Assembly (NCBI GenBank): GCA_963819655.1
Contig: CAWFXA010000003.1
Span: 224,001 to 288,000, forward strand
DNA length: 64,000 nucleotides
Origin: an uncultured Chloroflexia bacterium
GTDB lineage: Bacteria; Chloroflexota; Limnocylindria; Limnocylindrales; CSP1-4
Direction of reading: 5' to 3'
Position numbers and translations under genes: made by a program. Positions 1 to 64,000 of this stretch are shown here, piece by piece (the first letter of the stretch is position 1; every line of letters begins with the position of its first letter). The notes under the pieces were generated by a model. The model was not told the origin of the DNA and searched no databases. It saw only the letters and a list, made by a program, of their open reading frames with translations.

Positions 1-1629
1 ACCGTCTCGATGCACTCCCGCCCGACCTCGGCGAGCGGATCCGCGACCTGCGTGAGTACGACTTCCTCGAGCAGGACGCACGCCAGCGCTTCGACGAGCT
101 CGTCGAGCGGCTGAGCAAGCAAGTCCTCGACCAGTTCGCGCAGGGGATGAGCGACGCCATCCGCTCGATGACGCCGGAGGACCTCAGCGCGAATCGCGAG
201 ATGGTCCGCGACCTCAACGACCTCATCCGCCAGAGGATCGGTGGGCAGGACCCGGACGTCCGCGACTTCCTCGCGAAGCACGGGCGGTTCTTTCCTGGCG
301 CCCAGACCTTCGACGACATCATCGACCAGCTGGCGCAGCGGATGGCCGCGATGCAGTCGCTCATGCGCTCGCTCAGCCCGGAGCAGCGCGCCGAGCTCGA
401 ATCGATGATGGAAGCGCTCTTACGCGACGACCGCCTCGTGATCGACCTCGCGCAGCTCGCCTCGAACCTCGATCTGCTGCTCCCCGGCGGGCTCGGCGAT
501 CGCGTGCGTTTCAGCGGCGATGAGTCGCTGTCGCTCGATGGCGCCCTCTCCCAGATCGCCCGGATGCAGGCCATGGAGCGCCTCGAGGATTCACTCATGG
601 ACGTCGAAGCACCCGGCGATCTCGCCGCGATCGACCGCGACGACGTCCGCGAGCTCATGGGCGACGACGCCGCCCGCGAGCTCGACGCCCTCGATGACCT
701 CGCCCGGCGCCTGGAGGAAGCCGGCTACCTGACGCGCGACGGCGAGCGGCTCGAGCTGACCCCGCGCGGGACGCGGAAGATCGGCCAGCAGGTCCTCGAC
801 GACCTGTTCGCCCGCCTCGCAGCGCGACGCATTCGGCGGTCACCGCATCGATCGGCAGGGGCGGGGCGGCGAGCGTGAGGAGACCACGAAGCCGTACGAG
901 TTCGGGGATCCATTCCACCTGGACCTGCGCGGCACGCTGTCCAACGCCATGGTCCGCGAGGAGAACGCGCCGGCGGCGCGAGCCGCCCGCGGCGAGCGCG
1001 GTGTCAGGCTGATACCGGACGATTTCGAGGTCTATCGCACCGAGCAGCTCACCAGCACCGCGACCGTCCTGCTCGTCGACATGAGCCGCTCGATGCTTCT
1101 GCGCGGCTGTTTCCTGGCGGCCAAGAAGGTCGCGATCGCCCTCGACACGCTGATCCGGACGCAGTACCCGCGCGACCACCTGTCGGTCATCGGCTTCGCG
1201 TATTACGCGCGGGAGATCCGGCCGGGCGCCCTGGCCGAGCTGACCTGGCACGGCTATGAGTACGGCACCAACCTCCAGCACGGGCTGATGCTCGCCCGTC
1301 GGATCCTGGCGCGGCAGGCCGCTTCGAACCGCGAGATCGTGGTGATCACGGACGGTGAGCCAACCGCCCACTTCGAAGGCGGCCAGGTCGAGTTCAGCTA
1401 CCCACCGACCCGGCGCACCATCAGCGAGACCCTCCGCGAGGTGCAGCGCTGCACGAAGGAGGGCATCACGATCAACACGTTCATGCTCGAGCGGTCGCGC
1501 GCCCTGGCCGAGTTCGTCGCCCACATGACGAAGCTCAACCGCGGTCGGGCGTTCTACGCGACGCCGGAACGCCTCGGTGAGTACGTGCTGGTCGACTTCG
1601 TCGGACGGCGCTCGAAGCGGGTGTCGTAG
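1..1629 (+). CDS. vWA domain-containing protein (ChlD/CoxE-like), 5'-partial, with an apparent +1 frameshift near 815-820
   Basis: The frame is open from the window edge (RLDALPPDLGERIRDL...). After ...LFARL the coding-like sequence continues in another frame (QRDAFGGH...KPYEFGDPFHLDLRGTL) into ORF 949-1629. That ORF has MIDAS elements LVDMSRSM, GTN and VITDGEP. Confidence 0.8.
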
Positions 1630-1691
1630 GGCGTATCCTCCCGCGGGACGCGGCTGATCCGGGGGGCGAGTCGCGCTGAGGGAGGGTCGTC

Positions 1692-2174
1692 GTGGACTTC
1701 ACAAGCTTCTTGCCGTGGTTGCTGTTCTTGCACGTTCTCGGGGCGATCGTGGCCTTCGGGCCGACGTTCGCCTTCTCGATCATCGGGGCGATGGGCGGCA
1801 AGGAGCCGCAGCACGCGAACTTCGCGACGCGGGTATCGGCAAGGATCTCGGATCGGCTCGTCGTGCCGCTGGCTATCTTCCAGGGAGTGACCGGCGTCCT
1901 CATCATCCTGATCAGCGGCCGGGATCTCCTTGCGTCGCGATGGCTCCTGCTCGCGATCGTGCTGTATGCGATCGCGCTGGGCTTCTCGCTGTTCGTCCAG
2001 CGAAAGAATGTCCAGCGGATCATCGACCTGACGTCCGCGCCGCCACCGCCCGGGGCGACAGGCCCTCCACCGGGGCTGCCCGAGGTGGTGGCGAGGGTCC
2101 AGCGTGGCGGGATGTTCACCGGCGCGCTGATCGTCGTGATCGTGTTCCTGATGGTGGTCAAGCCGGCGTTCTAG
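1692..2174 (+). CDS. DUF2269-like integral membrane protein
   Basis: GTG start after GGAGG; four hydrophobic segments; LFLHVLGAI N-terminal motif and C-terminal LMVVKP. Confidence 0.75.
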   Translation: MDFTSFLPWLLFLHVLGAIVAFGPTFAFSIIGAMGGKEPQHANFATRVSARISDRLVVPLAIFQGVTGVLIILISGRDLLASRWLLLAIVLYAIALGFSLFVQRKNVQRIIDLTSAPPPPGATGPPPGLPEVVARVQRGGMFTGALIVVIVFLMVVKPAF

Positions 2175-2237
2175 GGCCGGCGGGCGTCGCGCCGCTACCA
2201 TGGTCTCCGAGACATTCGACAAGGAGACCGCCGACCG

Positions 2238-3659
2238 ATGCCGCACGTCGCGACGAGCCCGCAGGACCTGATCGAGACGATCCGCCCCGCCGCCCACCTC
2301 GACGGTGACCGCCTCGTCATCGACGACGAGCGGACCTTCCGCGACACGACCATCCGCGATCTCGCCTGGACCGCCGCGTTCTCGACCGACGACGCCACGA
2401 CCGAGGCTGCCCAGTGGCTGGTCTGGGAGGCGAGTCAGGAGCTGGGTGCGCTCTCGGCCAGCATCCAGGAGCTATACACGGCACGTGGTCGAGGCGAGGT
2501 ATCGGGCTTCACGGTCCCGGCGATCAATCTGCGAGCGCAGACGTTCGACATGGCGCGGACCGTATTCGATGCGGCCCAGAGCGCCGACGTCGGCGCGGTC
2601 ATCCTCGAGATCGCCCGCAGCGAGCAGACCTACACCTATCAGCGGCCGATCGATTTCGCGACGTCGGTCCTCGCCGGCGCGGTCGCCGCGAACTGGCGGG
2701 CGCCGGTGTTCATCCAGGGCGACCACTACCAGTTCAACGCCAAGAAGTACGCGGCGGATCCGGAGGCGATGACCGAGGAGATCCGGCGCGCCTGCCGCCT
2801 CGCCGTCGCCGCGGGCTATCGCAATATCGACATCGATTCCTCGACTCTCGTCGACCTGTCGAAGCCGACCGTCGACGAGCAGCAGCGCGAGAACTACGTC
2901 CGCGCGGCCGAATTGACCGCGCTGATCCGGTCCCTCGAGACCGACGGAGTGACGATCAGCGTCGGTGGCGAGATCGGCGAGGTCGGCCACAAGAACTCGA
3001 CGGTCGAGGAGCTGCGCGCCTATCTCGATGGGTACCGCGGCGAGCTCGAGTCGCTCGCACCCGGCGCGACCGGGATCTCCAAGGTCAGCGTCCAGACCGG
3101 GACGAGCCACGGTGGGGTGCCACTGCCCGGCGGCGGCGTCGCCGAGGTCAAGCTCGACTTCGACGTGCTGCGCGAGCTCGGCGAGGTCGCCCGCACCTAC
3201 GGGCTGGCCGGGGCCGTCCAGCATGGCGCCTCGACCCTGCCCGACGAGCTGTTCCACCGCTTTCCGGCGGTCGAGACCGCCGAGATCCACCTGGCGACCG
3301 GCTTCCAGAACGCGCTATATGAGCACCCCGCGTTCCCCGCCGAGCTCCACAAGAAGATCGAGGCATGGGTGTTCGAGAACGCCGCCGACGAGCGCAAGCC
3401 CGAGCAGACCGACCAGCAATTCGTGTACACGACCCGCAAGAAGGCGATCGGGCCGTTCAAGCGCGAGCTATGGGACCTGGAGGCGAAGGGCGAGATCCTC
3501 GCCGCCCAGCGCCGCAAGTTCTCGTTCCTGTTCACGGAGCTGGGCGTCAACGGGTCGCGCGAGATGGTGACGGCGTACATCCGGCCGGTCGAGTTCCATC
3601 GGCCGATGCCGGGATCGCTCCGAGAAGCAGCCGCCGCAGGGTTGGGGAGCGCACGTTGA
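2238..3659 (+). CDS. class II fructose-bisphosphate aldolase family protein
   Basis: AAGGAG SD. Motifs VPAINLR, IQGDH, DIDSS, GEIGEVG, GTSHGG and VQHGAS (metal-binding histidines). Confidence 0.85.
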   Translation: MPHVATSPQDLIETIRPAAHLDGDRLVIDDERTFRDTTIRDLAWTAAFSTDDATTEAAQWLVWEASQELGALSASIQELYTARGRGEVSGFTVPAINLRAQTFDMARTVFDAAQSADVGAVILEIARSEQTYTYQRPIDFATSVLAGAVAANWRAPVFIQGDHYQFNAKKYAADPEAMTEEIRRACRLAVAAGYRNIDIDSSTLVDLSKPTVDEQQRENYVRAAELTALIRSLETDGVTISVGGEIGEVGHKNSTVEELRAYLDGYRGELESLAPGATGISKVSVQTGTSHGGVPLPGGGVAEVKLDFDVLRELGEVARTYGLAGAVQHGASTLPDELFHRFPAVETAEIHLATGFQNALYEHPAFPAELHKKIEAWVFENAADERKPEQTDQQFVYTTRKKAIGPFKRELWDLEAKGEILAAQRRKFSFLFTELGVNGSREMVTAYIRPVEFHRPMPGSLREAAAAGLGSAR

Positions 3660-3730
3660 CGGCGCCGTAGGGCGGCCGACGGCTTTTTCGCGGCCGTCCA
3701 GCAGCCGGCTCGCGACCACCGAGACGGGCG

Positions 3731-3758
3731 TTGACTCCGCGCAACCCGGTGCTATCCT
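3731..3758 (+). promoter_or_regulatory. sigma70-type promoter for the APC permease operon
   Basis: TTGACT (3731-3736), 16 nt spacer, extended -10 TGcTATCCT (3750-3758). Confidence 0.6.
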
Positions 3759-3869
3759 CGCGCGCACGGATCGACCGGCGAGGGAGCCGCGTCGGCCGAG
3801 ACTCCGCGTCCTCGCGTCCACTCCGAGAGGTCAGTCTCGCGCCCCGGCGCAGAGCTAGAGGAGGGAATC

Positions 3870-5510
3870 GTGGCGGGATCCGTCGACTCCCAGGAGGTCG
3901 CCGCGCGCGACGACGCGCAACTTCGCCAGCTCGGGATCAAGCCTGAGCTCCGGCGCACGCTGGGATTCCTGTCGAACTTCGCGATCGCGTTCAGCTTCAT
4001 CAGCGTATCGACCGGGTCGTACGGCAACTTCTCGATCGGGATCGGGCAGGCGGGACCGGCCTTCTTCTGGTCGTGGCCGATCGTGATCATCGGTCAATTG
4101 GTCGTCGCGCTCGTCTTTGCCGAGCTGGCCAGCCATTTCCCGGTGGCAGGGTCGATCTATCAGTGGTCGAAGCGACTGTCGAACCGGACCCTGGGATGGT
4201 TTACCGGTTGGTTCTATTTCTGGGCACAAGTCGTAACGGTCACGGCCGTCGCCGTCATCGTCGGCTACGTGATCGACGGGATCCATGCCGGGCCTGTCGG
4301 CGACGTACCGTTCCTGGACTCGCCTGACCCGTTCGGGTTCACGTCGATGTTCACGTTCATCGCACTCGTGACCCTGCTCATCACGACCCTGATCAACGCC
4401 TACGGCGTACGCCTGCTCGCGATCCTCAACAACATCGGTGTCGCAACCGAGATCCTCGGGATGGTCGTGTTCGCGCTCATCCTGTTGTTCTTCGCGAACA
4501 ACCAGTCGCCCAGCGTCCTGTTCGACACGGCCGGGACCGAAGCCGCGACGGGCGGAAACTATCTGCCGGCCTTCGCACTCGGGATGTTCATGGCCCTGTT
4601 CGTGGTCTACGGGTTCGACACGGCGGGAACATTCGGAGAGGAGACGCTCGATGCCAGCCGGCAAGCGCCCCGAGGCGTCATCTGGTCGGTCATCATCTCC
4701 GGACTCGTCGGGACCCTGTTCCTGATCGCCGTCATCCTCGCTATCCCGAACATGGCGGATGCGATCGCCGAAGGACAGGCGCTCGGGTTCCCGATCGCCA
4801 CGACGATCCTGGCGACGCTGAACGCCGAGATCGTCGCCGGCATCACCGTCGGCGAGATCTACCTCTTCGTCATCCTCGCGTCCGTGTTCGTGTGTACGTT
4901 GGCGATCCACGGCGCGGCGACCCGGATGATGTTCTCGATGAGCCGCGACCGCCATCTCCCCCTGGGCTCCATCTGGGGGCGGGTGAACGGCACGTTCAAG
5001 ACTCCGGCGAACGCAGCGATCGCGGTCGGCGTCCTCGCAGCGATCCCGATCCTCGTCATCGGGCCGGCCGGCGGCTTCTCGGTGTCGATCGCCGCAACGG
5101 GCCTGATCTACCTGAGCTACCTGCTGACCAACCTCGGCGTCGCCGTTGCCCGGAGCCGTGGCTGGCCACGGCAGCGTGCCTGGTTCAACCTCGGGCGATG
5201 GGGGATGCCAGTCAACATCCTCGCCATCGTTTATGGCGGCGTGATGCTCCTGAACATCGCGCTGTGGCAGGACCCTGGGCTGTTCGGCGATTTCGGCGGC
5301 GCCGGTCGAGCGATCACCAACCCCACCATCGATGGGTTCCTCAAGCCCTTCGGCAACGCGATCGCCGGGATGCCCGCGTGGCCCGTCTTCGAGACGTTGG
5401 TGGGGACCCTCCTCGTCGTCGGAGCCATCTATTACGCGGTCAGCGTCCGCGGTCGCGCGGCCGACGTCGAATCGGCCGATGCCGTGACCGGCGAGGCGAC
5501 CATCGGCTGA
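3870..5510 (+). CDS. APC-family amino acid/polyamine permease
   Basis: GTG after GAGGAGG. LRRTLGFLSNFAIAFSFIS, FAELASHFPVAGSIYQW and GFDTAGTFGEET motifs; about 12 or more TM helices. Confidence 0.9.
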   Translation: MAGSVDSQEVAARDDAQLRQLGIKPELRRTLGFLSNFAIAFSFISVSTGSYGNFSIGIGQAGPAFFWSWPIVIIGQLVVALVFAELASHFPVAGSIYQWSKRLSNRTLGWFTGWFYFWAQVVTVTAVAVIVGYVIDGIHAGPVGDVPFLDSPDPFGFTSMFTFIALVTLLITTLINAYGVRLLAILNNIGVATEILGMVVFALILLFFANNQSPSVLFDTAGTEAATGGNYLPAFALGMFMALFVVYGFDTAGTFGEETLDASRQAPRGVIWSVIISGLVGTLFLIAVILAIPNMADAIAEGQALGFPIATTILATLNAEIVAGITVGEIYLFVILASVFVCTLAIHGAATRMMFSMSRDRHLPLGSIWGRVNGTFKTPANAAIAVGVLAAIPILVIGPAGGFSVSIAATGLIYLSYLLTNLGVAVARSRGWPRQRAWFNLGRWGMPVNILAIVYGGVMLLNIALWQDPGLFGDFGGAGRAITNPTIDGFLKPFGNAIAGMPAWPVFETLVGTLLVVGAIYYAVSVRGRAADVESADAVTGEATIG

Positions 5511-5533
5511 ACGAACATCCCGGGAGGAGGAGT

Positions 5534-5561
5534 GCGGCGCGGCGAGCGATCGCCGCGCCGC
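5534..5561 (+). promoter_or_regulatory. perfect 12-bp GC hairpin with GNRA (GCGA) loop between an SD and a start codon
   Basis: gcggcgcggcga-gcga-tcgccgcgccgc, followed by ttctt and then ATG at 5567; GGAGGAGG lies at 5523-5530. Confidence 0.6.
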
Positions 5562-5566
5562 TTCTT

Positions 5567-6508
5567 ATGACCGACGACGGGACCCTGCAGAGCGACCTAC
5601 ATGATCAGCTTGTCGCTGCGATGCAGCGCGTCCCGGAGCTGGCCGGTCACGAGCTGGTCCTGACCTTTCTCAGCGGCGGCATCACGAACCGCAACTTCCT
5701 GGTCACGATCCGTGGCGAATCCGACCGCTACGTCATCCGCCTTGCCGGCAATGACACGCATCTCCTCGGCATCAGTCGGGAGGTCGAGCACGCGGCGACG
5801 GTCGCGGCCGCGGGCGTGGGCGTCGGGCCGGAGGTCACCGCCTTCATCCGACCGGAGGGCTACCTCGTCACGCGCTACATCGAGGGCTCACCGGTCAGTT
5901 TCGAGCAGGTCCGCCAGCGCGCGACGCTGGCGCGGATCGCCGATTCGTTGCGCCGCATCCACCAGGGTCCGGCTATCCCTGGCCTGTTCGTGCCGCTCCG
6001 GATCGTGGAGGCGTATCGCGCGCTGGCGATGGCCCGCGGCGTGCCCATCCCGCCCGAGTATGAGCTCGCCGCCGCCGTCGGGCGCCGCATCGAGCTCGCC
6101 TGCCTTGCGGACCCGGTCGAGCTGCGGCCGTGTCACAACGACCTCCTCAACGCGAACTTCATCGACGACGGCAGCCGCATCCGCGTCGTCGACTGGGAGT
6201 ACGCGGGGATGGGCGATCCCTACTTCGATCTCGGCAACTTCAGCATCAACCACGAGCTCACGCCCGACGACGATGCCTACCTACTGTCTGCGTACGAGGA
6301 CCCTCGACACGGCACCCACCTGGGGCGCCTCTCGCTCATGCGCGTCGTCTCGGATTTCCGGGAGGCCATGTGGGGCGTCCTCCAGCAGGGGATCAGCACG
6401 CTCGATGTCGACTTCGCCGCCTATGCCGGCGAGCACTTCGATCGACTCCTGGTGAATGCCTCGACGCCGGCGTTCGAGCGTGCCCTGCGCGAGACCGCCG
6501 GCGACTAG
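5567..6508 (+). CDS. choline/ethanolamine kinase-like phosphotransferase (APH superfamily)
   Basis: LSGGITNRNF P-loop, Brenner motif CHNDLLNANF and VDWEYAGMGDPYFDL. Start taken at ATG 5567 inside track ORF 4892-6508. Confidence 0.9.
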   Translation: MTDDGTLQSDLHDQLVAAMQRVPELAGHELVLTFLSGGITNRNFLVTIRGESDRYVIRLAGNDTHLLGISREVEHAATVAAAGVGVGPEVTAFIRPEGYLVTRYIEGSPVSFEQVRQRATLARIADSLRRIHQGPAIPGLFVPLRIVEAYRALAMARGVPIPPEYELAAAVGRRIELACLADPVELRPCHNDLLNANFIDDGSRIRVVDWEYAGMGDPYFDLGNFSINHELTPDDDAYLLSAYEDPRHGTHLGRLSLMRVVSDFREAMWGVLQQGISTLDVDFAAYAGEHFDRLLVNASTPAFERALRETAGD

Positions 6509-6529
6509 CACAGCGGCTACGCTTCGATG

Positions 6530-8983
6530 ATGGAACAGGCCCAGGCGGTGATCATCGGCGGCGGGGTCGGGGGCACGTCGATCGCCTATCACCTGGCGGA
6601 CCGCGGGTGGCGCGACATCATGCTCGTCGAGAGGGCTGAGCTGACGAGCGGCTCGACCTTCCACAGCGCCGGGTTGGTGGGCCAGCTGCGCGGGTCGGTG
6701 ACACTCACGAAGATGATGATGTACGGCACGGACCTGTACCGCCTCCTCAACGACGAGACGGGCACGGACCCGGCGTGGCACGAGGTCGGTTCGATCCGGC
6801 TGGCGTCGTCGACGGAGCGCATGCACGAGCTCGAGCGCCAGGCGGGGTGGGCGAAGACCTTCGGGCTGCCGATGGAGCTGATCGACGCACAGGAGGCGCA
6901 GGATCGTTTCCCGTTGATGTCGATCGACGGCGTGCTCGGTGGCGTCTGGCTGCCGACCGATGGCTGGCTCGATCCGTCCGGGCTGGCCCACGCGCTGGCG
7001 GCCGGTGCGCGGCAGCGCGGGGCGGCCATCCGGGCAGAGACACGGGTCGTCGGCATCGGCGTCGAGCGGGGGCGCGTCGCATGCGTGACGGTCGAGCACA
7101 AGGGTGAGCGTTCCGACATCCAGACCGAGGTCGTCATCAACGCCGCCGGCATGTTCGCACCCGAGGTCGGGCAGATGGTCGGCGTGACCGTGCCGATCAT
7201 CCCGATGGCGCACCAGTACCTGTTCACCGAGCCCCTCGAGGGCGTAGCCCCGAGCCTGCCGCAGCTGCGCGACCCGGACAACCTCGTGTACTTCCGCGAG
7301 GAGGTCGGCGGGCTGTGCATGGGGGGCTACGAACGCGACCCGGCGCCGTGGTCGCTCGAGGGCGTGCCGCCAGATTTCAACGGCAAGCTGCTGGCCCCCG
7401 ACATGCCGCGTTTCGAGCCGATCATGGAGGGCGCCATCCGCCGCGTGCCCGCGATGGAGGAGGCGCGCGTCAGCCGGGTGATCAACGGACCGGAGGCCTT
7501 CACCCCTGACAACGAGTTCATCCTCGGCGAGTCCGATGTCCGCGGCTTCTGGGTCGCGGCGGGGTTCTGTGCGCACGGGATCGCCGGCGCAGGCGGCATC
7601 GGGCGGCAGATGGCGAGCTGGATCGTCGACGGCGAGCCCGAGCTGGATCTCTGGAAGATGGACATCCGCCGTTTCGGGGCGGCGTACCGGTCGCAGACCT
7701 ACACGCTGGCTCGGTCGATCGAGAACTACGCGACCTACTACGACATCCATTACCCGAACGAGGAACGGCAGGCGGGTCGCCCGTTGCGGACATCGCCGAC
7801 CTATGACGATCTCGCCCGGCTGGGCGCCGTGTTCGGCGAGAAGTCGGGTTGGGAGCGCCCGAACTGGTTCGAGCCGAACGCGGACCACGCGCGATTTGGT
7901 GGTCGCGAGGCGCTCGAAGCACTCCGGCCGCGGGGCTGGGCGGGTCATCACTGGTCGCCGGCGATCGCTGCCGAGGCGCTCGCGACGCGCCAGGCCGCTG
8001 CGCTGTTCGACGAGTCGTCGTTCGCCAAGCTCGAGGTCGCGGGGCAGGGCGCCTGTGCGTTCCTGCAGCGGGTCGCGGGCAACGACATCGACCGGCCCGT
8101 CGGATCGATCGTGTACACGCAGCTGCTCGACCGCCGTGGCGGCATCCAGGCCGATCTGACCGTCACGCGCCGCGCGGACGACCGGTTCATGCTCGTGACC
8201 GGCACCGCGTACGGCAACCACGACGCGGGCTGGCTGCGTTCGAACCTGCCCGACGACGGCTCAGTCGAGATCCGGGACGTGACCTCGTCGCGCGTCTGCT
8301 TCGGCCTGTGGGGACCCCGGGCACGCGACATCCTCGCCGCGTTGACGCGCGACGACGTGTCGGACGCCGGCTTCCCGTACCTCACCGCGCGCGAGATCAG
8401 CGTCGGGTCGGTGCCGCTCCTGGCCCTGCGGGTCACGTATGTCGGCGAGCTCGGCTGGGAGCTGTACGCCCCGACCGAGTACGGACGGTCGCTGTGGTCC
8501 GCCCTGTGGGAGGCAGGGCTCGAGCACGGGCTGGTCGCCGGTGGCTACCGGGCGATCGAGGCGCTCCGACTGGAGAAGGGCTATCGCGTCTGGTCGAGCG
8601 ACATCACACCCGACGAGACCCCGTTCGAGGCGGGTTTGGGCTTCGCCGTTTCTCTCGACAAGCCCGAGCCATCCCTGGCGCACGACGCGCTGGTCGAGGC
8701 AAAGGCGAATGGGCCAGGCAAGCGGCTGCGCTGTCTCGTCCTCGACGACCCGCTCGACGTCTGCCTCGGCAACGAGCCGGTCCGGGTCGATGGCGACATC
8801 GTCGGGCGGGTGACCAGCGGCGGCCAGGGCTTCGCGATCGAGAAGTCGATCGCGTACGCGTACCTGCCGCCCGACCGGGCGATCGGCACGCGCGGAGAGG
8901 TCGAGGTGTTCGGCCGATGGGTCGGCTTCGAGGTCGTGCACGAGCCGCTGTACGACCCCGACAACGCCAGGATCCGCTCGTGA
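6530..8983 (+). CDS. GcvT-family FAD-dependent oxidoreductase (dimethylglycine/sarcosine dehydrogenase-like)
   Basis: IIGGGVGG FAD motif, SGSTFHSAG, FTPDN, GWERPNWF, RVTYVGELGWELY and LRLEKGY (folate-binding GcvT domain). Start is 6527 or 6530. Confidence 0.92.
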   Translation: MEQAQAVIIGGGVGGTSIAYHLADRGWRDIMLVERAELTSGSTFHSAGLVGQLRGSVTLTKMMMYGTDLYRLLNDETGTDPAWHEVGSIRLASSTERMHELERQAGWAKTFGLPMELIDAQEAQDRFPLMSIDGVLGGVWLPTDGWLDPSGLAHALAAGARQRGAAIRAETRVVGIGVERGRVACVTVEHKGERSDIQTEVVINAAGMFAPEVGQMVGVTVPIIPMAHQYLFTEPLEGVAPSLPQLRDPDNLVYFREEVGGLCMGGYERDPAPWSLEGVPPDFNGKLLAPDMPRFEPIMEGAIRRVPAMEEARVSRVINGPEAFTPDNEFILGESDVRGFWVAAGFCAHGIAGAGGIGRQMASWIVDGEPELDLWKMDIRRFGAAYRSQTYTLARSIENYATYYDIHYPNEERQAGRPLRTSPTYDDLARLGAVFGEKSGWERPNWFEPNADHARFGGREALEALRPRGWAGHHWSPAIAAEALATRQAAALFDESSFAKLEVAGQGACAFLQRVAGNDIDRPVGSIVYTQLLDRRGGIQADLTVTRRADDRFMLVTGTAYGNHDAGWLRSNLPDDGSVEIRDVTSSRVCFGLWGPRARDILAALTRDDVSDAGFPYLTAREISVGSVPLLALRVTYVGELGWELYAPTEYGRSLWSALWEAGLEHGLVAGGYRAIEALRLEKGYRVWSSDITPDETPFEAGLGFAVSLDKPEPSLAHDALVEAKANGPGKRLRCLVLDDPLDVCLGNEPVRVDGDIVGRVTSGGQGFAIEKSIAYAYLPPDRAIGTRGEVEVFGRWVGFEVVHEPLYDPDNARIRS

Positions 8984-9783
8984 GCACGGTCGACGAGCGG
9001 CGCGCCTGGGTCGACCTGGGTCTGGCGATCGCCGACAAGGCCGATGCGATCGCCCTGCGCCATTTCCGGCGCGACCTCGAGATCAGCACGAAGCCCGATC
9101 GCACTCTCGTCACCCAGGCCGACACGGCGATCGAACGCATGATCCGCGAACGGATCCTGGCGGCCCATCCGGATCATGGGCTGGTGGGCGAGGAATATGG
9201 GGTAGAGGCGCCCGATGCGCGCGTCCGCTGGTACATCGACCCGATCGACGGCACGCACAACTTCGTCCGTGGGGTGCCGCTGTTCGGGATGCTGCTGGGC
9301 GTCGAGGAGGATGGCGAGCTCCAGGCCGGCGTGATCTCCGCGCCTGCCCTCGGTGAGCGCTGGTACGCCTGGGGTGGCGGCGGAGCCTGGGCCGTTCGGG
9401 CGGCGTCGGGTGAAGGACCGCGACGCATCCGGGTGTCCACTGTCGCCGCGCTCGAGGACGCCCAGCTGCTGTACGGGAGCGCCCGCGACATCCGGCGGTC
9501 CGGGCGAGCCCCCGGGTTCGAGTCGCTCCTCGATGACGTGTGGCGAGAGCGTGGGTTCGGCGATTTCTGGGGATACGCACTCGTCGCGGAGGGCGCAGCC
9601 GAGGGCATGGTCGAGGTCGACCTGTCGACCTGGGATGCGGCGGCTCCCGCGATCGTGGTCCAGGAGGCCGGTGGGCGGTGGACGGACCTGGACGGGGCCC
9701 GTCGGATCGACACCCGTACCTTTCTGGTCAGCAACGGTGTCCTTCACGATGAGCTGCGTGAAAGGTTGCTCCACACCGGCTGA
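8980..9783 (+). CDS. hisN: inositol monophosphatase family protein, HisN-type histidinol-phosphatase-like
   Basis: GTGA overlap with the upstream stop. KPDRTLVTQAD, GEEYG, WYIDPIDGTHNF, RGFGDFW and WDAAA...EAGG motifs. Confidence 0.7.
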   Translation: MSTVDERRAWVDLGLAIADKADAIALRHFRRDLEISTKPDRTLVTQADTAIERMIRERILAAHPDHGLVGEEYGVEAPDARVRWYIDPIDGTHNFVRGVPLFGMLLGVEEDGELQAGVISAPALGERWYAWGGGGAWAVRAASGEGPRRIRVSTVAALEDAQLLYGSARDIRRSGRAPGFESLLDDVWRERGFGDFWGYALVAEGAAEGMVEVDLSTWDAAAPAIVVQEAGGRWTDLDGARRIDTRTFLVSNGVLHDELRERLLHTG

Positions 9784-9833
9784 TCGGAGGCCTGGCAGCC
9801 CGGCCTCATGTGGGGATCAAGCGACGAGCTCCG

Positions 9834-11141
9834 CTAGGCGCCCGCGGCAGCCAACGAAGCGTCGAGGATCGCCAACGCCTGCTCCACCTCATCGGCCGTG
9901 GTGACGAGCGGCGGGATGATGCGGATGACGTTCACGTAGGTCCCGGCGGTCAACACGATCAGGTTGCGCGCCAGCGCCTCGGCCTGGATGCGCTTCGTGA
10001 GATCGGGGTCGGGGACGCGTCCGTCTCCCTCGTCCGGCTTTACGAGCTCGATGGCCACCATCAGCCCGAGGCCACGCGCGTCGCCGATCGATCGGTACTT
10101 GTCCTTGAGCTTCCGCAGGCCGGCCAGGAGCTGGGCGCCGCGCTCCCGAGCATTGGCCACGAGCCCCTCGTCCTCGATGACATCGAGCGTGGCGTTGGCC
10201 GCCGCGCATGACACGACGTTGCCGCCGTACGTGCCGCCATGGCTGCCGGGCTTCCAGCGGGTCATCAGCTCCTGGCGGGCGAGGATCCCGGACAGGGGCA
10301 GCCCGGAGGCGATGCCCTTGGCCATGACGAGGATGTCCGGTTCCACGTCGTAGTGCATCACGGCGAACATCTGCCCGGTCCGCCCGAAGCCCGTCTGTAC
10401 CTCATCCGCGATCAAGAGGATCCCGTGCTGGCGGGTCAGCTCGCGGAGCCGCGGCAGGAAGTCCGGCGGCGGGACGATGTAACCGCCTTCACCCAGGATC
10501 GGCTCGATGATGATCGCGGCCACCTGGTCCGGGTAGATGAACTGGTGGAAGGTCAGGTCGAGCTGCTCCTCCCAGTCACACGTGCACGCCGATGGGTCGT
10601 GCGGACCGCCGGAGGCGCGGTAGCAGTACGGATAGGCGGTGTGATACACGCTGCCCGGGAGGGGCTCGAACGCACCCCGGTACACGTCCTTGGCCGTCGT
10701 CAGCGCCATCGTCTGGGCGGTCCGGCCGTGGTAGCCGTAGCGGAACGCCATGATCGCCGGGCGTCCGGTGGCGACCCGCGCCAGCTTGACGGAGGCCTCG
10801 ATCGCCTCAGCGCCTGAGTTGGACAGGAATGCCTGGTACGGCCCGCCGGGCAGCAGGTTCGGAAGGCGGTCGTACAGGCGCAGACCCGGCTCGTGGTACA
10901 GGATGTTCTGCTGTCCGTGGAGCAGCTTCTGCGCCTGCGCCGCGATCGCTGCCGCGACGCGCGGGTGAGCGTGTCCCGTGCTGGTCACGCCGATCCCGGA
11001 CGAGTAGTCCAGGTAGCGCTCGCCGTCTCGCGTGATCAGCCACGAGCCCTCACCGCGGTCGACATCGAGATTCGTGATACGACCCCACACGGCCGGCACG
11101 ACGGCGTGGTCGGGCAGGGTGGTGCGCCCCTCGGTCGTCAT
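9834..11141 (-). CDS. class III PLP aminotransferase (4-aminobutyrate aminotransferase-like)
   Basis: YLDYSSGIG, NSGAEAIE, YHGRT, IIEPILGEGG, DEVQTGFGRTG, MAKGIASG and HGGTYGGN motifs. ATG 11141 overlaps the potC stop. Confidence 0.9.
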   Translation of the reverse strand: MTTEGRTTLPDHAVVPAVWGRITNLDVDRGEGSWLITRDGERYLDYSSGIGVTSTGHAHPRVAAAIAAQAQKLLHGQQNILYHEPGLRLYDRLPNLLPGGPYQAFLSNSGAEAIEASVKLARVATGRPAIMAFRYGYHGRTAQTMALTTAKDVYRGAFEPLPGSVYHTAYPYCYRASGGPHDPSACTCDWEEQLDLTFHQFIYPDQVAAIIIEPILGEGGYIVPPPDFLPRLRELTRQHGILLIADEVQTGFGRTGQMFAVMHYDVEPDILVMAKGIASGLPLSGILARQELMTRWKPGSHGGTYGGNVVSCAAANATLDVIEDEGLVANARERGAQLLAGLRKLKDKYRSIGDARGLGLMVAIELVKPDEGDGRVPDPDLTKRIQAEALARNLIVLTAGTYVNVIRIIPPLVTTADEVEQALAILDASLAAAGA

Positions 11142-12041
11142 ACCCGGCCCGCCGCGTAGTCGCGCGCCGCCACGCGGCGCTGCCAGGCGGTGGTCAGCAT
11201 CACGAGCCCGACGGCCGTGACGAAGATGATCGTGCCGATGACGTTGACCTGGACCGGGATACCGCGGAGCTGCGACGCGTAGATGAACAGCGGGAACGTC
11301 TCGGTCTGGCCCGAGGTGAACGCCGTGATGACGTAATCGTCGATGGACAGGCTGAAGGCGAGCAGCGCTGCGGCGATGACGCCCGGCAGGATCAGCGGGA
11401 AAGTGACCTTCCAGAACGTCGTCCATTCGTTCGCGCCCAGGTCCATCGCAGCCTCCTCCAGGTGACGCGGGAAGTTCGCTAGTCGCGCCTTCACGGTCAC
11501 GACGACGAAGCTGATGTTGAACATGATGTGCGCGATCAGGACGGTCCGGATGTTGAGCGGGAACACGAGCCCCTCCGGGATCGGCAGCTGGACGGACGCG
11601 ACGAACGTCGTGAGCAGTGATGCGCCGAGGACGATCTCGGGCGTCGACATCGGCAGGAAGATGAGCACGTTCGTCGCCGCCCGGCCGCGGAACGAGTAAC
11701 GCGCCAGCGCCAGGCCGATCATCGTGCCGAGCGTCGTCGCGACGAGGGTCGACAGGAACGCGATGACTAGGCTGTTCCGCACGGCCTCCGCCAGACCGGG
11801 GCGCCCGAGCGGGTTGAGCCAGGCGTCGAGCGAGAACTCGCGCCAGTTCAGGTTCGAGCGGCCGGTCGGGATCGTTGAAGCTGAACAGGATCATGACCGC
11901 GACCGGCAGGATCAGGTAGGCCGTGACGCCGACCACGTAGATCGGCAGCAGCCACCGATCGATCAGGCGCCCGAGACGCGCGGCGGGCGCACGTCGCGTG
12001 GCGGTCACGGCGCTCGTCGTCGTGGTCGAGGTCGTGGCCAT
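11138..12041 (-). CDS. potC: polyamine ABC transporter permease PotC, with an apparent +1 frameshift at about 11868-11870
   Basis: N-terminus MATT...VMILFSFNDP; removing one G from the GGG run joins it to TGRSNLNWREFSLDAW...RNSL. EAA motif LEEAAMDLGA and FSLSIDDY present. Confidence 0.85.
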
Positions 12042-13049
12042 CAGACCGCCGCTCCGGTCAGCTCCTCGGTCCCGATCAGCCGGGTGTAGAAGAACAGCCC
12101 GACCAGGATCGCGACCATCAGGACGAACGACAGCGCCGACGCGGTCGGGTAGTCGGTCACCTCGAGATAGCGGGCCTGGATGACGTTGCCGATCATCAGC
12201 GACTGGGGGTTGCCGAGCAGCTCGGCGTTGATGAAGTCACCGACGGCCGGGATGAACGTCAGCAGCGATCCCGCGAAGATCCCGGGTAGCGATAGCGGCA
12301 GGGTGACGCGGATGAACGCCTGGCCGATCAGGAACGTGCCGACGATGGCGCCGACGATGGCGCCGGGGATACCGATCGTCAGCGGCCCGTAGTCCATCAC
12401 CGCCCCGACGACGAGACCGAGCACGCCGCCGATGACGCAGCCCGACGACCGTGCCCTGCGGCCGCCACGGGCCTGCGTAGAGGTCCTCGGCGGCCTCGAT
12501 GAGGCGCTTGTCGATCCGCTCGAGCGAGACGTAGAGCGGCAGCGTCATGAACGGCAGGAAGTTGTACGTGATCCCCGCGATGACGGCCGCCGGCGTCGCT
12601 AGCAGCCGGAACTCCTCCGACAGCAACCCGAGATCCTTGAGCGGCCCGAGGAGCAGACCGTCGTCGGCCAGGATGATCTTCCAGGAGATCGTGCGCAGCA
12701 GAAAGCTCGTGAAGAAGGGCGCGATCACCAGGAACAACAGCAGGTTCTTGTAGGCGCCGCCGCGGAACGCGATGGCGTACGCGAGCGGGAAGCCCAGCGC
12801 GAACGCGAGGGCGGTCGCCAGCGCGCCGTACACGATCGATCGGGCGAGCCACGGCCAGTACTCGCTGATGGCCTCGGGATAGATGCCCCAGTTCCAGGTC
12901 TGCGAGAACCCGGCATCCAGGTTCCCCGTCCAGAGCGAGACGAGGAACATCTGGAACGCCGGGTACACGTAGAAAACGACGAGCCACAGCAGGCCCGGCA
13001 GGAGGAGCGCGTAGGGCGCGATCGCGCGGAGGTGCAGCGCGCGACGCAT
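12041..13049 (-). CDS. potB: polyamine ABC transporter permease PotB, with an apparent +1 frameshift at about 12441-12443
   Basis: APFFTSFLLRT, YNFLPFMTLPLY and LIEAAEDL in ORF 12237-13049. The C-terminal part RVTLPLSLPG...FIPAVGDF...MIGNVI is in ORF 12041-12424. Confidence 0.85.
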
Positions 13050-13055
13050 CGGCGA

Positions 13056-14300
13056 CTAGAGGCCCATCGCCTTCGTGAACGCCTCTGCCCAGGCCGCCTC
13101 CTCGTCGGCGGTCGTGGCCCGGAACTGATGCAGCCGGGCGACCGAATCCTCGGGCGGGAAGATCAGCGGGTTGTTGGCGATCTCGGGATCAAGTCCGACC
13201 ATGACCTCCTTCGCGCCTGCGACCGGGCAGACGTAGTTGACGTAGGCCTCGACCGTCGCGGCGTTGGTGGGGTCGTAATAGAAGTCGATCCAGCGCTCTG
13301 CCTGCGGCTTGTTCGGCGAGCCCTTGGGGATGACCATGTTGTCGGTCCACAGCATCCCGCCTTCCTTGGGCAACGCCCACTGGAAGTCCTGTTCGGGTGT
13401 CTGGTCGGGGACCAGCAGGGTGAGCACGTCGCCCGACCAGGCCATCGCCAGGACGACGCTACCGCCGGCCATGTCCTCGACGTACGAGTTGCCGGTGACC
13501 TGGCGGACGATGCCGGACTTGATGGCCTTGTCGACTTCGGCGAGCGCCGCGTCGAACTGCTCCTGGGTCAGGTCCTCGGGCTTGCTGCCGAGCCGGATCG
13601 CCGAGAGGCCGATCGTGTCGCGCATCTCGGACAGATACGTCAACTTGCCCTTGAACTCGTCGGCAAAGAACACCTCCAGCGAGTCCAGGTCGCCGGTCTT
13701 GTTCTTGTCGTAACCGATGCCGGTCATGCCCGACTGCCACGGCGCGGCGAGGTTCGTGTCGGGATCGAACGAACGGCCCTTGTAGTTCTCGGCAAGGTTC
13801 GCCACGAAGTTCGGCGTCATCGACGTGTCGATCGTCTCGAGCCAACCGAGCCGGGCCAGGCGGGCGACCATCCAGTCGGTGACGACCACGATGTCCCACT
13901 CGGTCGGCAGGCCGGCCTCGAGTGGCGCCTGCAGGTCGCTGGCGAAGAACGTCTCGTTGTCGTCGACGGCGCCGTCCGCGTATTCGACGGTGATGCCGGT
14001 CTCGGTCTGGAACTTCTCGATGGTCGGGAACGACGAACCGTCCTCGGTGACGTCGATATAGCCGATCCAGTTCGCGAACCGGACCGTGCCGCTGGTGGCC
14101 GGCGTGCCACCGGCGCCGGCACTCGCGCTCGCGCTCGCACCGGCCGTTGCGCTGGCAGCGGCCGTCGCGGACGCAGCGCCGCTCCCGGCTGGGGGCGTGC
14201 CGCAGGCGGCCAGGAAGGCGGCCGTGCCGGCGAGGGCGCTGCCCTGCAGGAATCGGCGGCGTGTCAGATCCCCGGGGAGTGGCGTGCCGGTGTCGGTCAT
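13056..14300 (-). CDS. potD: polyamine ABC transporter substrate-binding protein, Tat-exported lipoprotein
   Basis: Twin-arginine TRRRFLQG plus lipobox LAAC; FANWIGYID, PWQSGMTGI, AWSGD and WTDNMVIP motifs. Confidence 0.9.
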   Translation of the reverse strand: MTDTGTPLPGDLTRRRFLQGSALAGTAAFLAACGTPPAGSGAASATAAASATAGASASASAGAGGTPATSGTVRFANWIGYIDVTEDGSSFPTIEKFQTETGITVEYADGAVDDNETFFASDLQAPLEAGLPTEWDIVVVTDWMVARLARLGWLETIDTSMTPNFVANLAENYKGRSFDPDTNLAAPWQSGMTGIGYDKNKTGDLDSLEVFFADEFKGKLTYLSEMRDTIGLSAIRLGSKPEDLTQEQFDAALAEVDKAIKSGIVRQVTGNSYVEDMAGGSVVLAMAWSGDVLTLLVPDQTPEQDFQWALPKEGGMLWTDNMVIPKGSPNKPQAERWIDFYYDPTNAATVEAYVNYVCPVAGAKEVMVGLDPEIANNPLIFPPEDSVARLHQFRATTADEEAAWAEAFTKAMGL

Positions 14301-14313
14301 CGATGCTCTCCTC

Positions 14314-15477
14314 TCATGCCGTCGCGGCCTCGGCGGCCTCGGCGGTGGCAGTTGCCCCGGTACTACTTGAAGCGGCGGCTGGTTCCGCGACGACGAAGCT
14401 GTGGTCGGGTGACCACGTCAGCAGGACATCCTCGCCGGGTGCCCACAGTTCGGCGCGGGTGGCGCGTTCGACGTTCTGTTCGTAGACGGTCAGGCGGGCG
14501 CCGCCTCGCGCCTCGACCTGGTACTGGGTGCTCACGCCCAGGTACGACGCATCGCGGACGACGCCTCGGAGTTGGTTGTGGCCGGCGGGCGTCGGGTCGA
14601 TCTCGGACGGTTCCCGCAGGCGGATCTTCTCGGGCCGAACGCCGATGCTGACGTCGACCTTGCCGTTGACGAGCGCGCTCGGGGCGCGGACCGTCGAATC
14701 GTCGGCCAGCCGCACGGTCGCGTACTGGCCGTCCGTGCCCTGGACCGCGCCGGGCAGGAGGTTGCTGATGCCAAGGAAGCCGGCGACGAAGCGGGTGGTC
14801 GGGCGCTCGTAGAGGCTCTCGGGGTCGCCGAGCTGTTCGTAGCGGCCCTTGTTCATCACCGCGATGCGATCGGACATCGTCATCGCCTCTTCCTGGTCAT
14901 GGGTCACGTAGATGAACGTGATCCCGACCTCTTGCTGGATGCGCTTGAGCTCGACCTGCATCTGCTTGCGCAACTTGAGGTCGAGCGCGCCGAGCGGTTC
15001 GTCGAGCAGCAGGACGGCGGGCTTGTTGATGAGGGCCCGCGCGAGTGCGACGCGCTGCGCCTGGCCGCCGCTGATCTGGGTCGGCTTGCGGCGCTCGTAG
15101 CCGGGCAGCTCGACGAGCGCCAGCATCTCGGCTACGCGGCTCTTGACCTCCTGGTCCTTCACGCCCTTGCGCCGGAGTCCGAATGCGACGTTCTCGTAGA
15201 TCGTGAGGTGGGGGAAGAGCGCGTAGTTCTGGAAGACGGTGTTGACGTTGCGCTTGAACGGCGGCAGCCACGTGACGTCCTCGCCCTGGAGCTCGATGAG
15301 GCCGGACGTGGGCTCCTCGAAGCCGCCGATCATCCGCAGGGTCGTGGTCTTGCCGCAGCCCGACGGCCCGAGGAGGCTGAAGAACTCACCGTCCTGGACC
15401 TCGAGATCGATGTGGTCGACCGCGACGGTCTCGCCGAATTGCTTGACCACATCCACGAGCCTGACGTCGACGGGCAC
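14314..15477 (-). CDS. potA: polyamine ABC transporter ATP-binding protein
   Basis: GTG start at 15477 after AGGAG. GPSGCGKTT, NTVFQNYALFPH, ISGGQAQR and LLLDEPLGALD motifs; C-terminal TOBE-like region. Confidence 0.92.
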   Translation of the reverse strand: MPVDVRLVDVVKQFGETVAVDHIDLEVQDGEFFSLLGPSGCGKTTTLRMIGGFEEPTSGLIELQGEDVTWLPPFKRNVNTVFQNYALFPHLTIYENVAFGLRRKGVKDQEVKSRVAEMLALVELPGYERRKPTQISGGQAQRVALARALINKPAVLLLDEPLGALDLKLRKQMQVELKRIQQEVGITFIYVTHDQEEAMTMSDRIAVMNKGRYEQLGDPESLYERPTTRFVAGFLGISNLLPGAVQGTDGQYATVRLADDSTVRAPSALVNGKVDVSIGVRPEKIRLREPSEIDPTPAGHNQLRGVVRDASYLGVSTQYQVEARGGARLTVYEQNVERATRAELWAPGEDVLLTWSPDHSFVVAEPAAASSSTGATATAEAAEAATA

Positions 15478-15632
15478 GTTCGTTCGCACTCCTGGCGTGG
15501 GGGCCGCGTCGGGGCCGCACGGTCCAAGCGGTCGGGTCGTCTCCTCGCGGCTCGCGCTCCTCCGCCGCGAAGCCGGTCCTGGCTCTCTCGCCCGAAACTG
15601 GGATAGGCGGGCCGGGAGGCCAGATGCGGCCG

Positions 15633-15662
15633 AGGATATGGGCGGATCGCTCAGGGTGTCAA
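15633..15662 (-). promoter_or_regulatory. sigma70-type promoter of the pot operon
   Basis: Minus strand TTGACA (15662-15657), 18 nt spacer, TATCCT (15638-15633). Confidence 0.6.
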
Positions 15663-15858
15663 GGACGCGGGAAACGAGGGTTCGTGCTCGCGGGCCGTGC
15701 GAGATTCGTCGCGCGGCGTGCTGACGGATGCGGGGTTCGCAGCGTCGGCCGCGAGTGCATCGCGGCACGCACCGCCGAAACTCCCGCGCGGGCTCTCCCC
15801 GCAGGCAGGGTACGATGTATTCCGACACTTCCCGTGACAGAACGAGGCCGACCGTCGC

Positions 15859-16938
15859 ATGACCACAATCACCGAAGGAGCCGTCCTCGAGGCACTCCGC
15901 GCCGTGCAGGAGCCGGAGCTCGGGCGCGACATCGTGACCCTCGAGATGGTCAAGTCGATCGCGATCGAAGACTCCCGCGTCGCATTCACGATCGAGCTGA
16001 CGACGCCCGCCTGCCCCCTGAAGGACGAGATCGAGCAGAACGCGCGCTCGGTCCTGACCGACATCGGCGCGAGCGACATCCAGATCACGTGGGGGGCGAT
16101 GGTCCGCCGCGCCTCGCCGCGCCAGGCCGAGCAGCTCGTGCCGGGCGTCAAGAACATCGTCGCGGTGGCGTCAGGCAAGGGCGGCGTCGGCAAATCGACG
16201 GTCAGCGTCAACCTCGCGGTCGCGCTCGCGCAGGCCGGGGCCACGGTCGGCCTCCTCGATGCCGACATCACAGGCCCCAACATCCCGCAGATGCTCGGCG
16301 TGGAGGGTCAGCCCAAGGCCAGCCCGAACAACAAGATCACGCCGCTCGAGCGCTACGGCGTCAAGACGATCTCGATCCAGTTCTTCGTGCCCGAGGGCCA
16401 GCCCATCGTGTGGCGCGGCCCGCTCGTGGGCGGCGCGATCCAGCAGTTCCTGCGTGACGTCGAATGGGGCGACCTCGACTACCTCGTCATCGATCTGCCG
16501 CCGGGCACATCTGACGCCCAGCTCACGCTGGCCCAGGCCGTGCCGATCTCCGGCGCAGTCCTGGTCACGACCCCGCAGGAGGTCAGCCTGAGCGACGTCA
16601 CAAAGGCGCTTGCGATGTTCCAGCGCATGAACGTGCCCGTCCTGGGCGTCGTCGAGAACATGACCGCGTTCGCGTGTCCGCACTGCGGCGAGCTCACTGA
16701 GATCTTCGGGCGGGGCGGCGGCGAGCGCTTCGCGGCCAAGCACGGCCTCGACTACCTTGGCGGCGTGCCGCTCGATATCACGGTCCGCCAGGGTGGCGAT
16801 GTCGGCGTCCCGGCGGTCGCCCAGCGGGAGCCCGGACCTGCCGCCCGCGCGTTGACGCTGGTGGCGCAGACCGTCGCCGCGCGGATGAGCGTGCGCGCCG
16901 CGACGGCCGAGGCACGCCCGCTCGTCACGATCTCCTGA
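15859..16938 (+). CDS. mrp: Mrp/NBP35 (ApbC) Fe-S cluster carrier ATPase with N-terminal DUF59 domain
   Basis: VQEPELGRDIV...TTPACP, SGKGGVGKST, WRGP, DLPPGTSD and ENM..CPHC motifs. Confidence 0.93.
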   Translation: MTTITEGAVLEALRAVQEPELGRDIVTLEMVKSIAIEDSRVAFTIELTTPACPLKDEIEQNARSVLTDIGASDIQITWGAMVRRASPRQAEQLVPGVKNIVAVASGKGGVGKSTVSVNLAVALAQAGATVGLLDADITGPNIPQMLGVEGQPKASPNNKITPLERYGVKTISIQFFVPEGQPIVWRGPLVGGAIQQFLRDVEWGDLDYLVIDLPPGTSDAQLTLAQAVPISGAVLVTTPQEVSLSDVTKALAMFQRMNVPVLGVVENMTAFACPHCGELTEIFGRGGGERFAAKHGLDYLGGVPLDITVRQGGDVGVPAVAQREPGPAARALTLVAQTVAARMSVRAATAEARPLVTIS

Positions 16939-16956
16939 GGGGCCGAGGCTGACGGC

Positions 16957-19167
16957 ATGCGTTGTCCGTCGTGCGGGGTCGCGGCAGGGGACGACGCAAG
17001 GTACTGCGCGCAATGCGGGAATCCGATCGAGCGATCGGACGCCCCGAGCGGTGACGGCGATGGCACGGCAGGGCGGACCACACCAGGGCCGCCGGGCGCG
17101 CTGAGCCCGCTATCGACGACGTCGGGAGACCGACGGATCGTCACCGCCCTCTTCGCCGACCTGGTCGACTACGTGCGCATGCTCGCCGAGCACGATCCCG
17201 AAGTGGTGCGAGCGCGGGTGACGGTGGCGCTCGGCACGATGGCAGCGGCCGTCGAGCGCTTCGAGGGGACGCGCGAGAAATTCATCGGCGATGCGCTCTT
17301 CGCCGTCTTCGGCTGGCCGCGGGCACACGACGACGACGCGGTCCGTGCCTCGCTGGCCGCCCTCGCCATCCGCACCGGGCTGCAGGACCTCGGCATGGGC
17401 GGTGAGCCGATGGACGTCCGGATCGGTCTCGCGACCGGTGAGGTCGTGGCCGCCGCGGCGGCGCCGCTGGACGGTGACCTGCGTCTGACCGGCGAGGCCA
17501 TCACGACGGCGGCGCGGATCCAGTCGATGGCCCGACCGGGCGAGATCCTGCTCGACGATGCCACCAGACAGGCAGCGCGGGGCAGGCTGGCCACCGACAC
17601 GCGTGGAGAGGTCGTCCTCCGCGGCCAGTCGACCGCCATCGAGCTGCACGCGCTCCGCGGCGAGGCGGGCATGAGCGCGTGGCTCCCGTACCGCGCCGCG
17701 TCGCCGGGTCCGCTCGTCGGGCGCGAGGATGAGCTTGCGACGATCGCGGCTGCGCTCGAACGAACGCGGCGGACCGGCCACGGTGTCGCGCTCGTCATCG
17801 AGGGCGAGGCCGGGATGGGCAAGTCGCGCCTCCTGACGGCCGTCGAGGCCGCCGCCCGCGACGTGGGCTTTGCGTGGACGTGGACCGAGAACGTGTCCTA
17901 CGGCCGCGGCGAGCCGTACCGCTGGGCTCGCCTGTTCGCCCAGGTCATCGCCGACGAGCACGGCGTCGATTCGGGCTCGCTCGTGCGCCGTTTCATCTTC
18001 ACGGACGACCTGTCGCCCGAGACCGTCAGGCGCTTCGGCGGGGCGATCGCCGCGATCGCCCGCGATGCCGCGTTCTCCGGCTGGGAGGCGGAGTCCGCCG
18101 ACGTGCCCGCGGACCCGGCCGAGGTGAACGCCACGTTGGCCGAGGTCGCCGCGCGCTACGTCGATCGGCTGTTCGAATCGACAGGGCCCCGTGTGATCGT
18201 GATCGACGACCTGCACTGGCTCGATCCATCGAGCGTCGGGCTGGTCGACCTCGTCGTGGAGAGAACCGTGGACCACCCGGTCCTTATCCTCGCGGCGACC
18301 CGCCCCGGGCCACTCCCCGGCTGGGCGACACGCGACTCGACCACCCGAGTGCGGCTCAACGGCCTGGCCGAGCCCGATACGGCCCGGCTGGCCACCCTCG
18401 TCGCTCGGGCGGCGGTCGATGCTGAAGGAGTCCGCAGCATCCACGAACGGACCGGCGGGAACCCGCTCTTCGTCGGCGAGACCGTGCGCGCCTTCCTCCA
18501 GGACGGCACGCTTCAATGGCGGGACGGCCGGCTGGCATTGATCGGGAGCGGCGGGTCGCGTATCCCCGTGACCCTGCGGGCCGTGCTGGGCGCGCGTATC
18601 GATGCGATGCCATCTGCCGCTCGCGAAGCGCTCGGCGTCGCGTCGATCATCGGGATCACGTTTCGGCCATCCCTCGTCGAGGAGTTGCTCGACCATCCGC
18701 TCGAGCAGGGAGCGTTCGATCTGCTCGCCGAGAGCGCGTTGATCGCGCCGATCGATGACGACCATTGGCGATTCGCTCACGCGCTCATCCACGACGCCGC
18801 GTACGCGGGGCTCCTGGCCAGTCGGCGACGCACGCTCCACACTCGACTGGCCGATCGGCTCGAACGTCGCGGGGGGGTGCCGGCTACGGGTCAGATCGCT
18901 GCCCACCGCGTGGCAGCGGGCGACGCACCGCGAGCGATTCCGCTGCTGCGCGAAGCGGGCGAGAGCGCGCTCGCGTTGGGTGCCGTCGCGGAGGCGGCGG
19001 CCTATTGGCAGCAGGCGGCCGACCTCGCAGCGAGCGACGACCCGGACGGCGCCGCGCGGGATCGGCTGCGGGCGAGCGAGGCCGTTGAAGCATCGAGCTT
19101 GCTCCGCGACGCGACAGCGGCGTCCTCGGCTACTGCCCCATCGGCCGCGGGTCCCGCCCCGATCTAG
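16957..19167 (+). CDS. class III adenylate/guanylate cyclase with N-terminal double zinc ribbon and AAA/STAND-like ATPase
   Basis: CPSCG...CAQCG; cyclase motifs LFADL, KFIGD, VRIGLATG and AARIQ; ATPase motifs LVGREDE, GEAGMGKS, IDDLHWLD, TGGNPLF and FAHALIHDAAY. Confidence 0.9.
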   Translation: MRCPSCGVAAGDDARYCAQCGNPIERSDAPSGDGDGTAGRTTPGPPGALSPLSTTSGDRRIVTALFADLVDYVRMLAEHDPEVVRARVTVALGTMAAAVERFEGTREKFIGDALFAVFGWPRAHDDDAVRASLAALAIRTGLQDLGMGGEPMDVRIGLATGEVVAAAAAPLDGDLRLTGEAITTAARIQSMARPGEILLDDATRQAARGRLATDTRGEVVLRGQSTAIELHALRGEAGMSAWLPYRAASPGPLVGREDELATIAAALERTRRTGHGVALVIEGEAGMGKSRLLTAVEAAARDVGFAWTWTENVSYGRGEPYRWARLFAQVIADEHGVDSGSLVRRFIFTDDLSPETVRRFGGAIAAIARDAAFSGWEAESADVPADPAEVNATLAEVAARYVDRLFESTGPRVIVIDDLHWLDPSSVGLVDLVVERTVDHPVLILAATRPGPLPGWATRDSTTRVRLNGLAEPDTARLATLVARAAVDAEGVRSIHERTGGNPLFVGETVRAFLQDGTLQWRDGRLALIGSGGSRIPVTLRAVLGARIDAMPSAAREALGVASIIGITFRPSLVEELLDHPLEQGAFDLLAESALIAPIDDDHWRFAHALIHDAAYAGLLASRRRTLHTRLADRLERRGGVPATGQIAAHRVAAGDAPRAIPLLREAGESALALGAVAEAAAYWQQAADLAASDDPDGAARDRLRASEAVEASSLLRDATAASSATAPSAAGPAPI

Positions 19168-19196
19168 CGCCTTCTCGCCACCTGTCCGGCCCGCGT

Positions 19197-20063
19197 CTAG
19201 CCGGCTGCGCCCTTGAGATCGACGCGACGCGTCGCGGGCGCCCGTGCCGTGGCGTCACGTGTCCGACCACGGACATCGTTCTCCGGTCGGACCGTGATCG
19301 TCAGCCCGTCGACCGCGGTACGGACCCATGGCCCGGCCGCGGCACACATCGCGTCCATCTCGGGCTTGCGCGCCGGGCCGTAGTGGACCAGGACGGCAGA
19401 TCGCACCTCGGCTCGTCGCGCGAGCTCGATGGCCTCTTCGGGGGTCAGGTGGCCCCGCTCCGGGTCGTCGTGGGCAGCGAGCCCCAGGGCGCTCTCGACG
19501 AGCAGCAGATCGGCGCCGCGCACGCCGTCCTCGACCGATGCCGACGGACCGGTGTCGCCGGTGTAGGCCAGGCGCGACCCGTCGGGCGCATCGACCACCA
19601 CGCCCCAGGCGGGGACGTAATGGCGGCCCTGGACGAACCGCAGGCGGAGGTCACCGATCTGAAGCATCTGCGCCGGGTCGTATTCGACGGCTGTGAAGGC
19701 GGCATCGAAGAAGCCGACCCGTTCACTCACGGCGTTCGCGAGCGCGTCGAGGCGCGGCCGGCCGCCCGGCGGCAGGTAGATCGGCAGCGGCACGGGCGCC
19801 GGTTCGCCCCACGGATACAGATAGCGCAGCCCGACGATGTCGAGGTAATGGTCGGCGTGCATGTGGCCGATGACGATGGCCGAGAGGTCGTGCGGATCGA
19901 GCACCTTCTGCAGGTTTCGGATCACGCCCTGACCGCAATCGAGCAGGATCGCGGTCGATCCCCATTCGACCAGGAATCCGGCCGTCGGCGTGGCCGGGTG
20001 GGGGGCCGCCGTGCTGCAGCCGAGCACGGTCAAACGGAGGCGATCACCGAGCGTGTTCCTCAT
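19197..20063 (-). CDS. MBL-fold metallohydrolase, CpdA/Rv1339-like cyclic nucleotide phosphodiesterase candidate
   Basis: LTVLGCS start, LLDCGQG, HMHADH metal motif, YTGDTG, GHLTPEEA and LVH. Confidence 0.8.
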   Translation of the reverse strand: MRNTLGDRLRLTVLGCSTAAPHPATPTAGFLVEWGSTAILLDCGQGVIRNLQKVLDPHDLSAIVIGHMHADHYLDIVGLRYLYPWGEPAPVPLPIYLPPGGRPRLDALANAVSERVGFFDAAFTAVEYDPAQMLQIGDLRLRFVQGRHYVPAWGVVVDAPDGSRLAYTGDTGPSASVEDGVRGADLLLVESALGLAAHDDPERGHLTPEEAIELARRAEVRSAVLVHYGPARKPEMDAMCAAAGPWVRTAVDGLTITVRPENDVRGRTRDATARAPATRRVDLKGAAG

Positions 20064-20129
20064 GGCGGCATGCTAGAAGGCCGCGTTGCAGGGGTGTGTC
20101 GCCATTCGGACACGTTTACCATCGGCCAC

Positions 20130-20828
20130 ATGCTGGTAGGACGTCCGGTCCTTGACGCGTTGGCAACGATCCCGTTCTTCGCGGGTCTCGACCCGGCCGC
20201 CCTCGAACGGGTCGCGGCCGGGATGCGCTCGCGCCGGTTCAAGCGCGGCGAGGTGATCTTCCACATCGGCGATCCGGGTGATGCGCTGTTCGTGATGGTC
20301 GATGGCGAGGTGAAGATCTCGCTGCCCTCGGAGACCGGCGAGGAGGCGTTCCTGGCGACCCTGCGCAAAGGCGACGTGTTCGGCGAGCTGGCGCTGCTCG
20401 ATGGAGCGCCGCGGTCGGCGACCGCCACCGCGATAAGCGCCACCGAGACCGTGGTGCTGCCCCGTGACCGTTTCCGCGAGCTCATCGCGACCGAAGCCGG
20501 CGTGCGCGACGCCCTCCTCGCGTCCATCGCGGGGGAGCTGCGACGCCTCACGACGCACGTGGAGGAGCTCCATTTCCTGGATATCACGGGACGCCTGGCG
20601 GCGCGGCTCGTCCGCCTGGCCCAGGAAGGCGGGACGAGGCTGCCCGATGGCGGCATCCGGCTGCGTACGAACCTGACCCAGGGCGACCTTGCGGCGATGG
20701 TGGGCTGCACGCGCCAGAGCGTGAACAAGCTGCTCGGGCAGTTCACCGATGACGGCTTGATCCGCCTCGAGCGCGAGGGGATCGTCATCAGCGACGTCGA
20801 GGGCCTGACGGCGACGTCGCGACGCTAA
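20130..20828 (+). CDS. Crp/Fnr family transcriptional regulator
   Basis: cNMP-binding cassette FGELALLDGAPRSATA and HTH LTQGDLAAMVGCTRQSVNK. ATG lies 7 nt after TACCAT. Confidence 0.92.
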   Translation: MLVGRPVLDALATIPFFAGLDPAALERVAAGMRSRRFKRGEVIFHIGDPGDALFVMVDGEVKISLPSETGEEAFLATLRKGDVFGELALLDGAPRSATATAISATETVVLPRDRFRELIATEAGVRDALLASIAGELRRLTTHVEELHFLDITGRLAARLVRLAQEGGTRLPDGGIRLRTNLTQGDLAAMVGCTRQSVNKLLGQFTDDGLIRLEREGIVISDVEGLTATSRR

Positions 20829-20869
20829 GAGCGCCGTCACCGACTACCGCGTTGCTCGAGGAGACGTGG

Positions 20870-22102
20870 TCAGGACTCCTGGCGCAACGCCTCGAACAGC
20901 GTCGCCGCCGCGATCAGCGCGGCCTGGCTCCGCCCCATGGCGCCCCCGAGGTACGTCGTGCGGGTCTGCCGGCGCTCGCGTTCGGGCGTCACGACCGCGA
21001 CGCTGACCGCGAGCTCGCTGCCACGCGGCCGGGCACGGACCGCCATGCCGACGTCGACCTGGCCGGAGGCGCGCACCCGCCCGGCCCGATCCAGTAGCCC
21101 GCCTCCGTCCTCCTCACCCGCACGCGGACCCGCACCGGAGCCCGGGTGCCCCGCCTCGCCCGGGTGCGCCTCGACGAGTGCGAGCCACGGCACATCACCG
21201 AACAGCGCCGCGACCTGCCCACCCGTCCCGGTCTCGTCGACCGCGAGGCGCCAGTCGAGCGCGCCAAGCCGCATCCCGAGCGCATCGGCCCAGGTGGTGT
21301 CTCCCTCGGCCCAGATGTAGGCTCCGAGGCGCTCACGGACGAGTGCCGCAGCCTCCTCGACGCGGATCTCGGCGCTCGCCCCCTGGGCGTCAGGCCCCGT
21401 GGCGCTCACCCGGACATCGACGGCCTCGAGGCGCGCGTACGTGGCGATCTCCGGGTCCTGGCGTCGCAGGAGATCCTCGCCAAGGATCTCGGCCACCGTC
21501 GACTCCCCGATCCCGGTCAACCGGTACGTCCTGATGGCGGATTCCGACCCGAGACCGCGCGCCCGAAGCCGGGGAAGAACCTCATCCGACCACATCGGAC
21601 GCATCTCGCGCGGCGGGCCGGGCAGCGCGACCGCGACGCCACCGTCCGGTCGGCTCACGAACCAGCCCGGGGCCGAGCCATTCGGGTTGGCGAGCGGCTC
21701 ACACGATGGGATCCGCCACGCCTGCTTGAGATTGCTCTCGGGGAACGGCATGCCACGCCGCTCCCAGCGGGCACGCAGCCACGCCTCGATCTCGGGGTCG
21801 ACGGTGACCGTCTCACCGAGGGCGCCCGCGATCGATTCGCGGGTCAGGTCATCGGGCGTCGGGCCGAGGCCGCCCGTGCTGACGACGAGATCGTCACGTT
21901 CGAAGGCCGCGACGAACGCCTCAGTGACGACATCGAGGCGGTCGGGGAGGGCCTCGATCCGGCGCACGGTGACGCCCTCCTGCGTCAGCGCGCGCGCGAG
22001 CTCGCCCGCGTTCGTGTCACGCGTTTCGCCGACCAGTAGCTCGGAGCCGATGCTGAGGATCGACGCCGTTCGGAGGGGGCGGACGGAGGCCGGCGTCGAC
22101 AT
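20870..22102 (-). CDS. cinA: CinA family protein (MocF-like pyrophosphatase domain plus degenerate PncC domain)
   Basis: IGSELLVG..DTN, TGGLGPTPDDLT, NPNGSAPG, LPGPPREM and GIGES. Start 22102 lies 6 nt after TACGCT. Confidence 0.85.
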   Translation of the reverse strand: MSTPASVRPLRTASILSIGSELLVGETRDTNAGELARALTQEGVTVRRIEALPDRLDVVTEAFVAAFERDDLVVSTGGLGPTPDDLTRESIAGALGETVTVDPEIEAWLRARWERRGMPFPESNLKQAWRIPSCEPLANPNGSAPGWFVSRPDGGVAVALPGPPREMRPMWSDEVLPRLRARGLGSESAIRTYRLTGIGESTVAEILGEDLLRRQDPEIATYARLEAVDVRVSATGPDAQGASAEIRVEEAAALVRERLGAYIWAEGDTTWADALGMRLGALDWRLAVDETGTGGQVAALFGDVPWLALVEAHPGEAGHPGSGAGPRAGEEDGGGLLDRAGRVRASGQVDVGMAVRARPRGSELAVSVAVVTPERERRQTRTTYLGGAMGRSQAALIAAATLFEALRQES

Positions 22103-22198
22103 CGATGCAGCGTAACGGTCCCGCGAGGCGCGCAGGGTGTCGGGTGGGGTGTCTGCCATTCACACGCTGCTATCATCCGAGCCGACCCGGTCGCGCTC

Positions 22199-23047
22199 GT
22201 GACCGCCCGATCCCCGAGCTGGAGCAGCATCCTGGACGCCCAACCGCCGCCCCGGTCGGTACCACCCCGGGGCCTGCGCTCATCGATCGTGTCGATGCGC
22301 GATTCCGCGCTTCGACTCGTCAAGGCGCACATCGATCTTGCGAGGGCAGAAGCCGCCGCGATCGCCGGCGAGGTCCAGAAGGTCGCGGCGCTCATCGGGA
22401 TCGCGATCGGCATCGTCCTGTTCGCGATCATCCTGGCGGTCATCGGCATGTCGCTCTTCCTGGGCGAATGGATCCTCGGCTCGCTCGGCTGGGGCGTGCT
22501 GCATGGCGTCCAGCTGTTCGTGGCGATCGCGATCGCCTCCGTCCTCCTCGCCCTGGGCGTGAGCGGCGGGCGGATCGCCGGGGCCTTCGTGATCGCGCTC
22601 GTGATCGGCGTCGTCGTCGGCGTGGTGATGGCGCTCGGCCTGCCGAACCAGGCCTACACCTCGATCGGTGGATCGGCACTCCCCGGGATCGAGCCGGGCG
22701 TGCGTCCGCTGTTCGTCGGCGTACTCATCGTGGGCGGCTTCGGCCTGCTGGTCGGGCTCATCGCCGCGTTCCGTGGCGGCGGGGCGGGAGCCGCCATCGG
22801 CGGGCTCCTCGTCGGCGTCGTGATCGGCGCCATCTCGGCGGTGGATTCCGGGCCGCAGGTCGGCGCCGGGATCGGCATCGCAGTGGGCTACCTCATGTGG
22901 ATCGGCCTGATGGTCCTTGACGTGTCGCGATCCGGCATCGACATCGAGGCCTTCACGGCGCGCTTCTATCCGACCCAGACCATCGAGACAAGCAAGGAGA
23001 CGCTCGAGTGGCTGAAGAGCAAGATGCCGCCCGGGACCGGGTCCTAG
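22199..23047 (+). CDS. membrane protein, phage-holin-3.6/YhjD-like with extra TM helices
   Basis: LVKAHIDLARAE followed by multiple TM segments; C-terminal PTQTIETSKETLEWLK typical of this family. Confidence 0.65.
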   Translation: MTARSPSWSSILDAQPPPRSVPPRGLRSSIVSMRDSALRLVKAHIDLARAEAAAIAGEVQKVAALIGIAIGIVLFAIILAVIGMSLFLGEWILGSLGWGVLHGVQLFVAIAIASVLLALGVSGGRIAGAFVIALVIGVVVGVVMALGLPNQAYTSIGGSALPGIEPGVRPLFVGVLIVGGFGLLVGLIAAFRGGGAGAAIGGLLVGVVIGAISAVDSGPQVGAGIGIAVGYLMWIGLMVLDVSRSGIDIEAFTARFYPTQTIETSKETLEWLKSKMPPGTGS

Positions 23048-23670
23048 AGGCGCGAGCGGCCCTCGACCAGGAGCTGACGACGCTCCAGGGGTCGGTGCGC
23101 GCCGCGGTCGACATCCCCGCGAAGGTTCGCCAGAGCCCCGTGAAGGTCGCCGCGGTCGCGGCTGGGATCGGTTTCGTGCTGCTGCGCGGGCCCCAGCGGC
23201 TGTGGTCCGCCTTCCGGCGAGCGGTGTTCGGGCGGCGAGCGCCGATGCCCAAGCGCATGCTGCCCGACGAGATCGAGAAGACCCTCGCCAAGATGGGTGA
23301 CGACGGCGAGAAGGTGCGCGGAACGCTCGAGCGGGATTTCGCCGAGTACGTCAAGCAAGCCCAGAAGAGGCGCGGGATCGGCCTCATTCCCATCGTTGTG
23401 CTCGCCTTCGCTCGGCCGATGCTTGCCCTTGCCGGCCGGCGCCTGACGGAATACCTGTTCTCGCAGAACCCGGAGGGCACCGGCACCCGGTTCGACGAGC
23501 TGCGAGCGAAGGCCGCCTTGAAGGGCGAGGAGGCCAGGGTCCAGGCGGGCGCCAAGGTCGACGAGGCGGCGGCGACGGCAGAGCGGGCCGCCGACCCCGC
23601 CAAGGAACGCGTGGACGGAGGGCGCGACGAGGGTCCGCCGTCGGGCCAGGGATCACCGACCAGGGTCTGA
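23008..23670 (+). CDS. hypothetical protein (DUF3618-like partner of the holin-like gene)
   Basis: GTG after AAGGAG; 40-nt overlap with the upstream gene; ARAALDQEL helix plus short hydrophobic segments; GC3-rich codons. Confidence 0.65.
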   Translation: MAEEQDAARDRVLEARAALDQELTTLQGSVRAAVDIPAKVRQSPVKVAAVAAGIGFVLLRGPQRLWSAFRRAVFGRRAPMPKRMLPDEIEKTLAKMGDDGEKVRGTLERDFAEYVKQAQKRRGIGLIPIVVLAFARPMLALAGRRLTEYLFSQNPEGTGTRFDELRAKAALKGEEARVQAGAKVDEAAATAERAADPAKERVDGGRDEGPPSGQGSPTRV

Positions 23671-23680
23671 ATCGGGACGT

Positions 23681-23712
23681 GCGCCGGGCGCCGCGGCCAG
23701 CGTGCCCGGCGC
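23681..23712 (+). terminator. GC-rich hairpin, possible terminator without U-tract
   Basis: gcgccgggcgc ... gtgcccggcgc inverted repeat just after the stop at 23670. Confidence 0.35.
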
Positions 23713-23752
23713 CTCGGCCTTGTCGCGGATGCCTCGGCTAGACTGGGCGCGC

Positions 23753-23840
23753 GGGCGAGTGGCGGAATGGCAGACGCGCCGGCCTTAGGAGCCGGTGCCG
23801 CGTGAGCGGCGTAGAGGTTCGACCCCTCTCTCGCCTACCA
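23753..23840 (+). tRNA. tRNA-Leu (anticodon TAG)
   Basis: Acceptor stem GGGCGAG/CTCGCCT plus ACCA; D-loop GGAATGGCAGAC; anticodon loop CTTAGGA (TAG at 23786-23788); long variable arm; GGTTCGA T-loop; TAGACT -10 at 23739. Confidence 0.96.
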
Positions 23841-23915
23841 CCAGAACCGGGACGGGACAAGCCTCCCGAACCGCGTCCCGGACCCTCCCTGAGCCCAGCC
23901 CTATACTCCCCATCG

Positions 23916-25361
23916 ATGCAGATCACCCGTACTCCCGCCCCCAAGTCGACCGTCCAGCTCCAGATCGAGCTGCCCCCGGATCGACTCGACCGTGCCCTCG
24001 ACGCGGCGGTTCGCGCCCTCGCGCGCCGGACGCGCATCCCCGGCTTCCGCCCAGGCAAGGCGCCGCGCCCCGTCCTGGAGCGGCACCTCGGTCCCGGCGT
24101 CGTCATGGACGAGGCCGTCGATCACCTCATGCAGGACGCCTATCGCGAGGCGCTCGTCAAGGAGGACATCCTCCCGCTGACGAACGCCGACGTCGAAGTC
24201 GTCCAGGCCGAGGAGGGCAAGCCGCTGATCTTCAAGGCGACAGTGCCGGTGCGGCCGGAGGTGAAGCTCGGCGACTACCGGGACTTCAACTTCACGCCCG
24301 AGGTCGAGACGATCGACGACGCCCGGGTCGACCAGGTCGTCGAGGAGCTACGCGACCAGAACGCGACGCTGGCAGCTGTCGAGGACCGTGGCGCGAAGGA
24401 CGGCGACTATGCGGTCATCTCGTTCGTCGGCACCCGCGACGGCCAGCCCTTCGATGGCGGGACGTCCGAGCGGATGCCGCTCATCCTCGGGCAGGAGCGC
24501 CTGATCCCGGGCTTCGAGACGAACCTGATCGGGCTCAAGGTCGGTGCCACCACCGAATTCGATATCACGTTCCCGGACGACTACCCGGAGCCGGAGATGG
24601 CCGGCAAGTCAGCCCACTTCAGCGTCGAGCTCAAGGAGCTCCGCGAGAAGATCCTGCCGGACCTCGACGAGGACTTCCTGGCCAGCCTCGGGAGTTTCGA
24701 GTCGATCGACGCACTCAAGGCCGACGTCAAGACACGGCTCGAGGGAAATGCCATCGACCGCGCCCGCCACCAGTTCGCCGACCGGATCATCGAATACGCA
24801 GTCGCCAACGCGACCGTCGAGCTACCCGAAGTGCTGATCGACCAGGAGGTCGAGGTCATGCACGACGAGTTCAAGGGCTCGCTCGCGCGCCAGGGCATCA
24901 GCGAGGAGGCCTATCTCAAGGCGGTCGACAAGACCGCCGACGACCTCCATGCCGAGTTCCGGCCGAATGCGGAGCGACGGGCCAAGACCTTGCTCGTCCT
25001 CTCGAAGATCGCCGATACCGAGAATCTCACGGTGCCCGACGCCGATGTCGAGGCCGAGGTGGCCCAGGGACGGGAGCGCTACGCTGGCGATGCGCGCCTC
25101 CAGGAGTACTTCGAATCGGAGCGCGGCCGCGCGTTCATCCGGAGCACCCTGCGACGGAGCCGTGTCGTGGAGCGACTCATCGACGAGTGGCTGGCCGCCC
25201 ACCCCGACCACCAGCCACTCCCACACCTCGAGGACGCGCCGGGGTCGGCGGTCGCGGACGGGGGGGCCCAGGCCAACGCGGCGATCGGGGCGACCGACCC
25301 AGGCACCGTCATCGACAGCCGAGACAGCACACCGGTCGACGAGCCAGCCACGGCGGGCTGA
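23916..25361 (+). CDS. tig: trigger factor
   Basis: IPGFRPGKAP ribosome-binding motif and FKBP domain (LIPGFE, FPDDY). ATG lies 8 nt after TATACT. Confidence 0.96.
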   Translation: MQITRTPAPKSTVQLQIELPPDRLDRALDAAVRALARRTRIPGFRPGKAPRPVLERHLGPGVVMDEAVDHLMQDAYREALVKEDILPLTNADVEVVQAEEGKPLIFKATVPVRPEVKLGDYRDFNFTPEVETIDDARVDQVVEELRDQNATLAAVEDRGAKDGDYAVISFVGTRDGQPFDGGTSERMPLILGQERLIPGFETNLIGLKVGATTEFDITFPDDYPEPEMAGKSAHFSVELKELREKILPDLDEDFLASLGSFESIDALKADVKTRLEGNAIDRARHQFADRIIEYAVANATVELPEVLIDQEVEVMHDEFKGSLARQGISEEAYLKAVDKTADDLHAEFRPNAERRAKTLLVLSKIADTENLTVPDADVEAEVAQGRERYAGDARLQEYFESERGRAFIRSTLRRSRVVERLIDEWLAAHPDHQPLPHLEDAPGSAVADGGAQANAAIGATDPGTVIDSRDSTPVDEPATAG

Positions 25362-25409
25362 GCGACCGAATCCCCAAGCAGCCACACGGAATCACCCAGG
25401 AGATCCCAG

Positions 25410-26102
<693 letters not shown>

Positions 26103-26121
26103 GGACAAGGACAACGAACAC

Positions 26122-27432
<1,311 letters not shown>

Positions 27433-27502
27433 TCGGGGAGCGCCGCGTGACGGCGCCGCCTTTTGGGCAGCGCCCTCCGCGGGCCGTTGGCGGCGCCGAT
27501 TC

Positions 27503-27664
27503 TGATCCCACCAGACGTTTCGGGGCTCCGAGGGCCATATGCCCTCGGAGCACTCTGCCAGCCACGCTCGTGGCGGTCCATCCACGCACCGGATCACGCG
27601 GCCGACGACCGTTATGCGGCCCGCTGGCCTGGATCGTCTGCTCCCAGCAGAAATGTGGGAGTCA
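27503..27664. repeat. REP/MITE-like palindromic element between convergent clpX and ftsZ
   Basis: Perfect 11-bp hairpin gctccgagggc-catat-gccctcggagc (27525-27551). Near-inverted ends tgatcccac (27503) and gtgggagtca (27655-27664). Confidence 0.4.
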
Positions 27665-27869
27665 TGGGTCGGTGACGAGCGTGGGCGCGGGTCCGCCCCG
27701 CACTCGGGACGCGATCATCCGGTCGCGGCGCGAGCGCGAGGCTGCCGCTCCTGGAGGCGACGCGTCGACGCGTTCGGTCGGGCGCCACGGGAGGTCAGGG
27801 TACGCGAGGCCTTCCTCGCCGAGTCGCCCTCGAACCAGACGATCTCGACGCAAAGGCCTGACTGCCGCG

Positions 27870-29123
27870 TCAGCCGGTCCGAGACGTCGGCGGTCGATGC
27901 TTCCGCAGGAATGTTGGCAGTTCGAGGTTCTCGTCCTCGATCGGCGCACGCCGCTCCACCGCGGGTTGTTCGTCCTTGACGCCCGGACGCGCTGACGGCA
28001 CCTGAGCGTGCGGCGTGACGCGCTCGGCCTGCCTGCGGAGACGTGCGGTCAGCGTCGCCGGCGACACCGACTCCGCAGCACGATGGCCGTCGAGGCCCGT
28101 GGCGATCAGCGTGATCATGACCTCGCCCTCGGCGACGTCGCCGACGCTCGCCCCGAAGATCACGTTGGCGCGGCTGTCGGCCGTCGACCTGATCTCGTCG
28201 GCCGCCCGCCGGACCTCGCGCAACTTCAAGTCCGCGGGCCCGGACACATGGAACAGGATGCCGCGGGCGCCCTGGATGCTGGCCTCGAGGAGCGGGCTCG
28301 AGATGGCCTGCCGGGCGGCGTCCACCGCGCGGTCCTCGCCGGTCCCGCGACCCAGGCCGATCAGCGCCGGCCCCGCGTCGCGCATGATCGCGCGCACATC
28401 GGCGAAGTCGAGGTTGATGAGGCCGGGCGCCGTGAGCAGATCGACGATGCCCTGGACGGCACGGAGCAGCACGCCATCGACGACGCTGAATGCCTCGAGG
28501 GCGGATGCGTCCTCCTGGACGACCTCGCTGACCCGGTCGTTGGAGACCGTGATCAGGGCGTCCACCTCGGACGCCAGCCGCGCGGACGCCTCGTCGGCGA
28601 TCTCGCGACGCTGTGCGCCCTCGAAGTCGAAAGGCTTGGTGACGACCGCGATCGTCAGCGCGCCCTGCTCTCGCGCCTTGGCCGCCACGATCGGGGCGGC
28701 GCCCGAGCCGGTGCCCCCACCGAGGCCTGCCGTCACGAACACGAGATCGGCCGACGCGAGCGCCCTGCCGATCTTCTCGGCATCCTCCTCGGCCGACTTC
28801 CGGCCGACGTCCGGATCGCCGCCCGAGCCGAGCCCGTGGGTGATCGCGTCGCCGATCCTGATGCGAGTCGGCGCGAGGGACTGGCGGAGAGCCTGGGCGT
28901 CGGTGTTGCACACGACGAATTCGACGCCGGGGATCCCGGCATCGACCATCCGGTCGACGGCGTTGCCGCCGCCCCCGCCGACGCCCACGACGAGGATGCC
29001 GCGCGTCTCCGGGTGGCGTCCCCGTCGGAACAAGCCGGGGATCGAGACTGCGACGCGGGCGACCACAAGTCCGGCGAGGACGAGGATGACGAGCTGGACG
29101 AGGGTCTGGGCCGACTGGTCCAC
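27870..29123 (-). CDS. ftsZ: FtsZ with an N-terminal hydrophobic (putative transmembrane) extension
   Basis: VGVGGGGGNAV, NTDAQAL, GGGTGSG tubulin signature, TKPFDFEG, T7 loop INLDFAD and C-terminal core LELPTFLRK. GTG start lies 6 nt after TAGACT. Confidence 0.95.
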   Translation of the reverse strand: MDQSAQTLVQLVILVLAGLVVARVAVSIPGLFRRGRHPETRGILVVGVGGGGGNAVDRMVDAGIPGVEFVVCNTDAQALRQSLAPTRIRIGDAITHGLGSGGDPDVGRKSAEEDAEKIGRALASADLVFVTAGLGGGTGSGAAPIVAAKAREQGALTIAVVTKPFDFEGAQRREIADEASARLASEVDALITVSNDRVSEVVQEDASALEAFSVVDGVLLRAVQGIVDLLTAPGLINLDFADVRAIMRDAGPALIGLGRGTGEDRAVDAARQAISSPLLEASIQGARGILFHVSGPADLKLREVRRAADEIRSTADSRANVIFGASVGDVAEGEVMITLIATGLDGHRAAESVSPATLTARLRRQAERVTPHAQVPSARPGVKDEQPAVERRAPIEDENLELPTFLRKHRPPTSRTG

Positions 29124-29243
29124 GTCCCGAGTCTAGCCACACATCGCAAGTCCCAAGCACGACAGACGTCCTGCATCGCATGGTCCCTTCGTCGCATTCG
29201 ATGCCGTCCGGACCCGGCAAGAGCCCGTGCTACACTCGCCGCC

Positions 29244-29486
29244 GTCACGGCTGTGACAGGAGAGGAGTAGCGTCGGGACGGCCCCGAGCGAGCGTGGGAC
29301 GGTGGGAGCCGCGCGGTACGGGCCGACGCGAAAAGTCGCTCCCGAGCCATGACGGCTGACGCCCGATACCGCGTCGAGAGGGCACCGGGGATCTGCGCCG
29401 CGCGATGAGCGCGTTCGCACCGGGCGCCGAACCAGCAGGTGGTACCACGACCCGTTCGTCCGCTGGACGAGCGGGGTTTCTGTTTT
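29244..29486 (+). promoter_or_regulatory. valine T-box riboswitch with intrinsic terminator
   Basis: TGcTACACT -10 (29228-29236). Stem I has AGTA, an AGCGA bulge, a GGTGGGA distal loop, and GAA followed by specifier GTC (Val, 29335-29337). T-box GGTGGTACCACG at 29438-29449; terminator cccgttcgtcc-gct-ggacgagcggg-gtttctgtttt. Confidence 0.92.
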
Positions 29487-29506
29487 CGAAACCAACGAGG
29501 CATGCG

Positions 29507-32266
29507 ATGACCGACACGGCCGAGCCCGAGACGGCCGAGCCAGAGCTCCCGAAGGCCTATCGACCGGCGGACGTCGAGGGGCCGATCTACGAGCGCTGGC
29601 TGGCCGCGGACGTCTTCGCCCCGGACGGCGCCGGCTCGACGGCCGACCCCGCGCTGCCCCCATTCACGATCATCCAGCCACCGCCCAACGTGACGGGTTC
29701 GCTCCACCTGGGCCATGCCCAGCGGACCGCGGTGGAGGACCTCATGATCCGGCACGCCCGCATGCGTGGGCATCCGACGCTGTTCCTGCCCGGTCTCGAC
29801 CACGCCAGCATCGCTGCCCAGTTCGTCCTCGACGGGATCATCGCGAAGGAGGGCGAGAGCCGGCAGTCCCTGGGCCGCGAGCGCTACCTCGAGCGGATGC
29901 GCGAGTTCTCCGAGTCGACCAAGCCGATCATGCTCGGCCAGCAGCGACGTGTCGGGGCGTCGGCCGACTGGGGGCGGCTGCGCTACACGATGGACGAGGT
30001 GTCGGCGAAGGCCGTCCGTGTCGCATTCGAGCGGCTGTACCGCGACGGGCTCGCCTACCGGACCGAGGCCATGGTGAATTGGTGCCCGGGCTGTCGGACC
30101 AGCGTCAGCGACCTCGAGGTGGTGTCGTCACCTGAGACCGGGACGCTCTGGTCGATCCGCTATCACCTCATCGACGAGTCGACCGGGGAACCCGATCCGG
30201 ACGAGACGATCACCGTGGCGACCACGCGTCCCGAGACGATCCTCGGCGACGTCGCGGTGGCCGTCCATCCCGAGGACGATCGCTATCGGGCCCTGGTCGG
30301 ACGCCGCGCCCGGGTCCCGTTCGTCGAGCGCGACGTTCCGATCATCGCGGACGACGTCGTCGATCCGGCGTTCGGTACCGGCGCGGTGAAGATCACGCCT
30401 GCACATGACCCGGACGACTACGCCACCGGCAAGCGTCACGGGCTGCCTGCGCCGACGATCCTCGCCGACGACGCGACCATCACCAACACGGGCACGCGGT
30501 TCGACGGCCTCGATCGCTACGAGGCCCGCCGCCGGATCGTGGCCGAGCTCGCGGAGAACGGCGATCTCGCCGATGAGCGCCCGCACGAGATGGTCCTCGG
30601 CCGCTGCCAGCGCAGCAACGACGTCCTCGAGCCGCGGCTCAAGACGCAGTGGTTCATCCGCACCGGGCCGCTCGCGGCCCGGGCGCTTGACGCGACCCGG
30701 TCCGGGCGCACGCGGATCGTGCCCGAAAGGTTCGAGAAGACCTGGGAACACTGGCTGACCAACATCCGTGACTGGAACGTGTCGCGCCAGCTGTGGTGGG
30801 GCCACCGCATCCCTGCCTGGTATTGCCCGGACGGCCACGTCACGGTCTCGTCCGATCCAGGTGGCCCGACCGCATGCGAGGTCTGCGGGCGCCCGGCCCC
30901 GGAGCTCCAGCAGGACCCGGACATCTTCGACACGTGGTTCAGCTCCGGCCTGTGGCCGTTCTCGACCCTGGGCTGGCCGGACGACACGCCGGACTACCGG
31001 ACCTACTACCCGACATCGGTCATGGAGACGGGCTACGACATCATCTTCTTCTGGGTCGCCCGGATGATGATGCTCGGCCTGCATCTGACCGACCGGGAGC
31101 CCTTCCACACGATCTACCTCTCGGGCCTGATCCGCGACCCGGAAGGCCAGAAGATGTCGAAGACGAAGGGCAACGTCGTCGACCCGCTCGGGGTCATCGA
31201 CGAGACCGGTGCCGATGCCCTCCGCTTCGCCGTCATCCATGGCACGGCGCCCGGACAGGATCAGCGGTTCGGCCGCACCAAGCTCGAGAACGCGCGCAAC
31301 TTCGCCAACAAGCTGTGGAACGCGACACGCTTCGTCATCGGCGCCCGTCCGGACACCATCCCGTCGGGGGCCGAGCGGCGGCTGCCGTCTGAAGCCGACC
31401 TGGGGCCCGCCGAGCGCTGGATCCTGTCACGCGCCAGTGCGACGGTCGAGGCCGTCGACGCCGCCATGGCCGATCACGCCTTCGGCGAGGTCACGCGGCT
31501 CCTGTACGACGCGATCTGGAATGAGTTCTGCGACTGGGGCGTGGAGCTCGCGAAGGTCCGCCTCGCCGACGAGTCTTCGACAGCCGCGGAGCGCGAGGCG
31601 ACCTGGTGGGCGCTGGTCGAGGCGCTCGACACATACCTGCGGCTGCTCCACCCGGTCATGCCGTTCGTGACGGAGACACTGTGGGGGTCGATCCCGCACC
31701 GCGCCAGCGACCCGGAGCTGCTGATCGTCGCGCGCTGGCCGGCGCCGACCGGTCGCGACGAGCGGCTCGAGCGGGAGGTCGACTCGATCCTGGAACTCGT
31801 CCGTGGCCTGCGGAATGCGCGCGCCGAGGCGCAGGTGGAGGCCGGGACATGGCTCGCGACCGAGGTCGTCGTGCCTCAAGCCCTCGGCGCGACGTTCGAG
31901 GCGCTGCGCCCCGCGATCGAGCGACTCGCGCGCGCCCGGCCGCTCGAGCGGCGACTGACGCGCGAGGCGCTCGGGGAGGGGAGGGCATCGACGGACGGTG
32001 CCCTGACGGTCATCGCGGGCGAGCTCGAGGCGCTCGCCCACCGCCCGGAGACCGCGTCCGACCCCGCGGCCCGCGATCTGGAGCGGGCACGGCTCCAGCG
32101 AGAGCTCGACGACGCGCGCGGATGGCTGGAAGCGGCGCGGGCGCGCCTGGCCAACGACGCGTTCGTGAGCAAGGCGCCCCCGGCGGTCGTCGAGGGTGCG
32201 CGGGCGCGCGAAGCGGAGCTCGCGGATCAGGTCGCGCGCCTGGAGGACCGACTGCGCGACCGGTGA
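29507..32266 (+). CDS. valS: valine--tRNA ligase
   Basis: PPPNVTGSLHLGH, ATTRPET, GTGAVKITPAHD, SRQLWWGHRIP, KMSKT and C-terminal coiled coil (FVSKAP). Confidence 0.98.
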   Translation: MTDTAEPETAEPELPKAYRPADVEGPIYERWLAADVFAPDGAGSTADPALPPFTIIQPPPNVTGSLHLGHAQRTAVEDLMIRHARMRGHPTLFLPGLDHASIAAQFVLDGIIAKEGESRQSLGRERYLERMREFSESTKPIMLGQQRRVGASADWGRLRYTMDEVSAKAVRVAFERLYRDGLAYRTEAMVNWCPGCRTSVSDLEVVSSPETGTLWSIRYHLIDESTGEPDPDETITVATTRPETILGDVAVAVHPEDDRYRALVGRRARVPFVERDVPIIADDVVDPAFGTGAVKITPAHDPDDYATGKRHGLPAPTILADDATITNTGTRFDGLDRYEARRRIVAELAENGDLADERPHEMVLGRCQRSNDVLEPRLKTQWFIRTGPLAARALDATRSGRTRIVPERFEKTWEHWLTNIRDWNVSRQLWWGHRIPAWYCPDGHVTVSSDPGGPTACEVCGRPAPELQQDPDIFDTWFSSGLWPFSTLGWPDDTPDYRTYYPTSVMETGYDIIFFWVARMMMLGLHLTDREPFHTIYLSGLIRDPEGQKMSKTKGNVVDPLGVIDETGADALRFAVIHGTAPGQDQRFGRTKLENARNFANKLWNATRFVIGARPDTIPSGAERRLPSEADLGPAERWILSRASATVEAVDAAMADHAFGEVTRLLYDAIWNEFCDWGVELAKVRLADESSTAAEREATWWALVEALDTYLRLLHPVMPFVTETLWGSIPHRASDPELLIVARWPAPTGRDERLEREVDSILELVRGLRNARAEAQVEAGTWLATEVVVPQALGATFEALRPAIERLARARPLERRLTREALGEGRASTDGALTVIAGELEALAHRPETASDPAARDLERARLQRELDDARGWLEAARARLANDAFVSKAPPAVVEGARAREAELADQVARLEDRLRDR

Positions 32267-32429
32267 CTCGGGGTCGCCACGACCGGCAGGTGGTCGGTGG
32301 CACCGTCGATACGCGGCCGCACGTGACCGCTACCCGGCGGGCGGCAAGGGTTCCACCCGGGCCGATGGCGGCCCGGATGTCCCGCGTCGAGACGCGCAGC
32401 GCCGGCGGATCGCCGATCGCCGCGCCGCC

Positions 32430-33317
32430 CTATTTGACGGAGCCCGCCAGCAGGCCCTGGACGAAGTACCGCTGCAGGCTGAAGAACACGAGAAGCGGGA
32501 CGGCCATGAGGATGAACGCCCCGGCGGCCAGCAGGTGCCATTCGGTGCCGTACTGGCTGAGGAGGTTCTGGATGGCCTTCGTCATGGGCCACATGTCGCC
32601 ACGCTGCACGAACACCAAGGCCATGAGCAGGTCGTTCCAGACCCACAGGAACTGGAAGATCCCATACGCGGCGATGGCCGGCACGGACAGCGGGACCACG
32701 ATCTGGCGGAAGATCCCGATCGTCGACGACCCATCGATGCGAGCGGCCTCGATCAGGTCCTTCGGCAGCGTGATGAAGAAGTTGCGTAACAGGAAGATCC
32801 CGAACGGCAGGGCGAACGCGGTGTGGGTGAGCCAGATCGCGCCGAAGCTGTTGAGCAACCCGGTGGGGGCGAACAGCTTGAGCAAGGGGATGAACGCCAC
32901 CTGGACCGGGATCATCAGCAACGCGACGACGAGCAGGAACAGCCCGTCGCGGAAGGGGAAGTTCAGCCACGAGAACGCGTAGGCGGCCATCGACGCCAGC
33001 GCCAGCGGGATGAGCGTCGAGGGCACGGCGATCAGGAACGTGTTGCCGAACGCCTCGAGCATGCCCTGGGAGGTCAGCACCTCCTGGTAGTTGGCCAGCG
33101 TGAAGCGGAACTGCAGGAAGCTCTCCCACCAGCCCGTCACCTGGATGTCGCTGCGGGGTCGGAAGGACGTCACGAGCAGGCCCACCGTCGGCGCCAGCCA
33201 GACGAGCGCGATGAGCCCCAGCCCGATGTGGATGGGGGACTTGTTGAGGAAGCGGACGATCCGTTGGCTGGTGGTCCGCTCGCGATCGGCGGCTCGGGGT
33301 TCTGCGACAGCAGTCAT
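32430..33317 (-). CDS. carbohydrate ABC transporter permease
   Basis: LIEAARIDG EAA motif, FQFLWVWNDLL and FFSLQRYFVQGLLAGSVK. Confidence 0.92.
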   Translation of the reverse strand: MTAVAEPRAADRERTTSQRIVRFLNKSPIHIGLGLIALVWLAPTVGLLVTSFRPRSDIQVTGWWESFLQFRFTLANYQEVLTSQGMLEAFGNTFLIAVPSTLIPLALASMAAYAFSWLNFPFRDGLFLLVVALLMIPVQVAFIPLLKLFAPTGLLNSFGAIWLTHTAFALPFGIFLLRNFFITLPKDLIEAARIDGSSTIGIFRQIVVPLSVPAIAAYGIFQFLWVWNDLLMALVFVQRGDMWPMTKAIQNLLSQYGTEWHLLAAGAFILMAVPLLVFFSLQRYFVQGLLAGSVK

Positions 33318-34286
33318 CTACACGACCCTCGAGCTACGGAAGCGTCGGATGTTGTAGGCCATGATCGGAATCAACAGGATCAGCATGATCACTGCGATCG
33401 CCGCGCCGCGGCCGAACTGGCCGCCCGGGATCGACTCCTGGTACATCGTGAAGGCGATCACGCGACTGGCCGTGCCGGGACCGCCGTTCGTCAGCACGTA
33501 GATCAGGTCGAACAGCTTGATCACGTTGACGAGCAGCGTCACGGCGAGGACCGAGATCGGCAGGCTGACCATCGGCAGGATCACGCGGAAGAAGATCTGC
33601 CGCTCGTTCGCACCGTCGGTGCGGGCGGCCTCGAGGACCTCGCTCGGGATGCTCTTCAGGGCCGCCGACAGGATGACGGTGGCGAACCCGACGGATCCCC
33701 AGATGCCGGCCGCGATCAGCGCTGCGTTGACGAGCGACGGATTGCCGAGCCACGAGATCCCGCGCTCGGTGAAGGGATCGAGGATCGCGTTCAGGAGCCC
33801 GATGTTCGGGTCCGGTGCGTAGACGAAGTTCCAGATGATCGCCAGGGCAGTCGCCGCGATGGCCATCGGCAGGAAGACCACTGCCTTGATGATCGATTCG
33901 TAGCGGACACGCGATGCGAGGACCGCCACGACCAGGCCGAAGAAGATCACCAGGCTCGTGTAGAAGATGGCCCACAGGACGTTGTTCCAGATCGCTCCCG
34001 ACGGCGGGAACGTGCTGAGGTTGATGAAGCTCTTGTCGCCGAGCAGGCCGATGTAGTGGTCGAGGCCCACCCATTCGGTGAACTCTCCGCGCCGCCCGCG
34101 GTTGAAGCTCAGCGCGATGGTGTAGATCGTGGGGTAGACGAGGAAGACGGCCATCAGGAGGGCCGGCGGCCCGAGAAACAGCAGCGCTGCGAGGTCGTAT
34201 CGACGTCCGGCGGGGGTCGGTGGCGGTGGCGCCTTCAGTTCCGTCGACATCGCGCCCGGGACGTAATCCCCGGTGCCTGCGGCCAT
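33318..34286 (-). CDS. carbohydrate ABC transporter permease
   Basis: FLPMAI, LSAALKSIPSEVLEAARTDGA and LFDLIYVLTNGGPG. Confidence 0.92.
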   Translation of the reverse strand: MAAGTGDYVPGAMSTELKAPPPPTPAGRRYDLAALLFLGPPALLMAVFLVYPTIYTIALSFNRGRRGEFTEWVGLDHYIGLLGDKSFINLSTFPPSGAIWNNVLWAIFYTSLVIFFGLVVAVLASRVRYESIIKAVVFLPMAIAATALAIIWNFVYAPDPNIGLLNAILDPFTERGISWLGNPSLVNAALIAAGIWGSVGFATVILSAALKSIPSEVLEAARTDGANERQIFFRVILPMVSLPISVLAVTLLVNVIKLFDLIYVLTNGGPGTASRVIAFTMYQESIPGGQFGRGAAIAVIMLILLIPIMAYNIRRFRSSRVV

Positions 34287-34371
34287 GCGTTCCCTCCTCT
34301 CCCGAGAACGGCGACACGGGCGACCCGAAGGCCGCCCGCGTCGGATCGATCGTCCTAGAGCGACCTCTCGA

Positions 34372-35712
34372 TCACTCGGCGTCCCAGGCGGCCTTCACGC
34401 GCGTCTGGAAGTCTGCCCAATCGATGGTGTCGCCGCGGATCGCCCGCTGCAGCAGGGCACCGAGCCCCTCACCGGCGATGCCGGCAGGCAGGAGGTCGGC
34501 GCCGTCGTAGCGGATCTCATCGGCGTTCTTGAGGGATTCGGCCTCCCGGACGACGAGTTCGTTCGGGTAGGCGCTGGTCTGGACGCCCGTGTGCGGCGAC
34601 ACGATGGCACCCGTGCCCGCCCAGACCGCGTTGGCCTCGGGGGTGACGACGTACTGCATGAACGCCTTCGCGCCCTCGCTGTCGGTCAGCGCGCCGACGA
34701 CGTCGCCACCGAAGGTGGTCACATCCGACGTGTTGCCGAGCGTGGGGAAGGGGAACCAGTCGATGGTCTCGCCGATGACGAGAGCCGTGTTCGTCTGGCC
34801 GGTGGCGATGCCACCGACGAACCCGCCCTCGTAGAAGACGGCGGCCTCGGGCTCCGGCTTGAAGACCTGCGCGATGGCGTCGGTCCAGGCACGACCGACA
34901 GCCGCGTCGATGCCACCGACGACGTATTTGTCGTTGATGACCTCGAGCATCGTCGTGACGTCCTGCTGGACGGTCGGATCGTTCCAGTCGCCCTCGGCGC
35001 TGAACAGCTTGTCGTAGGCCTCGACGCCGGCCTGGCGGATGTAGATGTTCTCGAACCAGTCGGTCAGGTTCCAGTCGTCCTTGGCACCGAGCGCCATGGC
35101 TCCGGGCTTGCCCACGTTGGCGTCGAGCGCGGCCTTGTACTCATCCCAGGTGGTCGGGTTGGTGGTGACGCCATTCGCCGTGAAGAGGTCGGGGCGGTAC
35201 CACATCGTGCCCTTGTTGTTGTACTTGGCCGGGACCGCATACAGCTCGTTGTCCACGGTGCCCGCGGCCAGGAAGCCAGCCGGGTAGCTGCTGCTCAGGC
35301 CGGCGACGTCGACGCCGAGGTCGGCGACCTTCTTGAGCGAGCCGTCCTTGGCGAAGCGCCGCAGGAAGCCGATGCCCGGGATGATCGCGATGTCCGGCGG
35401 GTTGCCACCGGTGATACGCGACTGCAGGGTGGTGGAATACGTCTGCCGGTCGGCCTCGTAGTTGACGCCCCAACCTGACTTCGCGGTGAAGTCAGCGAGG
35501 ACGGCCTGGAAGGCCTCTTCCTCGCTGCCGCCCCACAGCGACAGCACATTGAGTGTGCCTGCCGAGCCACTCGTGACCGGCCCGCCGGTCGCGCCCGATG
35601 CTGGGGCGCCGTCCGACGCCGGGGCGGCCGGCGATCCGCCGCCGCCGCCGCAGGCGGTCGCGACGAGCGCGGCCATCAGCAACAGCGTCGGGATTCGTAG
35701 GGATCTGGTCAT
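34372..35712 (-). CDS. sugar ABC transporter substrate-binding lipoprotein (alpha-glucoside-binding AglE-like)
   Basis: Lipobox ATAC; GNPPDIA, WNLTDWFEN, FPFP and GGD motifs; GAGGAGG SD. Confidence 0.88.
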   Translation of the reverse strand: MTRSLRIPTLLLMAALVATACGGGGGSPAAPASDGAPASGATGGPVTSGSAGTLNVLSLWGGSEEEAFQAVLADFTAKSGWGVNYEADRQTYSTTLQSRITGGNPPDIAIIPGIGFLRRFAKDGSLKKVADLGVDVAGLSSSYPAGFLAAGTVDNELYAVPAKYNNKGTMWYRPDLFTANGVTTNPTTWDEYKAALDANVGKPGAMALGAKDDWNLTDWFENIYIRQAGVEAYDKLFSAEGDWNDPTVQQDVTTMLEVINDKYVVGGIDAAVGRAWTDAIAQVFKPEPEAAVFYEGGFVGGIATGQTNTALVIGETIDWFPFPTLGNTSDVTTFGGDVVGALTDSEGAKAFMQYVVTPEANAVWAGTGAIVSPHTGVQTSAYPNELVVREAESLKNADEIRYDGADLLPAGIAGEGLGALLQRAIRGDTIDWADFQTRVKAAWDAE

Positions 35713-35933
35713 CGACTCCTCCTCAGAGCGAAACCGCGTGCCCGCAGACCTGCGGGCGTTCGAACTAACCCTGCGACTGATCGTGCACGCACGAACATCC
35801 GCGACTCCTCCGCCGGTGTCGACGAGGTGACCGACGTCCCGTCACGCATCCGCTGACGTCGACCGTGCCCCTGTCGCGACCGGTTCTCCCGCCGTCCACC
35901 CAAAGAGGTGCGGAACGGGCGGAAGTGCGCACG

Positions 35934-35963
35934 AGCCTAGAGTCCGTCAGAACGTTCTGTCAA
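35934..35963 (-). promoter_or_regulatory. sigma70 promoter with an overlapping LacI-type operator
   Basis: Minus strand TTGACA (35963-35958), 18 nt spacer, TAGGCT (35939-35934). Perfect palindrome CAGAACGTTCTG (35948-35959) with central CG. Confidence 0.7.
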
Positions 35964-36048
35964 CGTCCCGGGCGCGTCGCACGCGAGTGCTGCCCAACGT
36001 GCCGTCAGTTCAGCGGGCACCCCCGCCTCGAGCTTCCCCCGTCCGTGG

Positions 36049-38803
36049 TCAGCGTCTACGCAGCTGGACGGTCCGAATCTCCCATGGGCCCAGGGTCAAC
36101 GCGAGGCCGTCGGGGGCCAGCAGCAGGTCCGCGCCCGGACGGCCGAGTAGATCCGCCTCCCGCGCAGCGGCCAGCGGGATCCCGATCGTCGCCGTGGTAG
36201 CCGAGGAGGATTCGTTCACGATGCGCAGCTCCAGGTGGTCATCCCGTCGTCGCAGCGAGCTGAGCACCACGCCGTCGCCTTCAACGCTGAGGCCAGGTAC
36301 CGGGGCCGGATCCCCGCCGCCCGACCCTGTCCCGCGAATGACGGCGAACGGGTGGCGATACTGCTCTGCCGCGGCACGCGTACCGGCGGTCGTCCACGAG
36401 CCCGCGTGGGGGAGCACGGCGAAGGCGAACGTGCGGTGCCCGGGAAGCTGGGCGGCCGGCACCGCGACCTCGGGTCCTGCCGGGTCCTCGCGAGACGGAT
36501 TGGCGTTGCGGCTGATCAGGCCGAACGAGCGCAGGACCGTCAGGGCGAGCTCGCGACCGCCGACGACCTCGTATTCGGTCACCTGATCGAGCAGCACGCT
36601 GCATCCGTCGACGCTGACGAAGCCGACCGCCGGGAACGTGGGCAGGGGCACCTCGCCGTGCCCGCCCTCAGGCTCGAGGCCCCGTTCGACCACCGCGAAC
36701 TGGCCCTCGGCCGCCGACCCGTCGTACCGACGACGGCAGGGGGATGTGCCACCGGACGCGGTGATCGCGCGAGCCGTTCTCGAACTCGATCCGCACGCGG
36801 ACGAAGGGCTCATCGGCCCGCAGCTCGAAGATGGTCGTGACTTCGGTCGCGACCGTCCGGTCCGACCGTCCGGACCCGTCCGCGGTCAGGTCGCGCGGCC
36901 AGGCATATCGCCGGAGGACGACGATCTCGCCGCGCAGCGGACCGTACGCGTCGGGGCGGATGTCGACGGTCTCCGGCTCCTCGACCAGCCGGTCGTACCC
37001 CGGGGGACCGTAGTTGTAGCTATCCCCGGCATCGCCGCCATCGACCACGCGCCCGACGCCGTCGAGGACGGTCCCGCCGCCCACTACTCTCGCCGTGCCG
37101 TCGTCCGCGACCACGATCTCGACCAGCCCGTTCGCCATGCGGCGGTCGGTGACCTCGACCGGGTGTGGGATCGATTCGTGCGTGTCACCGCCCTCGAGGT
37201 GGCTGGCCGGGGCATACCCGAGCGCGGGTGCGGGCAGACGCGCGAGCACGCGGCGCCGCTTCGCGACCTCCAGCGTCACCTCCCAGATCGTTTCGGGTCG
37301 CTCGGAGGCTGCGGTCGTGAGCTCGACCACCAGCTCCTCGACGTCGAGCTCGAGCGGCTCGGGAACCCGGTCGAGGTGCACCACGATCCGCGGCGGATCC
37401 GCGGCCGGGTCCACCTCGGTGCCGTTGATGAACCGCCCGAGCAGCTCGCGGCCGTGCCGGCGACGGCGCATGAACTCGCCGACACCCGATCCCGGGACGC
37501 GGAACACGCCGTGCACAGCACCCTCCCGCGACAGCTCCTGGGTCGGCAGGAGGCGATCCCCGGCGCGCAGCGCGACCGACGACCAGCCGGCCGGCACCGC
37601 GAGGTCGAGCTCGACGATGTCGTGCCGATCGACCGGGGAGGGGTTGATGACCGCCCATCCGTCCTCGGGCACCGACGCGGCGATCCGGCGCGTGACCGAC
37701 CCGACCAGCCCGGACGCGATCTGCTCCGCCTCCGCGTATCGACCGATGACCTGGGCGACCACAGCGTCGTGCGAGCAGCCGCAGATCGAGTCGTGAGCGG
37801 AGTTGTCGATGAGGCGCCGCCAGGCCAGCTCGAGCAGGCGTCCCGGCCAGGTCCCGCCGTGCAGCGCGCTCAGCGGCTCGGCATAGCGCTCGAGGGCGCG
37901 CTCCGCGTGCGCGGCCGCGGCCTTGAGGTCGACGCGTGCCGAGGCGACGTTCATCAGCATGTTGGCGCGGGCACCGGACCGCAGCTCGCCCACCCATGTC
38001 GGGAGGTCACCCTCGGGGCCGGGATGCCGCTCCCGGTCGCGTTCGAGGTACTCGCTCAGCGTGGCCAGCCGCACCTCGACGTCGCCGTCCGCGGCATTCA
38101 CGAGATCGACGAGGTCGGCGAGCTGGGCCGACGGCACGGCGTGGTCGGTCCCGTACATCGCAAGCAGCGACCGGTCGCCATAGGACCCGGCATGCAGACG
38201 GCGGTACTCGCCGAGCCTCGGGCCGAGGCGGTCCGGCAGGTCGAACAGGTGGGCGCCGTTGCCGTAGCCGCCCACGAGGTACTCGGTCTCGACGGCCGAT
38301 CCGTCGGGCGAGCGCCATGTGAAGGAGTGCCGGTCGATGGCCGCGGGGACGCCGCGCCAGACGGCCGCCCGGTCGATACCGGCCCGGCGCAGGATCTGCG
38401 GCATCTGGGCGATGTGCCCGAACATGTCCGGCAGGTAGCCGACCCGCATCGCCCCGCCGAGCCCCTCCGCACGTCCCCACCCGAGCTCGAGGTTGCGCAC
38501 GATCGTCTCGCCCGACACGAGGAACTCGTCGAGCAGGATCTGCCACGGCCCGATGGCCAGCCGCCCCTCGGCGATGAGCTGGCGGATGACAGGCTCGGCC
38601 TCGGGCCGCACCTCGAGATAGTCGTCCACGGTCGCGGCCTGACCGTCGAGCGTGAACCGGAGACGCGGGTCGGCAGCCATCCGTTCGAGGAGCTGGTCGA
38701 TGAGGTCGACCAGCCGCATCCGGAACACCTGGAAGGGCTCGTACCACTCGCGATCCCAGTGCGTATGCGGGACGAGGTGGACGACGGCCCGTTCGGTCGT
38801 CAC
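36049..38803 (-). CDS. GH38 alpha-mannosidase family protein, with an apparent +1 frameshift at about 36722-36745
   Basis: HTHWDREWY, LDGQ, GYLPDMFGH, GTDH, HDSICGCS and GDAGDSYNY. The C-terminal part (SAAEGQFAVVER...LRSFG...PWEIRT) is in ORF 36049-36813. Confidence 0.88.
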
Positions 38804-39963
38804 GCGGCTTCGCCCCCGATCGCGACGCCGAGCCGCGCGCCCATCGCGGCGATGGCCCGCTGGCACGTGACGATGTCGGCTCGCCCATCGGCCACGCCCG
38901 CGGCAGGCTCCCGGCCATCGACCACCAGGTCGTGGAAGGCGAGCAGCTCCTGCTCGAACGCCTCATCGGTCGACGTCCAGACCTCGTCCCGCCGGCCGCC
39001 GTCCTCCGTCGTCGTGATGCGAAGCACGGTCGGTCGATGGAGCAGGTACGGCGACGGGAAGGTGAGCTCGACGGTGGCCGCCTCGTACACCAGCCGGACC
39101 TCCTCCCGGTAGGCCGGGTAGTCGGGGAGGAAGTGCCAGTGGATCGACACGCGGCCGTCCGATGGCAGGGACCCCGTCAACTCGACCGACGGTGGCCAGG
39201 CGCCGTCCGGCCACGTCGTCGTGCTGTCGATCGCGGTCGGGTCGCCGGCGAACGCCCGCACCAGCGCGAGCTCGTGCACGATGCTGCCCAGGAGGATGTC
39301 GGTATAGAGCCGTCCGAAGGCCGCGGCGCCGGCGTCCCCCAGGGCGTCATGTCGGCGGCGGTCGGTGGCCGCGGCGAAGGCCGCGCGGGTCGCCTCGGGC
39401 ACGTCGGTCGGGGCGGGGAAGAGGCGGGCGTGCGCCAGCTGCGACTCGGATGTCGGATGCAGGACGGTGACCTCGATCGCGCGGGGCGCGCCGAAGCCGC
39501 GCTCCTCGGCAACGCGTCGCGCGTGTACCACCGCCGGGTCGTACAGCTTCATGTAGCCGACCTGCAGGCGGCGGGCCGGATCGGCCGCGAGCCGGCCAGC
39601 GATGTCGTCCGCCTCCGCGAGCGTGAACGCGAGCGGCTTCTCGGCGAACACGGCGAGGCCCGCCTCGAGCCCAGTCGTCACCGCGGGAGCGTGGGACCCA
39701 GAGGTGAGGATGAGCAGCCCGTCCAGGTCCGGCGCCCTCACGACCTCCTCGACCGTGCCGAATCGCCGATCGGCCGCGACCCGGTATCGGTCGCCGATGG
39801 CCGCGGTGAGCGTCGGCGAGAGGTCGCCGATCGCGCCGATCTCGAACCTGTCGCGCAATCGCTCGACGAGCGGGAGATGGACGGCCTGCGCCACCGCCCC
39901 GAGCCCGACGATCCCGAGGCGGACGCGGCGGGAGGGCGAGCCGGCCTTGGGCTGGGATGTCAT
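38800..39963 (-). CDS. Gfo/Idh/MocA family oxidoreductase
   Basis: GIVGLGAVA, AEKPLA and VGYMKLYDP. ATG lies 8 nt after TATACT. Confidence 0.9.
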   Translation of the reverse strand: MTSQPKAGSPSRRVRLGIVGLGAVAQAVHLPLVERLRDRFEIGAIGDLSPTLTAAIGDRYRVAADRRFGTVEEVVRAPDLDGLLILTSGSHAPAVTTGLEAGLAVFAEKPLAFTLAEADDIAGRLAADPARRLQVGYMKLYDPAVVHARRVAEERGFGAPRAIEVTVLHPTSESQLAHARLFPAPTDVPEATRAAFAAATDRRRHDALGDAGAAAFGRLYTDILLGSIVHELALVRAFAGDPTAIDSTTTWPDGAWPPSVELTGSLPSDGRVSIHWHFLPDYPAYREEVRLVYEAATVELTFPSPYLLHRPTVLRITTTEDGGRRDEVWTSTDEAFEQELLAFHDLVVDGREPAAGVADGRADIVTCQRAIAAMGARLGVAIGGEAA

Positions 39964-40007
39964 GAGCGCGGAGTATATCGAGGGGCCCGTGCCGTAGGCT
40001 TTCCGCC

Positions 40008-41687
40008 ATGACGCATGAGGCCGGCGCACGCGACCGTCGCCCCGCCCCGGTCACCGGAGCCGCCTTCGGGGACGACTGGTGGCGGAACGGGATCATCTAC
40101 CAGATCTATCCGCGCAGCTTCGCCGATAGCGACGGCGACGGGCTGGGTGACCTGCCCGGCATCATCGCCAAACTGGACTACCTGACGGACCTCGGGGTCG
40201 ACGCCCTGTGGCTCTCGCCGATCTACCCGTCACCGGGTCTCGACGTCGGCTACGACGTCAGCGACCACACGACGGTGGACACGATCTTCGGGGGCGACGC
40301 AGCCTTCGACCGGCTCGTCGACGAAGCTCACCGGCGGGGCATCCGGGTGATCCTCGACCTGGTCATGAACCACACCAGCGACCAGCATGCGTGGTTCCAG
40401 GCCAGCCGAGCGTCGCGCGACGGCCCGTACGCCGACTGGTACCTGTGGATGGACCCGGCCGGTGAGGACGCGGACGGCTGGCCGCTCCCGCCCAACAATT
40501 GGTTGTCGTGGTTTGGTGGGTCGGCGTGGCAATGGGACGGTCCACGTCAGCAGTTCTACATGCACACCTTCCTGGTCCAGCAGCCCGAGCTCAACTGGCG
40601 CAATCCGGCGGTCGAGGCAGCCCAGTTCGCAATGGTGCGCGGCTGGCTGGACCGCGGGGTCGACGGCTTCCGACTCGACGTGTTCAACGCGTTCCTGAAG
40701 CACCCGGAGCTGCTGGCAAACCCCGAGATCGAAGGCGCGACGCTGTGGGCGCGCCAGCAGCACCTGTACGACCGCGACCAGCCCGACTTCCCGGACCTGA
40801 TCGGCCGTTTCCGGGCCATCGTCGACGAGAGGCCGGGCCGGATGTCGGTCGGCGAGCTGTTCGCTAGCGAAGCCGAGCGCGCCGTCATCCTCACGACCGA
40901 CCGCCACATGGTGTTCGACTGGGCGCTGCTCGCGGCGCCGTGGTCCGCCGAGGCGTACAGCGACGCGATCTGGCTGCGCGAGACGATGTTCGGTGACGAG
41001 CGCTGGCTCGCCAACGTGTTGTCCAACCACGATCAGGCGCGACAGGCCTCGCGCCTCGCCGACTCGGCCGGGATCGCCGATACGGACGCGGTCGCTCGGG
41101 CGGCCGCCGTCGTGCTCCTCACGATCCGCGGCACACCGTTCATGTACTACGGCGAGGAGATCGGGCTGCGCGACGTCGCCATCCCGGTCGACGAGATCAT
41201 CGACCCGCCCGCCCGACGGGCGCTCGTCGACCCCGACTTCGAGTGGTGGAACCGCGATCAGTGCCGCTCGCCGATGCCGTGGACCGGCGAGGCGGGTCGC
41301 GGCTTCACGACCGGCCGGCCGTGGCTCCGCTTCGGTGACGATGCCGCCGATCGCAATGTGGCCACCGAGACGAGTGATCCGGATTCGGTCCTGTCGACCT
41401 ACCGGCGTCTGATCGCCCTCAGGCGGTCGCACGAGGCGCTCCGGACGGGCACCCTCCGTCTGGCCCAGACCGGGTCACCGGACGTCCTTGCGTGGCACCG
41501 GGAGGCCCCAGGCGAGCGGCTCCTGATCGTCGCCAACTTCGCCCACGCGCCACGCGCCACGCCGCTCCCGGATGAGGACGCGAGCTATCGGGCCATCGGT
41601 GGGTCCCATGCCCACCCGACGGCGCCGGCCGTCGACGGCTCGATATCGCTCCGTCCACTCGAGGCTGTCGTCCTCCGCGCCGACTGA
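40008..41687 (+). CDS. GH13 alpha-glucosidase
   Basis: YQIYPRSFADS, DLVMNHTS, GVDGFRLDV, VGE, SNHD and YYGEEIG. Confidence 0.93.
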   Translation: MTHEAGARDRRPAPVTGAAFGDDWWRNGIIYQIYPRSFADSDGDGLGDLPGIIAKLDYLTDLGVDALWLSPIYPSPGLDVGYDVSDHTTVDTIFGGDAAFDRLVDEAHRRGIRVILDLVMNHTSDQHAWFQASRASRDGPYADWYLWMDPAGEDADGWPLPPNNWLSWFGGSAWQWDGPRQQFYMHTFLVQQPELNWRNPAVEAAQFAMVRGWLDRGVDGFRLDVFNAFLKHPELLANPEIEGATLWARQQHLYDRDQPDFPDLIGRFRAIVDERPGRMSVGELFASEAERAVILTTDRHMVFDWALLAAPWSAEAYSDAIWLRETMFGDERWLANVLSNHDQARQASRLADSAGIADTDAVARAAAVVLLTIRGTPFMYYGEEIGLRDVAIPVDEIIDPPARRALVDPDFEWWNRDQCRSPMPWTGEAGRGFTTGRPWLRFGDDAADRNVATETSDPDSVLSTYRRLIALRRSHEALRTGTLRLAQTGSPDVLAWHREAPGERLLIVANFAHAPRATPLPDEDASYRAIGGSHAHPTAPAVDGSISLRPLEAVVLRAD

Positions 41688-41756
41688 GGCGGCCGCCGCA
41701 CGCTGCTACGATTACCCGACGCCGCCGTTCGACGACGAGCCCCGGGGAGGACATTG

Positions 41757-42515
41757 GTGCCGCTCGATTTCCTGAAGCGCAAGAACGTTCCGGAGCCAGG
41801 CGCCCCGCAACCCGCGACGCAGGGGCACACGGGCTCGCTCGTCATGCCCGAGGAGGTCGTCGCCCAGGACTTCCAGCTGAAGCTGTACTACGCCGGGAAG
41901 ACCAGCGAGGGCGTTCGGATGAAGGCCGGTCCGCAGGCGATGGCCGAGCTGCCGTCGATGCTGGTCGGGCTGGCCAAGGCCGAGATCGAGGCCGTCGAGC
42001 CGCTGCCGATCGAGTTCAGCCAGGCCACCCCGACGATCGCCCGCCCGTCCGAGGCGATGCAGTGGCTCAACGCGCACCACATCCACTCGCCGATCACCCG
42101 CCACGCGCTCGTCGTGTTGGAGTCGGTCGACGCGGTCGACCTGGCCTTCGACACGTTCGTGTGCTCGTTGCTCGACGGCGAGATCGACACGAGCGGCTAC
42201 CCGGAGTACAACGCGGTCGTCGGCGGTGTCGCTGCCCACTGGGACGAGGCGACCGGCGACATGATCTGCCGCGCCGTCGTCGGCTGGGGCGGTCGCGGTG
42301 TCCGCGGAGATACGGACCGGATCGGCAACAAGCTGCTCGCCGGGATCCTGACGAACATCCTGGCCAACCAGCATGCGGTCGGGTTGACCGCGATCGAACG
42401 ACCTGTGCCGGCCGCTGGCCGTGGCGGTCTCGTCTGCGCCCATTGCGGGTTCGCGTCGGCTCACGAGCGTGCCTTCTACTGCCCGAAGTGCGGCATGCGC
42501 CTCCTCCGCGGCTGA
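41757..42515 (+). CDS. hypothetical protein with C-terminal double zinc ribbon
   Basis: GGAGGA SD with start at TTG 41754 or GTG 41757; CAHCG...YCPKCG at the C-terminus; GC3-rich codons. Confidence 0.75.
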   Translation: MPLDFLKRKNVPEPGAPQPATQGHTGSLVMPEEVVAQDFQLKLYYAGKTSEGVRMKAGPQAMAELPSMLVGLAKAEIEAVEPLPIEFSQATPTIARPSEAMQWLNAHHIHSPITRHALVVLESVDAVDLAFDTFVCSLLDGEIDTSGYPEYNAVVGGVAAHWDEATGDMICRAVVGWGGRGVRGDTDRIGNKLLAGILTNILANQHAVGLTAIERPVPAAGRGGLVCAHCGFASAHERAFYCPKCGMRLLRG

Positions 42516-42530
42516 CCGTCCCGCCCGGAG

Positions 42531-42863
42531 ATGCCTCTCTACGACTACGACTGTGCCGCGTGCGGGCGACGGTTCGAGGTGATCCACGGCGTGCACGAGG
42601 ATTCGCCGGCTTCGTGCCCCTTGTGCGGGTCGGGCCCGGTCCGCAAGGCGATCAGCGCTCCCGCGTTCCATTTCAAGGGCTCTGGCTGGGCCAAGAAGGA
42701 GCGCCGGCCGGCGCCGTCATCGACCGGTTCGTCCACGGACGGGGCAGATGGTGGGTCGTCGCCCACCGAGGACGCAGCCGCCCCCGCGAAGAGCGATCCA
42801 GCCTCGACCTCGCCATCGACGGCATCGAAGACGACTCCGTCGTCGACGACGACCACCGACTGA
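42531..42863 (+). CDS. FmdB family zinc-ribbon protein
   Basis: MPLYDYDCAACG...CPLCG...FKGSGW, followed by a Ser/Thr-rich tail. Confidence 0.9.
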   Translation: MPLYDYDCAACGRRFEVIHGVHEDSPASCPLCGSGPVRKAISAPAFHFKGSGWAKKERRPAPSSTGSSTDGADGGSSPTEDAAAPAKSDPASTSPSTASKTTPSSTTTTD

Positions 42864-42867
42864 TCCG

Positions 42868-43107
42868 ATGCCGTCGGGCGCGGACTGGATCACGCTGACC
42901 GAGGCTCAAGCGATCCTGGCCGCCGCCAACGTCCACTTCACGACATCGACGATCGGCGGCTGGGCCCGGGACGGCAAGCTGCAGAGCATCAAGCTCGGTG
43001 GTCGCAGGTTCGTGCGGCGTGGCGAGATCCGGAAACTGATCTCCGCGCCAAGGCGGGTCCCGGCGGACGCGGTCCAGCCCGCCCTCTTCGAGGACTGGCG
43101 CGACTAA
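42868..43107 (+). CDS. small excisionase/BldC-like helix-turn-helix protein
   Basis: WITLTEAQAIL...TIGGWARDGKLQSIKLGGRRFVRR matches the HTH_17 pattern; ATG lies 4 nt after the upstream stop. Confidence 0.75.
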   Translation: MPSGADWITLTEAQAILAAANVHFTTSTIGGWARDGKLQSIKLGGRRFVRRGEIRKLISAPRRVPADAVQPALFEDWRD

Positions 43108-43118
43108 GCGCGCGATCG

Positions 43119-44042
43119 ATGGATCCCGCCAAGATCCTGGAGAAGGTCCTCGATGAGCCGCGGGTGGCGGAGGTCCGACGGGTCCTGGACGTCTATGGCC
43201 GAGCGCCCGGCGGTCTCCTGGCGAACGGTCTCGCGTTCTCGGCTCTCTTCGCGGTCGTTCCGATCGCACTGGTCACGCTCGGCGTGGCCGGCCTTCTCGT
43301 CGACAACCCGGCCGTGCAGGAGCAGCTCGCCCAGGCGCTCGGTGAGGTCGTGCCGCCCCTGGCCGAGCTGATCGACCAGGCCCTTGTCGCCATGGCTCAG
43401 GGCGCCGCAGTCACATCGATCATCGGCGTGCTCGGGCTGATCTGGACGGTCAGCCAGTTCTACGTGACCCTCGATGTGGCCTTCTCGCGGATCTTCACCG
43501 ATCGACCGGAGCGGGATGTGCTGCGCCGGACGGCCCGCGGCTTCGTCTGGGTGGCCGGGCTCGTCGGGGTCGTCGTCGCGCTGATCGTCGGGGGGTCGCT
43601 GGCGGCGGCAGCGGAGGCATTGCTTCCGACGACGACCACGGCGCTCACCGCGATCGGTCGCGTCGTCACATCGCCGCCGGTCGTGATCCTGGTGACAGTC
43701 GGCGTGGTCCTTGTCGTCTATACCATCGTCCCGCCGCGGTCGCCGTCTCTGCGCTCGGCTGCGGTCCCTGCGATCGTGGCAGGGCTCGGGGTCTATCTGC
43801 TGGGCCAGGTGTTCCTGTTCGTCGCCCCGCGGATCGTCGGGGTCGCCGCGCTGGCGGGTTCATTGGCCACGGCGTTCATCGCGCTCGCGTGGCTGTCGTT
43901 GTCGTTCCAGATCCTGCTTCTCGGAGCGAGTTGGGTGCGGGTCCGGGACGACGCGGAGACCGGGGCCGGGGAGTCTGCCGAGGAGGAGTCAGCCCTGTTG
44001 GGTCCCGCAGCGCCGGCAGAACCGGGCATTGGCGGAGAGTGA
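43119..44042 (+). CDS. YihY/BrkB family membrane protein
   Basis: LANGLAFSALFAVVP, six or more TM helices, and GSLATAFIALAWLSLSFQILLLGA. Confidence 0.85.
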   Translation: MDPAKILEKVLDEPRVAEVRRVLDVYGRAPGGLLANGLAFSALFAVVPIALVTLGVAGLLVDNPAVQEQLAQALGEVVPPLAELIDQALVAMAQGAAVTSIIGVLGLIWTVSQFYVTLDVAFSRIFTDRPERDVLRRTARGFVWVAGLVGVVVALIVGGSLAAAAEALLPTTTTALTAIGRVVTSPPVVILVTVGVVLVVYTIVPPRSPSLRSAAVPAIVAGLGVYLLGQVFLFVAPRIVGVAALAGSLATAFIALAWLSLSFQILLLGASWVRVRDDAETGAGESAEEESALLGPAAPAEPGIGGE

Positions 44043-45518
44043 CAGCCCGCAACTGACGCACGGTTGCACGCCGCCCATGATCTTGGGGCTCGCGCTGGGT
44101 CCGACGGTGGCGACCTCGCGCGCCGATTCGGCCCAGAGCGCTTCCATCCCGCCGCTCGCTGCGGCCGGACGCCCGAGGAACGGGAGACCGTCCGCTGACG
44201 GTGGGCGCGGCCACTCCGGCTGCGCGGGCCATTGTGGTTCGGCGCTGGCCGCGATCGTGTCCGGCGGTGCGCTCGGCGCCTGAGGGGTCGACCCGGGGAT
44301 CTGATCGGAGGCCGGCGGTTCGGGGGCGACGATCTGCCACGTCGGCTGGAACACGAGGTCGTCGCGCGGCTCACCCTCAGCGGCAGCGGCAGCGGCAGCG
44401 GCTGCGGCGGCTGCTTCCTCGTCGGCTCTGGCTTGTGCGGCGGCCGCCTCGGCCGCCTGCTGGGCCCTGGCCTGGGCGGCTGCGGCGTCGGCCGCTTCCT
44501 GGGCCCGGGCGGCGAACGCTGCGGCTGCGGCGGCTTCCTGGGCCTTGGCCTGAGCGGCTGCGACTTCGGCCGCCTCCTGGGCCCTCATCTGAGCGGCCGC
44601 TTCGCCCTCGGCTCGTGCCTGGGCCGCGGCCGCGGCTTCCTCGGCCTCGGCCTGTGCAGCGGCCGCCTCGGCCGCAGCGGCCATCGCCGCGCCGGCAGCT
44701 GCCGCCCGCTCCCGCTCGTACGCGGCCAGCTCGGCTTCGATGTCGTCCCCTGGTCGGAAACGATGGAGCAGATCGGTCGTGTTGGCCGCTGCCGCCGCGA
44801 CGAGGTCGGTGGCGTCCGTGTCGGTGGGCGGGGCGGTGGTTGGCATCTCGACTTCTGCCTGCGCCGCGACCGGTGCCTCGTCCATGGCCTCGACCGCGAG
44901 CTCGTCGAGCGGCGCCGCGTCGACCGGCCCGGAGACCGCCTCCAGGCGGGCGGCAGCATCGATCGCTTCCTGGAACGAGCTGGGGCCGTCGCCCGCCAGC
45001 TCCTGCTCGGGCATCAGATCCGATGTCGGCCAGGCCATCGGCTCTGGCTCTGGCCAGGCCATCGGCTCCGCGGGCGCCGGGGCCTGAGCCTGTTGGTCAT
45101 GCCCGTTGTGGTCGTTGAGACCGACCGCCTCGCTATCGGTGAGGGCGATCGCGCCCCCCGCCCCGATGTTGGAGAAGGGCGCGGGCAGGATCTCGTGACC
45201 GAGGTGCGGGGCACAGGACAGGCAGCGCCCGTCCGCCTCGTTCCAGCAGTTGCCGCACGTGTACTGACGGCAGCTCATGCAGAAGTTGAACGTCTTGTGG
45301 AACGCGTCCAGCTGCTGGGCGGTCTGCTGGCGATCGGTCTCGTTGCGCGCGGCCGCCATCGCCTCGTCCATCGAGGTGTCGTCCGACAGGACGAAGTTCT
45401 TGAGGCCGCGCGACATCACCTTGAGGCCCTTGAGCCGGGGCCCTCGCGGGGTCGCGGATTCGAACGTGTACCGCGTGCCGCAGCGTTCGCAGAATGATTC
45501 GGTCAGGATCTCCGGCAT
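43989..45518 (-). CDS. hypothetical Cys-rich/zinc-ribbon protein with Ala/Gln/Glu-rich repeat linker
   Basis: N-terminal CERC, CMSC, CGNC and CLSC; C-terminal CVSCG...CRRCG. Overlaps the 3' end of yihY by 54 nt. Confidence 0.8.
   Translation of the reverse strand: MPEILTESFCERCGTRYTFESATPRGPRLKGLKVMSRGLKNFVLSDDTSMDEAMAAARNETDRQQTAQQLDAFHKTFNFCMSCRQYTCGNCWNEADGRCLSCAPHLGHEILPAPFSNIGAGGAIALTDSEAVGLNDHNGHDQQAQAPAPAEPMAWPEPEPMAWPTSDLMPEQELAGDGPSSFQEAIDAAARLEAVSGPVDAAPLDELAVEAMDEAPVAAQAEVEMPTTAPPTDTDATDLVAAAAANTTDLLHRFRPGDDIEAELAAYERERAAAAGAAMAAAAEAAAAQAEAEEAAAAAQARAEGEAAAQMRAQEAAEVAAAQAKAQEAAAAAAFAARAQEAADAAAAQARAQQAAEAAAAQARADEEAAAAAAAAAAAAEGEPRDDLVFQPTWQIVAPEPPASDQIPGSTPQAPSAPPDTIAASAEPQWPAQPEWPRPPSADGLPFLGRPAAASGGMEALWAESAREVATVGPSASPKIMGGVQPCVSCGLSLSANARFCRRCGTQQG
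44380..44705 (-). repeat. intragenic degenerate tandem repeats encoding AAAQA(R/K)AQEAA units
   Basis: Seven or so imperfect units visible in the translation, plus a (GCGGCA)n run at about 44380-44400. A separate 17-bp direct repeat at 45028 and 45052 encodes EPMAWP twice. Confidence 0.75.
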
Positions 45519-45692
45519 CGAGTCCCCGGGATGTACGTGGACGAGTTCGGACAGCAGGCGTCGAACAGGGGCGAGAGTATAGCGCAGGGCCCTCGCCGCC
45601 CCTCGGCCGGGGGTACTCCATCGAGCGCGCGGATGGTCCGGTCCGGTGACGATGGGGGTCCCCCGGGACCCTCTGCTAGTCTGCGACCGACC

Positions 45693-46538
45693 ATGCCGCC
45701 GTTCGCCGCCATCGAGCGGTTCTTCGAGCGCCTCTTCGAGCGTCCCTCAGCACGTCTCTTTCGCGCACGATTGCAGCCCGTGCAACTCCAACGCCGCATC
45801 GAGCGCGCAATGGAATCGGAGCGCCTGGCCACCGCCGACCGCACGCTCGTCCCGAACCGGTTCGTCGTGCACCTCAACCCGACCGATCTCGAGGGCTTCG
45901 GGGACATGACCGCGTCCCTGGCCTCGGAGCTGGCCGACGGGGCATTGGTCTTCGCTCGGGCCAGGCACTACACGCTCGTCGACCGGCCACGGGTGACGCT
46001 GTTCGCCGACGGCGCCGTCCAGCGTGCCGACATCCGCGTGATCGCCCGCTTCGCCGATCCGATCGCGGGTCAGCAGCGACCGGCGAGCCCGGTTGCCGAC
46101 GATGAGCTCGACGACCGCTCGACGCGCGCGGGTGGCCGCGCCCGCTCAGAGATGGCCGACCTCCAGCCCGCGGCCGACGGCAACGTCGCTGTCCACGGCG
46201 ACACGATGGTGTTCACGGTGCCGCGTCCAAGCGCCCCGGCCGCACGCCTGCGGATCATCGGCCGCGAGGGCGACGAGCACGTCCACGTCTTCGACGGGTC
46301 GGGGCTGACGATCGGCCGGGCTGCGGACAACGATCTGGTCCTCGCCGACAGCCGCGTCTCGCGCCACCACGCCCGGATCGCCGGCCGTCGTGGCACCCTC
46401 GTGTATGCGGACCTGGGCAGCACCAACGGATCGCGCGTGAACGGCGTGCAGGTCGGCGAACTCGTGCTCGGGGCAGGCGATCGGATCGAAGTCGGGGACA
46501 CGGTGATCGTGGTCGAGGTCGCCGGGGACATCCCCTGA
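45693..46538 (+). CDS. fhaA: FhaA-like protein (DUF3662 plus FHA domain)
   Basis: LQPVQL..IERAME, LVPNRFVVHL; FHA motifs IGR, VSRHHA and DLGSTNG. Confidence 0.88.
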   Translation: MPPFAAIERFFERLFERPSARLFRARLQPVQLQRRIERAMESERLATADRTLVPNRFVVHLNPTDLEGFGDMTASLASELADGALVFARARHYTLVDRPRVTLFADGAVQRADIRVIARFADPIAGQQRPASPVADDELDDRSTRAGGRARSEMADLQPAADGNVAVHGDTMVFTVPRPSAPAARLRIIGREGDEHVHVFDGSGLTIGRAADNDLVLADSRVSRHHARIAGRRGTLVYADLGSTNGSRVNGVQVGELVLGAGDRIEVGDTVIVVEVAGDIP

Positions 46539-46978
46539 TGGACGGCCTGCTGCTCATCGTCTGGGTCGTCCGGCTCGCGTTCCTCGCACTGCTGTACCTC
46601 TTCCTGGCGCGCGTCGTGCGCTCGCTGCTGCGCGACCTCCGCGCGGCTGCCCGAGAGCCGGGTGCGTCGCTCGGGCGGTTGGTCGTCCTCGAATCGCCGG
46701 GCGGCGACCCGGAGGCCGGGCGCTCGTTCGGCCTGGACGCGATCACGACGCTGGGTCGCGACGTCAACAACGCGATCGTCGTCGAGGACCCATTCGCGTC
46801 CGGTGAGCACGCGGTGCTGACGTACCGTGGCCGAAGCTGGTACGTGGAAGACCTCGGCAGCACGAACGGGACGTTCGTGAATGGGCGCGCGGTCGCGTCG
46901 GTGGCGCCGCTCGGCTTCGGTGACGAGGTCTCGATCGGTCAGGTGCGCATGCGGCTCGAGCGGGCGCGCCCGTCGTGA
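46538..46978 (+). CDS. fhaB: FhaB/FipA-like membrane-anchored FHA protein
   Basis: N-terminal TM RLAFLALLYLFL; LGR, SGEHA and EDLGSTNGTFVNG. Confidence 0.85.
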   Translation: MDGLLLIVWVVRLAFLALLYLFLARVVRSLLRDLRAAAREPGASLGRLVVLESPGGDPEAGRSFGLDAITTLGRDVNNAIVVEDPFASGEHAVLTYRGRSWYVEDLGSTNGTFVNGRAVASVAPLGFGDEVSIGQVRMRLERARPS

Positions 46979-48405
46979 CCGGCGCGAGCCGGCCCGCGGC
47001 TCGCCTCGAGCTGCCGCCCATCCTCGGCGCGATCCGACCGCGCGCCAGGTGGACCGAGACACGTCTCCTCGCGATCGCGGCCGTGGCCCTCGTCGTCGGC
47101 AGCATCTCCCTGAGCGCGGGGATGACCGGCCGGCTCGCGCTGTACGCGCCGCAGGGGCTGGCGATCTATCTGGTCGCGCTGGGGTTGGCGCATCTCGCGC
47201 AGGTCCTCGCCGGCCGGCGATCGGACGAGGTGTTGCTGCCTGTCGTGGGTCTGCTCGGCGGCATCTCCCTGCTGCTCATGCAGCGCCTGCCACAGGAGCT
47301 GGTCACGATGGAGCTCGGCGGGCTGGTCCTCGGGCTCGGCGACACGCAGCTGCTGTGGCTGGTGCTCGCGATCGGCGTTGCCACGACGCTCGGCATCGTC
47401 GTGCGCTCGGACAGCTGGCTGCGCCGCTACAAGTACACCTGGGCCGCGGCCGGCATCGCGCTGCTGCTGCTGACGTTCGTCTTCGGGTCCGACGTCGCCG
47501 GGCAGCGCCTCACGCTCCGGCTCGGGCCGTTCAGCGGCCAGCCCTCCGAGCTCCTCAAGGTCATCCTCGTCGTGTTCCTGGCGGGCTACCTCTCCGAGAA
47601 CCGGCCGCTGCTCATCGAACAGGACACGCGCCTCGGGCCGCTCCGCCTGCCGCCATTGCCGTACCTCGCCCCGATGGTCGCGATGTGGGCGATCGCCCTC
47701 GGCATCGTCGTCGTCCAGCGCGACCTGGGCGCCGCGCTGCTGTTCTACGCCGTGTTCCTCGCTCTGGTCTACGCGGCCACGGGCCGACTCAGCCTCGTCG
47801 TCATCGGGTCGATCCTGTTCTTCCTCGGGAGCGCCGTCATGGCGAACCTGTTCGACCATGTCCGCGCGCGGATCGATATCTGGGTCGACCCGTTCGCCGA
47901 CCCGCTCGGTGCCGGGTATCAGGTCGTCCAGTCGCTCCATGCCTTCGCCCGCGGCGGGCTGCTCGGGACCGGTCTCGGCGAGGGTCTGCCGATGGTCGGC
48001 GGGCGGCTGCCGATCCCCGAGGTCCACACCGACTTCCCGCTCGCGGCGCTCGGTGAGGAGCTGGGGCTGGTGGGCGTGATCGCGATCCTCGGGCTGTTCT
48101 TCGTGCTCATCGAACGCGGTCTGCGGATCGGCGCTGCGGCCGCGGACGACTTCCGAGCGATCCTCGCGACCGGCCTCGCCCTGGTCATCGGCGTCCAGGC
48201 GTTCATCATCGCGGGCGGCAACCTCAAGGTCCTCCCGCTGACCGGGGTGACATTGCCGTTCATCAGCTACGGCGGTTCGTCGCTGCTCGTGAACGCCATC
48301 GTCGTGGGCCTGCTGCTCGCCCTGTCCGACAAGGGGGTCGAGCCGCCCCCGCCCCCGACCGGCGTCCGTCGCTGGCGTGATCGGCTCCGCAGACGGGCTG
48401 CCTGA
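46975..48405 (+). CDS. rodA: SEDS family peptidoglycan glycosyltransferase (RodA/FtsW)
   Basis: QPSELLK, QRDLG, GYQVVQS, GLGEG, PEVHTDF and PLTGVTLPFISYGGSS. Confidence 0.93.
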   Translation: MTGASRPAARLELPPILGAIRPRARWTETRLLAIAAVALVVGSISLSAGMTGRLALYAPQGLAIYLVALGLAHLAQVLAGRRSDEVLLPVVGLLGGISLLLMQRLPQELVTMELGGLVLGLGDTQLLWLVLAIGVATTLGIVVRSDSWLRRYKYTWAAAGIALLLLTFVFGSDVAGQRLTLRLGPFSGQPSELLKVILVVFLAGYLSENRPLLIEQDTRLGPLRLPPLPYLAPMVAMWAIALGIVVVQRDLGAALLFYAVFLALVYAATGRLSLVVIGSILFFLGSAVMANLFDHVRARIDIWVDPFADPLGAGYQVVQSLHAFARGGLLGTGLGEGLPMVGGRLPIPEVHTDFPLAALGEELGLVGVIAILGLFFVLIERGLRIGAAAADDFRAILATGLALVIGVQAFIIAGGNLKVLPLTGVTLPFISYGGSSLLVNAIVVGLLLALSDKGVEPPPPPTGVRRWRDRLRRRAA

Positions 48406-49898
48406 TGCTTTCCACGTCGAACCGGCGTCGCCCCCTCGGCCGGACGATCGTCCACGTCGCTCTCGTCCTGGCGATCGCGTTCGCCGTGCTGGCCGGGGCG
48501 GGTGGTTATTGGGCGGTCGTCCGGTCGACCGATCTGACGCATTCGCCCTATGACCCCGCGGTCATCGCAGCCTCCCGGACCGTGCCGCGTGGCAGGATCA
48601 TCGATCGTGAGGGGAACGTCCTCGTCCGCAACAAGGAGGACGCCAACGGCGAGCTGTACCGGGTCTACAGCGGCGAGGCCATCAGCCAGGTCGTCGGCTA
48701 CGCGTCGGGGCGGTACGGGCGCGCAGGCCTCGAATTGGCGTACGACGCCGAGCTGTCGGGCCTCGCGGGCGACCCGCTCGCCGATGCCCTCCGCAAGTTC
48801 GGCACCGATCCGTACGATCCCAAGGACCTCCACCTCGCGCTGTCGTGGGACCTCCAGCGTGCGGCCGTGCGCGCACTCGGGGCCCGACGCGGGGCGGTCG
48901 TGATGCTGGATCCGCGCACCGGCGAGGTCCTGGCGCTCGCATCGACGCCGACCTACGCGGCGTCGGCGATCAGCAACCCGGCGACCTCCCAGGCAGCTTT
49001 CGAGGCTCTCCAGAACGACCCCGGCGAGCCGTTGCTGCCGCGCGCGACGCTCGGCCGGTACGTGCCGGGATCCGTGTTCAAGATCGTGACGGCGATCGCG
49101 GGTCTGGCGTCGGGGGCGATCACGCCCGACACGACATACGCGGAGCAGCCGCCCGCCGAGAAGGACGGCCTCCTGGTCGAGGGTTTCCGCATCCGGGACG
49201 GCCATCACCGGGTGACCGGCAACCGGCGACTCGACCTCGTCGAAGCGACCGAGGTGTCGTGCAACATCTGGTACGCGCTGACCGGTCTGCGCACGGGCGG
49301 GGCGGAGCTCGTCGACCACGCCGCGCGGCTCGGGTTCGGCCGCCCGATCCCGTTCGACCTACCCACGGCGGCATCGCAGGTCACCGACGGCTCGGGCAGC
49401 GCGCCCGGTGGCTTCGTCGACGACGTCGAGCTGGCCAACGCGGCATACGGTCAGGCGGAGACCTTCGTCACGCCACTCCAGATGGCGCTGGTCGCGTCGA
49501 CGATCGCCAACGGCGGCGAGCTGATGCGACCGCGCCTCGTGACCGCCATGAGCGGCAAGGGCGGCACCCGCCAGATCGGCGCGCAGACCCTCGCCCACGT
49601 CCTCGACGCGGGGGATGCGGCGGCCATCAACCGGGCGATGGTCGCGGCCGTGGAGGGCGACCTGGGCCGGCAGTTCACCACCGGCGCGAAGGTGCCGGGG
49701 GTGACGACCGCGGGCAAGTCGGGCACGGCCGAGCTCGGCGGTCGCGGCGAGCCACACTCCTGGTTCATCGGGTTCGCCCCCGCCGAGGCGCCGACGATCG
49801 CCATCGCCGTCATCGTCGAGCAGGCCGGGCGTGGGGCAGAGGTCGCCGCACCGATCGGCGGCGACCTGATGGGCCTGCACCTCGGCGCGGGTGGCTGA
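48405..49898 (+). CDS. pbpA: class B penicillin-binding protein (PbpA-like)
   Basis: N-terminal TM, RGRIIDR, GLE, and active-site motifs SVFK, SCN and KSG. Confidence 0.92.
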   Translation: MLSTSNRRRPLGRTIVHVALVLAIAFAVLAGAGGYWAVVRSTDLTHSPYDPAVIAASRTVPRGRIIDREGNVLVRNKEDANGELYRVYSGEAISQVVGYASGRYGRAGLELAYDAELSGLAGDPLADALRKFGTDPYDPKDLHLALSWDLQRAAVRALGARRGAVVMLDPRTGEVLALASTPTYAASAISNPATSQAAFEALQNDPGEPLLPRATLGRYVPGSVFKIVTAIAGLASGAITPDTTYAEQPPAEKDGLLVEGFRIRDGHHRVTGNRRLDLVEATEVSCNIWYALTGLRTGGAELVDHAARLGFGRPIPFDLPTAASQVTDGSGSAPGGFVDDVELANAAYGQAETFVTPLQMALVASTIANGGELMRPRLVTAMSGKGGTRQIGAQTLAHVLDAGDAAAINRAMVAAVEGDLGRQFTTGAKVPGVTTAGKSGTAELGGRGEPHSWFIGFAPAEAPTIAIAVIVEQAGRGAEVAAPIGGDLMGLHLGAGG

Positions 49899-50116
49899 TG
49901 GACGAGCGGTCCGACCCGAACGCAACAGAGGCGCGTCCGTCTCGCCCACTGATCGAGCGCATCGGCCTGGCCGCGATCGCCGCGGTGCTGGCCGTGCTGT
50001 TCGGCGGCGTCGCGGCCGCTGCGTGGCTGGGTGGTGAGGTGTTCCTGGCCGCGATGGGCGCGATCGGCTGCGTCATGACCGCGTGGGTCGGTGGCTTGAC
50101 GCTGTTCCGCGGTTAG
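49898..50116 (+). CDS. small two-TM membrane protein (72 aa)
   Basis: TGATG overlap with the pbpA stop; two hydrophobic segments. Confidence 0.7.
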   Translation: MDERSDPNATEARPSRPLIERIGLAAIAAVLAVLFGGVAAAAWLGGEVFLAAMGAIGCVMTAWVGGLTLFRG

Positions 50117-50340
50117 ACCAGTGCGGCGCCAGCAGTCATCGGCGTAAATCAGAACGATCCGGCCCGCCGCAACGCCATGAGAGTCAGGCGCGTCCCACAG
50201 ACACCAACGCGTCGGGAACTGAAATGACGGGGCCGACGTAGTATCCGTTGACACGACCGACCCACAGTGGCGCTCGTCACCCCATCCCGTTGCCCGTCCG
50301 CGGCGGTGTCCCCCGCACCGCTGACCCCTGAGAGAGGCCG

Positions 50341-51348
50341 ATGTCGAAGATCCAGGAGACCGGGGACAAGGTCCTCGCCAACGTCGAGCGCGTCATCGTC
50401 GGCAAGCACCATGAAGTCCGATTGGCGCTCGTCGCGCTGTTGTGCCGCGGCCACCTCCTCATCGAGGACGTCCCGGGCACCGGCAAGACGGTCCTCGCGA
50501 AGGCCATCGCGCGCAGCCTCGGTTGCACGTTCCGGCGGATCCAGTTCACCCCCGACCTTCTGCCGTCCGACGTGACCGGCCTGTCGATCTACAACCAGAA
50601 GACCCAGGAGTTCGAGTTCCGACCCGGACCGATCATGAGCCAGGTCGTCCTCGCCGACGAGATCAACCGGGCGACCCCGAAGACGCAGTCGTCGCTCCTC
50701 GAATCGATGGAGGAACGCCAGGCGACGATCGACGGCGTCACGCATCAGATGCCCGATCCGTTCCTGGTCATCGCCACGCAGAACCCGATCGAGTACGAGG
50801 GCACATTCGCGCTCCCGGAGGCACAGCTCGACCGCTTCATGCTGCGCATCCGATTGGGCTATCCGCAGCCGATCGAGGAGATCGTCATCCTCGACGAGCA
50901 GAAGCGCACCCACCCGCTCGAGGAGCTCGAGGAGGTCCTGAGCGTCGAGGACCTGCGTGGCCTCCAGGAGGCCGTCCGCGAGATCTACGTCGATCCGACA
51001 GTGGCCGACTACATCGTCCGCGTCGTCGGCGCGACCCGGACCCATCCCGATGTCTATCTCGGCGCATCGCCGCGCGGCTCGATCGCGCTGTACCGCGCGG
51101 GCCAGGCGCTGGCCGGTCTGCTCGGACGCGATTACGTCATTCCGGATGACATCAAGTCGCTGGCCGAGTCGGCGCTGGCCCACCGCCTGATCATCAAGAC
51201 CAGCTCGTCGATCCACGACGTGCAGGCCGCCCAGGTCGTCCGCGAGATCCTCGACACGACACCGATCGACGGCATCCGACCGACCGGCGGTGGCCCGACC
51301 GAGATCCGTCCGGCGACCCCGGGAGTCCAGACACGACCCGGCGCCTAG
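50341..51348 (+). CDS. moxR: MoxR family AAA+ ATPase
   Basis: [27 protein letters not shown] and [22 protein letters not shown]. Confidence 0.95.
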
Positions 51349-51387
51349 CGACGCGGCGATCGGGTCCGGCGTAGCGATCCCGGCACG

Positions 51388-52644
51388 ATGTTCCGACGCC
51401 TGCAGGCCGTCATCCTCGCGACGATCCTCGTCGTCGCCGCGTTCTCGACCGGCTACGACTTCCTGTTCTACCTGCTGTATCTCGGGATCCTCGTCGTCGG
51501 CGGGTCATATGTCCTGGTGCGCCTCGGCCTATCGGACCTCGAGGCAGGTTATGCCGTGAGCCAGCTGCACGGCCACGTCGGCGATCGCATGCGCGTCACC
51601 TACACGCTGCGCAACAGCAGCCGTTTCCCGAAGCCGTGGCTGGAGATCCACAACCCGACGACGCTGCCCGGCGGCCTGCCTGGCCGCGCCATCACGCTCG
51701 GCGGTCGGAGCGAGCGGTCGTGGCTCATCCGCGCGCCGCTCACCCGCCGCGGGCACTTCCGGATCGAGCCGCTCCACATCCGGACAGGCGACCCGTTCGG
51801 CTTCTTCGAGGCAGCGGCGACGGTCGGGCAGGGGATCAGCGTCGTCGTCTATCCGCGTCTCGAGCCACTGCCGATGTGGCGCCTCCCGTCCGCCAGCCTC
51901 GAGGGCAGTCACGCGTCACCCGAGCGGACGCTGCAGACCACGCCACTCGCCACGACCGTCCGGCCGTATGCACCGGGCGACAGCATGAACCGGATCCACT
52001 GGAAGTCGACAGCGCGTCACGGGGAGATCCAGGTCAAGGAGTTCGACCTCGAGCAGACCGCCGATGCGTGGATCATCCTCGACCTGCAGCGCAGCATCCA
52101 GGCCGGGCATGGCGAGGAATCGACGGCCGAGGCCGCCATCCGCGCGGCCGCCTCGATCGCCGACAAGGCGCTCAACGAGAACCGCGCGGTCGGGATGACC
52201 GTCAACGCCGGGCGGACCGCCTATCTGCCCGCCGACCGCGGGGGCCGCCAGCACCAAAAGGTCATGCAGCTGCTCGCGGCCGTCGACGCCGACGCGAGCA
52301 CCCCGCTGGTCGAGACGCTCATCGGGTCGGTCGGCAGGCTGCGGCGCGGGATGACTGCCGTCGTGATCACGGCCTCGCTCGATCCCTCGTGGATCCGGCC
52401 GCTTGCCGCATTGCGCACGCGCGGTGTCGGCTGCGTCGTCGTGATCGCGGATGCGACCGCGTTCGCGCGAGCCGAGGCCGCGGCACGAGCTGCTCAGGAT
52501 GGGTCGACCGTGCGGACCGACCCAGCCGCCGAGGAGCTGGCGGCCAAGCGCAGGCGGGCGCTGTTCCACACTCTGGCCGAGTACGAGCTCAAGGCGCACA
52601 CGATCGTTCCCAATACGCCACTCGGCGAGGTCCTGGCCTCGTGA
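51388..52644 (+). CDS. DUF58 domain-containing protein
   Basis: GDPFGFF, VYP and VRPYAPGDSMNRIHWKSTAR...VKEF. Confidence 0.92.
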   Translation: MFRRLQAVILATILVVAAFSTGYDFLFYLLYLGILVVGGSYVLVRLGLSDLEAGYAVSQLHGHVGDRMRVTYTLRNSSRFPKPWLEIHNPTTLPGGLPGRAITLGGRSERSWLIRAPLTRRGHFRIEPLHIRTGDPFGFFEAAATVGQGISVVVYPRLEPLPMWRLPSASLEGSHASPERTLQTTPLATTVRPYAPGDSMNRIHWKSTARHGEIQVKEFDLEQTADAWIILDLQRSIQAGHGEESTAEAAIRAAASIADKALNENRAVGMTVNAGRTAYLPADRGGRQHQKVMQLLAAVDADASTPLVETLIGSVGRLRRGMTAVVITASLDPSWIRPLAALRTRGVGCVVVIADATAFARAEAAARAAQDGSTVRTDPAAEELAAKRRRALFHTLAEYELKAHTIVPNTPLGEVLAS

Positions 52645-54950
52645 CCGCCCGGACCGACGGGGATCTGCTCCGGTCGCTGCGCCGGGTCGACGGCTGGTTC
52701 ACCGTCGGCCTGGTCGTGCTGGTCTGTGCGACTCTCGCGTGGTCGCTCGACGACGCGCTGCTGGTGCTCGGTCGCGATGAGTACACCGATCTCCTGTTCT
52801 GGGCGGCGATCGGCGGCGTCACTGCCGGGTTGGTCGGTCCGCTCGTCGGCTGGGGTCGCTGGAAGACACACATCATCGGGGCGGTCTTCGCCGCACTGCT
52901 CGTCCCGCTGCTCGTCGGCTGGACGCTGATCCCGACCGGCGCGCCACCGGGCGAGCTCTTCCAGCGGACGACCGACAGCATCGTCCAGGCGTGGTCAGAT
53001 CTCGTGCTCGCGGGTCGGATGTCGACGATGCAGTACGGGCATCACCTCTTTGCCCTCGCGATGCTGACATGGGCCACGTCCCAGTTCGCGAGCTATGCGG
53101 CGTTCGGGCATCGGCGACCGATCAACGCGGTCGTGGTCGTCGGCTCGCTGCTGCTGGCGAACATGGCGCTGACGGTGCGCGACCAGCTGACGTACCTCGT
53201 GATCTTCTCGATCGCGAGCCTGTTCCTGCTCGTCCGGTTCCACACGCTCGACGAGCAGTCCGACTGGCTCCGCCGCCGCATCGGCGATCCGACAGCGATC
53301 TCTGCGCTCTACCTGCGCGGCGGCACGGTCTTCATCATCGCGGCGATCAGCGGCTCGCTGCTGCTCACGAACGCGGCCTCGTCGGCGCCGCTCGCGGGGG
53401 CGTGGACCGACGTCGGCGCTCGGGTCATCGAGTGGGGCCAGTTCCTCGAGCGGTTCCTGCCGGCGTCCCGGTCGAGCCGCTCGCTCGGACCGACGTTCGG
53501 CGACAGCACCCTTGTCGGGCTGACCTGGAACACGAACGACCAGCTACAGCTGAGCGTGCAGTTCCCGGCCGAAGAGCAAAACCCGCCCTTCCTGGCGGCG
53601 GCCTACTACGACCAGTTCCGGCTCACAGGCTGGGTCCGAGCCGAGCAGGCCGAGCTGTCGCGTGACCCGGGTGCCGATGTCCTGGCCGGCACCGCCGAGC
53701 ATGTTGCGCCGGCCGGACGACGGCCTCTCGAGGCAACGATCACGCCGGCGTACGCCCGGCGTGAGATCTTCGCGCCAGGGCTCCCGAGCACGATCAACCA
53801 GGTTTCCAGGCTGCGCATCATCGGCGCGGGCGGCCACCTCGCCGGGATCGAGCGCGACCCGTCAAGTGCGCCGTACACGGTCACGACGCTCGTCAACGCA
53901 GACGAGAAGAGCGGCGGCTGGACGGAGGAGCGCCTCCGCGCGGCCGGGCAGGACTACCCGCCCGAGATCGTCGCGCTGTACGGGAAGGACACATTGCCCG
54001 ACGGCTCGCTCGGACCGCAGTCGACCGCCCTGCTCGCGGAGATCCTCCAGAACGCGCGATCGAACAACCCGTACGACCTGGCCGTCGAGGTCCGCGACAC
54101 CCTCCTCGACTCGACGCAGTTCGAGTACGACACGGACCTCAGCGACCGACCGTGCGTCGACACCTCGATCGTCGAGTGCTTCGTGGTGAACAAGGCCGGC
54201 TTCTGCCAGTACTACGCGTCGACGATGACCGTGTTCCTGCGCGAGCTCGGCATCCCGGCACGGTTCGTCGAAGGGTTCCTTCCCGGCGCGCCCGATGAAT
54301 CCGGGGGCGGCCGCACGGTCCGCGCCCACGACGCCCACGCCTGGGTGCAGGCCTACTTCCCGAGCTACGGCTGGGTCGATTTCGATCCGACCGGCGGTCC
54401 GGAGCGCCCGGGGCTCGCACCGATCCCGTCGGGCGCCCCGGTCGCGAGCGGGACCCCGCGACCGTCGGGCAGCGGCTTGGGCAGTTTGGCCATCCCGAGC
54501 GCGCGAGGCGAGATCGATCAGGGTCCTGGCGGTTCGGTGGGCGGGAGGGCAGGCGACCGGACGCCGGTCGGCCTGTTCATCGTGATCACGCTGCTGCTCG
54601 CGGTCGTGGTGGGCTCGCTTGCCGCCGTCGCGTGGCGGCGCGGCCCGCGCGGCACGCTGTCCGCCGACGACGCGTACGGCTCGGTGTCGCGGCTGGCGTC
54701 GCGCCTGGGGTTCGGACCGCGGCCGACGCAGACGGTGTACGAGTACGCCGGCGCGCTCGCCGATGAGCTGCCGATGGTCCGCCCCGAGCTCGAGACCGTG
54801 GCGCGCGCCAAGGTCGAGGTCGTCTACGGTGCGCGGTCCCTGGCCGACGAGCGGCTGGCCGCCCTGCGCCATGCCCACCGGCGGCTCCAGGTACAGCTTC
54901 TCCGCCTCCTCACGCGTCGTCGCCGCCGGTCGAGGCGCTGGCGAGGCTAG
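52641..54950 (+). CDS. membrane-bound transglutaminase-like protein (TgpA-type)
   Basis: GTGA overlap; multi-TM N-terminus; Cys-His-Asp triad GFCQYYAS / HAWVQ / FDPT; C-terminal TM plus TVYEYA (DUF4129-like). Confidence 0.9.
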   Translation: MTARTDGDLLRSLRRVDGWFTVGLVVLVCATLAWSLDDALLVLGRDEYTDLLFWAAIGGVTAGLVGPLVGWGRWKTHIIGAVFAALLVPLLVGWTLIPTGAPPGELFQRTTDSIVQAWSDLVLAGRMSTMQYGHHLFALAMLTWATSQFASYAAFGHRRPINAVVVVGSLLLANMALTVRDQLTYLVIFSIASLFLLVRFHTLDEQSDWLRRRIGDPTAISALYLRGGTVFIIAAISGSLLLTNAASSAPLAGAWTDVGARVIEWGQFLERFLPASRSSRSLGPTFGDSTLVGLTWNTNDQLQLSVQFPAEEQNPPFLAAAYYDQFRLTGWVRAEQAELSRDPGADVLAGTAEHVAPAGRRPLEATITPAYARREIFAPGLPSTINQVSRLRIIGAGGHLAGIERDPSSAPYTVTTLVNADEKSGGWTEERLRAAGQDYPPEIVALYGKDTLPDGSLGPQSTALLAEILQNARSNNPYDLAVEVRDTLLDSTQFEYDTDLSDRPCVDTSIVECFVVNKAGFCQYYASTMTVFLRELGIPARFVEGFLPGAPDESGGGRTVRAHDAHAWVQAYFPSYGWVDFDPTGGPERPGLAPIPSGAPVASGTPRPSGSGLGSLAIPSARGEIDQGPGGSVGGRAGDRTPVGLFIVITLLLAVVVGSLAAVAWRRGPRGTLSADDAYGSVSRLASRLGFGPRPTQTVYEYAGALADELPMVRPELETVARAKVEVVYGARSLADERLAALRHAHRRLQVQLLRLLTRRRRRSRRWRG

Positions 54951-55002
54951 TCGCCGCTAGAGCAAGGGGGCACGGGCGCAGGGGCGCACGTCCCGCGCCT
55001 GG

Positions 55003-55103
55003 CCGGCTGCGACCACACCTGCCCCAGCGACCCATGCCGGCTGCGACCACGTCCCCCACGCGACCACGCGGGCCCACGAGCCCACGTCCCCGCGGGCCCA
55101 CGT
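55003..55103. repeat. low-complexity short direct repeats (ccggctgcgaccac x2, cgcgggcccacg x2)
   Basis: Directly visible downstream of the transglutaminase stop. Confidence 0.55.
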
Positions 55104-55133
55104 GCCTACGCAGCCCAACCAAGCAACGAGCAC

Positions 55134-55342
55134 ACGGAGTTTTTGTCAGATGTTTCGTGCCATGAGCCTTGGACAAGACTCTTGAGGGACGTCCCGCTCC
55201 GAAATGCATAGAAATGCGAACAAGTGTTGGGTTTCTGCATGGCGGTCGAGGAGCCATGCATATCTATCCACCTCGAGGACCGATCCAGCCGCTCGATCCT
55301 TGCCGAACGCTCGTGTAGCGAGCTTTTGACGGAAAGAGCCGT
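55134..55342. mobile_element. possible MITE/REP-like remnant, lower GC
   Basis: About 210 bp, visibly more AT-rich. Imperfect inverted ends acggagtttttgtcaga / tttgacggaaagagccgt; internal atgca...tgcat inverted repeat; no transposase. Confidence 0.3.
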
Positions 55343-55376
55343 CAGAGCGGCCGCGGCGTCACCGAGCGCCGCGGCG

Positions 55377-56174
55377 TCACAGGGCACCGCTGCGGCTGCG
55401 CTCCTCCTGAGCCTCCTGGGCCGCTTCGTCGAGCATCGCCGCCAGGTGTCCCGTCAGGTTGTGCGCGCGGAGCACCGGGCGACCGGCCCGGAACTCAACC
55501 ACCGTGATCCCCGCGAGATCCATCGTCCACATCCAGAACCGTTCGAGCGGCAGGTCGAAGAGTGTCAGCAGCAGCACCTTGAAGATGCCGTCGTGCCCGA
55601 CCGCGATCGACCACGGGTGGGTGGCCGGCGCGTCCTCGTAGCCCGCGACCTGGGATCGGTCGAGCGAGCCCGGGACGCCGCCGACCGCCAGCCGCGCCAG
55701 CATCGCCGCCACGGTCGGGCGGAGGCGGCCCTGGACCTCGGCGATCGACTCGCCGCCGGGCGCCCAGCTCGTGGTCGGGCTGCGCCGCCAGGCGGCCAGC
55801 GCCTCGGCATACCGCGCGGTGATCTCGTCCCTGTGCAGGCCTTCCCATTCGCCTTGACCGATCTCGAGGAGGCCAGGCTCGGGTCGCGCCGGGGGCGGTG
55901 CCTCGAGCCGGCTCAGGATGGCTTCGGCCGTCTGGGTGGTGCGCCGCAGCGGGGAATGGACGATCTCGCGCAGCGGTCCAAGCGGCACCGGCAGCGCGGG
56001 TGCGTCGTGCGGGTGGGCGAGGCGCTCGGCCACGAGCGCCGCCTGACGCAGCCCGGCCGGCGAAAGGGGGGTCTCGGCCTGGCCCTGGAAGCGCCCCTCG
56101 ACGATGTACTCGGACTCGCCGTGCCGGACGAGCACCAGCGTCGCATCGAGCAGGTCCGGGATGAGCGGCGACAT
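55377..56174 (-). CDS. histidine phosphatase family protein, probable metal-independent phosphoserine phosphatase
   Basis: VRHGES, FQG, SPLRR, GEWEG, PGGES, HDG and C-terminal HNLTGHL; third gene of an operon with serA. Confidence 0.82.
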   Translation of the reverse strand: MSPLIPDLLDATLVLVRHGESEYIVEGRFQGQAETPLSPAGLRQAALVAERLAHPHDAPALPVPLGPLREIVHSPLRRTTQTAEAILSRLEAPPPARPEPGLLEIGQGEWEGLHRDEITARYAEALAAWRRSPTTSWAPGGESIAEVQGRLRPTVAAMLARLAVGGVPGSLDRSQVAGYEDAPATHPWSIAVGHDGIFKVLLLTLFDLPLERFWMWTMDLAGITVVEFRAGRPVLRAHNLTGHLAAMLDEAAQEAQEERSRSGAL

Positions 56175-56199
56175 CGACTCGCCCGGCGGTCCGCTCAAC

Positions 56200-56239
56200 G
56201 CATCACCGCATCACCGCATCACGGCATCACCGCGTCACC
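56200..56239. repeat. octamer tandem repeat (GCATCACC)x5, imperfect
   Basis: gcatcacc gcatcacc gcatcacg gcatcacc gcgtcacc; the last unit contains the serA stop codon. Confidence 0.85.
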
Positions 56240-57824
56240 GCTCGCCACCGAGCCGGATGATCCACAGGTCCAGGACGGCCTCCTGGTCGCGGATCGCCGA
56301 CTCGACGCGGGCGGGGACGTCGTCGTCGAGCGCGAGGATCATGAGGGCGTCCTCGCGCGGGCGCGTCCGCGCGAGATGCATCGCGCTGATGTTCACGTCG
56401 GCCTCGCCGAGCATCGCCCCGACCCGCCCGACCATCCCGGGCTTGTCGGTGTGGCGCGTGATGAGCATCACATCGGCCGGCTCCATGTCGATGCGGTAGC
56501 TCCCCAGCCGCGTGATGCGTGGCTCGCCGGCGGCCACCGTTCCACCCACCGTGATCGCGCGGCCGCCCGGTGTCGCGTCGCTCGACAACGTCAGCTGGGC
56601 GGCGTACGCGCCGGCGTCGCGGGTCTTGCGCTCGACGAGCGTGATGCCGCGCGCCTTTGCGAGCGCGCCGGCGTTGACGAGGTTGACCCGCTCGGTCGTG
56701 ACGGTCTCGAGCAACCCACGCAGTACCGCGGCGGTGAGCGGCGACCCGTCGTGCTCGGCGAGCGCGCCGGCGATCTCCAGGGTCAGGGTGCGGACACCAC
56801 CGCGTGAGAACTGCGCGAAGAAGCGGCCAAGGATCTCAGCGAGTGGGAGATACGGCGCGATCGCCTTGGCCGTCTCAGGCGTGAGCAGCGGCGCGTTGAC
56901 GGCATAACGGGCGCTGCGGCCCTCCAGGACATCCAGCACCTGCGCCGCGACCTCCTCGGCCACGAGCACCTGCGCTTCCGCGGTCGATGCGCCGAGGTGC
57001 GGGGTCAGCAGGGTGTTCGGTGCGGCCAGCAATGGGCTGTCCGTCGGCGGCTCGTGCTCGAAGACATCGAAGCCGGCCCCGGCGAGATGTCCGGATGCGA
57101 GCGCATCCGCGACGTCGGCCTCGTTGACGATCCCGCCACGCGCCACGTTGATGATGATCGAGCCCGGACGCATCTGAGCGATCTCGGCCTTGCCGATCAG
57201 GTTGCGGGTCGCCCGGGTCAGCGGGACGTGGACCGTGATCACGTCGGCGCGGGCCAGGAGCATCGCCATGTCCATCAGCTCCACGCCGTGGTTGCCCGCC
57301 TGTTCCGGGGTCACGTACGGGTCGGCACCGAGGACGACCATCTCCATGGCCCGAGCGCGGTCGGCGATCGCCTGGCCGATCTTGCCGAGCCCGATGATCC
57401 CGAGCGTGCGCCCGCGCAGCTCCAGACCGGTGAACTGCGATCGCTTCCACTCCCCGCGTCGCAGGCTCGCGTCCGCGGCGGCAGTCTTCCGTGCCACCCC
57501 GTACAGCAAGGCCAGGGTGTGCTCGGCGGCCGCGATCGTGTTGCCGGTCGGGGCGTTGACGACCGTGATGCCGGCCCGCGTGGCCGCTTCGAGGTCCACG
57601 TTGTCGACACCGACCCCGGCACGCCCGATGACGATGAGGCGGGCGCCGGCGGCGATCATGTCGGCGTCGACCTCGACTTGGCTGCGGACGATCAGCGCGT
57701 CGTACTCGGGCAGGATGGCGGCCAGCTCGTCGCGGGTACAGCCGATCCGCTCGTCGACCTCGTGGTGCGCCGCGATGAGGTCGATGCCCTCCTGCGCCAC
57801 GCTCTCCGCGACGAGGACCTTCAC
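56235..57824 (-). CDS. serA: D-3-phosphoglycerate dehydrogenase (type I, ASB plus ACT domains)
   Basis: GRAGVGVDNVD, GIIGLGKIG, NVARGG, TPHLGASTAEAQ and ACT motif DKPGMVG...NI. Confidence 0.95.
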   Translation of the reverse strand: MKVLVAESVAQEGIDLIAAHHEVDERIGCTRDELAAILPEYDALIVRSQVEVDADMIAAGARLIVIGRAGVGVDNVDLEAATRAGITVVNAPTGNTIAAAEHTLALLYGVARKTAAADASLRRGEWKRSQFTGLELRGRTLGIIGLGKIGQAIADRARAMEMVVLGADPYVTPEQAGNHGVELMDMAMLLARADVITVHVPLTRATRNLIGKAEIAQMRPGSIIINVARGGIVNEADVADALASGHLAGAGFDVFEHEPPTDSPLLAAPNTLLTPHLGASTAEAQVLVAEEVAAQVLDVLEGRSARYAVNAPLLTPETAKAIAPYLPLAEILGRFFAQFSRGGVRTLTLEIAGALAEHDGSPLTAAVLRGLLETVTTERVNLVNAGALAKARGITLVERKTRDAGAYAAQLTLSSDATPGGRAITVGGTVAAGEPRITRLGSYRIDMEPADVMLITRHTDKPGMVGRVGAMLGEADVNISAMHLARTRPREDALMILALDDDVPARVESAIRDQEAVLDLWIIRLGGER

Positions 57825-59011
57825 GCGCTGGTCCCGGCCACCGCCATAGGCGCGATCCCCTCGGTCGCCAGGGCCGCCCGTTGGGCCGCCGCGACCGCCG
57901 CACCTGGCTCGACCGGACGGCCGTGCTGGAGCGACACCAACTCGAGCGTGCCGAGCGCGCCCAGGATCTCCTCGAGCGTCACCGAGCCCAGGTGTCCGAC
58001 CCGGAAGATCTTGCCTGTCAGCTTGCCCTGGCCGCCGGCGAGCACCAGACCGTGCCGCTTGAGGTCGCCGTTGAACGCCTTCCAATCCAGGCCGTCGGGG
58101 ACTGTCGCCGCGGTCACCGTCCGCGAGAAGTGGCGCTCGTCGGCGAACAACTCGAATCCGAGCGCGGCCAGGCCCGCCCGGGTCGCCGCGGCGCACACCT
58201 CGTGGCGCGCGAAGATCCGCTCGGGACCTTCTTCGCCCATGAGCCGCAGGCCTTCGTCGACCTGGTAGACGACCGCGATCGCCGGCGTGAACGGCGTCTG
58301 GCCGTCGCCAGCCGCGTCCCGGTGGGCTCGCAGGTCGAAGTAGAAGCGCGGCATCCTCGCGTGCTCCATCGCCTCCCAGCCGCGCGGCGAAGCGGCGACC
58401 ATCGCGAGGCCGGGCGCGGACATCCACGCCTTCTGCGACCCGGTCACGACCACGTCGACCCCCCAGGCGTCCATCTCGAACGGCACCGCGCCGAGGCTCG
58501 ATACGGCATCGACCAGGATCAGCGCGTCGGGGACCTCCTCCCGGATCGCCGCTGCGAGCTCCGCGACCGGATTCATGACTCCCGTCGAGGTCTCGTTATG
58601 GGTCAGCAGGACCGCTTTCGTGTCGGGCATCGAGCGGAGGCGTTCGCGGATCTCATCGGCTGCCGCCGCGTAGCCCCATTCGGCATCGAGCCTGGTCACG
58701 TCCGCGCCATACACGCCCGCGATCTTGGCGAACCGGTCACCGAAGGAGCCGATGCTGACCCCGAGCACCTTGTCGCCCGGCGAGAGCGTGTTGACGATCG
58801 CCGCCTCGAGCCCGCCCGAGCCGGCGGCGGTGAGCATCGCCACGTCCGAGGTCGTACCGAAGTAGGGCTTGATGCCCTCGAGGATCCGGCCGAGCATCGC
58901 CGCGAACTCCGGACCGCGATGGTTGATCATCTGGCGCGCCCCGACGGCGCGGACGCTGGGCGGGAGGGCGGTCGGGCCGGGGATTCGGAGGTTGGGCTCG
59001 AAACGGTCCAC
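57821..59011 (-). CDS. class V PLP aminotransferase (serine-pyruvate/AGAT family), probable phosphoserine aminotransferase analogue
   Basis: IPGPT, HNETSTGV, VDAVSS, TGSQKA..PGL, TPFTP and FRVGHLG; GTGA overlap with serA. Confidence 0.9.
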   Translation of the reverse strand: MDRFEPNLRIPGPTALPPSVRAVGARQMINHRGPEFAAMLGRILEGIKPYFGTTSDVAMLTAAGSGGLEAAIVNTLSPGDKVLGVSIGSFGDRFAKIAGVYGADVTRLDAEWGYAAAADEIRERLRSMPDTKAVLLTHNETSTGVMNPVAELAAAIREEVPDALILVDAVSSLGAVPFEMDAWGVDVVVTGSQKAWMSAPGLAMVAASPRGWEAMEHARMPRFYFDLRAHRDAAGDGQTPFTPAIAVVYQVDEGLRLMGEEGPERIFARHEVCAAATRAGLAALGFELFADERHFSRTVTAATVPDGLDWKAFNGDLKRHGLVLAGGQGKLTGKIFRVGHLGSVTLEEILGALGTLELVSLQHGRPVEPGAAVAAAQRAALATEGIAPMAVAGTSA

Positions 59012-59146
59012 GGGTGATGCTCCTGGTGACGGCGTGGCGGTCGGGTCGATGGTGCCACAGGCGGGCGCTCTGGCCGCCGCCGGCGTGCTGGACGCTCGTC
59101 GGACGCCGAGCGTATCCTCTCGCTGGCGCTACCTCGCGCCGCACCT

Positions 59147-59261
59147 CCGTCGCCGGCACCCACGCTGTCGACCTCGTGGAGGCAAAGGGGCTCCGCCTCG
59201 AGGTCGTCGGTTCGTGCCTGGCCACGGTCGGTGGCTCCGGAGCGTGGGTCCGGGCCGACGG
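59147..59261 (+). ncRNA. candidate structured cis-regulatory RNA (multi-branch)
   Basis: acccacgct (59158-66) pairs with agcgtgggt (59241-49), extended by ccgg/ccgg and ccgtcg/cgacgg. Inner hairpins cgacctcg/cgaggtcg and gccac/gtggc. TATCCT -10 at 59113. Confidence 0.55.
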
Positions 59262-59281
59262 CCGGTCAGGAGACACACGAG

Positions 59282-60016
59282 ATGACCACCGACAAGGCCC
59301 GCAAGCGGGCCGTGCGTTCCCGGATGCAGAAGACGGGTGAGCGCTATGCCGCCGCCCGCCGCCACGTCGTCCACGATGGCGACCAGCCCGCGCTCCCGCC
59401 CCGCGTCGCCGATCCCGGCGTGTCCGAGGCGGCGATCACGAAGGGCACCGGTCAGGGCTGGGACCACTGGTTCCGGGTCCTCGACGACTGGGGTGCCACA
59501 TCGCGCAGCCACACGGAGATCGCCCGGTACGTGAACGGTGAGCATGGCGTCGATGGCTGGTGGGCCCAGTCGGTCACCGTCGGCTACGAACGTGCTCGGG
59601 GCATGCGCGCGCGAAATGAGCGACCCGAGGGCTTCGAGGTGAGCGTCTCGAAGACACTGGCGATCCCCGCCATGGACGCCTGGCGCGCGTTCGTCGAGCC
59701 GAGCCGCCGAGCTCGCTGGCTCGATCTCGCTCTGCGGATGCGGACCGGCACCCGCACGATGGGCCGCTCGGCCCGATTCGATGTTCCCGCCGAAGGCACG
59801 CGCGTGAACGTCTATCTCACCCCGAAGAGCGACGACCGAACGACCGTGACGGTCACCCACGTCAAGCTCGAGGGCGCCGACGACGTCGCCGTCCACCGGA
59901 CCGCGTGGAAGGAGCGGCTGGCCCGTCTTGCCGCCGAAACCTCGGCCGGCGCAACGGCCGGATGGGGGACCAAGGTCGCACCGCGCGGAGCAACCCGGCG
60001 CTCTCAGGCGTCTTGA
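59282..60016 (+). CDS. hypothetical protein: basic N-terminal helix, DUF4287-like middle and SRPBCC-like C-terminus
   Basis: AGGAG SD; MTTDKARKRAVRSRMQKTGERYAAARRH, TGQGWDHWFRVLD, WWAQSVTVGYE and TVTVTHVKL...WKERL. Confidence 0.8.
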   Translation: MTTDKARKRAVRSRMQKTGERYAAARRHVVHDGDQPALPPRVADPGVSEAAITKGTGQGWDHWFRVLDDWGATSRSHTEIARYVNGEHGVDGWWAQSVTVGYERARGMRARNERPEGFEVSVSKTLAIPAMDAWRAFVEPSRRARWLDLALRMRTGTRTMGRSARFDVPAEGTRVNVYLTPKSDDRTTVTVTHVKLEGADDVAVHRTAWKERLARLAAETSAGATAGWGTKVAPRGATRRSQAS

Positions 60017-60050
60017 ACCTAGCGTCCAGCGATCCAGGAGCCAGACCCGC

Positions 60051-61010
60051 GTGACCCGATCGACACACCGCGCCCCCAGCCGTCTCCGACGTTTCGTTGT
60101 GGGCGCGGTGCTGGTCGTCGTCGTCGGGGCGACGCTGACCACCGCCGCGATCGCCACCGACACGTTCGGGGCAGGGGAGAGGTGGATCTCGCTCGTCGGC
60201 AGGGTCGAACGGTTCCTCGCGGGGCCGGTGCCGGATCGGGCGACCCTGGAGACCGTCCGCGTGACCGAGCCGCCCGAGACCGAGCCGCCGACGCCCGAAC
60301 CTACGCCCGCGCCGGCCGGTCAGGCTCCGGGCGGTTCGCCGGCCCCGACCGCCGAACCCACGCCTGAACCGACCCCGGCGCCCAAGCGCAAGCCGGTCGA
60401 CTACGACATCGTCCAGAACGCAGATAGGGTCTTCGCGTCGCAACACCACAAGGACTGGTGCGCGCCGGCCGGCGTTCAGACCGTGCTCGCCATCCTTGGC
60501 AAGCTCGACACGTCGGATCAGACCCAGATCGAGGTCGCGAGCAGGGTCCGCCACTGGGAGGCCTGGGACGACAGCCATAACGGTGACTGGGGCCCGGCCG
60601 CTATGGCCCTTGCGCTCGAGTCGTACGGCGCCCCGGGCTACGAGGTCAGGGCGTTCGAAACGATGACCTACGCGCTCCGCGACGCGGCCGTTGCGATCCA
60701 GACGACGCAGTCCCCGGTCATCCTTCTCGCGTGGCGCGGGGCACACACCTGGGTGATGTCCGGGTATCGCTCGGACGCAGATCCGGCCGTGTTCCGCAAC
60801 ACCAAGATCGAGGGCGCCTACATCCTCGACCCCTGGTACCCACGTATTTCGTCGATCTGGGGGGCGTCGAACCCGCCGGGCACGCTCACCTCGTTCGCTG
60901 AGCTGCAGGACAACTTCCTGCCGTGGAAGCGGCCCGAGGGTCAATATCCCGATCGCGACGGCCTGTGGATCACGGTCGCCCCGACCATCCCGCGCGCCGA
61001 GGCCGGCTAA
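60051..61010 (+). CDS. membrane-anchored/secreted C39-like (papain-fold) peptidase with Pro-rich linker
   Basis: GTG after AGGAG; TM segment; (E/T)P repeats; Q..DWCAPA (Cys), GAHTW (His) and ILDPW (Asp). Confidence 0.7.
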   Translation: MTRSTHRAPSRLRRFVVGAVLVVVVGATLTTAAIATDTFGAGERWISLVGRVERFLAGPVPDRATLETVRVTEPPETEPPTPEPTPAPAGQAPGGSPAPTAEPTPEPTPAPKRKPVDYDIVQNADRVFASQHHKDWCAPAGVQTVLAILGKLDTSDQTQIEVASRVRHWEAWDDSHNGDWGPAAMALALESYGAPGYEVRAFETMTYALRDAAVAIQTTQSPVILLAWRGAHTWVMSGYRSDADPAVFRNTKIEGAYILDPWYPRISSIWGASNPPGTLTSFAELQDNFLPWKRPEGQYPDRDGLWITVAPTIPRAEAG

Positions 61011-62371
61011 ACCGTCGTCTCGAACGGGACGCGGCCGATCGCCCGCACGCGCGGGACGAGGAACGCGAGCAGCAGGCCGTCCTTGACCACCATCCCGATC
61101 GCGTAGCCGAGCGGGATGGCCAGCAGCCCGAGCCCGGGCGCGAGGAGGGTGGACGCCAGGAGGACCGTCCCGAACCCCGCGAACGAGGCGCCGACCTGGC
61201 GGATCGTGTCGTGCGTCGCGTAGAGCCCGCGCGACAGCGGGTAGGCGAGCGCGTCGAACGGCACCGACAATGCGAAGACCGAGACGATCGCCGACGTGCG
61301 CGCGACGTCCTCGGGCCCGAACTCGCCGCCGCCCAACAGGACCTCGACCAGGATGCTCGAGCCGACGAAGAGCGCGATCGCAGCCAGCGTCGTCAGCCCG
61401 CCGATCGTGGCGAGGTTGCGCCCGAGCACTGATCGGAACGTCGCCTGGTCGCGATCCGCGTACGCCGTGGAGAGCGTCGGGAACACCGCCAGCGAGAACG
61501 CGATGCCGATCAGGCTGACCGGCACGACCTGGTAGTCGAGCGCGAAGTTGATCGCGCTCACGCCACCGACCACGATCGTCGACGCCAGGGCCGTAAAGAA
61601 CGTGAAGATGGCGGGCTCGATCGGGTGGCTGATCATGCGCGGGATCATCAGCCGGATGAACTCGCGGAAGGCCGGCGTCCGGATGCGGAACGCCGGTCGG
61701 ATGCGGAACGACGTCCGGAGCGTGCCGATCGCCCGGATCCCGAGGTGGAGCGCGGCGCCGGCGACCGCGCCCCAGGCCGTCGCGACGATGCCGAATCGCT
61801 CCGCGCCGAGCACCGTCCCGAGGATGATGCCGGTCGTGTACAGGATCGGCGCAAGCGCGTAGAACAGGAAGCGTCGATTCGCGACGAGGATCTCGCCGAG
61901 ACAGATCGACGCCGCGAACAGGATCTGAGCGAGGCAGTTGATCCGAACGAGCGTCACGTACAGCTCACGGGTCTGAGAGTCGAAGCCGGCGCCGATCTGG
62001 GTGGCCAGCCACGGGGCCGCCACGAAGATCGCTACCACAGCGACCGTCATAACGAGGACCGCGCCAGTCAGCACGGTCCGTCCGAAGTCGTTCGCGGTCC
62101 GCTCGTCGTCGCGCCGCAGGCTGCTGTAGATGGGCACGAACGGGGCGGTCAAGCCGGCCGCCACGAGCACGTCGAGCGCGATCTCGGGGATCCGGAACGC
62201 CGCGTTGTACGCATCGAGCTCGGGGCCGGCGCCATAGGTGTTGGCGAACACCCGGTTGCGGATGACGCCCATCACGAAGTAGACGAAGCTCAGGACGGAC
62301 AGGATCAGGGCGCCGCGCGGGAAGATCCGGTCGATGAGCGCGCGCCCGTAATCGATGGGGGATCGCGACAC
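61007..62371 (-). CDS. murJ: lipid II flippase MurJ/MviN family protein
   Basis: G..R..FA..YGAG..LDAYNAAFRIPE, APFVPIY, IGIAFSLAVFPTLS and SRGLYATHDT; GTG after GGAGG. Confidence 0.85.
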   Translation of the reverse strand: MSRSPIDYGRALIDRIFPRGALILSVLSFVYFVMGVIRNRVFANTYGAGPELDAYNAAFRIPEIALDVLVAAGLTAPFVPIYSSLRRDDERTANDFGRTVLTGAVLVMTVAVVAIFVAAPWLATQIGAGFDSQTRELYVTLVRINCLAQILFAASICLGEILVANRRFLFYALAPILYTTGIILGTVLGAERFGIVATAWGAVAGAALHLGIRAIGTLRTSFRIRPAFRIRTPAFREFIRLMIPRMISHPIEPAIFTFFTALASTIVVGGVSAINFALDYQVVPVSLIGIAFSLAVFPTLSTAYADRDQATFRSVLGRNLATIGGLTTLAAIALFVGSSILVEVLLGGGEFGPEDVARTSAIVSVFALSVPFDALAYPLSRGLYATHDTIRQVGASFAGFGTVLLASTLLAPGLGLLAIPLGYAIGMVVKDGLLLAFLVPRVRAIGRVPFETTV

Positions 62372-62513
62372 CGGCTGCCTCCCTCGTCCGCGGCGGTCGC
62401 CGCGTCCCTGGCCAGTGTGACGTCCCGGCAGCGCCCGGCGCGACGCGCAGCTTGGACCGCTACGCTTGTGCCCCGAACATGTCGATGGCCGCGACGCGGC
62501 AGGAGGAGGCAGC

Positions 62514-63660
62514 TTGTCGCGGTTCGAGTGGGTCGCCGGCAGCGCGCGGCTTCTGCAGCAAACGGGCGACGAGTTCGAGAGCACGCGGCCCTTCGATGGG
62601 TTGCGGATCGGGACGGGCATTCACCTCGAGCCGAAGACCGCGGCCCTGCTCCTGACCCTCAAGTGCGGCGGCGCCGACGTCGTCTCGACGGGCAACCTGA
62701 ACTCGACACAGCAGGAGACGGTCGATTACCTCCGCGAGCGCGGTATCGCCGTCATCGGCGGACCGACGGCCGATCCGACCGAGCACGATCGCTACCTGCG
62801 GGAGGTCATTGCGGCGAAGCCCGATCTCCTGCTCGACAACGGCGGCGACCTGTTCACGCGCTACCTCGAGGATCCGTGGCCGAACCTACGCGGCGGTACG
62901 GAGGAGACGACGTCAGGACGCGATCGACTCCTTCCCGCTGCGCGACCAGATCGCCCTGCCTCTGCTGGTCATCAACGACAGTCCGATCAAGCAGTTCGGC
63001 GAGAACACGCACGCGGTCGGTGCCGGGACGGTGGAGTCGTTCATCCGGATCACGAACCGCATCACGAACGGGCGGCGCGTGGCGGTGTTCGGATATGGCT
63101 CGGTCGGCCGGGGAGTGGCGGCCTATTTCCGGAGCTTCAACAGCGTCGTGTCGGTTGTCGAGCCACAGCCGGTGCTCCGGCTGCGGGCGTTGCTCGACGG
63201 GTTCGACGTCCCGGACCGCGACGACGCTCTCCCCTGGGCCGACGTGATCGTCACGGTCACCGGCGCTCCGCACGTGATCACGCATGCCGACCTCGGGAAT
63301 CTGCGCGACGGTGTCGTCCTTGTCAGCGCCGGACATCTTCCCTGGGAGCTGGACGTGCCGTCGCTGATCGAGGACCCGTCGGTCGAGTCGATCGACGACG
63401 TGACCGAGGGCATCACGACGCTGTGGCTGCGCGACGGTCGTGCGGTCCACATCCTGACCCGGGGTCACATGGTCAACCTGGCCGGCCCGCGCCCGCTCGG
63501 CAACTCGATCGAATTGATGGATCTCGGCTTCACCCTCCAGGCGCGCTGCCTGGAAGCCGTCGCCCGCGGGTCAGTGCCGAAGACCGCGTGCGTCGTCGCG
63601 GTCCCGGCGGAAATCGATGCCCTCGTGGCGTCCGCGTATGTCGCCCTCGCCAGGGCCTGA
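62514..63660 (+). CDS. divergent adenosylhomocysteinase-like protein, with an apparent +1 frameshift at about 62934-62936
   Basis: TTG after AGGAGG; HLEPKT, LDNGGD and GGTEETTSG in the first frame; INDSPIK, GYGSVGRG, TVTG, AGH and VNLA in the second frame. Confidence 0.8.
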
Positions 63661-63675
63661 CCTCGGGCCGAAGGG

Positions 63676-64000
63676 CTAGCCGGCGGTACGGATGAGTTTC
63701 TTGTTCACGAACTCATCGGCCGCCAGCAGACCCAGCTCACGGGCGGTACCGCTTCGCTTCACGCCGCCGAACGGCAGCTCGGGACTGTCGGCCATCACGA
63801 TGTTGACGTAGACCATGCCCGCCTCGATCCGATCGGCGACCCGGGCCGCCTGGGCCGGATCGTTGCTGTACACGTACGAACCCAGCCCGAAGCTGGTGTC
63901 ATTGGCCAGCCTGACCGCTGCGTCCTCGTCGGCCACGCGATAGACCACCCCGACCGGCCCGAAGAACTCCTCCCGATACGCGTCCATCTCGCGCGTCACG
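63676..64000 (-). CDS. aldehyde dehydrogenase (succinate-semialdehyde dehydrogenase-like), 5'-partial
   Basis: EEFFGPV, ANDTSFGL and PFGGVKRSG..RELG; runs off the window edge. Confidence 0.9.
   Translation of the reverse strand, partial: VTREMDAYREEFFGPVGVVYRVADEDAAVRLANDTSFGLGSYVYSNDPAQAARVADRIEAGMVYVNIVMADSPELPFGGVKRSGTARELGLLAADEFVNKKLIRTAG

Follow-up and report, generated by a model that had tools for sequence, protein, structure and literature searches.

The window, by which we mean the whole 64-kb stretch of DNA that was analysed, from a soil member of the Chloroflexota, carries on its reverse strand a gene for an FtsZ protein whose GTPase core is preceded by a hydrophobic N-terminal segment with a predicted transmembrane (TM) helix (Table 1); gene and product are referred to below as TM-ftsZ and TM-FtsZ. 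The translated ORF starts with MDQSAQTLVQLVILVLAGLVVARVAVSIPGLFRRGRHPETRGILVVGVGGGGGN, includes GGGTGSG and INLDFAD, and ends with ...NLELPTFLRKHRPPTSRTG. The gene is followed by clpX (26122-27432, forward strand, convergent) and preceded by valS (forward strand, divergent). Since both neighbours lie on the other strand, TM-ftsZ is monocistronic by orientation, and no division or mur genes adjoin it among these immediate neighbours, as an earlier reading made from the sequence only (the sequence-only reading) had stated. At the gathering threshold, Rfam returned a tRNA as its sole match in the whole 64-kb window.

Table 1. Features of the TM-ftsZ locus (positions are those of the window).
Feature	Position	Strand	Evidence
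CDS, TM-anchored (predicted) FtsZ paralogue, 417 aa, GTG start	27870..29123	(-)	ORF list, Pfam, TIGR00065
Predicted single TM helix and hydrophobic span, codons 3-32	29028..29117	(-)	AF2, hydropathy, position-wise conservation
Basic linker RRGRHPETR, predicted cytoplasmic, codons 33-41	29001..29027	(-)	Conservation; AF2 pLDDT <50 at 34-37
GTPase (Tubulin/FtsZ) domain, residues 43-202, with GGGTGSG	28518..28997	(-)	Pfam; invariant residues
FtsZ C-terminal domain, residues 251-345; T7 loop N237-D242 just upstream	28089..28373	(-)	Pfam; invariant residues
C-terminal linker, residues 346-399, mostly disordered	27927..28088	(-)	AF2
C-terminal peptide LELPTFLRK, residues 400-408, adaptor-binding motif	27900..27926	(-)	Alignment with 2vam; homologue motif count
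-10-like hexamer TAGACT, putative leaderless-mRNA promoter, 6 nt upstream of GTG	29130..29135	(-)	Conserved; genome-wide TANNNT enrichment
Conserved block CGAAGGGACC-N10-GGACG, about -69 to -45 from start; possibly operator or activator site	29167..29191	(-)	

The window gene encodes a true FtsZ by family membership. Its product scores 374.7 bits against the NCBIfam equivalog TIGR00065 (cut-off 295.2), and Pfam recognizes both the Tubulin (3.6e-44) and the FtsZ_C (7.7e-29) domains. In alignment A1, comprised of 54 sequences and used for the invariance of the GTP-binding and T7 residues, positions G47, G49, G50, G52, N73, T74, D75, Q77, G133, G135-G139 and G141 are invariant, as are N237, D239, F240, A241 and D242 of the T7 loop. 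The closest solved relative is B. subtilis FtsZ (2vam; 335.6 bits, query residues 42-409), while among the best stretches listed for the 49 matched PDB sequences none started before query residue 30. The C-terminal peptide of FtsZ is the binding motif for the adaptors FtsA, SepF and ZipA. In TM-FtsZ, LELPTFLRK aligns with this peptide of 2vam and is near-identical to it (...NLELPTFLRK versus ...TLDIPTFLRN); a strict pattern recovers it in 104 of 116 homologues, with variants in 9 more, and it is gone in the divergent subfamilies P0126, P0127, P0130-P0133, P0144 and L157/L158. The earlier description of an intact FtsZ with GGGTGSG, INLDFAD and LELPTFLRK is thus borne out by the ORF, Pfam and TIGR00065 results. 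Compared with canonical FtsZ (2vam and the ftsA-linked copy of the same genome), TM-FtsZ has the same fold, domains, GTP and T7 residues, and disordered C-terminal linker (AF2 pLDDT below 50 at residues 349-354 and 369-399, with a short helix modelled at 355-367); unlike it, TM-FtsZ has a 46-residue extension with a predicted TM helix, is encoded outside the division cluster and is patchily distributed.

These 46 residues ahead of the GTPase core form a hydrophobic helix followed by a basic linker. AF2 models the helix at residues 3-27 (block pLDDT 85-96) with a low-confidence linker behind it, and residues 8-26 have a Kyte-Doolittle value of 2.63, an Eisenberg mean hydrophobicity of 0.69 and a hydrophobic moment of 0.07. 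A stretch of about 25 hydrophobic residues followed by a basic cluster (RRGRHP), encoded by GC3-rich codons, had been claimed from the sequence, and the modelled helix, the hydropathy and a GC3 of 0.89 all agree with it. Among 89 distinct N-extensions, the conserved residues of the helix span are Q10 (94%), L16, G18, L19, L20, R23 (99%), P29 and G30, both Q10 and R23 being within the hydrophobic span; in the linker, R36 is conserved in 99% and P38, E39 and R41 in 100%. The N-terminus itself is a conserved 7-residue tip, MDxxAQT. A search of the ESM Atlas with residues 1-60 gave a best score of 0.77, within the chance range.

The extension is present in 116 of the 120 closest homologues (60-100% identity), where it is hydrophobic, and in more distant family members; the remaining four comprise two truncated starts and two canonical N-termini. 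When representatives at 50% identity are considered, a TM segment lies directly ahead of the G-box in 11 of the best 150. The sequence-only reading had named a start at a downstream GTG or TTG as what would overturn it, and the window gene does possess an in-frame GTG at codon 20 and a TTG at codon 31 (the first L of PGLF). As gene callers favour the longest ORF, the extension could be an annotation artefact ahead of an ordinary soluble FtsZ paralogue that starts further downstream. We regard this as very improbable: the codon 20 and 31 starts are unconserved, codon 1 is the sole start common to all ten loci compared, and locus L012 has no in-frame start at all between codon 1 and the G-box. 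Furthermore, residue-level conservation is strong and substitutions are periodic (differences at the three codon positions across six loci 215/96/284; GC3 0.74-0.96), a promoter-like hexamer is fixed 6 nt ahead of codon 1 in 15/15 loci, and contigs from RNA libraries span the region, with strand and DNA carry-over not readable from them. By these data the extension is conserved and is most probably translated from codon 1.

The hexamer, TAGACT, precedes the GTG of the window gene at the 6-nt spacing that had been reported for it, and a TANNNT hexamer stands exactly 6 nt before the start codon at each of the 15 TM-ftsZ loci examined (TA[GC]ACT-N6-GTG in 13/13, TAGCGT-N6-ATG in the two further ones). 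Within the window, TAGACT-N5-7-RTG occurs once versus 0.26 expected, and 23 of 100 shuffles contain at least one match, so that this single copy says little and the weight lies with the conservation across loci. Genome-wide, TANNNT starts at -12 in 108 of 1678 long high-GC3 ORFs, whereas most other positions have about 1-11; the commonest hexamer of this class is TAGACT (15). As a control, where TAG stands at -12 a T is found at -7 in 58/75 cases, versus 7/40 where TGA stands there. SD-like motifs are depleted in the TANNNT class (5/108 versus 466/1678 overall). By these counts TANNNT-N6-start is a common, putative leaderless-mRNA signature of the genome, in line with the leaderless pattern noted earlier for the window, and transcription of TM-ftsZ most probably begins at the GTG or right beside it. 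Two RNA-library contigs (97.6-98% identical) reach past the GTG on its upstream side, by 29 and 85 nt, which is unexpected for a strictly leaderless mRNA, although strand and DNA carry-over cannot be judged from contigs. These are Logan contigs, which carry no information on 5' ends, strand or expression level and whose uncovered parts are uninformative; no sequencing run contained half of the sampled words. A sigma-70 consensus scan of positions 27400-29500 returned no promoter; it needs two hexamers, and here there is a -10 only. Further upstream, 12 of 13 loci, with differing neighbour genes, share on visual inspection the conserved block given in Table 1. This block was rejected as a genome-wide regulon motif, with two exact matches only, the other one inside a coding frame.

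Membrane insertion of the extension is predicted from hydropathy, charge distribution and the AF2 helix. The net charge is -1 ahead of the helix and +3 behind it, a distribution that fits an N-out/C-in topology and agrees with the orientation first proposed. Export of the FtsZ domain behind a cleavable signal peptide, to which the hydrophobic N-terminal stretch might point, is hardly credible, as the charges are reversed (an acidic tip before and a +3 cluster after the stretch), the hydrophobic span counts about 25 residues, and no small-x-small cleavage motif was seen. GTPase polymers also depend on the GTP of the cytoplasm. Nor does the segment resemble an amphipathic helix: across four spans the hydrophobic moment is 0.07-0.10 and the mean hydrophobicity 0.47-0.69 (Eisenberg). 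By these values the N-terminal segment is TM-like, not amphipathic, which contradicts membrane binding of the type found in OdinFtsZ1. A passage of PMC12583498 reports that the N-terminal amphipathic helix of OdinFtsZ1, from Odinarchaeota, binds liposomes directly and that a 13-residue deletion abolishes binding; the membrane-targeting sequences of Mycoplasma FtsZ are also cited there, as is chloroplast FtsZ1. Like OdinFtsZ1 as presented in that passage, TM-FtsZ would be a natural paralogue with its own N-terminal membrane binding, next to a second paralogue that uses an adaptor. The OdinFtsZ1 helix is described as short, amphipathic and peripheral, whereas that of TM-FtsZ is about 25 residues long, highly hydrophobic and followed by a positive cluster, and TM-FtsZ belongs to the Bacteria (Chloroflexota) rather than to Odinarchaeota. 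High hydrophobicity, a near-zero moment and the positive cluster behind the helix together predict a membrane-spanning anchor, not a peripheral helix. The presence of Q10 and R23 inside the hydrophobic span would also allow a shorter or interfacial helix, and these conserved polar residues, together with the tip predicted to lie outside, suggest that the helix may also contact itself or another membrane protein specifically.

TM-FtsZ is an accessory paralogue beside a canonical FtsA-FtsZ pair. Elsewhere on the same contig, the single true ftsA of the genome (421 bits) is followed directly by a canonical ftsZ (405.9 bits), which also adjoins a YggS-like PLP-enzyme gene (Pfam Ala_racemase_N). 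A second TM-bearing ftsZ, with a diverged but equivalent extension, lies on another contig. The idea of a paralogue, put forward from the window sequence, is therefore supported by both of these additional genes. With the canonical copy of the same genome TM-FtsZ shares no more than 56-64% identity, and its clpX/valS flanks, the ftsA-linked copy elsewhere and its faster evolution led to the rejection of a housekeeping dcw-cluster orthologue. As for the adaptors, of which ftsA and sepF had been suggested for a search of the genome, a true ftsA is present, while SepF and ZipA gave no match in this 91% complete genome.

In the tree, 27 of the 28 TM-bearing sequences plus one TM-less sequence form a clade (support 99/99), which is nested in a clade of Limnocylindria FtsZs (100/98); forcing all TM-bearing sequences into one clade was not rejected (p-AU 0.355). 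According to this phylogeny, the TM-FtsZs have a single evolutionary origin. The family comprises more than 100 sequence clusters, with up to two TM-ftsZ copies per genome. Within a sample of the class, 9 of the 16 genomes from the genus yielded a TM-FtsZ, as did one or two of the 75 from the rest of the family, and a canonical copy is present in every TM-bearing genome checked (9/9); in the sister family f2, each of the 12 small genomes has a single FtsZ match. By its distribution TM-ftsZ is thus dispensable and patchily distributed. Its neighbour genes vary between close relatives, and no conserved neighbour gene was seen across nine contexts that would make a candidate partner. The gene also evolves fast: core identities are 84.9% for TM-FtsZ versus 95.3% for the canonical copy between genomes G000 and G200, 85.2% versus 97.2% between G180 and G161, and 67-85% versus 91-99% within the genus (two near-identical genome pairs left out), i.e. 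core divergence is about 3-5 times faster than that of the canonical copy. A scan of the phylum with the divergent member P0130 found no close relative among 401 genomes, and a match in genome G450 that apparently covered the N-terminus turned out to belong to a canonical, ftsA-linked FtsZ that lacks a TM segment. In a whole-protein contig search based on generic FtsZ motif patterns, all 80 listed loci, from many phyla, were canonical, with matches from residue 34-58; they served as named outgroups. A metagenome scan with the N-extension alignment returned three loci only, its pattern demanding an ATG-encoded Met, and the genes start with GTG.

Taken together, TM-FtsZ is probably an accessory FtsZ of Limnocylindria that, as a single-pass membrane protein, assembles on the membrane without an adaptor and adds to or modulates the attachment of the division ring. 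Translation of the probably leaderless mRNA from codon 1 would yield the full-length protein, of which residues from about 3 to 32 would insert as one TM helix, leaving the MDxxAQT tip outside and the RRGRHPETR linker inside. A complete FtsZ core, by its residues catalytically intact, would then be held about 11-15 residues from the inner face of the membrane, with about 54 residues of flexible linker at the C-terminal end leading to the usual LELPTFLRK, whose retention means that TM-FtsZ should still be able to engage FtsA. With GTP, the protein may polymerize directly on the membrane, by itself or together with the housekeeping FtsZ, and such polymers would add to or modulate the membrane attachment of the division ring. 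ZipA, the bitopic FtsZ tether of the gammaproteobacteria, has its N-terminus outside. In overall architecture TM-FtsZ resembles ZipA and FtsZ combined: a predicted single-pass anchor at the N-terminus, then a linker, then the division module in the cytoplasm. ZipA, however, is encoded apart from FtsZ and binds to its C-terminal peptide, whereas in TM-FtsZ the predicted anchor is fused to FtsZ itself. ZipA is referred to as an integral membrane protein in a passage of PMC12583498.

The side of attachment complicates the idea, raised at the outset, of a tether for canonical FtsZ, since an N-terminal tether attaches the filament by the face opposite to that used by the normal C-terminal tether. 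A passage of PMC5797765 relates that FtsZ with its tether switched to the opposite side formed rings outside liposomes, and refers to the engineered mts-FtsZ with a membrane-targeting sequence on the N-terminal side and its 'inside-out Z rings' (Osawa and Erickson 2011). TM-FtsZ is like mts-FtsZ in its predicted direct membrane tether on the N-terminal side without an adaptor. Going by that description, mts-FtsZ is artificial and carries an amphipathic peripheral helix, while TM-FtsZ is natural and conserved, has a predicted integral TM helix and has kept the C-terminal adaptor peptide as well. The rings described outside liposomes imply that TM-FtsZ may not be an ordinary constriction-ring anchor. 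It might instead be a regulator or antagonist, or form an 'inside-out' filament, that is anchored but of no help to the ring: with a short tether on the N-terminal face, its filaments would prefer the opposite curvature, or keep canonical FtsZ/FtsA off or ahead of the division site. The shortness of the linker between helix and core (about 11-15 residues), the accessory, patchy and fast-evolving nature of the gene, as would be expected of a modulator, and the divergent subfamilies without the C-terminal peptide all speak for such a role. We nevertheless consider it unlikely, because no catalytic or T7 residue has been lost, so that by sequence the protein is no capping or poison subunit, and because the FtsA-binding peptide is retained in most members.

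Inside-out filaments would bend the membrane the other way. Only a tentative case can be made for a natural 'inside-out' FtsZ whose filaments bend the membrane outward or wrap inward tubes, far closer to the bilayer than those tethered by FtsA and coupled through Q10, R23 and the tip to a membrane or cell-wall partner; such Limnocylindria cells would operate a pair of FtsZ systems with opposite membrane polarity. Less likely still is a division-independent, membrane-bound tubulin-like cytoskeleton acting on vesicles, protrusions, cell-pole architecture or another task in cell shape. A gene that stands alone outside division clusters, with neighbours that differ between close relatives and up to two copies per genome, would suit this role, as would a dedicated partner, to which the conservation of the outside tip and of polar residues in the TM helix points. 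A passage of PMC2875224 (Makarova and Koonin 2010) connects further FtsZ-like families with the remodelling of membranes and also mentions a crenarchaeal FtsZ-like protein with N-terminal TM helices. Against a division-independent function, TM-FtsZ branches within the housekeeping FtsZ lineage of its class and scores above the equivalog cut-off, the division-adaptor peptide is retained, and the nine contexts revealed no conserved partner gene. The crenarchaeal protein likewise joins a member of the FtsZ superfamily to N-terminal TM helices, but as presented in PMC2875224 it is a highly diverged archaeal singleton, unplaced in the tree given there, whereas TM-FtsZ is a true bacterial FtsZ from a family with over 100 sequence clusters.

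The mode and face of FtsZ filament attachment are both central to the long debate on whether FtsZ itself bends the membrane or just guides wall synthesis. Until now, an N-terminal tether had been studied by means of an engineered construct, and natural direct binding was known only through peripheral amphipathic helices; we found no published description of such an FtsZ family with its own N-terminal TM helix in the literature searched, although FtsZ copies per genome may be tabulated in the supplements of PMC9871819 and PMC10608941. The present family is natural and combines a predicted integral N-terminal anchor with intact GTPase residues and a mostly intact adaptor peptide, alongside an ordinary FtsA-FtsZ pair. 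Its members are thus at hand for reconstitution work in which the polarity and length of the tether are varied or filaments are mixed, and might reveal how FtsZ action depends on the direction of membrane attachment. The family also suggests that, in an abundant, uncultured lineage of soil and freshwater, FtsZ paralogues have come to differ in how they attach to the membrane. In public annotation the TM-FtsZs are plain 'cell division protein FtsZ', so that their predicted N-terminal anchor is invisible in the databases.

The gene studied here (listed with the other features in the table) encodes a true FtsZ. Its product scores 374.7 bits against NCBIfam TIGR00065, which has a curated cut-off of 295.2, and displays in Pfam a Tubulin domain at residues 43-202 (3.6e-44) and an FtsZ_C domain at residues 251-345 (7.7e-29). 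The closest solved structure is B. subtilis FtsZ (2vam, 335.6 bits), with an alignment that spans query residues 42-409 and includes the C-terminal peptide; in the listed best stretches, all 49 PDB sequences that matched begin at query residue 30 or later. In an alignment comparison the nucleotide-binding and T7 residues were all invariant, both in the paralogues with a predicted N-terminal transmembrane helix (TM-FtsZ) and in the canonical copies. Because both neighbours, clpX and valS, are encoded on the plus strand, TM-ftsZ stands alone, as the sequence-only reading had proposed in calling it monocistronic; the observation made there was confirmed as a whole, and its interpretation was supported.

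Coordinates of the features discussed (positions in the window unless a contig or locus is named)
Feature	Position	Strand	Remarks
tRNA gene	23753-23837	plus	just upstream of the tig-clpP-clpX cluster
clpX	26122-27432	plus	neighbour of TM-ftsZ
TM-ftsZ	27870..29123	minus	417 aa, GTG start
Conserved upstream block, CGAAGGGACC-N9-10-GGACG	29167-29191	minus	~45-70 nt upstream of the TM-ftsZ start
T-box leader match (weak)	29244-29352	plus	upstream of valS; 31.4 bits, E 2.4e-05, below gathering score 93
Terminator-like hairpin and T-run	29451-29485	plus	inside the listed valS ORF
valS		plus	other neighbour of TM-ftsZ
Second TM-anchored FtsZ paralogue	C2:984479-985717 (locus L003 1372-2667)	plus	431 aa, TIGR00065 371.6 bits

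Translation places 42 residues ahead of the first GTPase strand: MDQSAQT, the hydrophobic segment LVQLVILVLAGLVVARVAVSIPGLF and RRGRHPETRG. Residues 8-26 have a Kyte-Doolittle value of 2.63, a mean Eisenberg hydrophobicity of 0.69 and a hydrophobic moment of 0.07, which on sequence grounds is a transmembrane-like and not an amphipathic profile. In an AlphaFold2 model built on a 54-sequence alignment (mean pLDDT 86.1), residues 3-27 form a helix (block pLDDT 85-96). A linker modelled with low confidence (pLDDT <50 at residues 34-37) leads from it to the FtsZ core, behind which the tail is disordered for the most part. The hydrophobic stretch followed by a basic cluster, noticed originally from the sequence alone, was confirmed. 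Since the net charge of the extension is -1 ahead of the helix and +3 behind it, the positive-inside rule predicts an N-out/C-in orientation.

Four lines of evidence say that this extension is translated. A hydrophobic N-terminus of the same layout was kept in 116 of 120 homologues (the best 120 of 7998 candidates scored, 60-100% identity), the exceptions being two truncated starts (P0054, P0056) and two canonical N-termini (P0101, P0107). Among 89 distinct extensions, conservation at many positions lies well above what mere hydrophobicity needs: at the tip D2 (91%), A5 (89%), Q6 (87%) and T7 (97%); in the helix Q10 (94%), L16 (99%), G18 (81%), L19 (97%), L20 (94%) and R23 (99%); and behind it P29 and G30 (91%), W31 (79%), R36 (99%) and P38, E39 and R41 (100%). 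Differences at codon positions 1/2/3 number 215/96/284 across six orthologous loci, and in ten loci the extension has a GC3 of 0.74-0.96. The GTG at codon 1 is the only in-frame start common to 10/10 loci, with an in-frame stop three codons upstream in seven of them; in locus L012 it is also the sole in-frame start ahead of the G-box, and the GTG and TTG codons inside the extension, which would have offered a downstream start, are not conserved among the ten.

The placement of this GTG 6 nt behind a TAGACT box, read earlier as a leaderless pattern, recurs as TA[GC]ACT, exactly 6 nt, then GTG in 13/13 TM-ftsZ loci, and two loci of a divergent subfamily carry TAGCGT-N6-ATG. As judged from a survey of 1678 long, high-GC3 ORFs of the source genome (positions counted from the first start codon), TANNNT-N6-start is the general signature of its leaderless genes: TANNNT starts at -12 in 108 ORFs, compared with 40, 21 and 28 at -13, -14 and -15 and 1-11 at all other positions, the commonest -12 hexamer being TAGACT (n=15). 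Shine-Dalgarno-like motifs occur in 5/108 of this class vs 466/1678 overall. Leaderless genes look common across the genome, and such a motif is almost never present in them. That the -12 signal merely reflects an ORF-bounding stop codon was ruled out by the T at -7, found in 58/75 ORFs with TAG at -12 vs only 7/40 with TGA, and by enrichment of the non-stop codons TAC (29 vs 3-11 at other in-frame positions) and TAT (17 vs 1-6). Two rhizosphere metatranscriptome contigs, from which strand and DNA carry-over are not readable, cover the extension (29002-29152, 3 mismatches; 29000-29208, 5 mismatches) and reach 29 and 85 nt upstream of the GTG; they do not support, and count against, a strict transcription start at the GTG. 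The conserved upstream block is also found at the equivalent place in loci L005-L012 and L144-L146, accompanying the gene into different contexts. Its role may be to bind a regulator or, if transcription begins further upstream, it may form part of a 5' UTR.

In the source genome (3.49 Mb, 91% complete) three FtsZ genes exceed the family cut-off. The canonical copy, at 405.9 bits, begins with the short N-terminus usual for FtsZ; immediately upstream of it is the only true ftsA (421 bits), and downstream of it a YggS-like PLP-enzyme gene (Pfam Ala_racemase_N). The second TM paralogue, on another contig and with small ORFs lacking a Pfam match and a SulP transporter as neighbours, is diverged in sequence and has the same layout, with a hydrophobic helix and a basic linker; it starts as TAGACT-N6-GTG and carries EVPSFLRR as its C-terminal peptide. 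The suspicion that the gene in the window is a paralogue proved correct, and the ftsA and second ftsZ to be looked for in the genome are there; sepF, also to be looked for, was not found, nor was a match to ZipA or a true MinD, which in a genome of this completeness is not proof of absence.

A maximum-likelihood tree was built from the 318-residue FtsZ core, extension excluded, with 66 rows (28 TM rows, 7 canonical copies of the same genomes, 27 named FtsZs and 4 others). Twenty-seven TM rows and P0101 form one clade (support 99/99), nested in a 100/98 clade of otherwise Limnocylindria-type canonical FtsZs, just outside which two further Limnocylindria sequences branch. The tree does not fix the position of P0131, a long TM row; constraining all TM rows and P0101 together cost 2.4 log-likelihood units and was not rejected (p-AU 0.355). 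On these tree results the anchor probably arose a single time, on a duplicated copy of the FtsZ native to the class. P0101 itself (395 aa, 70% identical) has an ordinary-looking short FtsZ N-terminus: either its anchor was secondarily lost or its short contig is chimeric. The TM paralogue evolves faster than canonical FtsZ, with core identities of 84.9% vs 95.3% between the source genome and its closest relative G200 and 85.2% vs 97.2% between genomes G180 and G161; within one genome the two copies are 56-64% identical. The C-terminal peptide follows the strict pattern L[ED][LV]P[TAS]FLR in 104/116 members, with variants in 9 more, and is missing in 3, of which one is incomplete; it has been lost from those subfamilies that diverge most.

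Among the matches listed from a 301-genome class sample, besides which there were 169 weaker ones, matches covering the extension occur in nine genomes: the source genome (two matches), seven others of its genus and one of another genus in the family. With G322, a member of the genus whose match is partial, and G270, whose match is truncated at the end of a contig, the tally among these matches is 9/16 genomes of the genus and 1-2/75 others of the family. Unpublished genomes enter the class and phylum tallies only, and no locus described here comes from them. Five genomes with two FtsZ matches were inspected individually. Two genomes of another family of the class (f4; G063 and G051, loci L157 and L158) encode a divergent TM-FtsZ (MDFL..., TM helix, RRARP...) with GGGTGSG and T7 loop intact and without C-terminal peptide; two of family f3 (G064 and G050; loci L155, L156) have an additional FtsZ paralogue without TM extension; and the additional matches of G256 are short fragments on a single small contig. 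The divergent subtype of L157 and L158, which has no adaptor peptide, starts with ATG behind TAGCGT-N6 and has a Trp-rich segment, PAEWRPVWLRR, ahead of a basic tail. The ~1.1 Mb genomes of family f2 have a single FtsZ match each (12/12 in the class sample, 16/16 in a draw of relatives). A TM directly ahead of the G-box occurs in 11 of the best 150 representatives (50% identity) for a set of 1.84 billion proteins; one of these 11, P0130, has no close relative in a 401-genome phylum sample. Three homologues, one 93% identical, carry the NCBI name Candidatus Limnocylindrales. The tig-clpP-clpX / ftsZ / valS order is common only to the source genome and G200. The seven other contexts are unrelated, and a conserved partner gene beside TM-ftsZ did not emerge from the comparison. 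Four long proteins among the best representatives, P0121 (840 aa), P0125 (826 aa), P0151 (744 aa) and P0228 (731 aa), have two FtsZ-like matched stretches each and appear to be tandem FtsZ-FtsZ fusions. In three low-contig-count assemblies (G001, G005, G007) the canonical ftsZ is represented by two adjacent partial matches, which suggests frameshifts or assembly errors.

ZipA, a bitopic tether separate from FtsZ, is a related idea. The TM-FtsZs are a naturally occurring family of FtsZ paralogues that carry their own predicted N-terminal transmembrane anchor. A full-text literature search of main texts found no bacterial FtsZ described as having an integral transmembrane helix; the word 'transmembrane' does not occur in the main texts on FtsZ/tubulin evolution (PMC9871819) and FtsZ duplications (PMC13732431), and FtsZ appears as a marker profile only in the main text on Chloroflexota genomes (PMC10608941). 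OdinFtsZ1 binds liposomes through an amphipathic helix at its N-terminus, in a paper that also cites membrane-binding sequences of Mycoplasma and chloroplast FtsZ (PMC12583498), and one diverged crenarchaeal FtsZ-like protein has N-terminal TM helices (PMC2875224). The engineered mts-FtsZ is a related idea with an artificial tether (PMC5797765).

The extension is conserved, translated and single-pass-anchor-like, on an intact FtsZ encoded in the same genome as a canonical FtsA-FtsZ pair. Such a protein would insert N-out/C-in, keep its polymerising core within ~11-15 residues of the membrane and assemble there without an adaptor, and its disordered tail of ~54 residues would let the C-terminal peptide still reach FtsA. 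That polar residues within the helix and the tip predicted to lie outside are both conserved speaks for a specific contact of the helix, with itself or with a partner. An artificial tether opposite the normal C-terminal side is reported in a review to have made FtsZ form rings outside liposomes and not inside (PMC5797765); if this geometry applies, the natural TM-FtsZ would present the 'wrong' face to the membrane, which makes a plain anchor role for canonical filaments less obvious and opens other readings, in which it would be a regulator, serve a non-division role or form an 'inside-out' filament.

At its gathering score Rfam matched nothing in the whole window besides the tRNA gene. Given the weak T-box match and the hairpin inside the listed ORF, the probable start of valS is near 29507 (MTDTAEPE...), with a T-box-type attenuator ahead of it.
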